Translations under genes and position numbers: made by a program
Assembly: GCA_963767295.1 (NCBI GenBank)
Contig: CAVYDI010000001.1
Location: 47,820 to 111,819 of the forward strand
DNA length: 64,000 nt
Reading direction: 5' to 3'
Origin: an uncultured Solirubrobacterales bacterium
GTDB lineage: Bacteria; Actinomycetota; Thermoleophilia; Solirubrobacterales; Solirubrobacteraceae
Part shown: positions 1 to 64,000 of the stretch, piece by piece
Position numbering within the stretch: position 1 is the stretch's first letter
How the letters are laid out: every line of letters starts with the position of its first letter
Notes under the pieces: generated by a model
What the model was told of the DNA's origin: nothing
Databases searched by the model: none
Seen by the model: the letters and a program-made list of their open reading frames with translations, nothing else

Positions 1-199
1 CTCGATCGTGCCCGCGCAGGGCTCGCGAGCCAAGCGCGGGCCGGCGGCCGATATGCGCGCGAGGCGCTCGCATGAGCAGACTTCTTCTGGCAAGGCGTCC
101 CCGCCGGGGAACGGCGGGCCGCCGGGTACGCCGCCCGGGGATGCGGGCGATCGCGAGCCCGCGGAATAGTCTGAGAAACCGGATACCGTTCGCAGCTCG

Positions 200-421
200 A
201 TGGCCGACGAGGACCTGATCAAGCCGGGCGAGATCGCCTACCACCTGGATCTGACCGCAGCCCAACTGAAGATCGTGCACACGGCGCTGCGGTCGCTGTA
301 CGACGACCTCGGCCACGAGGAGCACGACGTCAAGCAGGTCGTCTCGGCGGTCCTGGCGAAGCTCCCCGGCGAGCACGAAATCCGTGCGATCGACCTGACC
401 CGGGAGCTGCGCGGGTACTAG
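200..421 (+). CDS. Small hypothetical protein
   Basis: 73-aa ORF with natural acidic/helical composition; no recognisable motif. Confidence 0.65.
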   Translation: MADEDLIKPGEIAYHLDLTAAQLKIVHTALRSLYDDLGHEEHDVKQVVSAVLAKLPGEHEIRAIDLTRELRGY

Positions 422-471
422 GACTGCGCCTTGGTAGGGTGGCGTCATCGGGCATACCCAAGGAGGAGAGG

Positions 472-1329
472 ATGATGAGGGCGCTTCCGAAACTGGTAGG
501 GCGACCAATGGCGGCCGCACTGGCGGTCGGGAGCGTCGCATTGGCCGCCCCGGCGGCGGCGATGGCCGCACCGGCTGGAACCGGCGGGTTGACGACTCAC
601 TCCGCGACCAGCAGCACCCTGAACTCAAACTCACAACTCGTTGCCACAGCTAAGTGCGGCGCAGGCGAGCACGTCGTCTCGGGCGGCTTCAAGAACGAAA
701 ACATCGGTGCCACGGCCGTGGTCTCGCGCGCCGTCGATGGCAACGGCTGGACGGTCCATCTCGGCGATGGTGCAGGCAAGCTCACCACCTATGCCTACTG
801 CGCGCGCAAGGGTTCGGCGCTCTCCACCCACAAGGCCGAGGTAAAGGGCGTAGACCCCCCGCCGAACACGACCGCCGCGGCGAAATGCGCGTCCGGTCAG
901 ACGCTCGTCTCCGGCGGGTACGCCTTCCAAACCGCGTCGCCTTCCGCTCAGAACGGGTCCACCGCATATATGGACTACGCCGCAAGCGCACGCGAGTGGA
1001 AGGTGACCTCGGCTTTCGAGGACATTCCTGTCAAGCTCGTGGCATTCGCCTACTGCCAGCCCGGCGTGACAGTCGAGGTGCGCTCGAGGTCAAGCACTTC
1101 GATCCCTCACGATGGCGATGGTTCCGCGACCGCCAGCTGCCACAAGGGAGAGACGCTGCTCGCCGGCGGCTACACCACGACGCCGAAGCCCGACTGGGAC
1201 AACGCCGCCGGGCCGGATCTTTTCTACGACACGTCATATCGCTCGGGTCGTCGCTCCTGGACGGCACGCGCCCACAACTACAGCAACGTGTCCGGGAAGA
1301 TCTTGGTATTCGCGTACTGCGAGCAGTAG
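472..1329 (+). CDS. Secreted Cys-containing repeat protein
   Basis: AGGAGG RBS before ATG 472; signal peptide; recurring A.C..GE..(V/L)(S/A)GG(F/Y) ... AYC units. Confidence 0.75.
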   Translation: MMRALPKLVGRPMAAALAVGSVALAAPAAAMAAPAGTGGLTTHSATSSTLNSNSQLVATAKCGAGEHVVSGGFKNENIGATAVVSRAVDGNGWTVHLGDGAGKLTTYAYCARKGSALSTHKAEVKGVDPPPNTTAAAKCASGQTLVSGGYAFQTASPSAQNGSTAYMDYAASAREWKVTSAFEDIPVKLVAFAYCQPGVTVEVRSRSSTSIPHDGDGSATASCHKGETLLAGGYTTTPKPDWDNAAGPDLFYDTSYRSGRRSWTARAHNYSNVSGKILVFAYCEQ

Positions 1330-1389
1330 CGCTCGAGCGAGCTTCGACCCAGCCAGTAGCGGACCAGAACGGCGTCGAGCGTCAGCTAA

Positions 1390-2619
1390 TTACGGCCCCT
1401 TCCAGGCCTTTCCGTTCCAGTTCAAGATGATGTTCTGAAACGCGCTGCCGGTGTAAAAGTCCCCGACCGCCCAAGCGTTGCCAGACGAGGTCGCCGCGAC
1501 GCCTTGGAGCGCGTTGTCGTGGTTAGGGCCACCGGGGTTCGGGCTCGAGTGGACCTTCCAGTGCTTGCCGTTCCAGTGCTCGATCAAGGTTTGGAAATGA
1601 CCGCCACTGACCTCCTCGCCCACCGCCCAGACGTTCTTTGAGGACGTAGCCGCCACGCCCCGCAGAACGTTGGCAGAGCCGCTGGGGCTCGGGCTCGACT
1701 GCAGCTTCCAGTGCTTGCCGTTCCAATGCTCGACTAGCGTCGTACTACCGCCGCTGACCTGGTAGTAGCCCACCGCCCACGCGTCCGTGGAGGAGGTGGC
1801 GGCCACACCATTAAGGTAGCTACCGTTGACGAGCACGCCGGCATTTGGACTCGGCTGGATTTTCCAGGCCTTGCCGTTCCAGTGCTCGACCAGCGTTCGC
1901 TCCCCGGTGCCGTTGTAGTAGTCCCCCACCGCCCAGGCGTTTTTTGACGAGGTGGCCGTCACGGCGTAGAGGTTCTCGGATGTGCCGGCGCTGGGGTTTG
2001 GGCTTGGCTGGATCTTCCAGGCGGTGCCGTTCCAGTGCTCGATCAGGGTTCGCACTCCGGTGGTGGTGTCATAGCCGCCCACGGCCCACGCGTTTTTGGG
2101 CGAGGTCGCGGTCACGGCGCTGAAGAAATCGGCTGTAGAGCCGGTGGCGTTCGGGCTCGACTGGACGCTCCACGCCGCGCCGTCCCAGTGCTCTACTAGC
2201 GTCTGCTGCGTGCCGCCGGAGTTGCCGACGGCCCAGGCGTTCGTCCGGGAGATGGCGACCACGCCGGAGAGAACGTTATTGGCGTTTGCGCCTGCGGGAT
2301 TCGGACTGGACTGCACCTTCCACGCCTTGCCGCCCCAGTGCTCCACCAGCGTCTGGTTGGCGGCGCCGTTGAAATAGTTACCCACCGCCCAGGCGGTGCA
2401 GCTCGACGTGGCCGCCACACCGACCAAGACATCGCTGGATCCGACGTTTGGGACCGTCGCCCCCGAGCTCGAGCACGTCGCGGCGGAGGCCCCAGCGGCG
2501 ACGGCCGGGCTCAGCCCCAAGATCACAGGCAAGGGTGCGATGGCGAGCTTTAGCCGGCGAAGCAAGGACGGATACAGCGAAGCGGTCGCACGGCGACGCA
2601 GTGGACAAGCACGCATCAA
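1390..2619 (-). CDS. Secreted tandem-repeat (likely beta-propeller) protein
   Basis: Signal peptide; about 7 copies of ~50-aa GVAATSS.NAWAVG..TLVEHWNGKAWK.Q.SP; paralogue of 53812..55035; exact start uncertain. Confidence 0.8.
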   Translation of the reverse strand: MMRACPLRRRATASLYPSLLRRLKLAIAPLPVILGLSPAVAAGASAATCSSSGATVPNVGSSDVLVGVAATSSCTAWAVGNYFNGAANQTLVEHWGGKAWKVQSSPNPAGANANNVLSGVVAISRTNAWAVGNSGGTQQTLVEHWDGAAWSVQSSPNATGSTADFFSAVTATSPKNAWAVGGYDTTTGVRTLIEHWNGTAWKIQPSPNPSAGTSENLYAVTATSSKNAWAVGDYYNGTGERTLVEHWNGKAWKIQPSPNAGVLVNGSYLNGVAATSSTDAWAVGYYQVSGGSTTLVEHWNGKHWKLQSSPSPSGSANVLRGVAATSSKNVWAVGEEVSGGHFQTLIEHWNGKHWKVHSSPNPGGPNHDNALQGVAATSSGNAWAVGDFYTGSAFQNIILNWNGKAWKGP

Positions 2620-2689
2620 CTTTCTCCTCGTCGAAAGGGGCCCCCAAGCCGGTCTCGACCGAGCGTAGCGCTCGCAGCCCTCCCGGTGC

Positions 2690-2986
2690 CTAGAACCCCA
2701 GCGCGAACTTGGCGTCCTCGCTCATTCGCTCAGGCGTCCACGGCGGCGAGAACGTCATCGTCGGCTCGACCAGCTCGACTCCATCGAGCTCGCCCACAAA
2801 CTCCTCGATCTGCTCGGAGACGTGAGGGCCAATCGGACAGGCTGGCGTGGTCAAGCTATAGGTGACCTTAACTGTGCCGCCGTCGATCTCGATGTCATAG
2901 ATCAGCCCGAGCTCGACGAAGTCGAGACCGAGCTCGGGATCGATCACCTCGCGCAGGGCCTCACTTACATCATCGACTGAAACCAT
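2690..2986 (-). CDS. DUF59/SufT-like metal-sulfur cluster assembly factor
   Basis: L.EVIDPELGLDFVELGLIYDI, LTTPACP and PPWTPERMS motifs; start trimmed to MVSVDD. Confidence 0.9.
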   Translation of the reverse strand: MVSVDDVSEALREVIDPELGLDFVELGLIYDIEIDGGTVKVTYSLTTPACPIGPHVSEQIEEFVGELDGVELVEPTMTFSPPWTPERMSEDAKFALGF

Positions 2987-3028
2987 TCTCCACAGTTTAG
3001 GACGGCAGCTTGCAGCGCGACCGGCGCT

Positions 3029-3361
3029 TTGGATATAACTCACTCGATCGTCGACTTCTGTGAAAAGCCTCCGACGTTGCGCTGCCGCGGAGACGAGGAC
3101 CGAACCACGCAGGGACGTCGAAGGCAAGCGCTCGTGCGGGCGATCCGCGCCCAGGCTGACGTGATCGTTGACCTGAGTGAGCTCGCCTTTGCGGACGTGT
3201 CTCTGATGGTGGACCTCGCCATGCTCGCGCGCCGGCTACGGGCCCGTGGTCGGGCACTCCGCCTGCGTGGGGCGCAGCCCCAGATCCGCCGGCAGATTGT
3301 CCGGGCCGGACTGCACCGGCTCGCCGGGGTGCGGGTCGAGGATCTCGCCGCGTTCGCCTAG
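3029..3361 (+). CDS. STAS-domain (anti-sigma antagonist-like) protein
   Basis: VIVDLSELAFAD..L..LA.LARRL.A.G..L.L.G pattern. Confidence 0.75.
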   Translation: MDITHSIVDFCEKPPTLRCRGDEDRTTQGRRRQALVRAIRAQADVIVDLSELAFADVSLMVDLAMLARRLRARGRALRLRGAQPQIRRQIVRAGLHRLAGVRVEDLAAFA

Positions 3362-3400
3362 TCGGTCGCGCGAAACCCGCCCGTATGTAGGCTTGGCGCG

Positions 3401-4183
3401 ATGCTGCGCGCGCTCGCCTTCGGAGACCTCGCCGCCGAGAGCTGGGGAGCGGTTTTCAGCCCTGGGGGCGGGCTGCCCTCGTTCGCCGTGCTCGGTGCTC
3501 AGGGCAGGCGCGTGGTTCCGGTAACGATCGAGGGCGACTCAACGCATGCCGCCGAGTGGTGGGTGACGGGCGACGGGCTGGACATTGCCGTCGCACCCCA
3601 AACCAACGGCACTGGCACCAGTGAAGACGTCGGCGAACCGGGCTCCGCGGGCGACCAAGCTGGCTTCGATCAGCTTGTGACGGTCCGCGGCGAGTTTGCC
3701 GCGAATGGGGCCCGCGAGGTCGAGCTAATCGGGTGCCGGAGCGAGCGAACGGAAGATCTCGCGGCCGGCAGCTTTCAACTGATCCGCGACATACGCGCCT
3801 GGTTCTCGTCCGGCGACGGCCTCGCCGTGCTCGCGTGCCGCCCGCGTCGGGCTTCGGCGCACGGAGACGAGCGGCTCTCCGCCACGCTGTTTGAGGGAGG
3901 CCAATCGCTCGACGTCGCCGAGCCCCGCCTCTCGACGACGTATGCCGATGACGGGCTGCCGGTACGCGCGACGCTGGAGCTGTGGCTACCGGAAAGCGAG
4001 GCTGACGAGACCGACGAGGAAGCCGAGCACGTGGCGAGCTATCCACGGCGCGCGGCGGGACAGGCCGCCGGCCCGGCGAGCGACCACGATCTCGGTGAAC
4101 TCACTGTTCAGGCGACGCCATTTCGGTGGCGAGCCGCAGGCCGCGATGGCGCCGGCGTCTATCTGCTGGCCCGCCCACACTGA
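3401..4183 (+). CDS. Hypothetical protein
   Basis: 260-aa ORF with protein-like composition, co-oriented with neighbours. Confidence 0.65.
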   Translation: MLRALAFGDLAAESWGAVFSPGGGLPSFAVLGAQGRRVVPVTIEGDSTHAAEWWVTGDGLDIAVAPQTNGTGTSEDVGEPGSAGDQAGFDQLVTVRGEFAANGAREVELIGCRSERTEDLAAGSFQLIRDIRAWFSSGDGLAVLACRPRRASAHGDERLSATLFEGGQSLDVAEPRLSTTYADDGLPVRATLELWLPESEADETDEEAEHVASYPRRAAGQAAGPASDHDLGELTVQATPFRWRAAGRDGAGVYLLARPH

Positions 4184-4207
4184 ATCTCTCCCGTTGGTAG
4201 ATCCTCT

Positions 4208-4897
4208 GTGAACGACGGCAACCGGATCGAGGCGGTGATCAGTGATTTTGGTGGGGTTCTTACATCGCCGTTGGTCGACTCTTTTTCGGCCTTCCAAGAC
4301 CGATCTGGGATCTCGCTCGAGCAGTTGGGAGTCGCGATGGGCAAGTTGTGGGAGCGCGATGGCACGCACCCCCTCTTCGAACTCGAGACGGGCCGCATGA
4401 CCGAGGCGCGATTCCTCCAGCTGATGGGCGAGCAGCTATCTGAACAGCTCGGCCGTGAGGTGACGCTTTCGGGATTCGGCGAGGGGTACCTGGAACACCT
4501 CGAGCCGAACAAGCCCATGATCGACTACATGCGCTCGCTGCGCGAGCGCGGCTACAAGCTTGCGATCTGCACCAACAACGTGCGCGAGTGGGAGCGCCTC
4601 TGGCGCGCCAAGCTGCCGGTCGACCAGATCTTTGACGTAGTCGTCGACTCGGCGTTCGTGGGCACGCGCAAGCCGGAACCGCAGATCTACGAACTAACGC
4701 TCGAGCGACTGGGCGTCGCCGCGAGCGCGGCGCTGATGATCGACGACCTCGAACTCAACTGCGACGCCGCGCGGGCGCTCGGCATAGACGCGGTCTGGTT
4801 CCGGTCAACCGACCAGGCGATCAGTGAAGTCGAGAGCACGCTGAAGCGTCGCGACGGATACCGACCGTCCGCCGACGGACCCGCAACGCCGCCCTAG
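4208..4897 (+). CDS. HAD-family phosphatase
   Basis: Motif I DFGGVL, TNN, RKPEPQIY and MIDD motifs. Confidence 0.9.
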   Translation: MNDGNRIEAVISDFGGVLTSPLVDSFSAFQDRSGISLEQLGVAMGKLWERDGTHPLFELETGRMTEARFLQLMGEQLSEQLGREVTLSGFGEGYLEHLEPNKPMIDYMRSLRERGYKLAICTNNVREWERLWRAKLPVDQIFDVVVDSAFVGTRKPEPQIYELTLERLGVAASAALMIDDLELNCDAARALGIDAVWFRSTDQAISEVESTLKRRDGYRPSADGPATPP

Positions 4898-5350
4898 TTG
4901 TCGATCCCCAGCCGGTCCCAGCAGTAGAGCTCGAGGCACTCGCGCGCGAGCTCGCGACAGCGCTCGTCTGACAGCCACGGCAAGACGGTGTCAAACGCCT
5001 GTTCCTCCCCCACCCCCGCCTCGAATGCGTCCTCGCCGCGAAATCCCGGCGGCGATCTTCAGCGCTTCGCGGCGGTGGTCCCCGAGCGAGGGAAAGACGT
5101 TCACGAGGAACTCCTTGTTCGGCACTGGGTGGCCGACCTCAAGCGAGGCGTGCCAGGCCGCCAGCAGCGAGAGGTCGTCCTCATCGAGGTCGGCGATCGC
5201 CTTGGTGTAGTGCGACTCGAGCTCGGGTTCGGGAATCTCGTCCACCCAAGCTCGCACGACCTCGCTGAGGATCTGGCGGCGCGTTTCACGGCCGACAGAG
5301 TCGGCGATGACTCTGATCGCATTCTGGGGTTCGATAAAGCAGAGCGACAT
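4894..5350 (-). CDS. Hypothetical protein, apparent frameshift near 5045
   Basis: Track ORF ends in an implausible GGGGGG run; an alternate frame continues RGEDAFEAGVGEEQAFDTVLPWLSDERCRELARECLELYCWDRLGIDN* to 4894. Confidence 0.5.
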
Positions 5351-5434
5351 AGCGACTCCGGCTTTGAGGGATCGGACGCGGCGAAAGGTAGAAGGGGCCC
5401 CGGACGGAGCCTTATGGCCCGTCGCGGGCCGCGC

Positions 5435-7531
5435 TCAGCAGCTCGGTGTCGGTTTGAGATCCGTCTTCGGGCAGACGGGCAGAAGCATTGGCGCGCGCGG
5501 CTTCTGGTTGAAGGCGAAGTCGCGGGTCAGGCTGCCGAGGACCTTCAAGGACTCGCGCACCGTCGGCCGGGGGTCGGGCCTGCCGTCGGTGGCAGGGTTG
5601 AGCCGTTGGCCATTGAGGAAGTCGTCCTCGATGAACTTGTTATAGGCGTCGAAGCTGAGCGTGCGGTGGTCGATGAAACCGCGCTTCGCGTACGGGCTGA
5701 TCACGATCCCAGGGACGCGCAGCCCGTAGCCGTTTTGGTCGACGGCCGGCGGCACCAAGTGGTCGTAGAACCCTCCCCAGTCATCCCACGCCAAAAAGAT
5801 CGCCGTGCTCTTCCAGTCCGGGCTCTGCATGATCGCGTTCACCAGGCCGGTGACGTACGTCTGCCCGGCGCTCACTAGCGAGGGAGGATGCTCTGATACG
5901 GCCATGGTTGGATCGATCCACGACAGCGCCGGAAGCCTCCCTGCCTTGGACGCTTTGTAGAACTCCTTCAGCGACTGGATAGAGGAAAGCTGCCCGTCTT
6001 GGGCGACGTCGGTGAAGGAAGGCAGCGGGTTCCAGATGCCCGGGGTCGTCGGCCCCTGCTTCACCGGCGCGCAGGTCATTTGGGCATCGCTCTCGCAGTC
6101 GGGCTCCGTGCCCCTGAAGACGTAGTAGCGCCAGCTCACCTGCTCCTTGTGCAGCAGATAGGTGATGTCCGTCCACGCGTAGTGAAGCGCTCCGTCAGAG
6201 GGGTTTGGCTTGTCCGAGCTCGTACACGAGAAGGGGTCGTAAGGACTGGTGCAGGTCGCTGACCAGTTGGAGACCATGAACAGATGTGACGGCAGGCTCC
6301 AGCCCGAGTTTGGTTCATACATCTGGTCCTGCAGGACGAAGTTCTTCGCGTAGCGCCAGTAATTGGGGATGTCCGCGCCCGTGTGGTAGCCCATCGCGTC
6401 GATGCACTTACTCGACGACTGCTCCGTACAGGGGCTGCAGTTCGGGTTGGTGCTCGAGCACTTCGAACCATGCTCGGCCGAGGCGACGAAGCCATCCATG
6501 TGGCAGCCCTGATGTTTCGTGGGGCGCGAGCAGCTCATGTCGTTGAACGCGGCAGTCCGCGAGTGGGGGCCGCCGTAGTTGAGATCCTGGTAGTCGTGAA
6601 ACGGCTGGTCACAACCCCCGTTGAGTGGGTCCGTCACACACGGCAGCTTGCCGGGGTTGCCCGCCAGACCGGGGATCCCGTGTGCATGTGGAAACGTGCC
6701 GAAGTACTGATCGAAGGACCGGTTCTCCTGCATGATCACGACCACGTGCTTGATCTTGTGCAGAGCGATCGCCTGGAGCGTCAGCGCGGGCGAAGTCGAA
6801 AGGACGTTGCGAGTATCGGCAGGCAGCAGCGCGCGGAGGCTGTAGCTGCCAGGGTGCGTGAACCTGAATGAGGTCGAAAACGTCGAACTCGCGCTGACGC
6901 GAGAGTTGGTGAATGTTTTCCAACCCCCACCGCTGAGCTTTCGCTGGTAGGTAACCCGCTCGCCTGGGTGTGACGGGGTCACCCTGCCCTCCAGCTTCAC
7001 CCGCTCGGACGGAATCGGCCTCAAATCGGAAGAGGTGAGCGTGACTGCCGCCCGGACCTTCTCGCTCGCGGTCCTGCTGCGCTCCGCGCCGGCTGTCACG
7101 TAGAAGAAACGATTGGTGTCGACTCGACGTTTGAACTGGTAGTCGCCGGAGGAGTCGACCGAGGGTGTGCCGACGCGATGAAACCTGTTCGACGGACGCG
7201 TCGCCTCCCACAGCGCTACCGAGCTCGTCTTCAACCCCCCGACCTGGCCGGAAATCGTCACGGCCTGACCCGCCGTGGCGGGATTCGGGTGAGTGTGGAT
7301 CGTGAGCGACGCCGAAACCTGGGCGCTCGCGACCGGAGAACCGGCATGTGCGCTAGCTATTACCGGTGCGGCTCCGGGAATCGAGGATGGCGCAGCGCCG
7401 GTCATCGGTGACATCGCCGCGGCCGTGCTCGCGACAACTGCGCTCGTCGCGAGCGCGCCGCACATCAGGCCTATGCACCGAACAGGACGCCTAGTCAAAT
7501 CCCCAACCGGGGGCCATGCGTGACCCCACAC
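5435..7531 (-). CDS. Secreted phospholipase C/phosphoesterase with N-terminal Ig-like domains
   Basis: [30 protein letters not shown] and GYGLRVP motifs; signal peptide. Confidence 0.9.
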
Positions 7532-7626
7532 CCTCAGCGTATTAATAACGCGATCGCCCGGCGGTAGTTGCGGCGGCGTCGCAGCGTGTCAGTTTCCCGA
7601 CAGACCTGCTCGGTCCCGCGTCCGCG

Positions 7627-9187
7627 TCAGCAACTCGGCCGCGGCACGAGATCCGTGGTCGGGCACACCGGCAGGATCAAGGGTTTGCGGGGCCGCTGGG
7701 TGAAGTCGAAGTCTTTGATCAGGCTGCCCAGCAGCGGGTTCGTCTCGCGCACATCGGGCCGGGGATCGGGACGGCCGTCCGAACTTGGGTCAAGGGTCTG
7801 ACCGCCAAGGAAGTCCTTTTCGATGAACTTGTTGTAAGCGTCGCTGCTGAGGGTCTGGTGATCGATGAACCCGGGCCTGGCGTAAGGGCTGATCACAATG
7901 GCCGGAACGCGCAGCCCGTATCCGTTGAGGTCGACCGCGGGAGGGACGACCTGGTCGTAGAAGCCACCCCAGTCGTCCCAGGTGAGAAAGATCGCGGTGC
8001 TCTTCCAGTCCGGGCTTTGCATGATCGCGTTGATCACGCCGGTGACGTATTTCTCGCCTGCGCTCACCAGCTGCGGCGGATGTTCGGAGCTCATCCGGTT
8101 CGGGGTGACCCACGAGACCGCTGGCAGCCGACCCGCTTGGGCGGCCGTAAGAAAGCTGCTCAGCGGCTGGATATTTCCGAGCTGACGATCCTTGGCCACG
8201 TCGGTAAACGAGGGCAGCGGGTTCCATACCGAAGGCGTGGTGGAGCTCTGCCGACCGGGCGGCACAAGTCGCGACGCTCGGATTCACGCAGTCGGGTTCG
8301 GTCCCATTTGCCACGTAATAACCCCAGCTGACGCCGAACTTGTGCAGCAGGTAGGTGATGTCGGTCCACGCGTACTGGGAGCGTCCAGCGTTACTGGGCC
8401 GCTCAAGCGCGTTCTTGCACGAGAACGGTTTGAGCGCGTTTCTGCAGCGCGCCGACCACTCCGAGACCAAGAACAGATGCTCGGGCAGGCTCCAGGACTG
8501 GTTTGGCTCGAACATGTGGTCCTGAAGCACAAAGCTCCGCGCGTACTTCCAGTAGTTGGGGATGTCCGCGGCCGTGTGGTAGCCCATCACATCGACGCAC
8601 TCGACGCGGCTCTTGAGCTTGCACGGCACGCAATTCGGGTTGAGGCTTCCGCAGAACTTGCCCTGCTGTGCCTGCTTGACAAAGTTGTCCATGTGGCAGT
8701 TGAGGTGCGAGTTGCGACTGCGACAGTTCATGTCCGCAAACGCGTTGACCATCCCGTGCGGACCCCCGAAATTCATGTCCTTGGTGTCGTGAAACGGCTT
8801 GTCGCAGCGCGGGCTCTTTGCGTCAGGCAGGCAGGGAATCCTCCCCGGGTGTCCGGCGAGGCCGGGGATCCCGTCGGCGTGGGGGAAGGTGCCGAAGTAC
8901 TGATCGAAGGAGCGGTTCTCCTGCATGATCACGACCACATGCTTGATCTTGTGAATGCCGGTCGCGGCCGCGCCCGTCAAGAGCGTGGAACCTCGGCTCG
9001 CGGTGGCTCGCGAACTCGCTGATGACGCGAAGCTCAAGAGGATCCCGGCAGCGCCAAGCATCACCGCGACCGTCAGCCAGGCGCACGAGCGGCGCATTAC
9101 GAGAGCCCAGCTCGACGCCACGCGTGCACGCCTCGCCGCGCGTCGGTGTCGCCACGCGCCAGCTCGGTTAGAGCTCAAGCCCGCCAC
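7627..9187 (-). CDS. Secreted phospholipase C/phosphoesterase paralogue, frameshift near 8260
   Basis: [10 protein letters not shown] in ORF 7790..9187; C-terminal half ([16 protein letters not shown]) in ORF 7627..8265; collinear with 5435..7531. Confidence 0.85.
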
Positions 9188-10160
9188 GCGTCTTGATCAG
9201 TATTTCCGCATCCGGCTCGGTGCCGACACACCCCAGAGAGACCCGTTCACCTTGCTCCCAGTTGTAAAGCGCGAGATCAAGGGCCGCTAAGGGGACCCCG
9301 CATGCCCCAGCCAATGTCGCCGCCCGCCCCCCGAGCACGTGGCGATCGCCGATGCCAAAGATCCGCTTGGCCGCGACCGTGACCGCGTCACTTCCGCCGA
9401 GCATCAATTCGCCCGGCCGCAGTTCGAACAGTCCCAACCAGCCCAAGGTCACGAGCAGGTCGAAGCGGGCGTCGCGGTGCAACCCGGGCAGCGCGAGGCG
9501 TTCGAATACGCGCGCGAAGCGCCGCTCTGATGTCCAGCCTGCGTCGCCCGTGAACGCGGCGGCTTGGCTGCCTGCACGGCTCGCCCAATCCCGGTAGGCC
9601 TCGATCGTGCGCAGCGGACGGGATGGGTCGTGCGCGGCCCGCGGGCCGGTCCGTGCTGCTTGCAGATCGGGCATCTCCTGCGACGCCCACGGCGTCCTCA
9701 CTTCGCGCACGGACGCGAACGGATCTTCTTGCTCAAGCGGGCACATGTACGCGATCAAAAACGCTAGCCAGGCCCGCTCCTCAACTTCCCCAGGCGCCGC
9801 GACCTCGGCATACAACCCCGGTGGTCGCTCACTCAGCGCGCGCAAGCGCGTGGCTGCGAACGCGACCTCCTCGGCGAGCCGCTCGGCCTCCACGCTCGAG
9901 CGCAAGCCCAGCGCGAGCGGCGAGCGATAGCCGTCATCGACCCCTCGCTCCAACCGGCGCACGCGGACGCCGGCACGCTCACGTGCGGCGGCACCTCGCG
10001 CGTTGGCGGTACGGGCGCTGCGCTGCCCCGCGAGAGGCCGCCGTGGCGCGGCTGTCCGTGGCGCGCTCGATGAGATGACTGGCTCCAAGTCGACATGCTG
10101 CTCACGCGCACAGATCGGGCAATGGTGAAGCAACCGGTTGTGGCGGCAGAACGTTGGCAC
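9168..10160 (-). CDS. Hypothetical protein: N-terminal C/H zinc-finger-like motif plus possible aGPT-pyrophosphorylase clade 3-like domain
   Basis: MPTFCRHNRLLHHCPIC; WLAFLIAY and F.R.L...G..R.ARFDLL.TLG.LGL..L.PG resemble my recollection of aGPT-Pplase3. Confidence 0.55.
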   Translation of the reverse strand: MPTFCRHNRLLHHCPICAREQHVDLEPVISSSAPRTAAPRRPLAGQRSARTANARGAAARERAGVRVRRLERGVDDGYRSPLALGLRSSVEAERLAEEVAFAATRLRALSERPPGLYAEVAAPGEVEERAWLAFLIAYMCPLEQEDPFASVREVRTPWASQEMPDLQAARTGPRAAHDPSRPLRTIEAYRDWASRAGSQAAAFTGDAGWTSERRFARVFERLALPGLHRDARFDLLVTLGWLGLFELRPGELMLGGSDAVTVAAKRIFGIGDRHVLGGRAATLAGACGVPLAALDLALYNWEQGERVSLGCVGTEPDAEILIKTRGGLEL

Positions 10161-10221
10161 CCCGCGACAAGGTTGCCAGGCTCGGCGCTATCGCGTCCCA
10201 GTCACGCAGCGTTTTGTACGC

Positions 10222-10388
10222 AAAGAGACCCGGGGGGCCCAGATCCTTCTGGGCCCCCCGGAGAGTCAGGGAAGTGGGGGCGCAGTTCCCTGACCGACAG
10301 GGGCGAGTTTCCCCGTCCCAAGTTAAGCTAAACACAAGAGCGCTCCCTAACCGGTCGCCACCGACGGCCGGGAGCCCCGGCTGTTAGG
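10222..10388 (-). ncRNA. Putative structured small RNA or 5' leader
   Basis: Four consecutive hairpins ending in a perfect 14-bp stem (10230..10261) plus a short U-tract; upstream TTACAC-N18-TAGTGT; no family recognised. Confidence 0.4.
10230..10261 (-). terminator. Intrinsic terminator-like hairpin
   Basis: ccggggggcccaga-tcct-tctgggccccccgg perfect stem; GTCTCTTT follows on the minus strand. Confidence 0.6.
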
Positions 10389-10463
10389 AACACTAGCAGT
10401 CCGCGATTCGCACGTGTAAGAAACGTTGGTTAGCAACCGATTGCGGGCGCGCCAACGAGACAT

Positions 10464-10652
10464 CGTCCGCGCGTGCCCGGGCCGTGTCAGCGTCCGCGCG
10501 TGCCCGGGCCGTGTCAGCGTCCGCGCGTGCCCGGGCCGTGTCAGCGTCCGCGCGTGCCCGGGCCGTGTCAGCGTCCGCGCGTGCCCGGGCCGTGTCCGCG
10601 CGTCCCGCGGCACGCGTGCCGGGCCGTGTCAGCGTCCGCGCGTGCCCGGGCC
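10464..10652. repeat. 27-bp tandem repeat (VNTR) covering the gltD stop codon
   Basis: Unit cgtccgcgcgtgcccgggccgtgtcag: 4 perfect copies 10464..10571, then partial and degenerate copies; no spacers. Confidence 0.95.
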
Positions 10653-12203
10653 GCTGAAGAACTCCTCCCCCGGTCGCACGGTGCCGGCTGCTTCGGCCTC
10701 GTGGCGCAGCGTGCGATCTGCCTCGCCGCTCCACGCACCGAGCGCGAGCATTTCCCGGTCGGCGTCCATCGGGCTTCCTCCCAAGTCTTTGTTCACCACA
10801 CGTGCGCACTTGCGCCCCTCGGCGATCGCGGTCACGATCAGCGACTGGCCAATGCGCGCATCGCCGCAGGCGTAGACGCGGTCGACCGAGGCGCGATACG
10901 TCTGGCGCGTGCGAATGTTGCCGCGGCGATCGAGCTCAAGCGCGAGCTCCTCGACCAGCCCCTCGTGCTCAGGATGCTCGAACCCGATCGCGATCAGAAC
11001 GACGTCAGCCTCGAGCACGAACTCGCTACCGGGAACGGGCGTCAGATCGAGGGAGGACGTCCCGGTTACACGCCGGGCATACACGTGCGAGACGCGCCCA
11101 TTCTTGCCACCGAAGCCCGTGACCTCGGTTCCCCACCATCGTCTGCCGCCCTCGTCGAGGGCGTAGGTCGTCGGCGTGCGCTTTGGCGGCAAGGGCCAGG
11201 GATGACGGGGATCGAGGCCGCCGGCGCCGAGCTCCTGGTAGACGTCGAGCATCGTCACGCTGTGAGCTCCTTCGCGGTGGGAGTTAGAGATGCAGTCCAT
11301 GCCGGTGTCGCCGCCACCGACTACGACCACCCGCTTGCCCTCGGCACTGATCTCCTTGCCCGGCTCGGGCGGCCTTGACGCACGACCTTCCTCCGCCGCG
11401 ACCCACCGGTTGCGCTGGTACAGGTACGACATCGCGAAGTGGATGCCCGCCAACTCGCGCCCCGGCGCGTCGATGTTGCGGTGAACGCGCGATCCGATCG
11501 AGACGACGATCGCGTCACATTGTTCGCGCAGTTCCGCCGCCGTTATGTCGCGCCCGACGTCAACCCCGTAGACAAACTCGATGCCCTCTTCGCTGAGAAT
11601 GTCGACGCGGCGGTCGATGACTCGCTTCTCGAGCTTTGCGTCCGGCACGCCGAAGCGCATCAAGCCCCCCGGGCCCTCGTCGCGCTCGTACACGGTCACC
11701 TCGTGACCGCAGCGGTTCAGCTCATCGGCGGCGGCGAGTCCCGCGGGTCCCGAGCCGACCACGGCGACGCGTTTGCCGGTGCGGCGGTCCGGGGGATCAG
11801 GAACGATCCACCCCTCCTCGAACGCGCGCTCCGCGATCGCCATCTCGATCTGCTCGATCGTGACCGGGTCGTCATTGATGGCGAGCACGCACGCTGACTC
11901 GCACGGAGCGGGGCAAATCCGCCCGGTGAACTCGGGGAAGTTGTTGGTCGCGTGTAGCTGGTCGATCGCCTCGCGCCACTTGTCGCGATAGACCAAATCG
12001 TTCCAGTCGGGGATTAGGTTGCCGAGCGGGCAACCTTCGTGACAGAAGGGGATGCCGCAGTCCATGCAGCGCGCGCCCTGGCGGCGCAGCTCCTCGTCAG
12101 GCTGCAGCCCGAAGTACTGCCGGAAGTCGTGCACGCGCTCGTGCGGGTCGCGCTTGTCGAACCCGACCCGGTGGATCTTCAGAAAGCCGCCCAGCTCGCC
12201 CAT
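10629..12203 (-). CDS. gltD: Glutamate synthase small subunit
   Basis: MGELGGFLK start; RCMDCGIPFCH.GCPLGNLIPDWN, GRICPAPCE, GSGPAGL, GGGDTGMDC, VYACGD. Confidence 0.96.
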   Translation of the reverse strand: MGELGGFLKIHRVGFDKRDPHERVHDFRQYFGLQPDEELRRQGARCMDCGIPFCHEGCPLGNLIPDWNDLVYRDKWREAIDQLHATNNFPEFTGRICPAPCESACVLAINDDPVTIEQIEMAIAERAFEEGWIVPDPPDRRTGKRVAVVGSGPAGLAAADELNRCGHEVTVYERDEGPGGLMRFGVPDAKLEKRVIDRRVDILSEEGIEFVYGVDVGRDITAAELREQCDAIVVSIGSRVHRNIDAPGRELAGIHFAMSYLYQRNRWVAAEEGRASRPPEPGKEISAEGKRVVVVGGGDTGMDCISNSHREGAHSVTMLDVYQELGAGGLDPRHPWPLPPKRTPTTYALDEGGRRWWGTEVTGFGGKNGRVSHVYARRVTGTSSLDLTPVPGSEFVLEADVVLIAIGFEHPEHEGLVEELALELDRRGNIRTRQTYRASVDRVYACGDARIGQSLIVTAIAEGRKCARVVNKDLGGSPMDADREMLALGAWSGEADRTLRHEAEAAGTVRPGEEFFSGPGTRGR

Positions 12204-12338
12204 GGGGCAGCGCAGCGTAGCAACGGCGTTCCTCGCCTCCGCCGCGCACCGAACACCACCGCGCGCGCCCCGCAAGACTGCGGACAAGAGCGCCGCCGCA
12301 GCCTTGCTTTCTTTCGGTCCGCTGCATAGCATCCGGCC

Positions 12339-13732
12339 ATGGGCTGGAAGGGGCGAGCCGCTCTGCGACCGGTAGGCGTGCTCGTCGTGCTGGGCGTGCT
12401 TGGAGCTTTCCAGGGCGCGGCCGTCGCCAACAGTCCGGCCGGCCCCACGGTCACGCTTCACGCGTCGCCGCAAAACATCCACGCCGGCAACAAGGTCACG
12501 CTCACGGGCCACGTGACCAACGCGCCGTCGGGCAGCAAGGTGAAGCTCTACCGGCGGCCGTTCCCCTACAACAAACCCCACCTGATGGCGACGCTGACGC
12601 CGAGTAGCACGGGTGGTGCGTTCACGTTCAAGACCGCGCCCCAGCGCAACACGCAGTACGTGGCGCGAGTGACGAAAACCTCGGCCAGCGCGATGACAAA
12701 GGTAGGAGTGTTCGGTGGACTCAAGATCAAGGTGCAGGCGCTCCCGCTCGGGCGCGCCGGGATCACGATCATCTTGCATCACCCGGCCGACCTGCACTGG
12801 AGCGGCACCAAAGTGAGGTGGTTCTTCAAGACCAGCGCCCACCCCACCTTCTACGAGGCGCCGTCGACCCAGACGAAACGTCTGAACGCGAAGACGACCG
12901 AGCTGCACAAGGTCGCAGCCCTGCCGGCGGGCAAGTTCCGCTGGCGCGTTTGTTTCTTCGTGCCGGGCGAGCACGCATTGCTCAACACCCGCCGCCCGCC
13001 CGGCTGCCACGACCGGGGCTACTACGGCAACGGCTCGCTCCCGGCCGGCTTCCCCGGACCCGGCGCGATTTCGCACGCGATTCATTTCGAGGCTGGGCGC
13101 ATCGGCCGCACCTCATTCGCGGTAATGGACAGCGAAGGCCGTCTGCACGGTCGCAACATCCATTACCGCTATCGGTCGGCGAGCGTCGTCAAGGCGATGT
13201 TGCTGGTCGCCTACCTGCGCCGCAAGCAGTCGCTCGGCCAGCACACCATCACCTCGTACGACCGCTCGATCCTGGACCCAATGATCGAGGTCTCCGACAA
13301 CAACGCCGCCACGCGCTGCTGGCAGATCGTCGGTGACCCGCGCCTCTACGCGCTCGCCCACGCGGCCCACATGACCGACTTCTCAATCGTCGGCATCTGG
13401 GCCAACGCGATGATCAGCGCCGGCCGATCAGGCGCGCTACTTCTTCGAGATGGACTCGCTGATCCCGCACGAGTTCGTCGGCTATGCCAACTACCTGCTC
13501 TCACACATCGTCGTCCTACGAGAGTTGGGGAATCCCCGCGGTCGCCCGTCCGCGCGGCTACCAGGTCTGGTTCAAGGGCGGCTGGATCCCGCCTTACCTC
13601 GTGCACCAGGCGGCCCGCCTTGAAGGTCACGGCCATCGTTTCGCGATGGCCGTCATGACCGACGGCGACCCCTCCTTCAGCTACGGCATCGGCACGATTC
13701 AGGGCGTGGCAAGCGCACTGCTCGGCGGCTAG
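12339..13732 (+). CDS. Secreted class A beta-lactamase-like serine hydrolase with N-terminal Ig-like domains; two apparent frameshifts (~13420, ~13515)
   Basis: SVVK (SxxK), SDN and FKGGW motifs; C-terminus lies in ORF 13484..13732. Confidence 0.8.
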
Positions 13733-13800
13733 CGCCGCGCCAATCCTTGAGCCGGGTGGTCCGCCGGTATACGGTCGCAATACCCACCAAGGAGGGCGAC

Positions 13801-14097
13801 TTGCCGACTTACATCGTGATCAGCGACTGGACCGAGCAGGGGGTCGCGAAGTTCAAAGACACCGTCGAACGCTACGAGTCCGCCGGACGGAGCGCGGCGG
13901 AGGAGCTCGGCGTCAGCTTCAAGGACATTTACTGGACCTTGGGCGCACACGACATGGTTTGCATCGTCGACGCGCCCGACGACGAGACGCTGGCGGCGGT
14001 GCTCCTGAAGCAGGCTTCTTTGGGCAACTTCCGCACCACGACGATGCGGGCGCTGTCTGCGGATGAGATGAAAGCGGTGATCGCAAAGGCGGGTTAG
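13801..14097 (+). CDS. GYD-domain protein
   Basis: AAGGAGG RBS then TTG; MPTYIVISDWTEQG..., YWTLGAHD, G..RTTTMRA. Confidence 0.85.
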   Translation: MPTYIVISDWTEQGVAKFKDTVERYESAGRSAAEELGVSFKDIYWTLGAHDMVCIVDAPDDETLAAVLLKQASLGNFRTTTMRALSADEMKAVIAKAG

Positions 14098-14141
14098 CCG
14101 GCAGCGGTCGTGCGCCGAACCACCGACCCGCGCCCCGCGAC

Positions 14142-18683
<4,542 letters not shown>

Positions 18684-18769
18684 GAGAGATGGTTTGCGGT
18701 AGCCAGCAAGGGCACAGCGGGCCGCACAGCGTACCAGCGGGAGATGGCTGCAAAGCGCCTACGGCGTGG

Positions 18770-19240
18770 TCAATGCACGATGGCCAGGCTGTGTTCCGCG
18801 CCCGGTCCCGAGCCGATCGCCGTCGCCTTGTTGCCCGGGGGGAGCATCACCGTGACCGGGATGTGGCTGTTGGGGCTGGTGGACCCATCGCCGAGCTGGC
18901 CATTGATGTTGACGCCCCAGGCCAGCACCGCGCCCGTGGAGGTGAGGGCCAGGCTGTGGGCTGTACCGGCCGCCACCCTCCTGGCCTTGGTGCCCTTTGG
19001 CAGCTTCACCGTGACCGGGACGTTGCTACCGCTGCTGGTGGACCCATTGCCAAGCTGACCATCGGAGTTGGCGCCCCAGGCCAGCACCGGGTCGGTCCCG
19101 GCGCTGCTCGCAGCCCCGCCGGGAGCGGCAAGGACGAAAAATCCGCATACGACCAGTACCACAGCGCCCGCCCGCGGCGGGATCGCGACTTGCACGCTCG
19201 CCCTCACTTTCTTCCCCCTCCGGATGCCCTTGTGAAACAT
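18770..19240 (-). CDS. Short secreted RCC1-repeat protein (two repeats)
   Basis: Two VLAWG.N..GQLG.G....VPVTV...HSLA units after a hydrophobic signal. Confidence 0.75.
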   Translation of the reverse strand: MFHKGIRRGKKVRASVQVAIPPRAGAVVLVVCGFFVLAAPGGAASSAGTDPVLAWGANSDGQLGNGSTSSGSNVPVTVKLPKGTKARRVAAGTAHSLALTSTGAVLAWGVNINGQLGDGSTSPNSHIPVTVMLPPGNKATAIGSGPGAEHSLAIVH

Positions 19241-19264
19241 GAGCCTACCTATAGTCGCCTCACC

Positions 19265-19663
19265 ATGAAAGCGAAGCTCATGGCCCTATCGGCGGTGCTC
19301 ACCGCGCTCTCGATCGCGGCGGCGGCCAGCGCGTCCACCGGCTCCGACCACGCGCCGCCGAAGTTCGCCGGGCTCGAGACGGCGACCCAGTGCATCCCCG
19401 GCCCACAGCGCCCGCACGAGAAGCGGCCCGTCAACCTCAGCTGGGACGCCGCGAGGCCCTCGAACGAGATCGTCTACGAGATCTTCATGGCAAAGAAGCC
19501 GGGAGGCGAGAACTTCGCGCAGCCGAACTGGACGACGCACAAGCTCAGCTTCACGACGCCCAAGCTCGCCCCAGGCCGCTACTTCGTGGTCCGCGCCCGC
19601 GACCGAGCGGGCAAAGAGGACCACAATTTCGTCGAAAGGCGCGCACAGAACCCCTGCGTCTGA
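19265..19663 (+). CDS. Small secreted fibronectin type III-like protein
   Basis: MKAKLMALS signal peptide; LSWDAA, YEIF and YFVVRARD.AG.ED.N pattern. Confidence 0.7.
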   Translation: MKAKLMALSAVLTALSIAAAASASTGSDHAPPKFAGLETATQCIPGPQRPHEKRPVNLSWDAARPSNEIVYEIFMAKKPGGENFAQPNWTTHKLSFTTPKLAPGRYFVVRARDRAGKEDHNFVERRAQNPCV

Positions 19664-19676
19664 TATAGGTGGCGCC

Positions 19677-21191
19677 GTGACTCTGGGGCGAGCGGTAGCC
19701 ACGGTGGGCGCGGTGGCTGCGCTGACGACCGGCGCCGCGTACGCCGGTTCAACTGCGCCGGCCGGTTCGGTCCATCAGGCATCAGGAAAAAACGGCTGCT
19801 ACACGGCGGACGGCTCGAGCGAGGCGGGGCCGGGAACATGCCACAACATCCGCGGCGGCAGTGAGTCGACCACTCTTGTGGTCAGCCCTGATGGACGCAA
19901 CGCGTACTTGGACGGCTACGGGACAAGCACACCCAAGGTTCCGCCGATACTGGCCGTCTTCCGCCGCAACGCCAAGAACGGCACGCTCAATCAACTGCCC
20001 GGCAAGAGCGGCTGTTTCTCTTCGAATGGCAAGAGCGAGGACGGTCCGAACACCTGCACCAAGGCCCGCGACCTCGACTCCGGGGACGCCACCTCAATCG
20101 CGATCTCCCGCGATGGACGTTACGTCTACGTCGCCTCGCAATACGGCAACGCCGGCGGGATCGCGATCTTCGCGCGCAACTTGAAGACCGGAAAGCTCAC
20201 CCAACTCGGCGGCAAGGCCGGCTGCGTGACGGCCATCAAATACAAGGGCTGCGCCGTCGCGCGCGAGGTTGACGACACGTCGAACGTGCACATAACGCCC
20301 GACCAGAAATACCTCTATGCCTCCAACTACGACAGCGCGCCACAAAGCGGGATCGCGATCTTCAGACGCGACGCGAAGACCGGCGCACTCCAGCAGCTCA
20401 ATGGCCCGAACGGCTGCATCACAACAAACGGCACCACAGCTCAGAGCGGCACACACAAGGTCTGCCGAGCAATGCACAATCTGAGCGCCCCTTGGGACGT
20501 CGCGACGCCGGACAACCACTTCGTCTACATCCCCGCCGCGACCTCCGGAGGTACGGGAACGAACCTCGTCCAAGCCTTCAAGCGCAACTCGGCGGGCGCG
20601 CTCGTGCCGCTAAAGGGCAAGCGCAGCTGCGTCTCTGATGACGGCACCAGCCCGGCTGGCCCATGCGTCCACGGCCGCGGACTGACCCGGCCCGAACGCG
20701 CGGTACCGTCGAAGAACGGGCGCTTCCTTTACATCAACAGCTATGGAGAGGGCACCGGCATCCAGTCGCCGGTCGCCGTTTTGAACCGCAACCCGAAGAC
20801 CGGCCTGCTCTCGCAGCGCAAAGGCCCGTCAGCTTGCATCAGCGCCGACGGCACAACCGGTGATGGTGCGAGCTGTCAGGACGGTCGCGCGCTCGACGGC
20901 GGCTACGCCGGCGTGCTCTCCCCCGATGGGCGCACGCTGTATTACGCCGAAGGCGGCGCCGACGGATTCGCCATCTTCCGGGTGTCGCCGTCCACCGGCG
21001 CCATCTCGCAGCTTGCCGGCAAGTTCGGCTGCGTGACCAAGGACGGCTCGAGCGAGGACGGCCCGGACACCTGCCAGCAAGGAAGAGCCGTCGCGGGCGC
21101 CTACCAGGTGGCGCTGGGCTCAAACGGGCGTGACGTCTACGTGGCTGGCGACGACGACAACGGCGAAGCGCTCTTCTACGCCCGCAGATGA
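19677..21191 (+). CDS. Secreted lactonase/YncE-like beta-propeller with Cys-paired loops
   Basis: Repeated SPDGR..Y / ISRDGRYVYVA blades alternating with QL.GK.GC...C loops. Confidence 0.8.
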   Translation: MTLGRAVATVGAVAALTTGAAYAGSTAPAGSVHQASGKNGCYTADGSSEAGPGTCHNIRGGSESTTLVVSPDGRNAYLDGYGTSTPKVPPILAVFRRNAKNGTLNQLPGKSGCFSSNGKSEDGPNTCTKARDLDSGDATSIAISRDGRYVYVASQYGNAGGIAIFARNLKTGKLTQLGGKAGCVTAIKYKGCAVAREVDDTSNVHITPDQKYLYASNYDSAPQSGIAIFRRDAKTGALQQLNGPNGCITTNGTTAQSGTHKVCRAMHNLSAPWDVATPDNHFVYIPAATSGGTGTNLVQAFKRNSAGALVPLKGKRSCVSDDGTSPAGPCVHGRGLTRPERAVPSKNGRFLYINSYGEGTGIQSPVAVLNRNPKTGLLSQRKGPSACISADGTTGDGASCQDGRALDGGYAGVLSPDGRTLYYAEGGADGFAIFRVSPSTGAISQLAGKFGCVTKDGSSEDGPDTCQQGRAVAGAYQVALGSNGRDVYVAGDDDNGEALFYARR

Positions 21192-22687
21192 ACAGGCACC
21201 GGGGGCGTATTGCTGCAACCTTGGGCGCGGTGACTGCGCTGGCCACTGCCGCGGGCGCATACGCCACCTCGAGCGCCCCAGCCGGCTCCCTCCACCAGGC
21301 GCCTGGCAAGAACGGCTGCTACACCGAGGACGGCCAGAACGGTTGTCATACGGTTCGCGGGGCGACGGGCGCCGACAGCCTTGCGATCAGTCCCGACGGC
21401 CGCTTCGCCTACATCGACGGGTATGGAGGCAACGGCACGAGCGCCCTGCCGGCGCTCGCCGCGCTGAAGCGCAATCCAAAAACCGGAACGCTTAGCCAGC
21501 TCCCCGGCAAGAGCGGCTGCTTCTCCCGGGATGGTGGGAGCGAGGACGGCCCGAATACTTGCACGAAGGCACGCGACCTTGGCAGCGGCGACGCCACCTC
21601 GGTCGCGATCGCGAGCGACGGACGCTTCTTGTACGTGGCTTCGCAGCTCCGCTCCGGCACGAATGTGGACATTGGCGGGGTCGCAGTCTTCGCCCGCAAC
21701 CTCAAGACTGGGAAGCTGCGCCAACTCAAGGGCACGTCGGGGTGCGTTACCGCCGTCTCATACAAGGGGTGCGCCATCGTCCGTGAGGTCGAGGAGGTCT
21801 CGAACCTCAAGTTCACGCCCGACCACAAGTACCTCTACGCCTCCGACTACAACGGGGCACCCCACAGCGGTATCGCGATCTTCAAAGTGAACCCGAAGAA
21901 CGGCATGCTGCACCAGCTCAAGGGCGTAAACGGCTGCATCTCCACAGACGGCACCACCGCGGCCAGCGGCACGACCAAAGTCTGCCGGGCCGCGGCCAAC
22001 CTCAACTCCCCGTGGGACGTGGTCACCCCGGACAACCGCTTTGCCTATGTCCCCGCCGCGGGTGCTTTCGACCTCGTGCAGGGATTTGAGCGCAACTCCC
22101 AAGGTGGCCTCGTGGCACTCAAGGGCAAGGGGGGTTGCGTTTCCGACTCCGGCTCAAGTCCGGCAGGCGCCTGCGTCAACGGCCGCGGGCTGTCTAACCC
22201 GGAGCGCGCTCTGGCCTCGCCAAACGGCCGCTACCTCTACATCGGCAGCTACGACAGCCCGTCGCCAGTGGCAGTTCTCAACCGCAATCCCAAGAACGGC
22301 ATGCTCTCGCAGCGATCGGGCACGGCCGCCTGCATCAGCCTCGATGGCACCAGCGGCGACGGCGAGACCTGCCGGAACGGGCGCGCGCTGCATGGCGAGT
22401 ACGCGGGCGGGATGGCGCCCGACGGGCGGACCTTCTATTTCCCTGAGTTCAGCTCGAACGCGCTCACGATCTTTCGCGTATCGCCGAAGACCGGCGCCTT
22501 CTTCCAACTGCCGGGTAAGTTCGGCTGCGTCACCCCGGACGGCTCGAGCGAGGAAGGTGCGGGAACGTGCGAGACGGGAAGAGTGACCCAAGGGGCCTAT
22601 CAGGTGGCGCTCGGCTCACAGGGGCGCGACGTCTACCTCTCCGCTCAACAGAGCAACGGCGAAGCGCTCTTCTACGCCCACAAATAA
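21188..22687 (+). CDS. Secreted beta-propeller, tandem paralogue of 19677..21191
   Basis: ATGA overlap with the upstream stop; collinear over the full length. Confidence 0.8.
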   Translation: MNRHRGRIAATLGAVTALATAAGAYATSSAPAGSLHQAPGKNGCYTEDGQNGCHTVRGATGADSLAISPDGRFAYIDGYGGNGTSALPALAALKRNPKTGTLSQLPGKSGCFSRDGGSEDGPNTCTKARDLGSGDATSVAIASDGRFLYVASQLRSGTNVDIGGVAVFARNLKTGKLRQLKGTSGCVTAVSYKGCAIVREVEEVSNLKFTPDHKYLYASDYNGAPHSGIAIFKVNPKNGMLHQLKGVNGCISTDGTTAASGTTKVCRAAANLNSPWDVVTPDNRFAYVPAAGAFDLVQGFERNSQGGLVALKGKGGCVSDSGSSPAGACVNGRGLSNPERALASPNGRYLYIGSYDSPSPVAVLNRNPKNGMLSQRSGTAACISLDGTSGDGETCRNGRALHGEYAGGMAPDGRTFYFPEFSSNALTIFRVSPKTGAFFQLPGKFGCVTPDGSSEEGAGTCETGRVTQGAYQVALGSQGRDVYLSAQQSNGEALFYAHK

Positions 22688-22694
22688 ATAGGAC

Positions 22695-22766
22695 CCGGGC
22701 CGATCATGATCGGCCCGGCCGGCCGGAACATGTTCCGGCCGGGGCCGGCGCACATGTGCGCCGGCC
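22695..22766. repeat. Array of three abutting perfect 24-bp palindromes (CATG-centred)
   Basis: ccgggccgatcatgatcggcccgg | ccggccggaacatgttccggccgg | ggccggcgcacatgtgcgccggcc. Confidence 0.95.
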
Positions 22767-22778
22767 AACAAAAGATGA

Positions 22779-23651
22779 TCAGGCCTTCGCCTTGGCCTTT
22801 GCCTTGCGCGCCGGCGCCTTGGCCTTGCCTGCTTTGCCGTCACGCGCGGCGGGCTTCTTCTGGTCCTCGTCGCCCTGCACGGCCGCCAGGCTCGCCTCGA
22901 GTGCGGCCATCAGGTCGGGCGCCGGCGAGGGTTCCTCGACCTCGGGCTGCACGGTGATCTCCTCGCCCGCCGCCTTGCGCTCGATCAACTCGAGTACGCG
23001 CTCGCGGTAGTCATCGTGAAACTTGGAGGGGTCGAAATCTGCCGACAGCGACTCGATCAGCTGCTCGGCCATGCGTAGCTCGCGCTCGGAGGCCTCGGCC
23101 TCCTCGACCGCATCGAGCTCGTCGAGCCTGTCTGGAGCCACGACCTCGTCGCCGAACAGCATCGTCGACAGCGTGAGCACGTCGCCCGTGGGTCGGAGCG
23201 CGCACAGCTGCTGCTTGGTGCGCAACACGATCCGGCCGATGCCCACCTTGCCCTCCTCGCGCATCGCGTCGAGCAGCAGCCGGTACGCCTTGGCGCCGCC
23301 GGTCGCGGGCGCGAGATAGTAGGAGTGGTCGAAATAGATCGGGTCGATCTCGGCAAGACTCGCGAACTCCTCGATGTCGATCGTCTTGGTCGCCTTGGGA
23401 TCGAGCGCCTCGAGCTCCTCGGATGAGATCAGGACGTAGCGGTCGGGGCTGATCTCATACCCCTTGACGATCTCGTCGTAGGGGACCTCCTCGCCGGTGG
23501 AGGGGTCGACGCGCTGCTGACGGATGCGCGTGCCTGTCTTGCTCGCGATCTGGTGAAAGCGAACGGACTTGGGCGAGGTCGCGCTGTAGAGCTTGACGGG
23601 CACATTGACCAGCCCGAAGCTGATCGCGCCTGACCATATTGCGCGGGGCAT
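22779..23651 (-). CDS. ku: Ku protein (non-homologous end joining)
   Basis: MPRAIWSGAISFGLVNVPVKLY, EIDPIYFD..YYL, DLMAALEASL and basic AK-rich tail. Confidence 0.96.
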   Translation of the reverse strand: MPRAIWSGAISFGLVNVPVKLYSATSPKSVRFHQIASKTGTRIRQQRVDPSTGEEVPYDEIVKGYEISPDRYVLISSEELEALDPKATKTIDIEEFASLAEIDPIYFDHSYYLAPATGGAKAYRLLLDAMREEGKVGIGRIVLRTKQQLCALRPTGDVLTLSTMLFGDEVVAPDRLDELDAVEEAEASERELRMAEQLIESLSADFDPSKFHDDYRERVLELIERKAAGEEITVQPEVEEPSPAPDLMAALEASLAAVQGDEDQKKPAARDGKAGKAKAPARKAKAKAKA

Positions 23652-23714
23652 AAATGGCTGTATATCGAACCGGCGCTACCCCGCAAAGCGCTGAGCGCGG
23701 TCTTGCCGAGGGGT

Positions 23715-24281
23715 CTAGCGGCGTGTTCTGATCTTGGCCGAGACCGGAACCTTGTTCTCTCCCCCGGTCGTAAAGACCGCGTGCGTCCCAGGAAAGAGGT
23801 CTCCGCCCGCGATGCCGGCGACATCGATGGGACTTGAGGTGATGCTTACGCAGTCGCCGCCATTCTCGAATATGCCGATCACCTCGCCCTTCTTGACCGG
23901 GATCTTGGCCTTATAGGTGTTGACGGAATTTGCCGTTTGGGCGCCAGCTTTCGCCTGCGCCATGATCGTGTAGCCGCCGCCCGAGGGGCGAGCGACCTTC
24001 AGCGTGAGACCAGGGACGATTGCCGAGCCGGTCTGGAACGACCAGGACGTGATCACGCCCGCCTTCGGGACTGCATACGTCCTCCCCTTGGCGCCGAGCT
24101 GGAGGACCGTGAGGTCCGGGTTAATACAGGTGGTACTGGGCGTGAACAGCTGCCCGATCGTCACGGTCGCCGCCTGAGCACCTGCAGGCAGCAACAACCC
24201 GATGGCCAAAGTAAATCCTGCGGCGAGCGCCCCTGTACGCCTCACGGGCGCGATGCTCTCAGCCCGCGCCGTGGATGTCAA
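23715..24281 (-). CDS. Secreted hypothetical protein
   Basis: Signal peptide ending AQA; beta-rich mature region. Confidence 0.7.
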   Translation of the reverse strand: MTSTARAESIAPVRRTGALAAGFTLAIGLLLPAGAQAATVTIGQLFTPSTTCINPDLTVLQLGAKGRTYAVPKAGVITSWSFQTGSAIVPGLTLKVARPSGGGYTIMAQAKAGAQTANSVNTYKAKIPVKKGEVIGIFENGGDCVSITSSPIDVAGIAGGDLFPGTHAVFTTGGENKVPVSAKIRTRR

Positions 24282-25265
24282 TCACCGATTGACGCTCGAC
24301 ATGTCGGGGTAGCGGTCCCCGGCCGCTGCTCCCGGCGGTGCGGCTTCATCGAGACGGCGGAGATCCTCTTCGCTGAGTTCGAGTTCCGTCGCCGCGACGT
24401 TCTGCTCGAGGTAGACGCGGCGCTTGGTACCTGGGATCGGGACGACGTCCTCGCCCTGGTGGAGCACCCACGCCAGCGCAAGCTGGCCGGGGGTGCAGTC
24501 GTGCTCTCGGGCGAGCTCGTTGACTCGCTGCACCAGGCGCAGGTTGGCGTAGAAGTTCTCGCCCTGAAAGCGGGGGTTATTGCGGCGGAAGTCGCCCTCG
24601 GGGAAGTCGTCGGGCGATGTGAAGCGACCGGTGAGAAAGCCGCGGCCGAGCGGGCTGTAGGCGACCAGCCCGATTTCGAGCTCTCTGAGCAGAGCCAGGA
24701 TCTCGTCCTCGATGTCGCGCGTCCACAGCGAGTACTCGCTCTGCAGGGCGGAGATTGGGTGGACCTGGTGGGCTCTGTGGATCGTCTCGGGCGCGGCCTC
24801 GGAGAGCCCGAGATAGCGCACCTTGCCCGCCTCGATCAGCGACGCCATCGCCCCCACGGTCTCCTCAATCGGCACGTCCGGATCGACGCGGTGCTGGTAG
24901 TAGAGGTCGATGTGATCGACTTCGAGCCGTTTGAGCGACGCGTCGCACGCCTTGACGACATACTCGGGGCGGCCGTTGATACCGCGGCTGGTGGGGTCGT
25001 CGGGATCGCGTTGGAATCCGAACTTCGTCGCGAGCACGACTTCGTCGCGGCGCCCCTCGATCGCGCGGCCGACCAGCCGCTCGTTGGCGCCATGGCCGTA
25101 CGTGTCGGCGGTGTCGAGGAAGTTGACGCCGAGCTCAAGCGCGCGGTGGATAGTGGCGATCGACTCGGCCTCGTCGATCTCGCCGTAGAACTCGGACATG
25201 CCCATACAGCCAAGCCCTTCCTCCGAGACGACCAGACCCTGCGTGCCGAGCCGGGGGTGCTCCAT
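24282..25265 (-). CDS. Aldo/keto reductase
   Basis: [41 protein letters not shown]. Confidence 0.95.
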
Positions 25266-25289
25266 CCGCCCCAGCCTAGCCGGGCCGCG

Positions 25290-26135
25290 TTACTTGCCCC
25301 TGGGGAACCCCTTCAGCAGGCGCGAGAAGATGCCGAACAGCGTCGCGTTGCCATACGGCTGGCTGCCGTCGTGCATGCTCAGCACGGCGATCGAGACGCG
25401 CGTGCACCCGCGAACGAGCAGCGCCACCTGGCTGTCGATCAGCCCCGTGCCATAGCCCCAGCCGCCCTTGAAGTAGAGCCTCCAACCGTGATGGTTCACC
25501 TGCCCGATCCCCCACCGCTCGGAGGGGATGATGTGGTTGAGCAGGTACATCCCGAAAACGCGGTGAGTGGAGACCATGTACTTGTCGATGTGCAGGAAGT
25601 ACTTGGTCTGGTCGCGCGGCGTGATCAAGGTCTCGCCCCAGATGCCCTGTGAATTGGTGGCGAAGTGGGTCATGCCCACCCGGTGGGCGAGCGCCTCGAG
25701 GCCCGCGTTGCCGACCTGGTTATAGATCGTCTGCGCGTCGGTGTTGTTCGACGCCTCGATCATTCCGGTGAGCGTCGCGCGCTCGCCGGAGGTGAGCTTG
25801 CGGTGTGAGACCGACGGCTCGTCGATGTAGGCCGTCAGCAACATGGCCTTGACGACGCTCGCGGACCACTCCTGATGATCGGGCCGGTAGCCCGGATAGA
25901 AATTGTTCTGCGTGGTGCGCACGGAGAAGGCGTGATCGCCCACGCGCGTGCGGGCGAAGGCGAGCGCCGCCTGCGTGCGCGGTTTCCAAAGCTTGGACAG
26001 CGGCTTGTTGTAGCCCGGCACCACGCAGCCCTTCTTGGCCGTCGTGGTCGAAGTGGCGTTGCTCGCGACAGGGACAAGCGCGAGTGCGACGAGCGCCCCG
26101 AATAGCCCCAGCGAGGAGATCAACCTCCTGCGCAC
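25290..26135 (-). CDS. Secreted class A beta-lactamase-like serine hydrolase
   Basis: SASVVKAMLL, SNN and FKGGW motifs; paralogous to the catalytic domain of 12339..13732. Confidence 0.85.
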   Translation of the reverse strand: MRRRLISSLGLFGALVALALVPVASNATSTTTAKKGCVVPGYNKPLSKLWKPRTQAALAFARTRVGDHAFSVRTTQNNFYPGYRPDHQEWSASVVKAMLLTAYIDEPSVSHRKLTSGERATLTGMIEASNNTDAQTIYNQVGNAGLEALAHRVGMTHFATNSQGIWGETLITPRDQTKYFLHIDKYMVSTHRVFGMYLLNHIIPSERWGIGQVNHHGWRLYFKGGWGYGTGLIDSQVALLVRGCTRVSIAVLSMHDGSQPYGNATLFGIFSRLLKGFPRGK

Positions 26136-26182
26136 GGCGACATCATCTCACGAAACGGCTACGACTCACGTTTGATCCATAG

Positions 26183-26641
26183 ATGGCACTTCCGCCCTTC
26201 CAACAGCTGCTCGACGCACACGGTCCCGACGTCCACCGCTTCCTGGTGGCGATCGTGGGCCGCGCCGACGCCGAGGACTGCTACCAGGAGACGTGGATCG
26301 CGGCGCTGCGGGGCTACCCGAAGCTGCGATCCGACGGCAACCTCCGAGGCTGGGTGCTCACCATCGCCCAGCGCAAGGCGGTCGATCACTTCCGAGCGTC
26401 GAGGAGGCGCGCGGAGCCGGTCGCCGAGCTGGACTCTGTCGGCACGTCCAGCGACGGGCTGCCCGAGGTCTGGTCCTTGGTGGGCGAGCTCCCGGCCAAG
26501 CAGCGCACGGCGGTCGCGTTGCGCTTCCTGACCGACTCGCGCTATGCGGAGATCGGGACGGTGATGGGCACCAGCGAGGAGGCCGCGCGACGGAACGTGC
26601 ACGAAGGACTCAAACGACTACGAGCGGAGTATTCGCGATGA
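26183..26641 (+). CDS. ECF RNA polymerase sigma factor
   Basis: DAEDCYQETW region 2; LPAKQR.AV.LRF...Y.EI region 4. Confidence 0.9.
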   Translation: MALPPFQQLLDAHGPDVHRFLVAIVGRADAEDCYQETWIAALRGYPKLRSDGNLRGWVLTIAQRKAVDHFRASRRRAEPVAELDSVGTSSDGLPEVWSLVGELPAKQRTAVALRFLTDSRYAEIGTVMGTSEEAARRNVHEGLKRLRAEYSR

Positions 26642-27243
26642 CTGATCTGGAGCACAAGCTGAGGACGCTGGACGCAGGACCGCCGCCGCCGATCGACGCG
26701 GCCGCCGACGCCGCCGGCATTGTCGACGTCGCATACGCGACGGTTGACTCCCCGGTGGGAACCCTGTTGCTCGCCGCCACCGAGCGCGGGCTGGTGCGGG
26801 TCGCCTACGTCGACGGGCAGGGCGTCGACGGCGTGCTGGAGGCGCTTGCCTCGCGCGTCTCGCCGCGGATCCTGGCGCTGCCGCGGCGACTCGACGCGGG
26901 CCGACGCGAGCTCGAGCAGTACTTCGCCGGGCGCCGCAAGGACTTCGAGCTGCCGCTCGACTGGAGCCTGACGCGCGGCTTCGGGCGGCGGGTCCTGGAG
27001 GCCACCGCCCGCATTCCCTACGGCGGGGTCTCTACCTACAAGCGAGTGGCGTCCGAGGCCGGCAGCCCACGCGGCTCGCGCGCCGCGGGGAATGCGCTCG
27101 GCGCGAACCCGCTGCCGATCGTGGTGCCCTGTCACCGCGTGCTGCACACGACCGGCGGACTCGGGGGGTATACCGGCGGGCTCGAGCGCAAGGTCGCGCT
27201 GCTGGAGGTCGAGGGGTACATGCCGCCCTCGGGCGGGGCGTAG
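26638..27243 (+). CDS. ogt: Methylated-DNA--protein-cysteine methyltransferase
   Basis: IPYG...TY, RAAGNALGANP.PIVVPCHRV active site; ATGA overlap with the sigma gene. Confidence 0.93.
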   Translation: MTDLEHKLRTLDAGPPPPIDAAADAAGIVDVAYATVDSPVGTLLLAATERGLVRVAYVDGQGVDGVLEALASRVSPRILALPRRLDAGRRELEQYFAGRRKDFELPLDWSLTRGFGRRVLEATARIPYGGVSTYKRVASEAGSPRGSRAAGNALGANPLPIVVPCHRVLHTTGGLGGYTGGLERKVALLEVEGYMPPSGGA

Positions 27244-27307
27244 CCGTCGATCGCCGCGGGTCCTGGCGCGCCCGATCACAAAAGCCCAAAGTTCGGGCCC
27301 CGGCTGA

Positions 27308-29422
<2,115 letters not shown>

Positions 29423-29430
29423 GAGGCACC

Positions 29431-30402
29431 GTGGACTTTTTGAAACCCGTGCGCGCGCTCGACCGCGTCCAGCAGCGCCATAAGTGGCTGGCGATCCCCT
29501 TCGCGGTCATCAAGAAGTTTTCCGACGACGGCGCCGGCGGATTGGCCGCCCTGATCGCCTACTACGCCTTCTTTTCCCTCTTCCCGCTGCTGTTGGTGTT
29601 CGTGACCGTGCTCGGGTACGTCTTTCAGGGCAACCACAGCTTCGAGCACTCGGTCGAGAACTCAGTGCTCGCCCACTTCCCGATCGTGGGCGGCCAGTTG
29701 CGCACCCACCAGTTGAGCGGTCGCGTCGCGGGCGTCGTGATCGGCGGGCTCCTCTCGCTTTGGGCGGGGCTCGGGATCACCCAGGCGGCCCAGAACGCCT
29801 TTGACCACGTGTGGGCGGTGCCGATGAAGTCGCGGCCGGACTTTCTTTCAAAGCGCTTGCGCGGGCTCGCGCTGCTCGCCATCCTGGGCACGCTGTTCGT
29901 CGCATCAACCGTCGTGTCAGGGCTGGTGTCAGGTGGGCTGGGTGGCGTCGGCACCAAGATCGCGGGAATTGCGATCTCGCTGCTGCTCAACTTTGCGCTC
30001 TTCACGGCAGCGTTCCGTTTGCTTACGACGGCGACGGTGCCGACGCGCTGTCTTTGGATCGGGGCCGCGATCGGGGGCGTCTTGTGGGAAATCCTCCAGA
30101 TCGGCGGCGGCCTCTACGTCCATCACGTGATCCAGAGCTCGAGCAACACATACGGGGTGTTCGCGACCGTTCTTGGCCTGCTCGCGTGGCTTCACCTCGG
30201 CGCCCAGCTGACGCTGTACGCGGCCGAGATCAACGTGGTGGTGATGCGTCGGCTATGGCCCCGGAGCCTGCTCGGGCCGCCTTCTGCACCGGCGGACCAG
30301 GCCACTTTGCGCGGGCTCGCCGAGGTGCAGGAGCGCGCCGAGGAGGAAACGATCAAGGTGGAGTTCGACACGCCGGCCGAGAGCGGCCAGGAGCGCTCCT
30401 AG
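29431..30402 (+). CDS. YihY/virulence factor BrkB family membrane protein
   Basis: AALIAYYAFFSLFPLLL and YGVFATVLGLLAWLHL..Q.TLYAAE.N. Confidence 0.9.
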   Translation: MDFLKPVRALDRVQQRHKWLAIPFAVIKKFSDDGAGGLAALIAYYAFFSLFPLLLVFVTVLGYVFQGNHSFEHSVENSVLAHFPIVGGQLRTHQLSGRVAGVVIGGLLSLWAGLGITQAAQNAFDHVWAVPMKSRPDFLSKRLRGLALLAILGTLFVASTVVSGLVSGGLGGVGTKIAGIAISLLLNFALFTAAFRLLTTATVPTRCLWIGAAIGGVLWEILQIGGGLYVHHVIQSSSNTYGVFATVLGLLAWLHLGAQLTLYAAEINVVVMRRLWPRSLLGPPSAPADQATLRGLAEVQERAEEETIKVEFDTPAESGQERS

Positions 30403-30523
30403 CTGGCGCTGCTGGACAGCCCGAGGATTTGGCGGCCGTGCTTCTGCGCGGCGTTTAGGGCGCGAAGGCCGGTTGTTCAGCTACCGTGTGCTCGGGGCCG
30501 AGCTCTAGATCCAGGGGGTTTCT

Positions 30524-31276
30524 ATGCGTAGGTGTTCCTTGCTGTCGGCCGCGGCCGCGGCGGTGGTGAGTCTGTCCGGTTTCGCCGGCCAGGCCTCAGC
30601 ATCACCCGGGCCGCTTCTGGGAGGTTGGCTTCACCCTTGGCCTACCGCCACAAGCGCGCCAAGCGTCACGTCTGCTCCCGCCACTCCTTCGTCGTTTATC
30701 GCGGGCTATGGCTCCGACACCACGTTTCCGTCGCTCAACCTGACCACGACATTCGTCGTGCCGACGGTCAAATGTGGTCATAAGAGACGCGAGCTCGGTG
30801 TCGGCATCACCACTTTGAGCCCAGGCGGGGCGCAGGCGGTGTTGCTCGTAACTGGGTGCCAAGGCGGCAAATCCATTTATGTCCCGGTCGTCGCTACTAG
30901 CGCCACGAGAAAACGGGGCCGCGCGGTGCATCCAGGCGACAAAGTGGTCCTGCATGAGAAGGCAAACTCCACAAGCGAGGCCTTGTCATTTATAGACAAG
31001 ACCCACCCGAAAGCCACAACAAAGCTGACTACAACGGGCGACTCTTCTTTTTCCCCGGCGATCGGGGACTACAAGAACACGTCCAATGGCAGTGGGTACC
31101 CCATCCCAAACTTCGGGAAGATCACTTTCACAAATACCAAGCTCAACGGTCAGCCGTTTGGAACCACCCCGTTGACCCGGTTCGACATGGTTAATAGCAG
31201 CACCGTAATCCAGATCGCCACGAGTCCGTTCGTCAGCAACAACGAGTCGTTCAAGACGACGTTCAAGCATTCCTAG
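30524..31276 (+). CDS. Secreted beta-sandwich protein, weakly G1 (eqolisin) peptidase-like
   Basis: Signal peptide; AGY..., FVVP.VKC and FG.ITFTN patterns; catalytic residues not evident. Confidence 0.6.
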   Translation: MRRCSLLSAAAAAVVSLSGFAGQASASPGPLLGGWLHPWPTATSAPSVTSAPATPSSFIAGYGSDTTFPSLNLTTTFVVPTVKCGHKRRELGVGITTLSPGGAQAVLLVTGCQGGKSIYVPVVATSATRKRGRAVHPGDKVVLHEKANSTSEALSFIDKTHPKATTKLTTTGDSSFSPAIGDYKNTSNGSGYPIPNFGKITFTNTKLNGQPFGTTPLTRFDMVNSSTVIQIATSPFVSNNESFKTTFKHS

Positions 31277-31289
31277 GCAGAGCTGGCAC

Positions 31290-31320
31290 TCCAGGGGGTC
31301 GCGCGGACGCGGCCCCCGGA
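31290..31320 (+). terminator. GC hairpin downstream of 30524..31276
   Basis: gggggtcgcg-cgga-cgcggccccc stem-loop. Confidence 0.5.
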
Positions 31321-31454
31321 GAACTCTGCTAGCTCTCGAAAAGCGGCCCGGCCAGCGCAGCTGCTCTGAAGGCGCTGCGCGCCAGTGGCCGCAACTGGCA
31401 ACTGTTCGGCTACTGTCCGACTGGGGCCGACGTTCATCGCTAGGGGGGTTTGTT

Positions 31455-32226
31455 ATGCGCAGACGTTCTCTGCTACCGGCTGCGGCTGTCGCCGCGGCGG
31501 CAATGCTTGGATTCGCCGGCCCGGCCTCAGCGTCCTCCGGGACTGCTGGTGCACCGCTCTGGGACCACGGCAAACCATCCGTCAAGGGTGCGCCGAGCGC
31601 CAAGTCCGCTCCGGCCACCAATGCCCCGTTCTTCGCCGGCTACTACTACGACGGGGGCCTACCTTCGGCCAATGTGACCACTTCGTTCACGGTGCCGAAG
31701 GTCAAATGCGGCCATACGAAAAGCTTGGTTGGTACCGGGGTGGCCACTTTCAGCATGTCCGGGCTCGAGGCGGTGCTGGTCGAGGTTGGCTGCAAAAAGG
31801 GCAGTGCTCACTACGACTCCATCCTCTTCAGCGGCACCCACACCAAGCACGGCGCAGCTGCGCCCAGGGCTGGCGACAAGCTCGTGCTACATGAGAAGGC
31901 CACCTCGACACGCGTGTCCTTGTCATTCATCGACAAGACGAACCCGAAAGCCAGCGCAAAGCTGAGTACCCCTGGCGACAGCGGTTTTTCTCCTGAGATC
32001 GGGGAATTGAAGCCGATCGCACAAGGTCGGCGGGAAGTCCGTGCCCTACCACGTCCCGGAGTTCAAGCAGATCACCTTCACGAACTCCAAGCTCAACGGC
32101 CAGCCATTTGGAGGCTTCCCCGTGACCCGGTACGACATGGTCAATGGAGCCATGACGGTCCAGATCGCGACGGGCTCGCTCGCAAGTAATAACGAGTCGT
32201 TCAAGTCGGCCTTCAAACACTCCTAG
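31455..32226 (+). CDS. Tandem paralogue of 30524..31276, frameshift near 32015
   Basis: Collinear N-terminus in 31455..32189; C-terminus QITFTNSKLNGQPFG...FKHS in 32041..32226. Confidence 0.7.
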
Positions 32227-32248
32227 GCCTCAGCGCCGGTATCCGTTT

Positions 32249-32279
32249 TCCGGGGTCGCGCGGGTCGCGCGGCCCCGGA
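32249..32279 (+). terminator. GC hairpin paralogous to 31290..31320
   Basis: tccggggtcgcgcg-ggt-cgcgcggccccgga. Confidence 0.5.
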
Positions 32280-32399
32280 GAGAGCTCCGGGCACCCACCG
32301 CGTCGCCCTGGAAGCGAGATCCTGTTCGGGTGGTGATCCGCTAATCCTGGGGTGGATGCCTGGGGCGAAGCACCTCTTTCCAGCTGATACTTCCCGTTT

Positions 32400-32810
32400 A
32401 TGAGGGCGGCGGCGAGACCGAATCGAGGGCGGCGGCTGCGGCATACCGCCGGGCTGGCCCTCCTTGCGTTGTTCTTGATCCCCGCCGCTTCGGTTGCACG
32501 GCAGCTGGCCACACACCAAGAACGGACGGCCGTTACGAACGCGACCCACACGGGCTACCCGGCGCGTTGCGCACGGGTTTGGATATCGACCGCTGACTCG
32601 CACTGGGCGCTGTGGGAGGTCCGAGGCCCGCTTGCGAAGGGTTGTCCGCTTCCGAGCGGAAACGGCTACATCCTGCTTCATCGCATCAAAGCCGGACGTT
32701 GGCGGATCGACACCGAAGGCGATATCGGTTCATGCCTGTTGGGGCGTCCGTTGCCGTGGGTCCATCAGCCCCGCATTCCGGCGCGCGTCGCGCAAGACCT
32801 TCGCTGCTGA
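32400..32810 (+). CDS. Small secreted/membrane hypothetical protein
   Basis: Hydrophobic N-terminal segment; four Cys. Confidence 0.55.
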   Translation: MRAAARPNRGRRLRHTAGLALLALFLIPAASVARQLATHQERTAVTNATHTGYPARCARVWISTADSHWALWEVRGPLAKGCPLPSGNGYILLHRIKAGRWRIDTEGDIGSCLLGRPLPWVHQPRIPARVAQDLRC

Positions 32811-32999
32811 GCCGAGCGCTGGCGTGGCGCCGAGAAGAGCCGTTTGAGCGCATTAACTAGGGTCGCACCCTGGGGCGAAGGCCGGCCTTTTCACGGATAC
32901 TGACAACACGCAAGCAAGGACCGCTTTGATGCACCGTCTCCCCGCCGAGCACAGACTTGACTTTGACGGCGCCGATCCTCAGCGCCAGAGTGGGCGCGT

Positions 33000-34445
33000 A
33001 TGAGGGGCGTTCGCGCACTGCTGCCGTTTTTGGGCACGTTGGCTTTGGTGGCGTTTGCTGCCCCTGCCGCCCACGCGGGGGAGCCGGTCGTCGGCCTGGT
33101 TTCGAGTTCGGCCAGCGACCTGACGCCGTCGATACCCGGCGGGCAGTGCTACCCGACCGCTGACCAGAATCTGTGCCGGCGTGTGATGGTGCTCAAGCAC
33201 ATCGGCAACTGGATCTATGCCGGCGGGATCATCGACAGCGTGACCGACCGGACCACCGGCGTGACCACGTCGGGGTTTCACAACATCTTCCGCTTCAGCG
33301 CCCTCACCGGAGCGGTCGATACCTCGTGGAAGCCACAGTTCTACAGGTCGGCGCAGTCCAACAACACCACCGCCTACCTCGACTCGCAAGTGACCGGGAT
33401 CGACAGCGACGGGGCGAACACGATTTATGTGTCGGGCCAATTCACTCAGGTTGCTCCGTCGCCGGGCGCGACCGGAGTGGCGCGGCGCGGCGTGGCCGCG
33501 GTCAGCGCCACCGACGGGTCGGTCCTGCCGTTTAACGCCCACGTGTGCGTGGGCGGCGGCGGCTGCATCGTCAACGATGTGGCATACGTCCACGGCACGC
33601 TGTGGCTGGGCGGCACCTTCACCTTCATCAACAAGCAGCCGGTCACCGCGCTGGCGTTCGTCGATCCGGCCACCGGCGCGGCAACGGGCACCCAGATCCC
33701 GATCTCGGGTCAGGTCACAACCACGACGCCCACCAAGGTGTGGCAGTTCGCGATCAACCCGCAGCAGACACAGGCGGCGATGATCGGCAACTACACCACG
33801 GTCGGCGGCGCCTCGCACCACGAGGTCGCGGTACTGGACATCAACTTCGACGGCACGGCCACCACCAACGCTTGGAATGACCCCACCAACCTGGACGCCA
33901 GCAATGCGAGCAACTGCAGCGCGTCTGACACATGGGCCCGCGGGGTGGACTGGGATCCCACGGGCACCTACTTCGACATCGCGGCCAGCGGCGGCGGCGG
34001 CTTTGACGCCTTCGGCGCCCACGGCGCGCTGTGCGACGCCTTCTCCCGTTTCCAAAGCGACGGCAACCCCAACACGCCACACCCGCTGATCGTCAACGTC
34101 ACCGGATTCGATTCGCTGTTCACCGTCGACGACACCGGTCAATACGTGTACACCGGCGGGCACAACAAGTCGCTCAACCACGCGGTCTACATCAACGGCG
34201 TCAAGGTCAAGGCCACTCAGGAAGACCACTACGGAATCGGCGCGATCGACGTCAACCCTGTCGATCCGGGTTACGGCAAGGCCGTCACCAGCTTCAACAA
34301 CTCCACCACCACCGGCCGTGGAGCCGGCTGGGCATCATCTCTAAGCGTCACCGGTGCGGGGGTCTACGTCGGCGGCGACGCAACGACGGTGGGACCCGAC
34401 ACCACCATCAAACGGCTCGCCTTCTTCCCGGCCATCGGCAGTTAG
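33000..34445 (+). CDS. Secreted beta-propeller-like protein
   Basis: Signal peptide; IYAGG, YVSGQFT, WLGGTFT, YTGGH and YVGGD blade motifs. Confidence 0.8.
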   Translation: MRGVRALLPFLGTLALVAFAAPAAHAGEPVVGLVSSSASDLTPSIPGGQCYPTADQNLCRRVMVLKHIGNWIYAGGIIDSVTDRTTGVTTSGFHNIFRFSALTGAVDTSWKPQFYRSAQSNNTTAYLDSQVTGIDSDGANTIYVSGQFTQVAPSPGATGVARRGVAAVSATDGSVLPFNAHVCVGGGGCIVNDVAYVHGTLWLGGTFTFINKQPVTALAFVDPATGAATGTQIPISGQVTTTTPTKVWQFAINPQQTQAAMIGNYTTVGGASHHEVAVLDINFDGTATTNAWNDPTNLDASNASNCSASDTWARGVDWDPTGTYFDIAASGGGGFDAFGAHGALCDAFSRFQSDGNPNTPHPLIVNVTGFDSLFTVDDTGQYVYTGGHNKSLNHAVYINGVKVKATQEDHYGIGAIDVNPVDPGYGKAVTSFNNSTTTGRGAGWASSLSVTGAGVYVGGDATTVGPDTTIKRLAFFPAIGS

Positions 34446-34461
34446 CCGGCCAGCGCCGCCT

Positions 34462-37400
34462 CTACCGTCGCGTCATCGCGAGCGGCCACGGACAAAGGCC
34501 ACCCTCTACGGGACAGCCCCGGCAGATCGCGCGGCCCGGCTGTTCGGTCACCGCGAACTCTCGTAGCTCGATCGCATCCGCCAGATCTTTGAGTTCGCGC
34601 TCCAGTCGCCCCATCTCCGCGCGACTGAAGACCGCCGTCGCGGGCTGGTCGGGCCGCTCGAGGAAGGCGTGGGCGACCTCAACCTCGACCGCGCCCGCGC
34701 GCAACGCCGCCAGCGCATACACGAGCCGCTGGGTCGCATACGCAGAGGTGACGAGCTGCTCGACCTCGAGCCCCTCGAGCCGGTCGGTCTTGTAGTCCAC
34801 GACCAGCATCCGTTCGCCCGGTTCGCCAGCCACCGCGTCGAGGATGCCGGTGACCATCGGGCCGTTTTCGAGCAAGAAACCGAACCGCTGCTCGCGCCGC
34901 ACCCAGCTCGCGCGCGCAAGCCGCTGTGCCAGCGGACTGGCGGCGAAGACCATCAACAGGTCGGTCAGTTCTTCGTCGGGCGGGGTGGGCACGCCCACCA
35001 GACGAGCGGCCTTCGCGACCGTCTCAGAGTCCGGTCGCTGCGGGCGGGCGAAATCGAAGCGCTCGAGCAGTGCGTGGCCCAAAACGCCGCGTTCGCTTGC
35101 CGTCAACCCGACTGAGGCGGCCGCACCCTCCTGCGCAGCGGGCTCGTCGTCGGTCGCAGACGGCAGGCCCAGGACGCGCTCCATGTAGAAGCGGTAGCCG
35201 CAGCGCCGGTACTCGGTCAGCGAGGAGTAGCTGAGTGCCGGCAGCGCGAGTGGTGCGCGATCGGCCTCCCCCGCTCGCGGCTCAAACCGAGCATCGACAG
35301 ACGCCGCCGGTCGTGCTACGCCAGCCGCGGCCGGCCCAGCCAACGCCATCGGCGGCCTCACGATCACCGGCGCCACGCCGGCCGCGGCCATGGCGCGAGC
35401 GATCCAGCCGATGGGGGCGCCGCGATCGTTGAGCACCAGGTTCCCGTCCGGTTCAAGCCGGGCGGCGCCCGAAAGGATCAGGCGCTCGCGCGCGCGTGTC
35501 ATGGCTACGTAGAACAGGCGGCGCTCCTCGGCGGCATCGGCCTCCTGGTATTCGTCGCACAGTGATCGGTGGTCCAGCACTGGCACCGGCTTGCCCGTCC
35601 CCGGCCAGGCCAGCCGCAGGCCAACTCGCCCGTCGCGCCCCACCACCAGGATGTCCGAAGAGCGCCCGCGCGGCGTCTCGCGCCCGAGGTCTGCCACGCA
35701 GACGATCTCGAATTCGAGCCCCTTGGCGCGGTGAATGGTCATCAACCGCACCGCGTCCAGCGCCTCTCCTTCCACCGGCGCTTCGCTCTCCTCGGCGGCA
35801 CCTCCGCCGGCCATGGTCCGGGCGTGCACAAATTCAAGAAAGCCCCGCAGGTCGGGCCCATACGACGCTGCGTACTCGCGCCCCAGCCGCATCAGCTTGC
35901 GCACGTTGGCGAGCCGGCGCTCGCCGCCTGCAAGCGCCAGCGTCGCGAGGTCGTACCCGGTCTGCGCCAGCGCGCGCTCGATCAACTCCTCGACCGACGC
36001 GCGCGCTGCCAGTTCTCGCTCGGCGCCGAACCTGTCGGCAAAGGTCGCCAACTGCTCCCGCTCAACGGAAGCGATCTCGTGCAACAGATCCCGGCCTTCG
36101 CTCAGCACCGACCACGGCTCGCGGTCGGCGTCGCGGGCTGCGGCCGCGAGCAGGACCAGCGCGTCGAGCGAGACCCCCACCAGCGGCGAGACGAGCACCG
36201 TGTACAGCGCCTCCTGGTCGCGGGGGTTGGCGAGCGCGCGCAGATAGGCGAGCAGGTCGATCACCTGCGGGTGTGACCAGTAGCCGCGTCCGCCGATCAC
36301 GTAGGTGGGGACGCCGCGGTCTTCGAGCGCGCGCTCGTAGCAGCGCATGTCGGTCGTCGCGCGCGTCAGCAGCACGATTTCTCGCGGGGCGGCGCCGTCG
36401 TCGACGAGCTCGCGTACTCGAGCCGCCAGCGCGCGCGCCTCGGCCAACCGCCACGCGGTGGCGGCGCCCGCCTGCGCAGGCCACTCGGCACTTTTGTCGA
36501 CGAGCAAGAGCTCGACGGGCCGCTCGAGGTCCCCCACTGGCGACCGCCCGGCCAGCAGCTGCCGGAAGCGATCGCCGAGCTCAGCCGTGAATGCGTCGTT
36601 TAGGACGTCGATGATCTCCGCGCGCGAGCGGAAGTTGGTCGCGAGCGTTCTGCGGCTATCGGTCAGCTCGAGCCGCTTGCCGAGCTGCTCGAATAGCTCC
36701 ACCTCTGCGTGTCTAAAGCCGTAGATTGACTGCAGCGCGTCTCCGACTGCGAACAAATTGTCGCGTGCGATCGCCTGGATCAGCTCAAGCTGCACCGCGT
36801 TGACGTCCTGAAGCTCGTCGACCATGACCCGCTCGAAGCGGCGCGCGTAGCGGTCGCGCACCTGGGGCTCTGAGATGAACAGGTCGCGCGCGATCAGCTC
36901 GAGATCCGCGAAATCGAGCCCTGAGGTCGCTCGTTTGCGCTGCGTATACAACACGCCGAAGCGCTGCAGCAGTCCGTCCAGCAGCCCGTAAACGCGCGCG
37001 GCGTACTCGTACGGAAACTCTTCGTCCCCTTGCTGGGGCGGAAAGGCCGGCAGGCGCGGCTCTCGCTGCCCGCGCGAGCGCAGCTCCGCATAGGTCCCGC
37101 GGACGGCTCCCCGGAGCGGCTCGGGCCGATAGGACGCAATCAGGTCGGTCCCGTCTTGCCCGCTCGCGGCAAGCTCCGCCAGCGCTTCGTCGAATGCCGC
37201 AACGGCCAGTCCGCGGGCGTCAGGCTCGTCGAGCACGGTGAACTCAGGGTCAAGCCCCGCAGCCAGCGCCTGCGCGCGCAGCACGCGGGCGCAGAAACCG
37301 TGGATGGTCGAGATGAACGCCCCCTCGGTCGCGCGTGCCGCTGTCTCGGCCCCCAGCGCTCGCAGCCGTAGGCGGATGCGGTCGCGTAGCTCCGCCGCGG

Positions 37401-37650
37401 CCTTCTCGGTGAAGGTGATTGCGAGCATCGCGGCGACATCGACCCCGTCTTCTGTCACCGAGCGTGCGAAGCGCTCTACCAACACCGAGGTCTTGCCGCT
37501 GCCGGCGCTCGCGTCGAGCAGCATCTCGCCTTCGCGCTCGTCGATCGCGCGTTGCTGCTCGGGCGTCAGGCCCGAACCGGGCTCTGGTGTCAATGACAAG
37601 TCGGGGTCCTCGGCTTCCACCAGCTCTAGCTCCAGCTCAAGCTGTTGCAC
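34462..37650 (-). CDS. addA: AddA-type UvrD helicase with C-terminal PD-(D/E)XK nuclease
   Basis: ASAGSGKT Walker A, VDELQD, TNFRS, MTIHRAKGLEF, YVAMTRARE, GILD..VVDYKT; GTG start overlaps the partner's stop. Confidence 0.9.
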   Translation of the reverse strand: MQQLELELELVEAEDPDLSLTPEPGSGLTPEQQRAIDEREGEMLLDASAGSGKTSVLVERFARSVTEDGVDVAAMLAITFTEKAAAELRDRIRLRLRALGAETAARATEGAFISTIHGFCARVLRAQALAAGLDPEFTVLDEPDARGLAVAAFDEALAELAASGQDGTDLIASYRPEPLRGAVRGTYAELRSRGQREPRLPAFPPQQGDEEFPYEYAARVYGLLDGLLQRFGVLYTQRKRATSGLDFADLELIARDLFISEPQVRDRYARRFERVMVDELQDVNAVQLELIQAIARDNLFAVGDALQSIYGFRHAEVELFEQLGKRLELTDSRRTLATNFRSRAEIIDVLNDAFTAELGDRFRQLLAGRSPVGDLERPVELLLVDKSAEWPAQAGAATAWRLAEARALAARVRELVDDGAAPREIVLLTRATTDMRCYERALEDRGVPTYVIGGRGYWSHPQVIDLLAYLRALANPRDQEALYTVLVSPLVGVSLDALVLLAAAARDADREPWSVLSEGRDLLHEIASVEREQLATFADRFGAERELAARASVEELIERALAQTGYDLATLALAGGERRLANVRKLMRLGREYAASYGPDLRGFLEFVHARTMAGGGAAEESEAPVEGEALDAVRLMTIHRAKGLEFEIVCVADLGRETPRGRSSDILVVGRDGRVGLRLAWPGTGKPVPVLDHRSLCDEYQEADAAEERRLFYVAMTRARERLILSGAARLEPDGNLVLNDRGAPIGWIARAMAAAGVAPVIVRPPMALAGPAAAGVARPAASVDARFEPRAGEADRAPLALPALSYSSLTEYRRCGYRFYMERVLGLPSATDDEPAAQEGAAASVGLTASERGVLGHALLERFDFARPQRPDSETVAKAARLVGVPTPPDEELTDLLMVFAASPLAQRLARASWVRREQRFGFLLENGPMVTGILDAVAGEPGERMLVVDYKTDRLEGLEVEQLVTSAYATQRLVYALAALRAGAVEVEVAHAFLERPDQPATAVFSRAEMGRLERELKDLADAIELREFAVTEQPGRAICRGCPVEGGLCPWPLAMTRR

Positions 37651-40543
37651 GGCAGATCCCCGGGTAGGCGCACCCGAAGCGCGAGCAGGTCTCCGGATGA
37701 GGCACCACATCGCCGGCCCGCAGCCGCAGCGCCACCGCTGACGCCCATTCCGCGGCGCAGGCAACGGCGGCCTCGAGCTCCTCGGGCGTGCGGGCGTCGT
37801 TGCTCACGATCTCGGCGCCTACCGGGACACCCTCGACGAACGCTCCCCGCGGACGCAGATCGTCGCCGCCCAGCGGCTGGTAGAAGCCTGCGACCGGATC
37901 GAGCCCGAGGAGCTCGCGCACCGCGAGCATGTACAGCGGGACCTGCACCCGACGGTCGATCTCCCATCGCGCGCCCTGGAACTCCGCGCGGGTGCCGCCG
38001 GTCTTGTAGTCGCGCACGACCGCGCGACGGGCGTGGTCTCCCGAGCCCGGCGGCTCGGTGTCCACGCGGTCGATCACCCCCCGCACGCGCACTTCGCCGG
38101 CCAGCTCCAGCGCCGGGAGCGACTTGGGATCCTCATCTTCAAAGCCGAAGCGCAGCTCGAGCGCCTCGGCGGCCCACTCGATCCCCGACGACGCCTCGCT
38201 TTGCAGGTAGCGGTCGATGTCGGCCTCGATCGCGCGCACAAGCCCCGCACGCACCGCTTCAGGCCGACCGACACCAATCCTCGTTGCATGCTCCTGCAAG
38301 AGTGAGCCGACGATCCGCCTGGCTTCAGGCAGCAACGCGGGTGTGATCCTTCCGCCCAGGCGCTCAAGCAGCTCCTCCAGCACGGTGTGCACCAGCGTGC
38401 CGCGGGCGAGGAAGTCGGGCTGCGGTTCGAAGGGCTCCGGTCGCAGCTCGCGTTCGACCAGCCACTTCATCGGGCAGTCGCCGTAGGACTCGAGCGCGCC
38501 CGCCGAGACGAGCTCGCAGTGGCGCACGTGGCCGCGCGCGTTTTCACCGAGCGCGTACTCAAAAGGCTCCAACGCGAGCTCCGTTGACTCAACGGCGAGC
38601 GCGCGTGCCCGCTCCCGAGCGGTGGGCGCCCGATCGGAGGCCCACACAACCTCGTCGAGCATCCTCCGGCCGCGGCGGGCCGCCCACCCCTCGTCGAGCA
38701 GCTCTGCGACGTCCTCGATGAACGGCGACGGCAGCTCAATGTTGCCCTCCTCGTCGGAGCTTCGGTAACTCAGCACGAGCTGGTCGGTAGCCCGCGAGAC
38801 GCAGGCATAGAACAGGTAGCGCTCCTGCTCAAGCGAGTCCTCGCGCAGCCGCAGGTGCAGCGACCCGCTCGCGAGCTCTCGGCGCAAGTCGTCGGGCAGC
38901 AGCGGATCGGGCCTGCCGGGAAGCGGAAACTCGCTCTCCTGCAGCCCGCAGACGAACACCGCGCGAAAGCGCCGGGCGCGGATCTCGAGCGGCTCGGCGA
39001 CCATCACCGCGCCCGCCGATTGCTGAGGCTCGAACGGCACTTTCAGGTGCTCGAGCACGTCGAGCAGTTCCTCTCCACTCAAAGCCTCCCGTAGCTCCGA
39101 CAGCTCCGCGAGCGAGCGCAGCAGCACCGCGAGCGCTCGCGCATCGAGCTCCTGGCGGCGGTCGAGGACCGGTGCCAGCCCGCGGCGATGGCTCGCGAAC
39201 AGCCGCTGAGCCTGTCTGCCAAGCTCGGCCACCGGGTCGCGCGCTCGCCGCAGAGCCTCGATCTCGGCGAACCGCAGGCCGCTCGCGGCGACCGCCTCGG
39301 CCGCGTTTCGCAGTCCCTGACGACGCACGGTCGCCTCGACCGTATCCGCAGTCTCAAGCCTCGACAGCAGCCCCGGCGTGCGCAGATAGGTGATCAAATC
39401 CGCCACGCTGGCGCCCGACCCGCCCAGCCACGCGCACCTCGCAAGCGCCGCCAGGCCGCGGCCGAGCGGCGTGTGCACGAATGGCTCCTCCCGCTGCAGC
39501 GCGATCGGGATGCCGAATACCTCGAACACGCGCTCGAGCAGGGCGCCCGCCCGCCGCAGCGACCGATAGACGACCGCGATCTCGCCCGCCGGCACGCCCA
39601 CGTCCAGCAGCCGCAGTACCTCGGCAGCGACCAGCTCGGCCTCGGCCCGCTCGCCCCCGGCCTCGAGCAAGCGGATCGAGTCGCCTGGATCGATTCGCGC
39701 TTCACCCCGCGACTCGAACAGGTGCCGTTCGAGGTGGTGAAGTGGCCGCCGCGCGGTCGCGGCGTAGTACTCGGAGACCGCGGGCAGCTCGATGACCCGG
39801 GCTGCGCGTTCACGGAGGGCATCTACCGCCTCCCCGCGTGCCGCAAGCGCGGCGCGCTCGGGTTCCCAGGTGAGCGAAACCGTCACCTCGGCGGCAGCCG
39901 CGCCGGCGAGCGTCTCGATCGCATAGCGCTCGGCCCGCGTGAGGTCGTCGAAGCCGTAGACGAACAGCGGCGTCTCACCCCACGCGTCCGGGGAAGCGGC
40001 CAGGGCGTCGACCGCCCGCCACGCGAACAGCTCGCCGTCAACGCGGCCGCGGCGGCGAAGCTCTCCCGCGTAGGCGTCGTAGACCGCGGCGAGATCGTGT
40101 GAGTAGTCGCGGCGGCGCAAGTCCGGCGCGGCCCAATCACGCAGCGCCGCGGCAAAGCGCTCGGGCGTGATCAAAGCCCGTTCGAGTTCCGAGATCAGTC
40201 CCCAGGCGGCATTTGCAAATCCGCGCGCGCCGACGGATCGCCGTGCGACCGTGAGCTTGGCGCGTCGCAAGGCCCGCCGCAACAGGCGGTCACGCTGCAG
40301 CGTCGAAAGGCGCGCTGGCCGGCAACCGGCGCGCCGCCCGATCTCCCCCACCAGCCCTCTGAACGTGACCACGGGCCCGCCAAGGACGACGCCCCGCTCC
40401 GCGAGCTCACGCCCGTACCACTCGGCGTCCTGTCGCGTTGGCACAACTAACAGCGGCTCACGAGCGGCCGCCTCGGCGCAGGCACCCAGAACCACCCCGG
40501 CTTTGGCCGAGTTCGCTGGCCCGAGAATGAGCGTGAGCGTCAC
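37637..40543 (-). CDS. addB: AddB-type inactive-helicase/nuclease subunit
   Basis: GPANSAKAG degenerate Walker A; RGVIDRVD..DYKTG nuclease; C..P plus C-x4-C-x5-C Fe-S-type Cys set. Confidence 0.85.
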   Translation of the reverse strand: MTLTLILGPANSAKAGVVLGACAEAAAREPLLVVPTRQDAEWYGRELAERGVVLGGPVVTFRGLVGEIGRRAGCRPARLSTLQRDRLLRRALRRAKLTVARRSVGARGFANAAWGLISELERALITPERFAAALRDWAAPDLRRRDYSHDLAAVYDAYAGELRRRGRVDGELFAWRAVDALAASPDAWGETPLFVYGFDDLTRAERYAIETLAGAAAAEVTVSLTWEPERAALAARGEAVDALRERAARVIELPAVSEYYAATARRPLHHLERHLFESRGEARIDPGDSIRLLEAGGERAEAELVAAEVLRLLDVGVPAGEIAVVYRSLRRAGALLERVFEVFGIPIALQREEPFVHTPLGRGLAALARCAWLGGSGASVADLITYLRTPGLLSRLETADTVEATVRRQGLRNAAEAVAASGLRFAEIEALRRARDPVAELGRQAQRLFASHRRGLAPVLDRRQELDARALAVLLRSLAELSELREALSGEELLDVLEHLKVPFEPQQSAGAVMVAEPLEIRARRFRAVFVCGLQESEFPLPGRPDPLLPDDLRRELASGSLHLRLREDSLEQERYLFYACVSRATDQLVLSYRSSDEEGNIELPSPFIEDVAELLDEGWAARRGRRMLDEVVWASDRAPTARERARALAVESTELALEPFEYALGENARGHVRHCELVSAGALESYGDCPMKWLVERELRPEPFEPQPDFLARGTLVHTVLEELLERLGGRITPALLPEARRIVGSLLQEHATRIGVGRPEAVRAGLVRAIEADIDRYLQSEASSGIEWAAEALELRFGFEDEDPKSLPALELAGEVRVRGVIDRVDTEPPGSGDHARRAVVRDYKTGGTRAEFQGARWEIDRRVQVPLYMLAVRELLGLDPVAGFYQPLGGDDLRPRGAFVEGVPVGAEIVSNDARTPEELEAAVACAAEWASAVALRLRAGDVVPHPETCSRFGCAYPGICRATA

Positions 40544-40639
40544 AGCTCACATGGTGGCGCTCGGCGCCGACGGGATCAGATGGCCCCGCCCGCAGCTGCT
40601 CGTTCTCCCGTACAACCACCGTTACGCTTCTCCTGACCG

Positions 40640-41389
40640 GTGGCCGCTCCCGCCAACAGCCCGCCGTCCCCCTCCTTACCTTCGGCGCGCAAGCGGCACG
40701 CGCTCGAGCTGTTCGCTGGCCTTCCGGGCGCCTACGACCGCATGGGCGCCGTCCTCAGCTTCGGCCAGGACCCGCGCTGGCGACGGGCGTTAATCGACGC
40801 GATCGACCCGCGGCCCGGCCAGCGCATACTCGACGTCGCGACCGGCACAGGGCTGGTGGCCTTCGCGCTGGCCGCAAGAGGTTGCGGCGTCGTCGGACTC
40901 GATCAGAGTGAGGCGATGCTCGCGCGTGCGCGCCAACGGCTCGCGCAGCATCCCGCGCCGATCACATTCGTGAAGGGCGAGGCGGAGAGCCTGCCCTTCG
41001 GCGACGCCACGTTCGACGCGCTCACGTTCACCTACCTGCTGCGCTACGTCGACGACCGCGGGGCGACGCTCAGAGAGCTCGCCCGCGTCGTCAAGCCGGG
41101 CGGGCGCATCGGCATGGTCGAGTTCGGCGTCCCGCAAAACGCCGTGCTGAAGCGCCTGTGGCAACTGCACACTCGCGTCGGGCTGCCTGCGATAGGACGC
41201 TTGGTCTCGCGGGAGTGGCTCGAGGTCGGGCGCTTTCTCGGCCCGAACATCGAGGCGCTCTACGACGATGAGCCGCGGCTCACGGAGTTGTGGTGCGCCG
41301 CAGGCATTGGCGACGTGGAGACACGACCTATGAGCTTCGGGGCCGGCGTGGTGATGTGGGGCGTCAAAGATGGCGACCGCGCGCCCTAA
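40640..41389 (+). CDS. UbiE/MenG-like class I SAM methyltransferase
   Basis: YDRMGAVLSFGQDPRWRR, LDVATGTG, AESLPF.D..FD. Confidence 0.88.
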   Translation: MAAPANSPPSPSLPSARKRHALELFAGLPGAYDRMGAVLSFGQDPRWRRALIDAIDPRPGQRILDVATGTGLVAFALAARGCGVVGLDQSEAMLARARQRLAQHPAPITFVKGEAESLPFGDATFDALTFTYLLRYVDDRGATLRELARVVKPGGRIGMVEFGVPQNAVLKRLWQLHTRVGLPAIGRLVSREWLEVGRFLGPNIEALYDDEPRLTELWCAAGIGDVETRPMSFGAGVVMWGVKDGDRAP

Positions 41390-42110
41390 GCCAAAGCCCG
41401 CTTTCTACGCGCTGCGGCCGGGCGGCTGGCGCGATCTGATCACGCTCCTGCATCCGCCCTACACCGCGTGGCATCTCAGCTACGTCGCGCTCGGTGCGGT
41501 CGCGGCGCCGAAGGTCTACGGCGATCGGCTGGGCGCCGCGGTCGGGGCCTTCGCGCTGGCGGTCGGCATCAGCGCTCACGCGCTCGACGAGCTCAACGGC
41601 CGCCCGCTTCAGACGCGCCTCCGCAAGACAACGCTCATCGCGCTCGCGATCGCGGGCCTGGCGGGTGCGCTGGCGCTCGGCGGGCTCGGGCTCGTGATCG
41701 TCTCCCCTCTGCTCGCGCCGCTGATCGCGGTCGGCGCGCTGCTGGTCCCCGTTTACAACCTCGAGTGGGCGGGTGGCCGCTTCCACAACGACGTCTGGTT
41801 TGCGCTCGCTTGGGGCGGCTTTCCGGCCTTCACGGGCTACTTCGTCAACTCGCTCGACGTCAGGCCCGCCGGCATCCTCGTGGCCGCCGCCTGCACCTTG
41901 CTCAGCCTCGCGCAACGCCGCCTCAGTACGCCCGCGCGCGAGCTGCGCCGTAGAACGCTCGCGGTAACTGGCGAGCAACAACTCGCCGACGGCAGCACCA
42001 AACCGCTAACCCAGGAGAGCCTCTCGGCTCCGCTCGAGTCCGCGTTGAACGCGCTTTGGCTCGCGCTTGTCCTGCTGGCGGCGGGGCTAGTTGTGGTCCG
42101 GCTCGCCTGA
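41370..42110 (+). CDS. Integral membrane protein, UbiA prenyltransferase-like
   Basis: About 8 hydrophobic segments; AHALDE and YNLE motifs; overlaps the methyltransferase gene. Confidence 0.6.
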   Translation: MATARPKPKPAFYALRPGGWRDLITLLHPPYTAWHLSYVALGAVAAPKVYGDRLGAAVGAFALAVGISAHALDELNGRPLQTRLRKTTLIALAIAGLAGALALGGLGLVIVSPLLAPLIAVGALLVPVYNLEWAGGRFHNDVWFALAWGGFPAFTGYFVNSLDVRPAGILVAAACTLLSLAQRRLSTPARELRRRTLAVTGEQQLADGSTKPLTQESLSAPLESALNALWLALVLLAAGLVVVRLA

Positions 42111-42142
42111 CAGCGGCGGATACACATTCGGGCGCCTCTGCG

Positions 42143-42724
42143 ATGAGTAATCAGATGCCAGGCTCAGGCCGCGCGCCCGACAGACGCAGCGACGCAGTAC
42201 TTCTGCGCGAAGCAGGGTCCGATCCCGCGGCGTTCTCGGAGCTGTACGTGCGCCACGTGGAGGCGGTTTACGGCTGGTTGCGGCGCAGAATCCAGTGGGC
42301 CGCCAGCGACCTCACCGCGGAGACGTTTGCGCGGGCGTGGCTTACCCGTAAGCGCTTCCGCGACCAGCGCGGTGGGTCCGCGCTGCCGTGGCTGCTGGGG
42401 ATAGCCGCCAACCTGCTGGCCGATGCGGCTCGCCACGACCGCATCGAGACCCGGGCGCGCGAGCGCCTTGGCCTGCCGCTCGATCTCGCAACCGATGACG
42501 GTTACACCGAGGTCGACCAGCGGCTCTCGCCCCGCGTGGCGTTGCAGCGCCATGTCGAGTCGCTCGCGCCTCACGAGCGTGACGCGCTTGAGCTTCGCAT
42601 CGTGCAAGAACTGCCCTACGACGAGGTGGCGTCGCGTCTGGCGATCCGCCCGGCGGCTGCTCGCCTGCGCGTCTCGCGCGCGCTCCGGCGGCTCGCGTTG
42701 ACCGTTCCGAAGGAGGAAGCGTGA
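42143..42724 (+). CDS. ECF RNA polymerase sigma factor
   Basis: AAFSELY.RH, DLTAETF.RAW, PWLLGIA.N; region 4 L...ERDAL.L...L.YDEVA. Confidence 0.9.
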   Translation: MSNQMPGSGRAPDRRSDAVLLREAGSDPAAFSELYVRHVEAVYGWLRRRIQWAASDLTAETFARAWLTRKRFRDQRGGSALPWLLGIAANLLADAARHDRIETRARERLGLPLDLATDDGYTEVDQRLSPRVALQRHVESLAPHERDALELRIVQELPYDEVASRLAIRPAAARLRVSRALRRLALTVPKEEA

Positions 42725-43428
42725 ACAAAGACATCCCCCCAAGCCTGGCGCGGTTGGAGGGCCAGCTAGAGCGGGCGATCGGGCGGGAGCTCAAACGAGC
42801 CTCCGCCCTCAAGCGCTCATGGCGGGCCCGTCCTCGCGTACTGGCCGGCACGACCATAGGCATCGCTGCGATCGCGACAGTGCTCGCATTGGCACTCACG
42901 GCCGCCAGCAGCCCACCCGCGTTCGCCGTCACCCGCAATCACGACGGCACCGTTTCGGTCCGGATCATGCGTCTCTCAGGCGTCGCGCCCGCGAACGCGA
43001 GGCTGGCCGCGATTGGGATCCACGCCCGGCTGGTGGCGGTGCGGGCCCATTGCGCTTCGCGGGTGGCGTTGCCGCCTCCTCCGGGCAGATTTCATCCGTT
43101 CCAAACCCGGATCAGGCCCGACAAGATCCCGCGTGGCAGGACCCTGGTGCTCGGGCTCAGTAAGCCGGGGCTGGAAGTGCCTCGCTCGGGGGTATACGCG
43201 GTCCCCGCACCGGTCCCCCAGGGGATCGGGCCGCGACCCCTAGCACGAGCGGTACGCAGCTGCTTCCCGCCTCCACCTGCTTGTGCCTGGCGGGGCGCGA
43301 CCCCGAAACAGGCTCCTTTGCCTCTCCTCCGCGCCCTGCACAAAGCCAGAGGGTTACAGCACGGGGTCGCGGTCCCGCGCTGCGTGGTCGCCCTCGCCCC
43401 GCCGCCAAAGCCCGAGCAGGCGCCCTAG
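42721..43428 (+). CDS. Putative membrane-anchored anti-sigma factor
   Basis: GTGA overlap with the ECF sigma; single TM helix followed by AFAVT...DGTVSV. Confidence 0.6.
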   Translation: MNKDIPPSLARLEGQLERAIGRELKRASALKRSWRARPRVLAGTTIGIAAIATVLALALTAASSPPAFAVTRNHDGTVSVRIMRLSGVAPANARLAAIGIHARLVAVRAHCASRVALPPPPGRFHPFQTRIRPDKIPRGRTLVLGLSKPGLEVPRSGVYAVPAPVPQGIGPRPLARAVRSCFPPPPACAWRGATPKQAPLPLLRALHKARGLQHGVAVPRCVVALAPPPKPEQAP

Positions 43429-43447
43429 CGGAATAGCCACCCCGGCC

Positions 43448-43479
43448 GGTGCCTCGCCCCGCCGCGCGGGCGGGGCACC
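43448..43479 (+). terminator. GC hairpin after the anti-sigma gene
   Basis: ggtgcc..gccccgcc-gcgcg-ggcggggc.cacc stem. Confidence 0.4.
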
Positions 43480-43551
43480 GATGATTTGCGCGCGCTCGGC
43501 CGGTCGTATCGTTCGAGTCCAAAAGCACGCCCCGAACGAAGGAGGACGCGA

Positions 43552-44289
43552 ATGCCCGAGCACAAGACCGCCACGCGCGAGGAATGGCAGAAGGCCCGCG
43601 ACGAACTCGCAAAGCTCGAGGCCGAGCACGCCGAGCTCACCCAGAAGGTGACTGAGCAGCGTCGCCAGCTCCCCTGGGTCCCGGTCGAGAAGGAGTACGT
43701 GTTCGACACCGAGCAGGGCAAGAAGACCCTCGCGGAGCTGTTCGATGGGCGCTCGCAACTGCTGGCCTACAACATCATGTTCGGGCCCGACTACGAGCGC
43801 GGCGCGTGCCCAGGTTGCACGTCCCTCGGCGATGAGCTCGACGGCACGCTCGTCCATCTCAGCCATAGCGACGTGACGCTGATCTGCTTCTCGCGCGCCC
43901 CCATCGAGCGCCTCAAGGCATACAAGGAGCGCATGGGCTGGCAGTTCCCGTACGTCTCGACCTACAACACCGACTTCCCATTCGACTTCGGGCTGGCGCT
44001 CACACCCGAGCAGGCACAACAGATCCCCCAGATCAAGGAGATGATCGACAACCCGCCACCGTTCCTCACGGAGTGGTCGGAGTCGGTCGGCGCCGAGCTG
44101 AAGGACGGCCTGCGCGAGGGACCGAGCTGGATCGCCTTCGCACGTGACAACGGCACCGTCTATTACACCTACAGCGTGATGGCGCCCGATCCGTTCGTGG
44201 CGCCCTACCACGCGTTCTTGCTCCAGCGGACGCCCAAGGGCGCACCGGACGACGCCGGCGTCTGGCGCAAGGACGAGTACCCGGAATAA
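43552..44289 (+). CDS. DUF899 thioredoxin-like protein
   Basis: AAGGAGG RBS; REEW..AR..L...E, QLPWV.VEK.Y.F, LAELFDGRSQL, CPGC. Confidence 0.9.
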   Translation: MPEHKTATREEWQKARDELAKLEAEHAELTQKVTEQRRQLPWVPVEKEYVFDTEQGKKTLAELFDGRSQLLAYNIMFGPDYERGACPGCTSLGDELDGTLVHLSHSDVTLICFSRAPIERLKAYKERMGWQFPYVSTYNTDFPFDFGLALTPEQAQQIPQIKEMIDNPPPFLTEWSESVGAELKDGLREGPSWIAFARDNGTVYYTYSVMAPDPFVAPYHAFLLQRTPKGAPDDAGVWRKDEYPE

Positions 44290-44301
44290 GCGGCTAAACC
44301 G

Positions 44302-46514
44302 CTACGCCGCAGCGGCTGGGCGCCCGGCTTCCTCCTCGGAAGCCGGCGTCTTGCCTCCCTCGCGAGCCCACGGCTCGTCGAACTCGACTCGCCAGCGGCC
44401 CTCCTCGTCCTGCTCCAACGCTAGCCGCGCGCGGAAGGTCCGTCCCGAGCGCCCCTTGAACCCAGACACCGGCTTCTCGGTGCGCCCGGTCTTGATCAGC
44501 TCGCGCGCGACGGAGACCGGCAGTTGCTTTGAAGCCTTGCCCTTCCAGATCACAAACCCACAGCCCGGATCCTCGCGCGACCAGCACGAGTAGCCGCGGC
44601 GGTTCTCGCGTATCTCGCGCCCGCAGACCGGACACGGACCCAAGGCAGCGCGCTCGATGCGCACGCCCTTGAGCCGCTCGTCGAGCTCGCCGACGGTCGA
44701 TTCGGTGAACTTGACGATGTCGCCCATAAACGCCTCGCGCGAGTCAGATCCCATCTCGATGTTCGCCAGCCGGTGCTCCCACTCGCCTGTCAGCCCCGGC
44801 GAGGTAAGAGCGTGCTGCCCCAAAAGCCGGATCACGTTGAGGCCCTTTTCGGTGACCACCAGCGCGCGCCCGTCGCGCTCCACGTAGCCGACCTGGATCA
44901 GCCGCTCGATGATCGCCGCGCGCGTGGCGGGCGTGCCGATCCCGGAGTCCTTCATCGCCTCGCGCAGCTCCTCGTCGTCGACCAGCTTGCCGGCCGTCTC
45001 CATGACGACCACGAGCGATGCCATCGGTGTAGCGGCGGGGCGGCTTGGTCTCCTTCTGCTCGGAGCCAACCTCCACCACCGCCGTGGATTCGCCCTGCGA
45101 GAGCTTGGGCAGCTGTTGCTCGCGCACCTCATCGTCATCTGTGCGCTCGGAGTCCGGGAGCTCGCCGTAGACCCCGCGCCAGCCCGGAACAAGGATCCGC
45201 TTGCCGGTAGTACGGAAGACGTATTCCAAAACGGTGGTCTCCACGCGCGTGTTCTCGACCACCGCGTCGGGGTGAAACACCCCCAGAAAGCGCCGCACCA
45301 CCATGTCGTAGATCTTGCGATCGTCGTCGCGAGAACTTCTCGACCGGATGGCGCTCTGCCAGCGTGGGGATGATCGCGTGGTGGTCCGAGACGCGGGCGT
45401 CGTTGACCACGCGCCCTAGCGGCAGCACGTCGAGCCCCTGGACGTAGTGGGCGGCCTCGCGGTACTCCGGCTGCCCGCCCACCAGCCGTGCGATGGGCTT
45501 GAGCTGCCCGACCATGTCGCCTGTCAAAAAGCGCGAGTTGGTGCGCGGATAAGTCAGCGACGCGTACTCCTCGTAGAGCCGCTGCGCGGCGGCGAGCGTG
45601 CGGCGCAGCGTGAACCCGTACCGGCTCGAGGCGTCGCGCTGTAGCGAAGTCAGGTCGTAGAGCAGCGGCGCGCGCTCCTTGCGCTCTGACTTCTCGAGCT
45701 TGGTGATCTCGCCCGTCTGCCCCTCGCACGCGGTGACGATCTTCTGCGCCTCGGAAGCCTCCTTCAGGCGTGGATTGGCGCCCGCGTAGAAGCGCCCCTG
45801 GTACACGCGAGCGCTCGGCTCCTCGACCGGCTCAAAGGTCGCGTCCACGACCCAGTAGGGCTCCGGCTTGAACGCCCGGATCTCCTCCTCACGCTGGGCC
45901 AGGATCGCCAGCGTAGGCGTCTGCACCCGCCCGAGCGAGACGGCGCCGTCAAACGCCGAGCGCAGAGCGGATGGTCGCCGCGCGCGTGGCGTTCATGCCC
46001 ACGATCCAGTCGGCCTCAGAGCGCGAGCGCGCCGCCGCTTCGAGCGTGGCGAACTCCGCTTCGGGGCGCAGGCGCCCGAAGGCGTCCTTGATCGCCTGCT
46101 TGGTCATCGAGTTCAGCCACAGCCGCTGAACCGGCTTCTTGAGCCCGACTTCTCATACACGTAGGCGAAGATCAGCTCGCCCTCGCGCCCGGCGTCACAG
46201 GCGTTGACCACGAGCTCGACGTCGTCGCGGCCCAGCAGTCGCTTGATCACGGTCATCTGCCGCTTCGAGCGCTCGTCGCGCACCACGAGCTTGAAGCGGT
46301 CGGGCACGATCGGCAGATCCGCCATGCGCCACTTCTTGAAGCGCGCGTCGTACTCGTCGGGGTCGGCGAGCTGCACCAGGTGCCCGACGGCCCACGTGAC
46401 GACGTGGTCGGGGCCCTCCAGGTAGCCCTCGTGCTTTTCGAACGCGCCGGGCAGCACCTGGGCGAGCTCACGCCCCACGGAGGGCTTCTCAGCGATGACG
46501 AGCGTCTTGGCCAT
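44302..46514 (-). pseudogene. topB: DNA topoisomerase III (type IA) broken by at least 4 frameshifts
   Basis: AEKPS TOPRIM, DAGREGE, GRVQTPT, LTYPRT catalytic Tyr, GIGTPATR and C-terminal Zn ribbon lie in different frames; could be sequencing error. Confidence 0.8.
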
Positions 46515-46710
46515 GAGCTTGGTGAGGGTAGCGCCGGCGCCACTCGGGGCCTACGAGCGGGGCAACCTCCTCAAAATCGGCGCGCGAACGGACCGCGGTC
46601 AGTTCGTCTCCGGCGCGATTCTCGGGCTCCCAGAGATCACGGCAGACCCGCAGTGGCCTAAAGCCGCGCGCTGCGTAGTACGCCCGCCTACCCGGGCGCT
46701 CAGTACCCGC

Positions 46711-47625
46711 TCAGTGGTGGTGGCTGGCGGGCTTTGTTACGTAGCGGGTGAACCCGTCGCTGTTCTGCCCGTAGGTAGCGTAGATGCCTTGTAGCTTCGG
46801 AGTCGACACGTACGTCAGGCCGCCATCGTCGAGGGACGGGTGGGGAAAGGTGCGGTTGGACAGCCACTTGCCGGTCTTAATGTCATAGCGGTAAAAGTGA
46901 TCCTCGCTGTACGAGCCGTAGGCATAGAAGATGCCCGCTACGGGGTCGATCGCTGCCCCCAGCACAGCCTCGGCGGGCAGCTTGGGTAGCTGCTTCCACT
47001 TATTGGTCGCGATGTCATAGGCGGCCAACCTTGAATCGCAGCTGCAATCTCCCTGTTGGCCGTAGACCTTGCCCTTATAGGGCGCGAGGCCAGCCCACCG
47101 GTCAAACGAGAACGGAGGCACCTTCAGGGTGTGCGTGGTGTGCGTGGCAGGGTTGAAGGAAATGAAAGTGAACCCATTGACCAGGTACAGCAGGCCGCCG
47201 ACCGCGGTGATGTCGCCCGTACCTAGCCCCAGGGGGTTGGCGATCGTCTTCCACTTGCCAGTGGCGACGTTGTACATCCCCATCTGCGAAGCGTTCTCGG
47301 TGTACACGGTGTAGATCTTGCCCTTGAGGTACGCGGCGCCGCCGTTGTTGCCCTGGTTGAGGGGCGCAGACGCCAGCGTCTTCCACCTATTGGTGCGCGG
47401 GTTGTAGCGGTAGAAGCCGGTGCCCGAGTACTGCTGGGCGTAGATCAGGTTGGTGGTCGGATCGACGACCACATTGTTGACGGGATTCGGCGTCGAGGCA
47501 CGCCTCTGAAACGCCCCGACCTTCGGGGACGCGGCCGCGGGAGTCGCCACCGCCAACGAAAACGCGCAGGCAGCCACGACAGCCCACCCCAAAGCTCGGC
47601 CCATCAGCGCACCTATGCGTACCAT
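46711..47625 (-). CDS. Secreted Kelch-like beta-propeller protein
   Basis: Signal peptide; YNP.TN.WKTLA, YN.ATGKWK and YDI.TNKWK.L repeats. Confidence 0.75.
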   Translation of the reverse strand: MVRIGALMGRALGWAVVAACAFSLAVATPAAASPKVGAFQRRASTPNPVNNVVVDPTTNLIYAQQYSGTGFYRYNPRTNRWKTLASAPLNQGNNGGAAYLKGKIYTVYTENASQMGMYNVATGKWKTIANPLGLGTGDITAVGGLLYLVNGFTFISFNPATHTTHTLKVPPFSFDRWAGLAPYKGKVYGQQGDCSCDSRLAAYDIATNKWKQLPKLPAEAVLGAAIDPVAGIFYAYGSYSEDHFYRYDIKTGKWLSNRTFPHPSLDDGGLTYVSTPKLQGIYATYGQNSDGFTRYVTKPASHHH

Positions 47626-47791
47626 TCCACGCTCCCTCTCCGGTTTCGGATTCCGATCGATCCTTGCAAGCCCGCGCGCATTGAACCGAGGCGCCGCGCG
47701 CATGTCAAGGCCGCCCGGCCGCGCTCCCCGGGAGGGAAGATTTGCCCAACCTCTCCACCTGCCCGCGCGTCAAGGCAACACCGCCCGCCCC

Positions 47792-48949
47792 CTACCCCGC
47801 GCACGCCCCCGTCCCCACCGCAAACGAGCGCGACTCGGCCACGCGCAGCTGCGCCCGCACCAGCGAGTTGGGCACCGCGAAGCCCCCGTGGCGATTGGCC
47901 GACGCGATCGCCGCGAACACCGTCGCCAGCACCTTCCCGGAGGCGGAGATCACCGGCCCACCCGAGTTACCGGGCCGCACGAGCCCCCGCAGCTGCGTGA
48001 CCAGCCGCAGAATCGGCCCCTGGCCGTAGGCGTTATCGGTCTCGACATTCAACGTCTGCCCCACCCGCGCCGGCTGGGCGTTGAATGGGCCGTCCTCGGG
48101 ATAGCCGAGGATCGCACCGGACGCGCCGCTCGGCGCCGACCCGGCAATCGACAAGGGCCGCAGCCCCAGCCCCGGTACACGCAGAACAGCGATGTCGTTG
48201 CGCGGGTCGAAGTCGACTGTCGAGGCCGGCAGCCCCGGAGCGACCCCGTGGATCTGTACGCGCGTGTCGCTCTCGCCCGCGACCACGTGTGCATTGGTGA
48301 CCACGAGCCCGGGCGCGGCCACCCACCCCGAGCCCTCGATCCCGAGCCCGCACGCCGTGCCCACCACCCGCACCACAGAGGACCCCGCCCCCCGAACCCC
48401 CGGCGTCGCCAGCACGCCGCGAGTGGGCGGCGCCACCGAGGCCGCCGGGCCGTTCACCGACGGCAGCGGGTCAAAGTGCGACAGCGCGTTGAGCAGTGCT
48501 CCCGACGGCGGCAGCAGCTCGTTCAGGTGGCTCAGAATCACCGACGACTGGATGTTCTGGCGCAGCGTCGCCGAGTTGGTCGACTGCACCACCACCGCGC
48601 CCACGATCCACGCGATCCCGAGTCCGACACACGCGGTCAAGATCGCCCCCAGCAGCCCATCGACAGTCTGCAAACCGGGCAACCGCAGCCTGCGGCGCGC
48701 CCGCAACCCGATGCCCTCGAGCCCCGTCGCCATCACGCCGCCGGCCAGCAGCGCGCCCAGCAGACCGAACAGCGGGGCGTACTGCGAGTGCGACCCCTGA
48801 GGCAACAGCAGCGGTCCCACACGCGTGCCGATGAACGCGCCCAGCGCGAACCCCAGCAGCGACAGCGCGCCGACGATGAAGCCCTGCAAAAAGCCGTACA
48901 AGGCGAGCAGGACGCAAAAGGCGACGATCAGCCAGTCGATCGTGGTCAC
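47792..48949 (-). CDS. MarP-family serine protease (CvpA-like TM region plus trypsin domain)
   Basis: VVTNAHVVAG, NDIAVL and GNSGGP catalytic triad motifs; N-terminal TM helices. Confidence 0.92.
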   Translation of the reverse strand: MTTIDWLIVAFCVLLALYGFLQGFIVGALSLLGFALGAFIGTRVGPLLLPQGSHSQYAPLFGLLGALLAGGVMATGLEGIGLRARRRLRLPGLQTVDGLLGAILTACVGLGIAWIVGAVVVQSTNSATLRQNIQSSVILSHLNELLPPSGALLNALSHFDPLPSVNGPAASVAPPTRGVLATPGVRGAGSSVVRVVGTACGLGIEGSGWVAAPGLVVTNAHVVAGESDTRVQIHGVAPGLPASTVDFDPRNDIAVLRVPGLGLRPLSIAGSAPSGASGAILGYPEDGPFNAQPARVGQTLNVETDNAYGQGPILRLVTQLRGLVRPGNSGGPVISASGKVLATVFAAIASANRHGGFAVPNSLVRAQLRVAESRSFAVGTGACAG

Positions 48950-49005
48950 GGGATCGTGAGGCTACTGGCGGCCGCTGAGCGGCAGCTCAGGACACCTCAA
49001 AAGTC

Positions 49006-49584
49006 CTACAGGTCCAGGGAAATCGTGGCCCAGACCTTGAGCCCGGAGGGCGAGCGGATCTGGAGCGTGAGCGGGCGGTTGTCGAAGATCGAGTTTTTCC
49101 CGACCGCCGGCAGCTTGAACAGCAGCAGCCCGCCGCCGGGGGAGCCCAATCCGGCGGTGGTGTTCGGGTTGGGCTCGGTCATGCCAGGCGCGAGCGACTG
49201 CGAGGTCCAGGCATACGGGTTTATCGCCGGGTCGAGCTTGACCGGCTTGTAGACGTTTCCCTGGGTGTCGACGATGTCGAAGTTGTCGGTCGTGGCGATC
49301 GGCTTGTTGGTCGTGTTCTGCGCCCACATGAACACGCCAAACCACATCTGGGTCGTGGACAGCGTCGAATCGCTCTTGGTGAGCCCCCTGACATAGCCCG
49401 AATCCTCGGGCGTGTACTGGTTGAGCTGGCGCGACACCTGTAGCTGGTAGTCGATCGGCCCCGCCGCGACGTAGCTGCCGATGTTGTTGGCATCGGCGAA
49501 GTTCTTGGTCTTCGCGCCGCAGCCCGCAGCCAGGGCAGCGGCGAGGGCCAGGCAAGCGGCGGTCAGGGCGCGGCGGACTCTCAC
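49006..49584 (-). CDS. Lipoprotein, DUF4352-like
   Basis: Lipobox LAAGC; F.IVDTQGNVY.P pattern. Confidence 0.7.
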   Translation of the reverse strand: MRVRRALTAACLALAAALAAGCGAKTKNFADANNIGSYVAAGPIDYQLQVSRQLNQYTPEDSGYVRGLTKSDSTLSTTQMWFGVFMWAQNTTNKPIATTDNFDIVDTQGNVYKPVKLDPAINPYAWTSQSLAPGMTEPNPNTTAGLGSPGGGLLLFKLPAVGKNSIFDNRPLTLQIRSPSGLKVWATISLDL

Positions 49585-49594
49585 GCAGCAGATC

Positions 49595-50092
49595 TTAATT
49601 GCGCGCGGCCACAGTCGGGCGCCGACCCCGTCCGCGGTCCTCCTCGAGGATCGTCCGCAGGCGCCGCAGCGCCTTGGCGGCCTGGCGCTTCATCCACGAA
49701 CGGCCCCCGAACATCTCCATCAGTCGATCCGACGGCATCACGGGAACGCTCTCATACATGTACTCGACCACGGTCGAGTCGCTCGGTCCAGGCGAGAGCG
49801 TGTAGGTGCCGAGACTGCGGATGCGGTTGTACTTGCCGTAGCGCCCGTGTTCGACGATGCGGAACGGCGCTTGTACCTCGGCGAAGGTCGCATCCGCCCA
49901 CGAGAAACGGCTCAGCGGCGCCTTGACGCGAAAGCGCGCGCCGGCGCCGCGGCCGTAGGAATCCTCACGCGTCAGATGCCATTCGACCAGGTAGTGGTCG
50001 GTGAACTCGGCGTGGTTGGCGATGTCCGCGAGATACTCGAACACCTCCTCGCGCGGGCGCGAGATCGTCGCCGAGACTCTGACCGGGTCCAC
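49595..50092 (-). CDS. SRPBCC (START-like) protein
   Basis: V.VSATISRPREEVFEYLAD..NH.E; G.GARF. Confidence 0.85.
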   Translation of the reverse strand: MDPVRVSATISRPREEVFEYLADIANHAEFTDHYLVEWHLTREDSYGRGAGARFRVKAPLSRFSWADATFAEVQAPFRIVEHGRYGKYNRIRSLGTYTLSPGPSDSTVVEYMYESVPVMPSDRLMEMFGGRSWMKRQAAKALRRLRTILEEDRGRGRRPTVAARN

Positions 50093-50111
50093 GCCGCGGC
50101 AGTCTAAACCG

Positions 50112-51563
50112 CTAATGCTTCATTGCTTGCTCGTAAGCCCCGATGTCGCAGTGGTGCCCTTGCGGGCGAGAGATGCCCCGCTGATCGGTGGACGGGCAGG
50201 CCTCGTCGCTGCCCGCATTGATCGCTGGGCTGCCCCCCAGCAGGCGGAGCGTTTTGGTCGGGCCGCCGTTGTCGGCGAGCGGGCCGAGCTTGGGGTTGGT
50301 GTTCTGCAGGTCACCGCTGGCGTTGTTGAAGCCGCACGATGTGTGGCGCTCCAGATTGTGGCCGGAGCTCGGGACGTTCCCTTCGCAGTCGGGGCCGTTC
50401 ACTGCGTTGTTGAGCGCGATGATCGTGTTGACAAAGGTGCCGCTTGATGTTCCGCTCGGCTCGAAGACCACCCCGCCGCCGATCCCGATCGAGCCGCCCG
50501 CCGTGTTGTGGGCGATGGTGAGGTTCGTGAAGTTCAACGCCGCGGAGCCGTGGTTCATGATTGGCTCAAGTGCGAGTCCGCCTCCCACTCCCGTGGCAGT
50601 CGAGTTGCCCGCACGGTTACTCGCGAAGGTGTCATTCACCATCCTCACAGACAGGCTGGCGGTCGTGTTGCTGATTGGCGCATAGTCCAGGACGCCCCCA
50701 ACTCCCTGGGACGTGCCGCCGTCCGCGACGTTTCCTGAGAACGTGTCTCTTGTCAGCTTGAGCGGCAGCCGCGGCGAGCCCGTGCTGATGATCGGGTCGT
50801 AAAGGATCGCGCCTCCAGCCACGTCGCTTCCGAGCACTCGGTTGTTAGAGACGGTGGTGGTGGTGATCGAGACCGCGGTGCCATCGGGGGGATCGATCGG
50901 CGCGAAGAACAGCGCGCCGCCGAAGCCTCGGCGCTGGGCAACATTACCCGTGATCGAGCTCTTCGAGATCTCGACCGAGCCACTGTCCGCGATACCCGCG
51001 CCCAATCCCTCCGCGCTCCGCCCCGAGGTCTTGTTGTCGGAGATCTCGCTCTGCGTGATCGTCAGCGTGCCGGAGTTCTCGATGCCGCCGCCTTCGGCCG
51101 TGTTTGACCCGGCAGCGAGGTTTCGTGTCACGGCGACGTGGCGCAGCGTAAGGTCACCGGCATTGAGGATCCCGCCGCCATCTGTCGCCTTGCCGCGGGT
51201 GATCGTGAGGCCCGCGATCGTAATCGATGCCGATGAGCTTGTGACGTCGATGACGCGGCTCTTGGACCCGGCGCTCAGAATGGTTTTGCCGGGCCCCGCC
51301 CCCTCGACGCTGACAGACGGGTTGATGACGAGCTGGCTCTTCAACTGATAGTTCCCGGCGGGCACGAGGATCGTGTCCCCGTCGTGGGCCCGCCCCAAAG
51401 CCCATCGCAGCGAACCGTGCCCCGCGTTGTGCTGGTTCGTGACCTTGATCGTGGCCGCGGCGGCGGCGCCCGGGAGGCCGGCGACAATTAGGCTCGCGAG
51501 CGCCGCGGCGCCCACGGCGACCGAGCGCCTCGCAGAAAAGAAGGTCGCGTACGTCCCTCGCAC
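50112..51563 (-). CDS. Secreted beta-helix protein with choice-of-anchor Q-like C-terminus
   Basis: GSLR.AL, repeated GGGI.N, C-terminal LGPLADNGGPT.T..LL.GSPAINAG and DQRG..RP..CDIGAYE; start uncertain. Confidence 0.8.
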   Translation of the reverse strand: MRGTYATFFSARRSVAVGAAALASLIVAGLPGAAAAATIKVTNQHNAGHGSLRWALGRAHDGDTILVPAGNYQLKSQLVINPSVSVEGAGPGKTILSAGSKSRVIDVTSSSASITIAGLTITRGKATDGGGILNAGDLTLRHVAVTRNLAAGSNTAEGGGIENSGTLTITQSEISDNKTSGRSAEGLGAGIADSGSVEISKSSITGNVAQRRGFGGALFFAPIDPPDGTAVSITTTTVSNNRVLGSDVAGGAILYDPIISTGSPRLPLKLTRDTFSGNVADGGTSQGVGGVLDYAPISNTTASLSVRMVNDTFASNRAGNSTATGVGGGLALEPIMNHGSAALNFTNLTIAHNTAGGSIGIGGGVVFEPSGTSSGTFVNTIIALNNAVNGPDCEGNVPSSGHNLERHTSCGFNNASGDLQNTNPKLGPLADNGGPTKTLRLLGGSPAINAGSDEACPSTDQRGISRPQGHHCDIGAYEQAMKH

Positions 51564-51596
51564 CCCAAGTGGAGTGTAGCGCGGCGTAGGTAGGTT

Positions 51597-51790
51597 GTGA
51601 ACCTTACAAGCGATCAGACGCCGGGCGAAGCGCAGGCCGATCAGGTCATTGAGCTCTTCACCCTGGCCTTCTTCGAGGACCCAACCCGGAGCTGGGCGTT
51701 TCCCGATCCGACCAAGCGCATGGACAATTACCGGCGCTGGTCGCGACTGTTCGTGCACAGTGCGCTCGGATACGGGCCGACGCTGGCCTG
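51597..51790 (+). pseudogene. Possible N-terminal fragment of a GNAT acetyltransferase
   Basis: LAFFEDP..SWAFPDP..R resembles puromycin N-acetyltransferase-like GNAT N-termini; no acetyl-CoA motif follows. Confidence 0.4.
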
Positions 51791-51810
51791 CATGTGGCGC
51801 GAGCGCAGGT

Positions 51811-52077
51811 CTAAGCCGCGTCGCGCTGATCGACGATTCTGATCGTGTGGCCGAACTCGGGGCCGTGCACGAGGCGCGAGTCCACGGGCGGGTCGTGCTC
51901 GAACGAAACGCACAGCTCACACACGATCCGCCCGTCGCAGTCGTAGACCCGCTCGCCCGCGAGCACCGTGCGCTGGCAGCGCGAGCAGCGATCGCAGTTG
52001 GCGGCAAATGCGTCGCTCGAGCGGCGCAGCAGCGCCAGCTGAAGCTCGGTCGTCTGGATGGAATCGGGGTCGTCCAT
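51811..52077 (-). CDS. Small zinc-finger-like hypothetical protein
   Basis: C..C.R..L.GERVY....VC.LC. Confidence 0.65.
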   Translation of the reverse strand: MDDPDSIQTTELQLALLRRSSDAFAANCDRCSRCQRTVLAGERVYDCDGRIVCELCVSFEHDPPVDSRLVHGPEFGHTIRIVDQRDAA

Positions 52078-52251
52078 GACTTCCAGTTCGGCGATACCCG
52101 TGCGAGCTCCTGCTTATGTGCTCTCACACCATCTTTACGGGAGCTTTGACACAGACGTTAGGATCATGTTTACGAGCAGGCTCGGTTTCTGGTCGCCCCG
52201 TCCAATCCAGAGGCAGATGCCTCGCCGTCCCGTACAACAAGGAGAAGCCCC

Positions 52252-52833
52252 ATGAAAGCGTGGATGTCGGGCAACGTGGCGGGGACCGGCACGTTCCGTT
52301 GCACCGAGTGTGACTACGCCCTTTCGTTGGATGCCGTCGATGAGCTGCCTCCATGTCCGAACTGCGGGGGCAAGGAGTTTGTGAGAGCGTCGCTATTCAC
52401 CACGGCGCAGGCGACGGTCGTCGAAGTGCCGGTCGGAATCGAGGATCAGGTCTGGCTCGAGGAGCTGCGCTCGAACCTGGAAGACCCCGGCCAGTACCTC
52501 GCCTACCGCTCGCCGAGCGGCGAAGTGCGCGCCTACGCGCTCGAGCGCGAGTGGACCCGCATCGGGCGCAGCCTGGCCGCCGACGTGCGCTTCGACGACC
52601 CGACCGTGTCCCGCCGGCACGCGCTCATTGTGCGCCAGCCAGATGGCCTGCGCGTACTCGATGACCGCAGCCTCAACGGCGTGTTCGTCAACGGCGAGCG
52701 GGTCGAGTGGTCGACGCTCGCCGACAACGACGAGATCGTGATCGGCCGCCACCATCTGCACTTCATCGACATCCCGGTGGTGTCTGGGATGCGCTACGCC
52801 TCGGCGGCCGAAGAAGAGCGCCAACCCGCCTAG
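52252..52833 (+). CDS. FHA-domain protein with N-terminal zinc ribbon
   Basis: C..C...CPNCG; IGR, D.TVSRRHA, SLNGVFVNG FHA motifs; AGGAG RBS. Confidence 0.92.
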   Translation: MKAWMSGNVAGTGTFRCTECDYALSLDAVDELPPCPNCGGKEFVRASLFTTAQATVVEVPVGIEDQVWLEELRSNLEDPGQYLAYRSPSGEVRAYALEREWTRIGRSLAADVRFDDPTVSRRHALIVRQPDGLRVLDDRSLNGVFVNGERVEWSTLADNDEIVIGRHHLHFIDIPVVSGMRYASAAEEERQPA

Positions 52834-52846
52834 TTCAAATATCGTC

Positions 52847-52918
52847 CCGGGCCGCGCATGCGCGGCCCGGCCCGTCGGCACATGTGCCGACGGGGGCCGG
52901 CGCACATGTGCGCCGGCC
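52847..52918. repeat. Second array of three abutting perfect 24-bp palindromes
   Basis: ccgggccgcgcatgcgcggcccgg | cccgtcggcacatgtgccgacggg | ggccggcgcacatgtgcgccggcc. Confidence 0.95.
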
Positions 52919-52948
52919 ATCCCCAATTTCTTATAGTCACCACCCTCG

Positions 52949-53743
52949 ATGGCGCACACAATCGCGGTTCTCTCTCAGAAGGGCGGCACGGGCAAGACCA
53001 CCGCGGTGCGAACGATCGCCGACGTGCTGCGACGCATCGACGTGGCCGTGCTGGCGGTCGATCTCGACCCACAGGGCAACCTCTCGGACTACTTCGACAT
53101 CGCCCCCGAGGCATCGCCAACGGTCGGCGACGTGCTGACGGGCCGCGCGGACGCGGCCGATGCCGTCCACGGCAACCTCATCCCCGCCAACCTGAATCTC
53201 GCCGAGGCGGAGCTGGCGCTCTCGGGCCGCATGGGCCGCGAGCTGTCGCTCAAGCGCGCGCTGCGCGAGGTCAAGAGCAGCTACGAGGTGGTGTTGATCG
53301 ACTGCCCACCGTCGCTCGGGCTGCTGACCGTCAACGCGCTGGTGGCCGCCGACTACGCGCTGCTCTCGGCCGAGGCGCAGTACTTCGCGCTGCAGGGGGT
53401 CGAGCAGGCGCTGCAGGTGGTCGAGCTCGCGCGCGAGAGCCTCAACCCCGAGCTCGAGTGGCTCGGCGTGCTGCTCAACATCGCCGACATGCGCACCCGC
53501 CACTCACGCGACGCCTTCGAGTCCCTGCGCAAGCACTACGGCGAGAAGCTGCTCGACACCACGATCCGGGCCTCGATCGCCTACGCCGAGTCGGCCGAGC
53601 GGGCGCTCTCGATCCTCGACTACCGCCCCGATCTCGCGGTCGACTACCTCAACGTGACCGACGAGCTGCTGCGCAGGCTGGGCATGAGCGAGGCCCGCAG
53701 CCGCCTCGGGGCCCTGGTCGGCGGTACCCGCGCGTCGGTCTAG
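52949..53743 (+). CDS. ParA/Soj family ATPase
   Basis: QKGGTGKTT deviant Walker A, DLDPQGN, IDCPPSLGLLT.NAL. Confidence 0.93.
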   Translation: MAHTIAVLSQKGGTGKTTAVRTIADVLRRIDVAVLAVDLDPQGNLSDYFDIAPEASPTVGDVLTGRADAADAVHGNLIPANLNLAEAELALSGRMGRELSLKRALREVKSSYEVVLIDCPPSLGLLTVNALVAADYALLSAEAQYFALQGVEQALQVVELARESLNPELEWLGVLLNIADMRTRHSRDAFESLRKHYGEKLLDTTIRASIAYAESAERALSILDYRPDLAVDYLNVTDELLRRLGMSEARSRLGALVGGTRASV

Positions 53744-53811
53744 GCGCGAGCCCATCCCTCTCTCGCGAGTGGGACGGATCGAGCGCTGGTAGGTAGGCAG
53801 CTGATCGCTAT

Positions 53812-55035
53812 ATGATGCGGCGCCCGGGGGCCATGTCGATCACTCGCTCGTTCAGATACTCGCCCGCGCTCGGCGTGCTCGCCGGATGCCTGATCGCGGT
53901 TTCGGCCGCGCTCGCTCTTCCAATCTGGACCGTTCAGCGCACTCCGAATCGTGGAGGGTCCGGCTACACCAACGACCTCTTCGGCGTGGCCGCCACGTCG
54001 AACGACAACGCTTGGGCCGTGGGTGACTACATAAAGGGCGCCGTGCTCGGGCCGATTAAGAAAGCTGGGGCGACGAAAAACCATCCGTGGCGTCCGGTGA
54101 TCGAGCACTTCAACGGCAAGCACTGGAGCATCGCGCAAAGCCCCACTCCCGCTGGCGGCTATCTGCAGGGCGTCGCCACCACATCATCGAAGAACGCTTG
54201 GGCGGTGGGCTGGACCAAGAAAGGCAGCAAGCAGGTGTACCGCACCCGGATCGAGCGCTGGGACGGCACGGCCTGGAAGACTGAGGCGAGCCCCAACCCG
54301 GGCACCGGCAACGACGACGAGTTGTACGGCGTGAGCGCCAGCTCGTCCAACGTCGCCTGGGCGGTCGGCGCGTACAAGAAAGGCGCCGCGTACCGGACGC
54401 TGGTCGAGCAGTGGAACGGCAAAACCTGGAAGGCCCGCCCGAGCGCAAACGCCAGTGGGGCCACCGATAACTACCTCCAGGCTGTGGCCGCTACCTCCTC
54501 TGACAACGCCTGGGCAGTGGGCGATTCCAGCAGTGGGACCACGACACAGACCCTAATCGAGCACTGGAACGGCAAAGCCTGGAAGGTCCAGCCGAGCCCG
54601 AACCCCAGCGGCTCGTCCAACAACTTTTTCGACGGCGTGGTCGCCACCTCCCCCAAGAACGCCTGGGCGGTTGGCTTCTACGAAAACGGCGTGCTACGGG
54701 ACCAGACCCTGGTCGAGCACTGGAACGGTAAGAGCTGGAAGATCGTGCCAAGTGTCGATCCTGGGGGCTCGAGCACCGACAACCTTCTACTGGGGGTCGC
54801 CGCCACCTCGCGTAAGAACGCCTGGGCGGTGGGCTGGTACTTCGACGGCACCCAGGCCCGGACGATCGTCGAGCACTGGACCGGCACGGGCTGGTACATC
54901 CAACCGAGCGCCGACCCGGGCACCAAAGGAGACGCTCTCTACGGCGTCACCGCCGCCTCCGCGAACAGCGCTTTGGCGGTAGGCGAGCGAGCCTCGAGCT
55001 TCATCCAGCGGACACTGGCCGAGCACGGGCCGTGA
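53812..55035 (+). CDS. Secreted tandem-repeat protein, paralogue of 1390..2619
   Basis: About 7 GVAATS..NAWAVG..TL.EHWNGK.W repeats; signal peptide. Confidence 0.8.
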   Translation: MMRRPGAMSITRSFRYSPALGVLAGCLIAVSAALALPIWTVQRTPNRGGSGYTNDLFGVAATSNDNAWAVGDYIKGAVLGPIKKAGATKNHPWRPVIEHFNGKHWSIAQSPTPAGGYLQGVATTSSKNAWAVGWTKKGSKQVYRTRIERWDGTAWKTEASPNPGTGNDDELYGVSASSSNVAWAVGAYKKGAAYRTLVEQWNGKTWKARPSANASGATDNYLQAVAATSSDNAWAVGDSSSGTTTQTLIEHWNGKAWKVQPSPNPSGSSNNFFDGVVATSPKNAWAVGFYENGVLRDQTLVEHWNGKSWKIVPSVDPGGSSTDNLLLGVAATSRKNAWAVGWYFDGTQARTIVEHWTGTGWYIQPSADPGTKGDALYGVTAASANSALAVGERASSFIQRTLAEHGP

Positions 55036-55048
55036 CCACTCGGGCGCA

Positions 55049-55828
55049 TCAGACCGAGCGCTGGTAGGTCCTGAACGCCCGCGTCGCGAACGCGAGGCAC
55101 ACCAGCAACAGCGCTGTCAAGAACCCTGCGCGCGAGGCGACGAGACCCCAGTCGGGGTGCGTCGAGACAGCTGCGCGGCCGGCGATCACGGCCCAGTTGA
55201 CGGGGTTGAAGTCCGCGACGTGCTGCATCCAGCGCGGGATCAGGTTTTGCTGCATGAAGGCCGAGGACAGAAACGTCAGCGGCAACAACAGGAACTGCAT
55301 GACCGCGATCAGGGTCTCCTCGCGGCGGGCGAGCAGCGCGAGACCGGCGGAGAGTGCCCCGAACGACATGCCCAGGATCACCGCCACGACTATCAGCACG
55401 ATCACGCCGCCCACGCCGCCGGGGAAGCTCGCCCCCACGATCAGCGCCAGGGCGACGATGATCAGCGACTGAATCGCGATCGTCAGGGCCGAGTTCACCA
55501 GCCGCCCGGAGATAAGCGCGCTGCGGCGCACGGGCGAGACCAGGAAGCGGTCGGTGACGCCGCGCTCGATGTCGTCGATCAGCGGCATCCCGCTCCAGCC
55601 TGAGGCAAAGAGGGCCGTCATCACGACCACGCCGGGCGCCAAGAACTCGATGTAGGAGCCGCCGTGAAAGCCGGGGATCTCCACCACCTTCTTGAACAGC
55701 GCGCCGTAGAGCAGCAGCCAGATCACGGGCTGCACGAGCGTGACCGCGATCCACCACGGCTGGCGCAGCAGCTCGCGCACATGGCGAATCGTCATGTAGA
55801 GGGTGTGACGGGCAAGGGTGACTGTCAT
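55049..55828 (-). CDS. ABC-2 type permease
   Basis: Y..FLAPG, DR.LVSPV.R..L..G, NPV.W; six TM segments. Confidence 0.92.
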   Translation of the reverse strand: MTVTLARHTLYMTIRHVRELLRQPWWIAVTLVQPVIWLLLYGALFKKVVEIPGFHGGSYIEFLAPGVVVMTALFASGWSGMPLIDDIERGVTDRFLVSPVRRSALISGRLVNSALTIAIQSLIIVALALIVGASFPGGVGGVIVLIVVAVILGMSFGALSAGLALLARREETLIAVMQFLLLPLTFLSSAFMQQNLIPRWMQHVADFNPVNWAVIAGRAAVSTHPDWGLVASRAGFLTALLLVCLAFATRAFRTYQRSV

Positions 55829-56875
55829 CGCTTGGCCTCCTCCTTGGACTGGGCCTCCTGTTCCGATTCGGCCTCCTGGAAAGTGCGGCCGGTGTAACGC
55901 AGATAGACGTCGTCGAGCGAGGGTCGGGCCACGCGCACGGCCGCGACGGCGATCCCGTGCGCCTCGAGCGCTTGCAGCACGGCCGGCACGGCGCGGCCGC
56001 CGTCCTCGGCGCGCGCCCTCAGGGCGCGGCCGTCGACCGCGACCTCACGCACGCCGACGATCTCGTTGAGCGCGTCGTGCACGGTGCCGTTGGTGACCAC
56101 TTCGACCAGCTCGACGTGGATCGCGTCGCCGCGTAGCTCGGACTTGAGCTCCTCCGGCGTCCCCTCGGCCACCACCTTGCCGCGGTCCACGATCGATAGG
56201 TGCGCGGCGAGCTGGTCGGCCTCCTCGAGGTAGTGGGTCGTGAGCAGCACTGTCTTGTCCTGGTTTGCCGCGAGCGCAGCGATCTGCTCCCACATGTCGG
56301 CTCGCACCTCGGGGTCGAGGCCGGTGGTGGGCTCGTCGAGGAACAGCACCTGGGGGTCGTGCACGAGCGCCATGGCGATGTCGAGCCGGCGGCGCATGCC
56401 GCCCGAGTACCCGCGCGCGATGCGGTCGGCGGCCTCTGCCAGCCCGAAGCGCTCGAGCAGTTGGCTGGCGCGCTCTTCGAGCGGGCGGCCGCGCATGCCG
56501 TAGAGCTGGCCCTGGAGGCGCAGGTTCTCGCGCCCCGTGGCCTGGATGTCGACGCCGGTGCCTTGGGAGACGACGCCGATCGTGCGACGAACCTTGTCGG
56601 GCTGCTCGACGACGTCAAGCGCCGCCACCGCGGCGCGACCCTCGTCGGGTTGGGTCAGGGTGGTGAGCACCTTGACCGCAGTCGACTTGCCGGCGCCGTT
56701 GGGACCGAGCAGGGCGAAGATGGTGCCGCGCCGTGCCTTGAAGCTGAGGCCGTCCAGCGCTCGCACGGCCTTCTCGCCCTTTGCCGTAGGTCTTGACCAG
56801 GCCCTCGGCCTCGATCATCACCTGCGACTCGGACGTGTCTGTCCTTCGGTTTTGAAGTTCTGTCTCCATGAGCAT
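55825..56875 (-). CDS. DrrA-family ABC ATP-binding protein, frameshift near 56778
   Basis: GPNGAGKS, YSGGM, LFLDEPT, TTHY; N-terminus IEAEGLVKTYG in ORF 56615..56875. Confidence 0.9.
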
Positions 56876-56916
56876 TCTCTAGGTATATCAGATTCTCATT
56901 TGTTAAGTGATTCGTG
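56871..56916. promoter_or_regulatory. 46-bp divergent-promoter/operator segment, copy A
   Basis: 36/46 ungapped identity to 63439..63484; abuts the ABC ATPase start codon. Confidence 0.7.
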
Positions 56917-57088
56917 GAACCAACAATTATATAGACGGGCTTGTTTTGTCGATTTCCGGTGCGCTATCGGTACGCGCGACCCTCCCGCGTCACATCCTTG
57001 CAACACCGCGAAGCCTGCAGTAGGGTGGCCGAGTCTCCGGGGCGCCGGTGACCGCTGGGGCAAGCATCGGATCAAAGGAGAGATCGAG

Positions 57089-57535
57089 ATGAGTGATGAG
57101 CGGTTCGAGGAACTCGGCATTCCGCGCCGCAGGTTCCTGAAGCGCAGCGCGGCCGCGGCGTTTGTCGCCCCGGCGGTGGTGTCATTCGCGCTCGACGGCG
57201 TGGCCGAGGGAGACACGGCCCATCGCAATGGCACCTTCACGGACCAGCGGTGCGCCAACCAGAGCTTTCCGAACCAGGCCTATGTCGAGGACAGCCTCGT
57301 CTCGGTCATCCGGGGGGCACTGCTCGGTGTGCCGGCGTGCGACATCAGCCATGCCGAGGCGAAGAAGATCGGACAACTTGCCTATGACGCGGCGTGGGCG
57401 GCGGCGGTCGATTCGTCCGACATGTGCGGGGAGATCAAAGAGCTCATAAGCGAGATCAACAAGCTCAACAAACCCGGGCTGAAGTCGGAGCTCCTTTACT
57501 ACGCGAGACAGGCGCGCATAACCGCGGGGTGCTAG
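57089..57535 (+). CDS. Twin-arginine-leader protein, candidate modified substrate/precursor
   Basis: AAAGGAG RBS; RRRFLKR.AAAAFVAPAVVSF leader; NGT and NQS sequons; four Cys. Confidence 0.75.
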   Translation: MSDERFEELGIPRRRFLKRSAAAAFVAPAVVSFALDGVAEGDTAHRNGTFTDQRCANQSFPNQAYVEDSLVSVIRGALLGVPACDISHAEAKKIGQLAYDAAWAAAVDSSDMCGEIKELISEINKLNKPGLKSELLYYARQARITAGC

Positions 57536-57585
57536 CTCGAGCGCCGTTTGGCGGCGACGGGCTCAGGGCGCAAGGTTGACTTGTA

Positions 57586-58755
57586 GTGCTGCTCAGCGCC
57601 GCGCTCATCGTCCGTGACGAAGCCGGGGTGCTCGAGGACTGTCTGGCGTCGGTCCGGGCCGTCGTAGACGAGATAGTCGTGGTCGACACGGGCTCGCGCG
57701 ACAGCTCGCCCGAGATCGCGGCGCGCTTTGGCGCCCGCGTGATCCACCATCGCTGGAGCGATGACTTTGCCGAGGCCCGCAATGTCGGCCTCGAGGCCGC
57801 CCGCGGCGAGTGGATCCTCTACATCGACGCCGACGAGCGACTGGCCCCCGTCGACCCCGCAGCGGTACGACGACTTCTGAGCGGCGCTCCTGAGGTTGCC
57901 TTTCGGCTGGGGCTGCGTCCCGATTTGCGGTCCACCCCGTATCGGGAATACCGGCTGTGGCGCCACGATCCGCGCATCCGCTTCCGGGGCCGGATCCACG
58001 AAAAGGTCACGCCCGCGATCGCCGCCGTCGCCGCGGCCGACGGCCGGCCGATCAGCGACTGCGAGCTGTTGCTGACCCACATCGGCTACGAGGGCGACCA
58101 GACCCATAAGCACCGGCGCAACCTGCCTCTGCTGCGGGCCCAGCTCGCGCGTGAACCAGACAATCTCTTCAACCGCCACCACCTCGCGCGCGTGCTGCAG
58201 GGGCTGGGAGAAAACGATGAGGCTGCCAGCGTGCTCGAGGCCGGAGTTGAGCTCGCGCGGCGGAGACCACGCGACCCGCTCGGTGTGCTGGTGTTCACCG
58301 ATCTCGTGCGCGTGCGCCGCGCGCGCGGAGATGACATCACCGAGCTGCTGGCCGAAGGGCGCCGCCGCTACCCGAACAACAAGCTGCTGTGGTGGATCGA
58401 GGCGGCCACGAACGTCAAGTCCGGCCGCTATGTCGAAGCGCTCGCGCTGCTCGACCGGCTGGTGGCGGTTGACCTGTCGGCGCTGGCGCCCGATGAGCCC
58501 GCCTACGACGAGCGCATCTTCAAGGACTTCGCCCAGGAAGCGCGCGGGGCTTGCCTGTTTCATTTGGGCCGCTACGCGGAAGCCGCCGCCGCCTACGCCG
58601 AGGCGATGCGGATTGACCCTTCCGAACTCGGGTACCGCGCCAAGTGGATGGCCGCGCTTGGGCGGGCGGGGCCGGATCAGGAGGGGTCGGGCAGCTTGGC
58701 TCGGGCGCAAGGCGCAGCGGGCTCGACTAGCCCGGCGGACATACTGCGCGCCTGA
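57586..58755 (+). CDS. GT2 glycosyltransferase with C-terminal TPRs
   Basis: LIVRDE, DEIVVVDTGS.D, W.DDFA.ARN, WILYIDADE, HIGY; TPR helices. Confidence 0.92.
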   Translation: MLLSAALIVRDEAGVLEDCLASVRAVVDEIVVVDTGSRDSSPEIAARFGARVIHHRWSDDFAEARNVGLEAARGEWILYIDADERLAPVDPAAVRRLLSGAPEVAFRLGLRPDLRSTPYREYRLWRHDPRIRFRGRIHEKVTPAIAAVAAADGRPISDCELLLTHIGYEGDQTHKHRRNLPLLRAQLAREPDNLFNRHHLARVLQGLGENDEAASVLEAGVELARRRPRDPLGVLVFTDLVRVRRARGDDITELLAEGRRRYPNNKLLWWIEAATNVKSGRYVEALALLDRLVAVDLSALAPDEPAYDERIFKDFAQEARGACLFHLGRYAEAAAAYAEAMRIDPSELGYRAKWMAALGRAGPDQEGSGSLARAQGAAGSTSPADILRA

Positions 58756-58756
58756 A

Positions 58757-60001
58757 GTGGATATCGAGCGCCTGATCGTGCTCGCGCCCATCGAGCCGGC
58801 CCCAACCGGCAACGGCTTGGCGATGCGAACCCAGCTGTTCTGCCGCTCAGTCCCGCGCGGAGTTGACGTACTGAGCGTGGTTGTGCCGGTTGCAGGACGG
58901 CTATTTCGCCGTCTGGCATTGAGGGGGGTGAGGATCGTTCCGAGCGCTAACACGGAGGCCCGTGCGGGCGTACGTGCGCTCGTGGAGAGCGGGGTCTGGC
59001 GCAACCGGCTGCAGCGCGCGGGCGCTCTCCCCCACCTCGCGCGCGCGGCCTCGCCCGGGCTGGCCGACGCGGTGCTGGCCGCGTGCGAGGTGTCGGGTGG
59101 CGAACGGATCGCCCTGCACGTGATGCGCTCCTATCTGGCGCCGCTTGGGGTCGCCCTCGCTGAGCGGCTGCCCGCAGCCTGGGTCACGCTCGACCTCGAC
59201 GAAGACGACGCGCAATACGAGCGCGAACGCGATGACGCCGATGAGGCCGCCGCCTACGAACGTCTGCTGGGCGTGTTCGCGCCTTGCTTTGACGGCCTAT
59301 GCGCTGCAGCGGCCGCAGAGGCCGAGGCGATATCGCGCCGCCACGAGCTGGCGATCGAGCCGATCCCAAACGCTGTACGGCTCCCCCGCCCGCGTCCAGG
59401 ACGAGCCGATCGGCCCGAGGGGGTCGCTGGCCGCGACCCGGTGTCACTCCTCTTCGTTGGCAACCTCACATACGCGCCCAACATCGAGGCGGCACGGACA
59501 CTGGTGGAGGAGATCCTGCCGCGGCTCAGGCGCGCGCTTGGGGACGTGGTGCGCGTGACGCTGGCGGGGCGCCACGGTCACGAGCTGCTGGCGCTGGGGG
59601 GCGAGGCCGTCGAGCTGGCGGGCTACGTGCCCAACCTGGCGCCCCTGTACGCGTCGGCTGACGCAGTCGTCGCGCCGCTGAAGACGGGCGCCGGCACCCG
59701 CATAAAGGTCCTCGAGGCATTCGCGCGCGGGGTTCCGGTGGTCGCTTCTCCAGCCGCCGTGGCCGGCTTGGAGGTCGTCGACGGGCGCCAAGTACTAGTG
59801 GCTGCCGACTCTGAGCAGGCCGCGGATGCGATCGTGCGGGTGGTCACGGAGAAAGGCTTGGCTGCCCGGCTCGTGGGTGAGGCTCGCCAGCTGGTCCGGG
59901 ATCGCTACTCACTCGAGGTGGTGATCCCGAGCATCCAGGAATTCTTTAACCGCGCCGCCAAGCGCGCGCGGAGCCGCGCTCAGCTGTCGGCGCCGGCGTG
60001 A
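58757..60001 (+). CDS. GT4 (GT-B) glycosyltransferase
   Basis: LFVGNLTYAPN, PL..GAGTRIKVLEAFA.G.PVV. Confidence 0.9.
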   Translation: MDIERLIVLAPIEPAPTGNGLAMRTQLFCRSVPRGVDVLSVVVPVAGRLFRRLALRGVRIVPSANTEARAGVRALVESGVWRNRLQRAGALPHLARAASPGLADAVLAACEVSGGERIALHVMRSYLAPLGVALAERLPAAWVTLDLDEDDAQYERERDDADEAAAYERLLGVFAPCFDGLCAAAAAEAEAISRRHELAIEPIPNAVRLPRPRPGRADRPEGVAGRDPVSLLFVGNLTYAPNIEAARTLVEEILPRLRRALGDVVRVTLAGRHGHELLALGGEAVELAGYVPNLAPLYASADAVVAPLKTGAGTRIKVLEAFARGVPVVASPAAVAGLEVVDGRQVLVAADSEQAADAIVRVVTEKGLAARLVGEARQLVRDRYSLEVVIPSIQEFFNRAAKRARSRAQLSAPA

Positions 60002-60267
60002 GCCTCCCAGCGCACCAGATTGCGCTCGACCAGATCGTCGAGCCCCGCTCGAATGTCCTCGAGCGGCAGGGCGACCAACTCGAATGCTTCCGCCAGCACG
60101 CGCGCGATCGCCGGCAGGTCCCGGCTGCCGTCGCAGAGATCGAAGATCATCGCGGCCGAGGGGTTCAGGTGGTGGACCATGTCGTGGGCGGGGTCGTAGA
60201 CGACCAGGCCGTCCTCGGCCTCGTTGATCTCGAGTCCGGCGACCCGGCGGGGATTGGCGTCGCTCAT
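59980..60267 (-). CDS. PqqD-family protein (RiPP recognition element)
   Basis: DGLVVYDP....H.LNPSAAMIFDLCDG.R....IA..L..F.........L..L....LV. Confidence 0.88.
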   Translation of the reverse strand: MSDANPRRVAGLEINEAEDGLVVYDPAHDMVHHLNPSAAMIFDLCDGSRDLPAIARVLAEAFELVALPLEDIRAGLDDLVERNLVRWEAHAGADS

Positions 60268-60314
60268 CGTTGTCCTGGGTGCCTTTCGCGCGCGCACCGT
60301 AGCAGGGGCTTTTC

Positions 60315-62406
60315 TTGATCCCGCGCATAGCGCACTTCGTCTTCGGGCTCGGCGAGCAGCGCGAGCCATTTCACTTCCTGCACTACGTCTCGATCGAGTC
60401 CTGCCGGCGCGTGCTCGCGCCCGAGCGGATCTATTTCCACCACAAGCAACTGCCGTGGGGCCCCTGGTGGGAGCGCACCGCTCCCCACGTGACGCCCGTC
60501 GAGGTCGATCACGTACCGGCGGTGCTCGCCGCCGACTACGTGCCCAGCCGTGTGCCGGAGCGCTACCGCTACGCGCACCATGCCGACTTCCGCCGCCTGG
60601 AGGCGCTGATCGAGTACGGCGGGCTCTACGCCGATATCGACACCATCTTTTTGCGTCCGTTTCCGCTGGAGTTGTTCAGGGCTCCGTTCGTGATCGGGCG
60701 CGAAATCGAGGTGCGCGACGAGCTCACGGGCGAGCTGCGACCGTCGCTGTGCAACGCCCTGTTGCTGAGCGAGCCTAGGGCTGAGTTCGCCGTTGAGTGG
60801 AGGGCGCGTATGGCAGACGCCCTCAACGGAACCTGGAGCAACCACAGCGGCTTTTTGCCCGAGCGGCTGAGCAGACTCATGCCCACCACGGTGCGCATCG
60901 AGCCAGAGGCGAGCTTCTTTTCATTCCAGCCGACCGCCGCCGGCTTGTCGAAACTGCTCGAGCGGCGGGCGGAGGTTCCCGCGGAGGCACTCAGCATTCA
61001 TCTGTGGGCGCATCTGTGGTGGGAGCGAACCCGGCGCGACTTCAGCCAGGCCCATGCGGGCTGGTACACGCCGGCTCTGATTCAGGGGATCCCGACGACG
61101 CTCGCCGAAATCGTCAGGCCATATCTCCCTGAGCTGGTAGCTGCCCGGCGCCGTGGGGTGCGGGCACCCAGCACGGCTCCCAGACGTTGGCGATACCTGT
61201 TTTTGGACGAACACAGCGGCTACGGCGTCGCCGCACAGCGCTGCATCGATGCGCTGGTGGAATCCGGAGCCGAGCTTGAGGCGCTCCCATTCATCCCCGG
61301 CGAACGGTCACGGGTTTGCCTACCAGCCGGCACGGCCGCTGGCCTCGGCAGCCAGCGACGAGGCGGTTGTGGCCCATCTGGTGCCGGAGTACCTGGGGTT
61401 TGTCAGGGGTCGGCTCCCTGAGACCTTTCTCGTCAGCCACACAATCTGGGACACCGACCGACTCCCGGAGCACTGGGTTGCATTTCTCAACGAGGCCGAT
61501 CTGGTGGTGACGCCGTCGCGGTTCAGCGCCGAGGCGATGTCCCGCTCGCCCGTCACGACCCCGATCGAGGTGGTACCTCACGTGGCCCCGCAGCTGAGTG
61601 ACCAACCGTCGCTCAACTGGCCGCCTGTTGCCGACGGCACTTTCGTCTTTTACGCGATCGCCGAATGGACCGAGCGAAAGGCGCTCGAGCTGACCGTTGA
61701 GGCGTACCTGCGCGCGTTCGGCGCTCGAGATCGCGTCCTGCTCGTGATCAAGACCTCGGCCGCGGATCGACGTCGTCGCCGCGCGGCGCCGGGCTCCGCG
61801 GTGGAAGGAACGGCGGCCTGGGCGCTAGCCCGGCTGCTCGCTGGTCATCAGGACCCACCCGCGGTCAACCTGATCACCCGGGACCTGACAAACGCCGAGA
61901 TCGAGGCCCTGCATCGGCGCGGCGACTGCTTCGTTTCTTTGACCCGCTCCGAGGGTTTTGGCCTCGGTTCCTTCGACGCAGCCGCGCACGGCAACCCCGT
62001 GGTGATCACCGGCTTCGGAGGCCAGCTCGACTATCTGGCCGGCGCTCCGTACCTCGTGCGGTTCGACCTCGTCCCGGTGGAAGATCCGATGGGCTATCCC
62101 AGCTTCGCGCCCGATCAGCGATGGGCGCAGCCGGACATCGACCACGCCGCGTCCCTCATGCGGGCGGTGGCGCAAAAGCCGGATGAGGCCAGACAGGCGT
62201 GCGGGCCGCTGGCTGCCGAGATCCGGGACCGGTTCCGCCCGGAAGCGGTCGCCGCGGCCTTCCGCGGTGCGGTCGAGCGCCACATTCGCCGAGAGCGCAA
62301 ACGACCGCCACCGACGGGATGGGAGCATCAGGCTATGAGTCCCTCACGGCGCAGAGTGCCTAGACACTCCTGCACCTCGGCCGCCGGCGAGTCGGGTAAT
62401 TCGTAA
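60315..62406 (+). CDS. Fused GT32-like (DXD) plus GT4-like glycosyltransferase, frameshift near 61300
   Basis: MIPRIAHFVF, H.ADF.RL..L..YGGLYADID; then SGYG.AA, W.ERK, SL.RSEGFGL...DAAA.G.PVV. Confidence 0.8.
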
Positions 62407-63401
62407 GTTCGCTGAATACGCTCGACGATTTGGGCGACCGAGTGCTCCCCCGTGCAGAGCTCGAACACGATCGCGGCGGTGTCGTTGAGACGGTGAGCGC
62501 GCTTGCGCCCGAGCTCGTAGACGATCAAGCCATCCGCGGCCTCGCGCAACTCGAGCCCCGGCGTTTGTACCGGGAAGGCTTTGAGCGCGGGCGCGCTTAG
62601 GCTCGTTACCCCCGGCCGAGCCAAGATCACCGGCATCGTGGCTGGCAATCCTGCGCGGCAGGCTGCAAGCGTCTCAGCCAGGGATGCCCGCCGCGAACGC
62701 ATTTCGTGGCCCAGCAGGTAGAGCTCTAAGCCGAGAGTCTGGTAGCTCGCCAGCGCAGCCTCCGGTTCGACGTCGCGAAGCTCGAGTTCCTCGGGCGAGA
62801 GCTCGGTTATCAGAAGCAGTTGCGGGTTTGCGGCGATGGTCCTCTGCAGGCCCTCGACGATGTCGTGGTCATAGCCCTGGGCGTCGGTTTTGACGACATC
62901 CACCTTCGCCGGCAGCACGTCGTCGAGCCGCACACAACGGACGCTCGTCGGCGCTTCCCCGAGGGGCACGAGGCGGTGCGCGCCTCGGTTTGTCTCGTTG
63001 AGCTCGAGCGCCATCTCGCCGGAGGCCGAATACGCAGCGAACGGCATCACCTGCGCGTTGGTGCACTCGTTGCGCACGAGGTTGCGCTGCAACAGGTCGC
63101 GATTGCGCGTCTCGGGCTCGACCGCAATCACGCTCCCATTGGTACCGACCAGCTTCGAGGCGAGGACGCTGAAATAACCGACGTGCGCGCCCACGTCGAC
63201 GAACGTATGCCCCGGGCGGAGGTTCGAGGCGAGCCAGGCGCCCACGTCCGGCTCCCATAGGCCGCCGTCGGCGAGCACCGCGGTGATCACCTCGTCGTGG
63301 CGGGGCAGCAGCAACGGTCCGACCGCCGTCTCTAGCTCCACAACGGGCTCGCTCGGGGGCGTCGAGAACGTGCTCCGCAGCGCATATTCGTCTTGGCTCA
63401 C
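62328..63401 (-). CDS. FkbM-family methyltransferase fused to a C-terminal PqqD/RRE domain
   Basis: FVDVGAHVGYF, AVEP, VKTDAQGYD; C-terminal DGLIVYE....HRLNDTAAIVFELCTG. Confidence 0.88.
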   Translation of the reverse strand: MSQDEYALRSTFSTPPSEPVVELETAVGPLLLPRHDEVITAVLADGGLWEPDVGAWLASNLRPGHTFVDVGAHVGYFSVLASKLVGTNGSVIAVEPETRNRDLLQRNLVRNECTNAQVMPFAAYSASGEMALELNETNRGAHRLVPLGEAPTSVRCVRLDDVLPAKVDVVKTDAQGYDHDIVEGLQRTIAANPQLLLITELSPEELELRDVEPEAALASYQTLGLELYLLGHEMRSRRASLAETLAACRAGLPATMPVILARPGVTSLSAPALKAFPVQTPGLELREAADGLIVYELGRKRAHRLNDTAAIVFELCTGEHSVAQIVERIQRTYELPDSPAAEVQECLGTLRREGLIA

Positions 63402-63438
63402 GGGAGAATCCTTTCATCGCGGTCGTGCACGCTCGACT

Positions 63439-63484
63439 AGCATTGTCTAGGATCATCAGATTCTCAGCGACTAAGTGATTAGTG
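63439..63484. promoter_or_regulatory. 46-bp divergent-promoter/operator segment, copy B
   Basis: 36/46 identity to 56871..56916; ends in the GTG start of the MarR gene. Confidence 0.7.
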
Positions 63485-63976
63485 ACTACAACGAAATCCC
63501 AGAGGATGGAGTTAATGCGCCGGCTCGGCGAGGAGATCCGCGCTGGTCAACGCACGGTCGACGTCGTCGACGACTTGGTGGCCGAGCTGATGGGCATCAA
63601 CCGAACCGACGCCCGCTGCATCGACATCCTCGAGCAGCACGGTCGCATGAGCGCCGGCGAGTTGGCCGGTTTCAGCGGCTTGACGACCGGGGCCGTGACC
63701 GCCGTAGTTGACCGGCTCGAACGGGCTGGCTACGCCGAACGCGCGCCTGACACCACCGATCGGCGGCGCGTGCTGGTTGAGTTGACCCCCGAGGCACGGG
63801 AGCTGATCTGGGAGCTGATGGGCCGCCCCATGCGCGAGGCAGCCGTGCCCATGATGAAGCGCTACTCCGACGCCGAGCTCGAGCTGCTGGCCGAGTTTCA
63901 CCGGCAGAGCCGGGAGCTGCAGGAGCGCCACGCGGAGTGGCTCAGGAGCCGCAAACCCCGCTCGGGCCACGGCTAA
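63482..63976 (+). CDS. MarR-family transcriptional regulator
   Basis: GIN.TD...ID.L, SAGELA..SGLTTGAVT.VVDRLE.AGY..R.PD..DRRRV.V.LT. Confidence 0.93.
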   Translation: MTTTKSQRMELMRRLGEEIRAGQRTVDVVDDLVAELMGINRTDARCIDILEQHGRMSAGELAGFSGLTTGAVTAVVDRLERAGYAERAPDTTDRRRVLVELTPEARELIWELMGRPMREAAVPMMKRYSDAELELLAEFHRQSRELQERHAEWLRSRKPRSGHG

Positions 63977-64000
63977 CGCGAGTGGCCCGAGCGGGGGCTA

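Follow-up and report, generated by a model that had tools for sequence, protein, structure and literature searches.

The three abutting palindromes at positions 22695-22766 together represent one member of a repeat family that is dispersed and lineage-specific, occurring in Solirubrobacteraceae, and the element that is repeated consists of two to six abutting 24-bp modules (three in the genome studied here) bracketed by a pair of AT-rich inverted flanks. The conserved property of the modules is the complementarity of their arms: whichever strand is considered, a module folds into a hairpin whose stem has 10 bp and whose loop is CATG. Here, the window is the whole stretch of 64,000 nucleotides that was analysed (positions 1-64,000, corresponding to C1:47820-111819), and G000 is the genome to which it belongs, a Solirubrobacteraceae MAG of three contigs and 3.10 Mb with 67% GC that is 91% complete.

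An array of perfect palindromes between ku and a propeller gene

At 22695-22766, the sequence reads exactly as the original prediction had it, namely as three abutting, perfect, CATG-centred palindromes of 24 bp, CCGGGCCGATCATGATCGGCCCGG + CCGGCCGGAACATGTTCCGGCCGG + GGCCGGCGCACATGTGCGCCGGCC, each of which is 100% self-complementary, with 0 nt between the arms and 0 nt between the units (Table 1). The further description of the units as loop-free holds for the duplex and fails for the single strand, which by folding forms a 10-bp stem closed by a 4-nt CATG loop. The array was also said to lie between convergent genes, and the gene coordinates and Pfam matches agree on the propeller gene and ku as its neighbours, with AT-rich flanks on both sides. 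Unit A (CCGGGCCGATCATGATCGGCCCGG) has 3 copies in G000 and is the most frequent middle unit of the sister genome G011. The third unit, GGCCGGCGCACATGTGCGCCGGCC, had been proposed as an invariant unit and is instead the most frequent third unit (28 copies); because this unit C marks one end of the array, it gives the array a polarity. Folding of the whole array predicts three 10-bp stems in RNA (−66.8 kcal/mol, z −6.5, for one strand and −70.1 kcal/mol, z −5.8, for the other) and a DNA structure of −42.3 kcal/mol (z −8.7). The window contains a second array at a distance of 30.15 kb, which has the same unit 3 and departs from the first array in units 1 and 2 by mirrored changes only.

Table 1. 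Positions of the two arrays, their parts and neighbours, and an unrelated repeat (numbers without a prefix are positions in the window)
Feature	Position	Strand	Remarks
Left neighbour, 499-aa beta-propeller gene	21188..22687	+	Pfam Lactonase 7-bladed beta-propeller; stop 7 nt from array
A-side AT-rich flank acaaataaataggac	22680..22694		includes TAA stop (22685-22687) of propeller gene
Unit A CCGGGCCGATCATGATCGGCCCGG	22695..22718		perfect 24-bp palindrome; single strand, 10-bp stem with CATG loop
Unit B CCGGCCGGAACATGTTCCGGCCGG	22719..22742		perfect 24-bp palindrome; most frequent family unit in G000, 30 copies
Unit C GGCCGGCGCACATGTGCGCCGGCC	22743..22766		perfect 24-bp palindrome; 28 copies in G000
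C-side AT-rich flank aacaaaagatgatca	22767..22781		ends with the TGA stop of ku (minus strand)
Right neighbour ku, 290 aa	22779..23651	-	Ku; stop 12 nt from array; convergent with propeller gene
Second array in window	52847..52918 (C1:100666-100737)		CCGGGCCGCGCATGCGCGGCCCGG + CCCGTCGGCACATGTGCCGACGGG + GGCCGGCGCACATGTGCGCCGGCC
GTAC-bearing tandem repeats of 24-bp period	G198:C3:459736-460531; G634:C1:3131434-3131629		raised control counts; unrelated to palindrome family

A dispersed family of phased 24-bp palindromes

A search of G000 identified 206 units, 176 of them perfect, at 75 loci; 59 loci are triplets, and 50 of these 59 keep an exact 24/24 register. A profile search added about 12 further decayed remnants. 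In one natural remnant, at C2:1208873, the loop is CTTG instead of CATG. When the 8,564 CATG sites of the genome are scored for complementary pairs out of 12, the distribution peaks at 4-5 pairs, and its upper end comprises 66 sites with 9 pairs and 17 with 10, followed by 24 with 11 and 176 with 12. The numbers of perfect palindromes with half-lengths from 8 to 14 are 160, 41, 21, 17, 174, 4 and 2, respectively, the spike corresponding to a full length of 24 bp. CATG palindromes of 24 bp are far beyond chance expectation in this genome. The dispersed REP-like unit that had been proposed at the outset, and for which a genome-wide palindrome search was suggested as a check, is borne out by the 75 loci and by the presence of the family in at least four genera of one family.

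The core of the unit in G000 is G-M-R-CATG-Y-K-C, and the outer arms are variable and GC-rich. Across the 206 units there is no variation at positions 11-12 (CA/TG), and G occupies position 8 in 202 of them; position 9 has C or A, and position 10 has A or G in most cases; at the outer seven pairs every Watson-Crick type occurs, which results in 51 distinct perfect 24-mers. Units start with CCGG, CGGG or GGCC, and a GGCC...GGCC unit at one end defines the polarity of an array, 27 arrays having one orientation and 21 the other. The flanks are conserved as well: among 48 oriented arrays, the A-side flank has the consensus AAAAWTWTGWY, with G at −3 in 73%, A/T at −2 in 96% and C/T at −1 in 98%, and the RWCAWAWTTTT-like profile of the C-side flank is a weaker inverted copy of it. 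The AT content of the flanks is 0.64-0.68, compared with 0.34 in intergenic DNA, and a related flank, AACAACATCAGCTTT, occurs in genus g37. Taken together, the palindromes and the conserved inverted AT-rich flanks make up an element of about 96 bp that has dyad symmetry overall.

Complementarity of the arms

In G000, 98% of the arm pairs are Watson-Crick. Most of the 36 exceptions concern the outermost positions, and no more than 13 are of the transition type; among about 2,060 pairs there are 6 GT and TG mismatches and 7 AC and CA mismatches, that is, no excess of G.U. We further analysed G252, a genome from a second genus (2.4 of 2.88 Mb), in which there are 35 arrays of 2-6 units with 126 perfect units, 103 of them different, and only YRCATGYR is conserved at the centre. 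The 120 distinct units of G252 are 98.5% paired, compared with 55% in shuffles (0 of 500) and 32-47% when partners are slid. Covariation extends to all 10 stem pairs in these units, with changes on both sides: there are 488 double-sided changes against 135 expected, and one-sided (wobble-type) changes occur in only 5 of 1,200 cells. The majority of changes are G-C to C-G flips, for which no passage through G.U is possible. A build for hairpins or cruciforms, of which the cruciform had originally been suggested, is supported by this covariation and pairing. Near-absolute perfection without G.U intermediates makes upkeep at the DNA level the best explanation, over RNA-level selection alone.

Mirrored changes in the arms fit base pairing or copying from arm to arm, and do not fit a dimeric protein that reads half-sites. 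A tandem site for such a protein had been among the initial suggestions, and it cannot account for arms that are free to vary and nevertheless stay mirrored. In an operator array of this kind, each palindrome would be the site of a homodimer (a global regulator, or a ParB/Noc/SlmA-like or resolvase-like protein), and three dimers would sit at 24-bp phasing. The conserved palindromic core G-M-R-CATG-Y-K-C (given as 12 bp), the exact 24-bp register, the dispersal over about 75 sites and the location of some arrays directly upstream of promoters (TANNNT in 11 of 45 start-side flanks) would all be compatible with it. However, the reading of half-sites needs no mirrored outer 7-8 bp, yet 103 of the 126 perfect G252 units differ, only YRCATGYR is common to different genera, the positions relative to genes are heterogeneous, and no candidate protein was found, so that we regard operators as very improbable. 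The SOS box, parS and similar operators were rejected for misfits in spacing or sequence and for the variation of the arms.

Alternatively, the arrays might be structural sites in the DNA itself, forming cruciforms under negative supercoiling (with the help of the AT-rich flanks) or hairpins in single-stranded DNA. Their role would then be at the level of the chromosome, for example in supercoil buffering, as a landing site for type II topoisomerase or nucleoid proteins, or in the anchoring of loops or domains, and effects on transcription would be secondary. The equal perfection of both strands, the lack of enrichment of wobble pairs, the predominance of G-C to C-G flips that cannot pass through G.U, the exact two-fold symmetry that the palindromic centre gives to the duplex, and the AT-rich flanks within a genome of 67% GC are consistent with this. 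However, 10-bp stems are short for cruciforms that extrude in vivo, three abutting four-way junctions would be sterically awkward, no partner protein was identified, and template switching or bidirectional transcription would equally result in pairing on both strands. We consider a structural role of the DNA rather unlikely.

Distribution of the family

We screened genomes for the pattern CATG-N20-CATG-N20-CATG, with the reversed pattern as a control. In G000, there are 53 matches compared with 1 for the control. Three congeners have 20, 16 and 15 matches, and members of three other genera of the family have 4-38. Most of the 301 Solirubrobacteraceae genomes sampled have 0-2 matches, and none was found in about 390 genomes sampled from the rest of the Actinomycetota. 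The palindrome-array family is accordingly present in at least four genera of one family, the soil Solirubrobacteraceae. The array-rich genomes are the small ones of the family (2.6-3.7 Mb), and congeners of 5-7.5 Mb have 0-6 triple-pattern matches.

A supposed sister family with GTAC centres, which appeared through the control counts of G198 and G634, was rejected: the sequences in question are 24-bp tandem repeats that are non-palindromic and probably coding (Table 1). Near a contig start in G252 (C1:1306 and 9336), the single near-palindrome GCTGGCGGGGCATGCGCCGCCAGC occurs in two identical copies at a distance of 8 kb; these may be the ends of some other element.

The original prediction did not recognise the array as a described element, and the searches agree. 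No Rfam family reaches its gathering threshold in the window (sub-threshold matches score at most 22 bits, where 34-191 would be needed), none matches in the array region at E ≤ 10, and full-text literature searches yielded no description of the palindrome-array family, which is apparently undescribed.

Conservation of array sites and exchange of units

An exact-protein look-up of Ku gave no match, and relatives at the array site were found by homology search with Ku. An array is present at the same place after ku in JGI short-read metagenome contigs with Ku 97, 94, 90 and 87% identical, and in an NCBI MAG with Ku 89% identical. In the ku arrays of these relatives, the third unit is nearly constant, and other units are replaced by the mirrored variants CCGGTCCGCACATGTGCGGACCGG, CCGGTCCGAACATGTTCGGACCGG and CCGGCGCGAACATGTTCGCGCCGG, of which CCGGTCCGCACATGTGCGGACCGG and CCGGTCCGAACATGTTCGGACCGG are common elsewhere in G000. 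By sequence comparison, the mirrored replacement points to an exchange of units by gene conversion. Relatives with Ku at most 84% identical have gltB as the neighbour after ku, and no array.

Two array-free relatives (L065 and L059) have short direct tandem repeats of about 35 nt in the spacer after ku. In one relative with Ku 87% identical (L296:1206-1353), the ku/propeller spacer holds a longer, degenerate version with five hairpins, several of which have centres other than CATG (CAGGTG, CCGG, CGTG); this version may be real decay or an error of short-read assembly.

These occurrences dispose of an assembly artefact, which had been named as a refuting case: independent short-read contigs and the NCBI MAG carry the array after ku. 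The arrays might be suspected of being an assembly or sequencing artefact of a long-read MAG given that the source genome is a MAG and that short-read contigs often break within arrays (L287, L288, L293, L295). However, the same array recurs, identically placed, in independent JGI assemblies of several samples as well as in a further MAG, orthologous intergenic arrays with homologous flanks are found in other genomes, and the arrays are placed precisely between stop and start codons, which leaves an artefact with virtually no probability.

Genome-wide, both flanks adjoin a G000 array for at least 6 of the 20 G011 arrays and for 2 G023 arrays, where about 0.5 would be expected by chance. Orthologous arrays of G011, G023 and G000 have homologous flanks and mirrored unit differences, and at one locus (L138) the order of two units is swapped between species. 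Elsewhere, the array has decayed to a remnant (L148), is displaced by 2-5 kb (L141, L158, L160) or coincides with a rearrangement breakpoint (L136, L146). Taken together, these comparisons show that the arrays remain at their intergenic sites when species diverge and that modules are exchanged between copies.

Two of the G011 loci have further particularities. At L144 (G011:C12:113533-121584), the whole element, with its AT-rich flanks, is inverted relative to G000 C2:1274891, before a cspA-like gene. At L136 (G011:C4:111655-119706), the array is flanked by the genes of two G000 arrays, C3:282377 and C3:1389197, and G023 is collinear with G000 in this region; the locus looks like a rearrangement with arrays as breakpoints.

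Gene context and likeness to terminators

Gene context was assessed with crude gene calls of our own, based on GC3, and background shares of gene orientation were measured in G000. In G000, the distance from the array edge to a stop codon is 0-17 nt in 50 of the 68 stop-side flanks (crude gene calls), and the AT-rich flank often includes the stop codon of the neighbour. The G000 sites, 12 convergent, 35 tandem and 13 divergent by the same crude calls, match the background of 19/61/19%; divergent sites that proved real on inspection lie between citE-like and MaoC, murJ and rpsT, and hemQ-like and glycosyltransferase genes. The G252 sites, with 13 convergent, 14 tandem and 3 divergent, are enriched for gene 3' ends compared to the G000 background of 19/61/19%. 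The indifference of the G000 arrays to the orientation of neighbouring genes would favour a structural site in the DNA, whereas the bias of the G252 arrays to gene 3' ends is what an RNA element predicts. Array orientation in G000 does not switch with GC skew and follows gene direction weakly; a tie between array orientation and replication polarity was rejected, given the lack of such a switch.

In 11 of 45 start-side flanks (raw count), a TANNNT hexamer is located 6-9 nt before the start codon, for example at C2:58843, C2:92767, C2:393363 and C3:354752. This is the layout of leaderless actinobacterial promoters, and the motif suggests that leaderless promoters may be built from the AT-rich flank of the element.

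In a consensus scan, unit A followed by GTCCTATTTA (minus strand, on the ku transcript) is the top terminator-like site in 19 kb, a region in which canonical terminators are at the level of shuffled sequence (12 found vs. 10.1 expected). As in intrinsic terminators, the hairpins are stable and GC-rich, with stops 7 and 12 nt away. The minus-strand reading of the A-side flank, 3' of the last hairpin, is GTCCTATTTATTT, and this tract after unit A was called by the scan; in the family as a whole, about 7 nt separate the last stem from the start of the T-rich run, which is weaker at the unit-C end. The initial statement that ordinary terminators do not fit was too strong, in that the A-rich/T-rich inverted flanks are terminator-like and stop codons usually abut.

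The explanation that we favour, although only tentatively, is that the element is a REP/BIME-like bidirectional terminator or insulator at gene ends that lacks a RAYT, and that its perfection is kept by template switching and gene conversion. The array would be a transcribed gene-end module that reads, in either direction, as an A-rich tract followed by three strong hairpins and a T-rich tract; its effect would be to stop or insulate transcription and to cap the 3' ends of mRNAs, and between ku and the propeller gene it would serve both convergent genes. At the DNA level, correction templated by hairpins during replication (template switching on quasi-palindromes) would perfect the palindromes, and gene conversion among copies would help to keep the units perfect. 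Several observations do not sit well with a terminator or insulator: the divergent promoter regions of G000 offer nothing to terminate, the orientation classes in G000 match the background, none of the invariant CATG loop, the exact 24-nt module and the three hairpins is required of terminators, the T-rich tract begins about 7 nt past the last stem and is weaker at unit C, and over-dispersed spacing would not be predicted.

Spacing along the chromosome

The gaps between loci in G000 (n = 72) have a mean of 39.9 kb, a median of 34.7 kb, a minimum of 13.05 kb and a CV of 0.48. None of 20,000 random placements was as regular (mean CV 0.97, never below 0.66), and random placement results in a median smallest gap of 398 bp and about 16 expected gaps below 10 kb. 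The gaps begin sharply at about 18 kb, and the spacing is unchanged when the remnants are added. In G252, the CV is 0.85 and the minimum 3 kb (P = 0.2), which rules out even spacing as a trait of the family; it is real in G000. Array pairs that share at least 24 identical nt make up 39% in G000 vs. 5% in G252. The spacing may have arisen because recombination between near-identical arrays removed close pairs, because insertion follows an immunity-like rule, or because the arrays have a chromosome-level role.

A structural site in the DNA gains from the over-dispersed spacing of G000 (minimum 13 kb, CV 0.48) and loses from its absence in G252. That the arrays are cruciform or hairpin DNA devices placed at controlled intervals, as topological or loop-domain anchors or as landing sites of a type II topoisomerase or a structure-specific protein, seems improbable. 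The G000 arrays, never closer than about 13-18 kb and typically 25-45 kb apart, would then mark these intervals, and the perfect mirror symmetry would have been left by hairpins that form frequently in vivo. If this were true, the arrays would be a new class of bacterial chromosome-organising sequence. Even spacing in G000, if functional, would point to an unknown layer of chromosome organisation.

Mobility

Searches of G000 (91% complete) yielded no match to RAYT (PF01797), for which the control matched in 6 of 14 genomes, and none to OrfB_IS605; the Y2_Tnp search is uninformative, its control having matched in no genome. The only match among the hairpin-related transposase families searched is an IS110 remnant 8.7 kb from the nearest array. 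This truncated IS110-family (DEDD) transposase at C2:121573-122415 has about 125 N-terminal residues fused to unrelated sequence. Where arrays of G252 lie close together, the genes that separate them are ordinary housekeeping genes, and no transposase is among them. A linked RAYT, HUH or other transposase had been anticipated in the original prediction, and no intact candidate was found in G000. The comparison with empty sites in relatives, suggested at the same time, was equally unproductive: no target-site duplication is evident at the array flanks and no clean pair of filled and empty sites was found in relatives, G011-only arrays falling at synteny breaks and relatives with Ku at most 84% identical having gltB as the neighbour. 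Because of this different neighbour and the synteny breaks, no target duplication can be defined.

These results bear on the possibility that the arrays are a selfish or neutral repeat without host function, which would spread into AT-rich intergenic spots through a trans-acting enzyme or through recombination and gene conversion, would persist through hairpin-templated correction, and would be harmless only outside genes. Such a repeat would account for the patchy distribution among genera and among species of one genus (53, 20, 16 and 15 triple-pattern matches vs. 0-2 in most), the highest copy numbers being in small genomes, and for the homogeneous G000 arrays (39% vs. 5% in G252) in every type of intergenic region, as after a recent burst. 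The TIR-like conserved flanks, the decayed remnants, the arrays at rearrangement breakpoints (L136, L146) and the in situ inversion between species (L144 vs. C2:1274891) are also in line with it. However, there is no RAYT, OrfB_IS605 or intact IS110 transposase in G000, no transposase between the close array pairs of G252, and neither a target-site duplication nor a clean empty site; perfect palindromes are normally prone to deletion, and the retention of sites across species, together with the conservation of module length and centre across genera, points to constraint beyond survival. On balance, a repeat without host function is unlikely, although by no means far-fetched.

Implications and comparison with known systems

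Hundreds of independent 24-bp modules, the arms of which change in a mirrored manner only and the sites of which can be traced between species, constitute an unusually clean data set on the evolution of palindromes, with which the long-debated 'perfecting' of inverted repeats by template switching becomes directly testable. The family extends REP-like elements to a deep uncultured actinobacterial lineage without RAYT and raises the question of how they spread and persist. As terminators or insulators, the reading that we tentatively prefer, the arrays would be needed for the annotation of transcription units in the soil-abundant Solirubrobacteraceae and could serve as compact bidirectional parts for high-GC hosts. 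In practical terms, the arrays break short-read assemblies of the Solirubrobacteraceae genomes that carry them.

REP elements, BIMEs and REPINs of Proteobacteria are short (20-40 bp), GC-rich palindromic units that occur in many copies, extragenically and in clusters (PMC3733652; PMC3116915). Roles in termination, mRNA stability and supercoiling have been proposed for REPs, which are also substrates of recombination (PMC3733652; PMC3116915), and REP units have an unpaired GTAG or CGTC tag at one end (PMC3733652). REPs are associated with a RAYT (Y1 HUH transposase) gene and are found mainly downstream of coding regions, where the neighbouring genes are convergent or point the same way. The arrays, with 206 units of 24 bp at 75 intergenic loci in G000, have in common with REPs that they are short extragenic palindromes in high copy number, clustered, often located directly after stops, and potentially able to form RNA hairpins. 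Unlike REPs, they are perfect rather than imperfect palindromes in an exact 24-bp register without linker, their arms are free and only the centre is conserved, G000 has no RAYT, they are not depleted between divergent genes in G000, and they are restricted to one actinobacterial family. There is no GTAG or CGTC tag, the array flank being G-W-Y / R-W-C with C at −4 in only 4%. Also, in contrast to BIMEs, in which REP units alternate in orientation with defined linker motifs between them, the units abut (24/24 nt in 50 of 59 triplets) and each is its own reverse complement, so that there is no orientation or linker.

Clusters of hairpins have been described as terminators (PMC8355165); they share with the arrays at least two adjacent stable hairpins within about 80 nt of the stop and A-/T-rich sides, and are common in GC-rich genomes with few canonical terminators (PMC8355165). 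Ordinary terminators, in contrast, do not form a repeat family; they lack a fixed module length, an invariant self-complementary loop and exchange of units between loci, tolerate G.U pairs and mismatches, and are absent from divergent promoter regions. Template switching has been described as keeping short inverted repeats perfect over evolution, the cases described being isolated repeats in Proteobacteria (PMC5941160); mirrored arm changes and correction at the DNA level without selection on each pair are common to these repeats and the arrays, whereas modularity, phasing, dispersal and a conserved centre and flanks distinguish the arrays.

MITEs resemble the arrays in being small, non-coding, dispersed, intergenic, bounded by inverted terminal sequences and patchily distributed among related genomes. 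They differ in that no target-site duplication or cognate transposase was found for the arrays, the body of which is a stack of independent palindromes that varies in sequence between copies, and in that many copies of the arrays are stably orthologous. CRISPRs have short, partly palindromic units with a fixed period as well, compared with which the arrays form about 75 tiny loci instead of a few long ones and have no adjacent cas genes; that CRISPR does not fit, as had been stated from the beginning, is confirmed by the lack of spacers and by the differences between units within an array. Relative to the literature, two properties are unusual for REP-like elements: free arms that evolve in strict mirror fashion around a fixed CATG, and over-dispersed spacing in G000.

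Follow-up and report, generated by a model that had tools for sequence, protein, structure and literature searches.

A candidate RAYT-less, REP/BIME-like family of perfect CATG-centred palindromes in uncultured soil Solirubrobacterales

Termination of transcription and protection of mRNA 3′ ends have been shown for the REP elements of Escherichia coli. REP/BIMEs of Proteobacteria are mobilised by RAYT/TnpAREP (PMC8266576; PMC2817692), BIMEs bind gyrase, and BIME-2/gyrase sites have been proposed as the bases of nucleoid loops (PMC1475751). In E. coli and yeast, quasipalindrome template switching copies one arm of a repeat onto the other and thereby makes the repeat perfect (PMC7202029; PMC3820800), and template switching has also been found to create hairpins de novo (PMC10710096). 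The literature on palindromes of Solirubrobacterales or Thermoleophilia yielded nothing relevant and no description of the family treated here; this repeat element of uncultured soil Solirubrobacterales is apparently undescribed so far.

Array B, the starting point of the analysis, lies in a window of 64,000 nucleotides (the whole stretch of DNA that was analysed) from an uncultured Solirubrobacterales bacterium and consists of three 24-bp perfect palindromes, each centred on CATG, which abut without a gap at 52847-52918. Unit 1 (X type, CCGGGCCGCGCATGCGCGGCCCGG, 52847..52870) is found in 12 identical copies across the genome, unit 2 (Y type, CCCGTCGGCACATGTGCCGACGGG, 52871..52894) is unique in the genome and one mirrored transition away from CCCGCCGGCACATGTGCCGGCGGG, which occurs in four genome copies, and unit 3 (Z type, GGCCGGCGCACATGTGCGCCGGCC, 52895..52918) has 28 identical genome copies, with 0.00 occurrences of the exact unit expected from shuffles. 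An AT-rich arm borders the array on the left, from the FHA stop codon to unit 1 (ttcaaatatcgtc, 52834..52846; family consensus AAAAWTWTGTY at -12..-1), and another on the right (atccccaatttct, 52919..52931; family consensus RAM...TTATT at +1..+12). The upstream neighbour on the + strand is a gene for an FHA-domain protein of 193 aa (52252..52833; Pfam FHA, E=1.9e-16), which ends 13 nt before the array, and the downstream neighbour, also on the + strand, is a gene for a ParA/MinD-type P-loop ATPase of 264 aa (52949..53743; Pfam AAA_31 7e-45, CbiA 1e-17), which starts 30 nt after it. The original prediction had placed the array between the FHA gene and parA, 30 bp before the ParA start, as the Pfam matches and the gene borders at 52833 and 52949 confirm.

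Among the 28 genus genomes aligned, an array is found between the FHA gene and parA only in the source genome and its closest relative (G076); in the other 26, the spacer is short, G+C-rich and devoid of an array, and both AT-rich arms are missing from these empty sites. A TATAGT box (52932..52937, + strand), located outside the element 11 nt upstream of the parA ATG, is nearly invariant just upstream of the parA-type start in 27 of the 28 genomes, array present or not, and is probably the -10 promoter hexamer of the parA-type gene, to which it would give a very short leader. As 26 of the 28 spacers are empty and the box is kept either way, array B with its AT-rich arms is shown, within the reach of genome alignment, to have been inserted, as a lineage-specific event, between the stop codon of the FHA gene and the putative -10 box of parA, in the common ancestor of the source genome and G076.

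A palindromic sequence 30 nt before a parA start might be taken for a parS-like site of the neighbouring ParA-type system or for the operator of a dimeric regulator of parA, a reading which is highly improbable. The array bears no resemblance to the parS consensus TGTTNCACGTGAAACA, in agreement with the earlier statement that it is not a canonical parS site, and the canonical site (TGTTTCACGTGAAACA, at most two mismatches) has no match in the 91%-complete assembly, though two ParA-type genes are present. The 72 other copies among the 73 loci adjoin unrelated genes, the stems vary freely, which is incompatible with a dimer that reads the sequence, and every one of the 61 searched genomes of the genus has an ortholog of the ParA-type gene. 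Since 26 of the 28 aligned genomes carry no array upstream of the orthologous parA, the position beside this gene is incidental, and the comparison of genomes shows nothing specific that would connect array B with partition.

Array A (CCGGGCCGATCATGATCGGCCCGG / CCGGCCGGAACATGTTCCGGCCGG / GGCCGGCGCACATGTGCGCCGGCC, 22695..22766), the sister copy 30 kb away, sits between the stop of a beta-propeller gene (22687) and the convergent stop of a Ku gene (22779). Coordinates and self-complementarity confirm the predicted sharing of three 24-bp perfect palindromes by the two arrays, and the differences proposed for the single units were likewise recovered: unit 3 has the same sequence in array A, array B and G076, the only change in unit 1 is AT to CG at arm positions 9-10, repeated symmetrically on both arms (two mirrored pairs), and in unit 2 the arm positions 3, 5 and 9 are changed, each with its mirrored counterpart (three mirrored pairs). 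Between an A-type array and array B, this makes five mirrored pairs and zero unmirrored changes. As the G076 copy at the FHA-parA site has exactly the array A sequence, array B of the source genome has diverged from the A type by mirrored changes only, and G076 as the outgroup supports this direction of change. Part of the A/B difference is probably better explained by the swapping of whole unit variants than by point-by-point compensation; because unit 1 of array B has 12 copies and unit 2 is one step from a four-copy variant, the most economical path would start with the exchange of units and end with a single mirrored point change. The mirrored differences on which the two arrays had been paired are thus real, but A and B are no special pair, being two of about 73 loci genome-wide in a family with clade-wide copies. 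The Ku (NHEJ) gene (22779-23651, - strand) ends 12 nt from array A, and an identical array is found beside the orthologous neighbour in G076; the two orthologous arrays are identical at 72 of 72 positions, yet the neighbouring protein is only 66% identical.

The source assembly (3.10 Mb, 67% G+C, three contigs, 91% complete) holds about 203 units at about 73 loci, 176 of the units (87%) being perfect and 50 of the 73 loci being exact 72-bp triplets; the identity of array B as a member of a repeat family is upheld. Perfect palindromes of the genome show a spike at an arm length of 12 (174 of the 259 with an arm of at least 9), CATG forms the loop in 176 of the 215 perfect hairpins with a 10-bp stem and a 4-nt loop, and among the 8564 CATG sites the ten flanking pairs are fully complementary in 176, interrupted by one mismatch in 24 and by two in 17, the background of CATG sites setting in at no fewer than three mismatches. 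A restriction-modification (HIP1-like) origin of the CATG centre was considered and rejected, as the 8564 sites observed against about 9400 expected indicate no depletion; outside the arrays, RCATGY occurs at the Markov expectation.

Arrays in the source genome comprise one to four units, none of them in a credible coding frame. Because the three array positions have distinct consensus units (X, Y and Z), arrays are oriented though single units are not, and 27 X-Y-Z arrays are found versus 21 Z-Y-X. This orientation has only a weak link with the replication strand (p=0.09) and shows no preference for which array end faces a gene end. On each side of the array, about 12 nt are AT-rich (AAAAWTWTGTY ... 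RAMnnnnTTATT), the left and right arm consensuses being roughly mutual reverse complements, at the consensus level only; a copy-specific outer stem enclosing the array was not found, flank pairing being no better than shuffled. The best explanation of these features is an element of about 96 bp, in which two AT-rich arms of about 12 nt enclose the X-Y-Z palindromes, each of them with an invariant CATG at its centre and a G+C-rich stem of 10 bp. In four decayed units of the genome labelled G000 (C2:1208875, C3:1239908, C2:393410 and C3:75187), the centre has become CTTG, has lost the C, or has become CAAG or CACG, respectively, and the 10-bp stems remain perfect after the loss of CATG.

Compared with the REP/BIMEs of Proteobacteria (PMC8266576; PMC2817692), the family shares short G+C-rich palindromes in high copy number, an intergenic location often just past stop codons, head-to-tail arrays, species-specific master sequences, a gene-conversion-like mixing and the lack of a target-site duplication. 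REP palindromes are imperfect with a bulge, whereas the Solirubrobacterales units are perfect and loop-free; REP elements owe their polarity to a 5′ GTAG (or CGTC) tag, in place of which there is a central CATG and the flank logo ..TGTY / RAM.., and as each unit is its own reverse complement it has no orientation; array-rich genomes have no RAYT gene; and the copies, bordered by AT-rich arms, are over-dispersed and not clustered.

The pattern CATG-N20-CATG-N20-CATG occurs 53 times in the source genome; other genomes of its GTDB genus have 20, 15, 6, 5 and so on, and the pattern is essentially absent from other families of the order. When one genome of each prokaryotic species was scanned for GCACATGTGC-N14-GCACATGTGC, more than 112 loci emerged, nearly all of them in MAGs labelled as Solirubrobacterales/Solirubrobacteraceae from several independent projects and sequencing technologies, which excludes an assembly artefact. 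At these loci, an array comprises two to seven units; perfect palindromes make up 375 of the 442 units, and a constant RCATGY centre is enclosed by stems of extreme diversity. The spacing between centres is 24 bp in 254 of 328 cases, with 17, 42 and 15 cases at 23, 25 and 26 bp; together with the 87% of perfect units in the source genome, this favours the original observation over neutral palindromes, for which frequent mismatches and a variable unit length would speak. The same X/Y/Z master units, in 16-61 copies, are shared by the source genome, G076, G085 (MFD09603.bin.2.132) and G086 (PQ2_30S_bin_17), which looks like a clade-specific burst.

With respect to the evolution of the arms, the covariation was scored over collected copies. 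Standard pairs fill 99.4% of the 2100 pair cells of 70 distinct 72-nt arrays, both-sided changes occur at 29 of the 30 pairs with 529 compensatory cells, and the covariation score is 0.70 vs 0.16 in shuffles; upon sliding the partner by one to three columns as a control, pairing falls to 27-45%. The source genome contains 78 distinct unit sequences, 51 of which are perfect, and where a unit variant is two substitutions away from a commoner unit the two are mirrored in 40 cases and not mirrored in 5, with about 1.4% mirrored expected by chance. In relatives, where the flanks are 72-86% identical, orthologous arrays sum to about 20 mirrored pairs versus two unpaired changes: for example, locus L051 and C2:519079 have the same units 2-3 and differ in unit 1 by two mirrored pairs, L100 departs from its orthologous site by one mirrored pair, and L055 and L091 do so by three to four mirrored pairs per unit. 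Replacement, shift, gain or loss of whole units is seen at L043, L084, L116 and L039. Cumulatively, these comparisons show arms that evolve only in mirrored fashion and whole units that are exchanged or turned over between copies.

The question arises at which level this symmetry is maintained. Array B is predicted to fold into three hairpins with -67 kcal/mol as RNA (z -7.0) and -44.6 kcal/mol as DNA (z -8.0), and the very high stability of the RNA fold is compatible with an RNA-level element, in which stacks of 3′-UTR hairpins would terminate transcription or protect mRNA 3′ ends and selection on the RNA fold, acting on both strands between convergent genes, would keep the symmetry. In favour of this rather unlikely scenario, 42 of 50 full arrays lie at most 60 nt (mostly at most 16 nt) from a coding-like stop codon, 14 arrays lie between convergent stops, and a T-rich tail follows the X unit of array A on the minus strand. 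By crude gene calls, a preference for 3′ ends over other intergenic sites is not significant, the convergent, tandem and divergent arrays being split approximately as all intergenic regions; what can safely be said is that arrays are found between genes, where they occupy short spacers. The 16-23% of arrays without a near gene end or in divergent position, against about 24% expected for random intergenic sites, the presence of arrays at only 2-3% of genes and an over-dispersed spacing left unexplained argue against the RNA-level element, as does the lack of a U-tract after array B. A canonical intrinsic terminator at array B was rejected, no terminator-like site and no U-tract being present on either strand; in the family, A/R is the first flanking letter, and T-runs follow at a distance of 7-8 nt. 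Searched with the covariance models of Rfam 15 at the gathering score, the 64-kb window gave no match. In annotation, the arrays may mislead as operators, parS sites or terminators.

The pattern of substitutions bears more directly on the level. Of the 2100 pair cells in the 70 arrays, only about five are G-U, without strand bias, which again counts against selection on an RNA fold, and the rare mismatches, half of which are at the outermost pair, show no enrichment of G:T. Single mirrored steps are transversions in 26 of 40 cases, 15 of them being flips between C:G and G:C, which point to the DNA level because no wobble intermediate is possible, and the CATG centre is itself palindromic and invariant. 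As G-U pairs are scarce, G:T is not in excess, transversions are frequent, the centre is palindromic and arrays are not oriented towards gene ends, a constraint on both strands or a copying process would fit better than selection on one transcript. The excess of C:G to G:C flips could simply reflect the need for G+C-rich stems.

With a probability of roughly 60%, the family is best understood as a REP/BIME-like, RAYT-less DNA element, the dyad symmetry of which is kept at the DNA level by selection in combination with fold-back copying and the exchange of units. If one arm changes, the change would be reverted or copied to the other arm when the strand folds back in replication or repair, a correction that may correspond to quasipalindrome template switching, and selection for the ability of both strands to fold back, as hairpin or cruciform, would remove the remaining asymmetry. 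Template switching, an established mutational mechanism, would yield exactly the mirrored changes seen here, transversions included; it has been described from mutational hotspots of reporter genes and from the origin of new hairpins, though, and is not known for the standing upkeep of hundreds of genomic palindromes. Selection alone could produce the same mirrored pattern. Both processes named in the original prediction, selection on hairpin or cruciform structure and a copying mechanism that re-symmetrises the arms, consequently remain live, with the qualification that the swapping of unit variants explains part of the A/B difference. Certain arrays are 99-100% identical between genomes with flanking genes only 66-85% identical, as exemplified by L115, the array of which is identical to its ortholog at 71 of 72 positions between flanks of 76-84% identity; such identity despite flank divergence needs either a strong constraint at the sequence level or recent exchange, so that fold-back copying alone is insufficient.

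Against this reading, a stem of 10 bp is near the lower limit of what extrudes as a cruciform in vivo; what such extrusion classically requires is a perfect palindrome, free of a loop and flanked by AT-rich DNA. The element would act, if at all, as orientation-independent structure-forming DNA, and read-through transcripts would also carry three very stable hairpins. As a very clean natural case of dyad-preserving evolution, the family makes the long-debated part played by intrastrand template switching in the shaping of genomes directly testable.

The placement of the arrays along the chromosome is unusual as well. The 73 loci are over-dispersed, with a minimum gap of 13.0 kb, a median gap of 34.8 kb and a CV of 0.49, as compared to a CV of 0.98+-0.11 (lowest 0.67) in 5000 random draws of 73 intergenic sites, 0 of which were as regular; in the random draws, the minimum gap had a median of 0.9 kb and a largest value of 5.7 kb, and 18.8 gaps were below 13 kb vs 0 observed. 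On the source contig, the two window arrays (22695 and 52847) and two arrays outside the window form a series (C1:9220, 42030, 70514 and 100666) with distances of 32.8, 28.5 and 30.2 kb, and decayed units that were first missed by the scan sit in large gaps at typical distances, not near other arrays. The positions show no lattice and no long-range periodicity, and what remains is a local exclusion zone, the regularity of which slightly exceeds that of a 17-kb hard-core model. Short gaps are also missing in G085 (40 loci, minimum gap 15.7 kb, 0 of 20000 simulations), which is syntenic with the source genome and thus not independent for spacing, in G011 (minimum gap 17.5 kb, p~0.004) and in G087 (minimum gap 10.9 kb, p~0.014); in G023, the spacing is clumpy and not significant (about 30 loci, minimum gap 8.3 kb, deserts of 400-575 kb). 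If general, over-dispersed placement would count among the few signs, at the sequence level, of a rule that spaces elements along a bacterial chromosome.

Candidate explanations for the spacing are a topological or organisational function, target immunity of a mobilising enzyme, or selection against recombination of nearby copies. The first of these would make the arrays a chromosome-organising element, with spaced cruciforms at which a topoisomerase or a different structure-specific protein would dock and the spacing reflecting supercoil or loop domains. This rather unlikely role is favoured by the over-dispersion in the source genome and the missing short gaps in the three relatives, as well as by palindromes that satisfy the classical demand of cruciform extrusion. 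Precedent exists in the binding of gyrase by BIMEs and the loop-base proposal (PMC1475751), which likewise envisages dispersed palindromic arrays as landmarks of topology, with loops of about 50 kb comparable to the spacing of 25-45 kb here; the link with gyrase is by analogy only, and the E. coli loop proposal itself is unproven. Against such a role stand the lack of long-range periodicity, the dispensability of single arrays such as B in most relatives and the variation of array density between related genomes, which is about five-fold (only 14 loci in G089, about 30 with deserts in G023) and argues against an indispensable structural role. A tentative and further-reaching proposal, to be regarded as unlikely, combines the observations: the arrays would be more than selfish repeats, namely landmarks along the whole chromosome that obey a spacing rule (a proposed lower limit of about 11-18 kb and, in dense genomes, distances of typically 25-45 kb), and their loop-free, AT-flanked palindromes would be perfect because both strands of the DNA have to fold in cruciform extrusion. 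If true, the arrays would respond to supercoiling as docking or barrier sites of a topoisomerase or other structure-specific protein, and fold-back copying would keep them perfect.

Target immunity or the purging of nearby copies by ectopic recombination would account for the exclusion zone if the family were a selfish or fossil MITE-like element without host function, which is less than likely by a wide measure. Bacterial MITEs such as Correia, RUP and Nezha (PMC3184786) resemble the family in a length of about 100 bp, a non-coding and intergenic nature, stable folding, ends that are inverted repeats (for the AT-rich arms here at the consensus level only, with no pairing specific to the single element) and presence/absence polymorphism, which was observed at orthologous sites for the FHA-parA spacer and further filled/empty pairs. 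A MITE-like origin would also agree with a copy number that varies strongly between genomes and with the burst of near-identical X/Y/Z copies in the source genome, G076, G085 and G086. Bacterial MITEs differ from the family in that it has tandem perfect palindromes inside, no identifiable parent transposase and no target-site duplication, the longest words shared by the flanks being 4.04 vs 4.04 in shuffled pairings, a comparison that a duplication of 2-3 bp would escape. Distant empty sites have flanks too diverged for exact insertion boundaries, the FHA-parA site being the best case. The conservation of 99-100% across a flank divergence of 15-34% is unlike that of a neutral relic, and copies are absent from phages and plasmids (IMG/VR viral contigs and PLSDB, respectively).

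The search for a parent transposase covered PF01797 and PF00665. A RAYT-driven REP was rejected, as PF01797 (Y1 HUH transposase) has no match in the source genome; neither was the domain found in the array-rich G011 and G023 and 35 other genus genomes, any match being confined to 4 of 41, and control genomes were matched. Equally, a partner of the Mu/Tn7/IS21/IS3 type was rejected with no PF00665 (rve, DDE) in the array-rich source genome, G076, G011 and G085, and the lack of Y1 or rve transposases in these four genomes is a further point against a MITE-like element. Because no two arrays lie within 13 kb of each other, no gene is flanked by arrays. The preferred reading, a RAYT-less variant of REP/BIMEs, is where the unusual properties of the family, namely perfect loop-free CATG-centred palindromes, mirrored evolution with Watson-Crick pairs only and an exclusion zone between copies, are best filed, and a REP/BIME-like family without RAYT or another recognisable transposase bears on how repeats spread and persist. 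Judged by these two domains, the source genome, G076, G011 and G085 look nearly free of insertion sequences, with 30-70 copies of the palindrome element and neither Y1 (PF01797) nor rve (PF00665) domains.

In the short-read MAG G086 (PQ2_30S_bin_17), contigs C17, C34, C119 and C140 start within arrays, and the element therefore breaks short-read assemblies of the lineage; disruption of this kind affects an abundant uncultured soil lineage. A typical array is also borne by a 5.7-kb contig (L056, CAYYFD010000075.1) binned as Candidatus Peribacteria, which probably is a misbinned contig of Solirubrobacterales.

Follow-up and report, generated by a model that had tools for sequence, protein, structure and literature searches.

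The stretch of DNA analysed, a 64,000-nt window from an uncultured Solirubrobacterales bacterium, carries an exporter gene pair and a regulator gene with a glycosylation and PqqD gene cassette between them. The exporter pair, on the minus strand, comprises genes for a drrA-like ABC ATPase (55825..56875) with ABC_tran (PF00005, E 1.8e-31) and DrrA1-3_C (PF13732, E 3.4e-11) domains, and for a drrB-like ABC-2 permease (55049..55828; PF01061, E 1.2e-28). The combination that marks a DrrAB-type exporter, i.e. an ABC_tran ATPase with a DrrA C-terminal domain together with a separate ABC-2 membrane protein, is present. Relative to its counterparts in related genomes, drrA has one extra T in the TTT run at 56780-56782 and so lies in two frames, which would make it a pseudogene unless the additional base is a homopolymer sequencing error; if the frameshift is real, the exporter arm would be decaying. 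A previous sequence-only reading of the window had placed the ATPase start at the left CAT of the repeat described below. That ATG, at 56875, is a possible start, and the ATG at 56869 is equally so, both being in frame and conserved in close relatives.

On the other side is a gene for a MarR-family regulator (63482..63976, plus strand; PF01047, E 1.1e-14; PF12802, E 7e-12). Assignment of its start to the GTG at 63482, also proposed from the sequence, is borne out by an N-terminal peptide, V-x-T-T-K/N-x-H/R/Q-K/R-x-x-L-M, conserved in close relatives across the clade, and relatives have kept its recognition helix and wing (TTGAVTAVVDRLE ... DRRRV) as well.

The intervening cassette, of 6.5 kb (56939..63431), encodes glycosyltransferases, PqqD-domain proteins and an FkbM methyltransferase. 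Its first gene (57089..57535, plus strand), the ‘precursor’ of the sequence-only reading, specifies a protein of 148 aa that has a twin-arginine signal, RRRFLK, but no Pfam match. On the same strand are genes for a GT2 glycosyltransferase with TPR repeats (57586..58755), a group-1 glycosyltransferase whose start codon is uncertain (58787..60001), and a DXD glycosyltransferase fused to GT4 (60315..62406), the latter split by a frameshift near 61297-61307 and present in other cassettes as a single ORF of 668-691 aa. A stand-alone PqqD-like protein (59980..60267) and, at the right-hand end, an FkbM methyltransferase with a C-terminal PqqD domain (62328..63401; GTG start at 63401, AAAGGA ribosome-binding site) are encoded on the minus strand. 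The cassette has its own promoter-like element, TTGCAA-N17-TAGGGT (56998..57026, plus strand), 91 nt upstream of the first gene. An equivalent recurs in 7 of 8 cassette loci, and the pattern TTGnnn-N17-TAnnnT is positionally conserved in cassette leaders, though alignment of the 5′ leader (56939-57075) with other cassettes was obtained from the ribosome-binding site onward only.

The duplicated intergenic region

Two 46-mers, 56871..56916 and 63439..63484, had been noticed to align without gaps at 36 of 46 positions. This identity (78%) was recovered exactly, within a repeat larger than first described. A repeat search lengthens the pair to 53 nt (56864-56916 and 63432-63484) with 75% identity, or 13/53 differences. 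Homology of the left-hand copy, A, to relatives with a single copy continues to ~56938 (GTGGAACCAACAATTATATAGAC versus GTGGATACAACAAAATTACATAGAG in the related locus L135), and from this the duplicated block is estimated at ~75 nt. The direct repeat, judged on this homology, is therefore 56864-56938 plus 63432-63506, with the 36/46 match as its core. Copy A has the drrA start at its left and a marR remnant at its right, and copy B has the marR GTG at 63482 and the first codons at its right and a remnant of the drrA start at its left. Local alignment of the two cassette flanks gives a score of 27 as against 12.3 +/- 1.7 (maximum 19) for shuffled sequences. Nor is the motif common genome-wide, as it might have been: an nhmmer profile made from A, B and the locus L037 finds two sites only in the 3.1-Mb genome, at E 1e-16 to 1e-17 with the next at E = 16, and exact and one-mismatch block searches of the genome find the same two.

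The remnants are short frames of the kind that the sequence-only reading had called stubs. In copy A, a GTG at 56914 opens VEPTII*, ending at a TAG at 56934 and corresponding approximately to marR codons 1-8. In copy B, the CAT, i.e. an ATG at 63443 on the minus strand, opens MLVERARPR*, in which the ATGCTA..GAG of drrA is kept. A and B also have in common an AGG at a position that is variable in all relatives and AGG in none, and the combination of this AGG with a TG likewise shared by A and B is absent from every sampled relative. The occurrence of gene 5′-end remnants in the ‘wrong’ copies, together with the shared derived AGG, shows that the two are true duplicates of one ancestral intergenic region.

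Mismatches between A and B cluster in 4 runs (P = 0.0015, permutation) and spare invariant 12-mer and 9-mer blocks that are conserved in relatives too. Three blocks, AGCATTnTCTAGG, ATCAGATTCTCA and TAAGTGATT, are identical in A and B, with the spacers fully diverged. Confinement of identity to short blocks, and the frequency with which MarR regulators bind both their own and a target promoter, would be in keeping with two independent operators of one regulon, alike from binding constraints and not from duplication. However, the likeness is ungapped over ~75 nt with the same order and spacing, it includes 5′ coding remnants of drrA and marR that have no role in binding, and the single ancestral copy is directly seen in relatives. 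Independent origin is refuted for practical purposes, and negligible probability is given to it.

Misjoining of the cassette into the locus during assembly has also to be weighed, as the source is a metagenome-assembled genome, 91% complete and in 3 contigs, in which two frameshifts within 7 kb (drrA and the glycosyltransferase fusion) point to imperfect base-level quality. Yet repeats of 75 nt with ~75% identity have neither the length nor the similarity to mislead an assembler; each junction has a matching, independently decayed gene remnant, and cassette composition is typical of this genome. Such an artefact is very improbable.

The uninterrupted arrangement in relatives

An uninterrupted marR<>drrAB locus, the predicted ancestral arrangement, is present in every related locus inspected. 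In all 62 of 62, comprising 11 from genomes of the same genus and order, 25 from soil metagenome contigs and 26 from further genomes of the genus, marR is directly divergent from drrA-drrB across a single intergenic region, synteny being kept on both sides. The regulator and the ABC pair are unlinked in none of them. In the seven closest relatives (70-77% in MarR and 81-90% in DrrA) the motif of focal type occurs once, between the drrA ATG and the marR GTG. At the focal locus, marR and drrAB are 6.6 kb apart without a shared single intergenic region, each gene or pair having its own copy.

In relatives, the genes diverge around a region of 60-90 nt with conserved CTTAG/CTAAG palindromes overlapping the marR start, the more distant ones having ATCTTAG-N3/4-CTAAGAG with CTAAG/CTTAC sites on its flanks. 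The focal clade retains the CTAAG half alone, the left half of the palindrome having degenerated, and a 17-codon N-terminal extension of drrA replaces the leader with a ribosome-binding site found in other relatives.

A reversed order of events can be envisaged, with the split arrangement being ancestral and relatives having lost the cassette by recombination between the direct repeats, which precisely restores a single region; deletion between direct repeats is easy and leaves exactly the single-copy state of relatives. Parsimony disfavours this, since loss would be needed in all 62 loci, across the genus and a second family and with the seven closest relatives included. Further, genomes that do carry the cassette have it at unrelated sites, and the marR remnant in copy A, decayed and with an in-frame stop, is a derived state. 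Ancestry of the split form is accordingly most improbable.

The duplication, its extent and the uninterrupted ancestral state are directly observed. Single-copy relatives, coding remnants and the shared AGG all support the original proposal that a divergon was split by the 6.5-kb cassette with duplication of its promoter region. As an overall explanation, such splitting with duplication of the block, both copies likely being functional regulatory DNA, is considered well supported and probable.

The cassette elsewhere and possible routes of its insertion

The same cassette gene order recurs in ~8 of the 346 genus genomes, where it occupies six or more other, unrelated neighbourhoods, and the cassette is found in metagenome contigs as well; the variety of neighbourhoods establishes that it is mobile. 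At ~12 other loci examined it is never beside marR/drrAB, and at six other cassette loci no flanking repeats were detected, scores of 12-19 being inside the shuffle range. It adjoins ABC or ABC-2 exporters in four further genomes, which amount to three independent neighbourhoods. Its composition is typical of the genome and, being non-anomalous, neither supports nor dates transfer. An exact-sequence look-up of the FkbM-PqqD protein returned no record, a homology search of 5.8 billion proteins had a best match of 57% identity, and a scan of genome contigs for cassette relatives gave PqqD-domain matches only. The look-up, protein and contig searches thus yielded neither a closer cassette-carrying relative nor an intermediate state.

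No recombinase or transposase is encoded in or beside the cassette, its ORFs being for glycosyltransferases, PqqD proteins, the methyltransferase and the signal-peptide protein, and its flanks drrA and marR. Terminal inverted repeats are lacking on the cassette (score 9 versus 8.6 +/- 1.4 for the null), there is no tRNA gene in 48000-64000, and an Rfam search of 56600-63700 gave no match. An accessory insert bounded by target-derived direct repeats is what is seen with the attL/attR of actinobacterial integrative elements and with transposon target-site duplications, and the focal insert is likewise so bounded. In contrast to those elements, it is without integrase, transposase, tRNA target and terminal inverted repeats, and has no repeats at its other sites; 75 nt also far exceeds transposon target duplications.

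An alternative is that one copy arrived with the cassette. A circular intermediate carrying in addition a marR/drrA-type region from a related strain would have integrated by a single, Campbell-type homologous crossover, so that the repeats were diverged from the start. A single crossover needs no recombinase and sets no limit on the length of the direct repeats, the 13/53 differences between A and B match those between copy A and other species (7-15), copy B stands furthest from the rest of the set (with 14-20 differences to relatives across the 53 nt), and genome-like cassette composition fits a closely related donor. Against this, the AGG and TG that A and B share are combined in no sampled relative, and no sampled relative is nearer to copy B than A is. 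Of the ~12 other cassette loci examined, not one is beside a marR/drrA-type region able to supply the circle, and the two copies share their ancestral end points, as crossover within longer homology would not require. Acquisition of one copy in this manner is unlikely.

With splitting and duplication as the preferred reading, the starting point would have been a compact pair, drrB-drrA <- P -> marR, in which P is a bidirectional promoter/operator region of 60-90 nt. Insertion of the 6.5-kb accessory cassette in the lineage of this Solirubrobacterales genome would have split the pair, the event copying ~75 nt that include the whole intergenic region, the first 2-4 drrA codons and ~8 marR codons. 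One complete block would then be at each end of the insert, with copy A serving drrAB on the outer left and copy B serving marR on the outer right. Long target duplication in one step is favoured, e.g. by filling in of a long staggered break or by template switching. That a target duplication of 75 nt has no standard mechanism, and that a recombinase is absent, count against the explanation. A more speculative reading, of rather low probability, is that these Actinomycetota have an undescribed insertion route independent of recombinases, of which the 75-nt duplication would be the footprint. Candidates for it are capture of a fragment at a long staggered break that is then filled in, and template switching during replication, and it would automatically furnish an incoming cassette with the host's full bidirectional promoter/operator at each end. 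The arrangement may, in addition, have been retained because MarR co-regulates the glycosylation/PqqD cassette with the ABC-2 exporter handling its product.

Possible regulation of the cassette

The inward halves of both copies would point into the cassette. The start of fkbM is 37 nt from the 46-nt core of copy B (ribosome-binding site included) and 30 nt from the extended block, and the drrA-type half of that copy is the sole upstream DNA for fkbM-pqqD. On the opposite side, the marR-type half of copy A lies 84 nt upstream of the element with which the cassette itself would drive the operon for the signal-peptide protein and glycosyltransferases. Retention of the same three blocks while spacers diverged suggests that each copy most probably still works as regulatory DNA and is recognised by one and the same MarR. 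If so, the switch for the ABC-2 exporter would have been extended to fkbM-pqqD and perhaps to the cassette as a whole. Such control is plausible for fkbM-pqqD and appears less necessary on the precursor side; with a conserved promoter-like element of its own, that side would not require it, and the fkbM side alone clearly depends on the duplicated block. Given its divergence, the drrA-type half of copy B may have altered function.

Promoter activity and MarR binding at both copies are what we infer from these features, and the ‘leaderless’ arrangement is presumed from position. A scan with a strict sigma-70 consensus found no promoter in either copy, and the label ‘promoter’ consequently rests on position and homology. 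Neither copy has inverted repeats of at least 10 nt, and a search for an operator of the focal clade by way of palindromes and 18-nt-spaced ‘ATTC’ direct repeats gave nothing convincing.

Relation to known systems

The focal genes resemble divergent exporter loci with a MarR repressor and a DrrAB-type exporter in having a MarR winged-helix domain, a DrrA-like ATPase with DrrA1-3_C, and an ABC-2 permease. They differ in that the pair is 6.5 kb apart, with a full copy of the control region kept by each gene.

Promoter reuse offers rapid regulatory rewiring of acquired genes, and putative mobile promoters have been surveyed (Nijveen et al. 2012, PMC3575422; Matus-Garcia et al. 2012 and Blount's citT promoter capture are cited there). 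As in that survey, a non-coding promoter-bearing segment occurs twice in a genome, outside known mobile elements and with non-homologous genes downstream. The neighbours are non-paralogous and without a mobile element or RNA family, the signal-peptide protein and FkbM-PqqD being unrelated to marR and drrA. However, the survey set a minimum of 80% identity and of 50 nt for segments upstream of genes, and the focal identity, 75% over 53 nt or 78% over 46 nt, is below this. The focal case is also distinct in that a bidirectional promoter/operator is doubled symmetrically around an insertion, with four transcription units sharing two copies, and in that the ancestral single copy and the duplication boundaries are directly visible.

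A host promoter can also be brought to horizontally transferred genes by spontaneous duplication, which activates them (Zhang et al. 2024, PMC11111574). Duplication of host sequence beside newly acquired genes as a route to expression is common to both. Those cases, however, arose in laboratory constructs by selected tandem amplification, with borders of 9-bp microhomology, and the focal duplication happened once, long ago and in nature, leaving 75 nt repeated on either side of the insert. Literature searches brought up nothing directly comparable, with a bidirectional promoter doubled symmetrically about an insertion.

General importance is moderate, this being a single evolutionary example read from sequence alone. 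A 75-nt duplication without a recombinase raises the question of how DNA is inserted in a little-studied soil lineage. The regulatory wiring of horizontally acquired genes is usually inferred statistically, whereas here the states before and after are directly readable, the former as 62 relatives with an intact marR<>drrAB switch and the latter as one genome with the control region on both sides of a mobile cassette. If the same MarR does bind both copies, the regulon of two transcription units would have gained up to two more in one step, a compact design that is testable in reporter fusions and could serve synthetic biologists.

The repeated block and its setting

Two 46-nucleotide sequences, at 56871-56916 and 63439-63484, which the sequence-only reading had taken for copies of one divergent promoter, are indeed present with an ungapped identity of 36/46, and a repeat search lengthens the match to 53 nt (75% identical). 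They are referred to here as copy A and copy B, left and right of a 6.5-kb cassette (56939-63431), and each is a local A+T-rich island within an intergenic region of a window whose G+C is 67%. When the sequences flanking the cassette are aligned locally with each other, the score is 27, versus 12.3 +/- 1.7 in shuffles. Searching the 3.1-Mb genome (three contigs) with the blocks ATCAGATTCTCA, TAAGTGATT and AGCATTnTCTAGG and with an nhmmer profile recovers two sites only (E values of 1e-16 to 1e-17; next-best nhmmer match, E = 16), and the motif is thus rare in the genome rather than common across it.

Left of copy A, and on the minus strand, are genes for a drrB-like ABC-2 permease (55049-55828) and a drrA-like ATPase (55825 to about 56875), with that for a MarR regulator (63482-63976) being to the right of copy B. 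Between the copies the order is a 148-aa protein with a twin-arginine signal (57089-57535), a GT2-TPR glycosyltransferase, a group-1 glycosyltransferase, a small PqqD protein (minus strand), a DXD glycosyltransferase followed by a GT4 domain and, last before copy B, an FkbM methyltransferase with a C-terminal PqqD domain (62328-63401, minus strand). The GT4 and fkbM-pqqD ORFs are convergent, their 3′ ends overlapping by 79 nt (62328-62406). Between conserved upstream genes and drrB, at 53812-55035, is the gene for a 407-aa protein in which ‘WNGKxW ... NAWAVG’ units are repeated; tblastn gives no match to this protein at the equivalent place in syntenic relatives (L038, L042 and other loci), where the gap is about 400 nt shorter.

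The uninterrupted locus in relatives

An intact marR-drrAB locus in relatives, the comparison proposed in the sequence-only reading, was sought three times and every locus proved uninterrupted. Among 40 relatives, all 11 loci with a good MarR ortholog have it directly divergent from drrA-drrB orthologs. In a metagenome scan 25 of 25 loci with enough upstream DNA are uninterrupted, wider synteny being kept on both sides of marR/drrAB, and of the 346 species genomes of the genus, 82 have a MarR ortholog, with the further loci fetched also uninterrupted (26/26). Nothing lies between marR and drrA in any locus examined except the window, so that one insertion event, in the focal lineage, is the most parsimonious history. 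Before it, the locus was a MarR/ABC-2 exporter divergent pair of an ordinary kind.

In most relatives marR and drrA are 60-90 nt apart, and the intergenic region holds the drrA ribosome-binding site and the palindrome ATCTTAG-N3/4-CTAAGAG, which is conserved and directly followed by the marR ATG start. The seven closest relatives (loci L037 and L135-L140; MarR 70-77% and DrrA 81-90% identical) each have the focal-type motif once, between the drrA start (ATGCTAATGGAG, minus strand) and a marR GTG. The peptide following that GTG is conserved in all seven (V-x-T-T-K/N-x-H/R/Q-K/R-x-x-L-M), evidence that marR does start at GTG 63482, as had been proposed. In this focal clade drrA begins with 17 additional codons, an N-terminal extension (56819-56869 in the window) conserved in length and poorly so in sequence, where other relatives have a GGAGGTG ribosome-binding-site leader. 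Its ATG directly abuts the motif, which would fit a leaderless drrA in the clade. No convincing palindrome is definable in the focal-clade region, and a strict sigma-70 scan gives no promoter in either copy.

In two other loci, L003 (genome G016) and L152 (G697), a 5′-truncated drrA, with residues about 152-279 and 111-302 left, directly abuts the marR operator region. That this intergenic region has been rearranged independently in both suggests that it is prone to breakage.

Extent, age and constraint of the duplication

The extent of the duplication comes from ungapped three-way comparison of copy A, copy B and single-copy relatives. Starting in drrA and crossing the motif, copy A tracks the ancestral sequence as far as about 56938 (GTGGAACCAACAATTATATAGAC versus GTGGATACAACAAAATTACATAGAG) and is unrelated beyond, while copy B turns ancestral at about 63432 and runs on into marR, giving a duplicated block of about 75 nt (56864-56938 and 63432-63506). 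In copy A the opening codons of marR survive in decayed form (VEPTII*), and copy B has a remnant of the drrA start (MLVE... versus MLME...). Together with the uninterrupted relatives, these coding remnants support what the sequence-only reading had proposed, an ancestral divergent pair split by the cassette with its promoter region duplicated. Convergent similarity of operators, as a source of the likeness between the copies, is excluded by the same remnants of marR and drrA.

Common to both copies is an AGG at a position that is variable among relatives, none of which has AGG there; this argues for the copies being sisters derived from one region. Over 53 nt, A and B differ at 13 positions, A differs from relatives at 7-15 and B at 14-20, counts which point to an old duplication with copy B having evolved faster. 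The ten mismatches within the 46-mer are clustered in four runs (permutation P = 0.0015): the three blocks are untouched in both copies, and largely invariant among close relatives, while 3-nt and 5-nt spacers mismatch at every position. Purifying selection on putative regulatory sites in both copies would produce this pattern, which does not pinpoint the sites.

The cassette and its insertion

As an accessory module the cassette is mobile: G529 and about seven others among the 346 genus genomes share its gene order (GT2-TPR identity, 69-76%), as do metagenome contigs, and, one pair excepted, the flanking genes differ between genomes, with at least six neighborhoods. Orthologs of marR or drrAB are in none of the other neighborhoods, and flanking direct repeats are at none of those sites. 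Its G+C (67.8% versus 67.2% for the genome) and tetranucleotide distance (13th percentile) are typical of the genome; there is no recombinase among its genes, and neither terminal inverted repeats nor a nearby tRNA was found.

Each copy is complete, and the ends of both fall at identical ancestral positions, so a process duplicating the target in one step is more economical than tandem duplication followed by insertion exactly at its joint. A candidate is a long staggered break that would capture a fragment and then be filled in; another is replication template switching. A third, in which a circle with a homologous region on it integrates by a single crossover, would account for the high divergence of A from B. 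It is disfavored, however, by the AGG that the copies share and by there being no cassette beside a marR/drrA-type region elsewhere. In the literature searched, no bidirectional promoter/operator is described as being duplicated in this symmetrical way on the two sides of an insertion; the split state can be placed alongside promoter capture and reuse (PMC3575422) and the activation of transferred genes by duplication (PMC11111574).

ABC exporters recur beside the cassette in other genomes. A fused ABC ATPase/ABC-2 permease is immediately upstream in G023 (L131, 12451-14073) and G677 (L132), a DrrA-like ATPase with an ABC-2 permease is about 4 kb away in G704 (L130, 4878-6436), and an ABC ATPase is immediately downstream in G829 (L129, 4544-5581). 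Such repeated neighbors hint at a functional link of the cassette with export, and landing beside drrAB may not have been neutral.

Frameshifts

In the window the TTT run at 56780-56782 has one T more than in L135 and L139 (CCCTTTGCC versus CCCTTGCC; window 56770-56790, minus strand), which breaks drrA into two frames. Either drrA has recently become a pseudogene or the T is a sequencing error in a homopolymer. Less than 5 kb away, near 61297-61307, another frameshift splits the DXD-GT4 gene so that its two parts are in different frames, the gene being a single ORF of 668-691 aa in other cassettes (G529, G711, G829, G023, G677 and one JGI contig). Both are in short homopolymers of what is probably a long-read metagenome-assembled genome, and may be sequencing errors or real decay.

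Consequences for regulation

The conserved core of copy B is 37 nt from the fkbM-pqqD start codon, and the extended block 30 nt, a distance that includes the ribosome-binding site, so any fkbM-pqqD promoter must be within copy B, in its former drrA-type half. On the other side, a TTGnnn-N17/18-TAnnnT element is 66-106 nt upstream of the gene for the twin-arginine-signal (‘precursor’) protein in seven of eight cassette loci (the window, L111 and L127-L131; mean in shuffles, 0.16 loci), within sequence that is otherwise unalignable between them. Its conservation suggests that the precursor-side operon brought its own predicted promoter, TTGCAA-N17-TAGGGT at 56998-57026 in the window, to which the marR-type half of copy A, 84 nt upstream, would add at most MarR-dependent read-through. 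The putative MarR control of the cassette raised by the sequence-only reading is, on these grounds, plausible for the fkbM side and optional for the precursor side.
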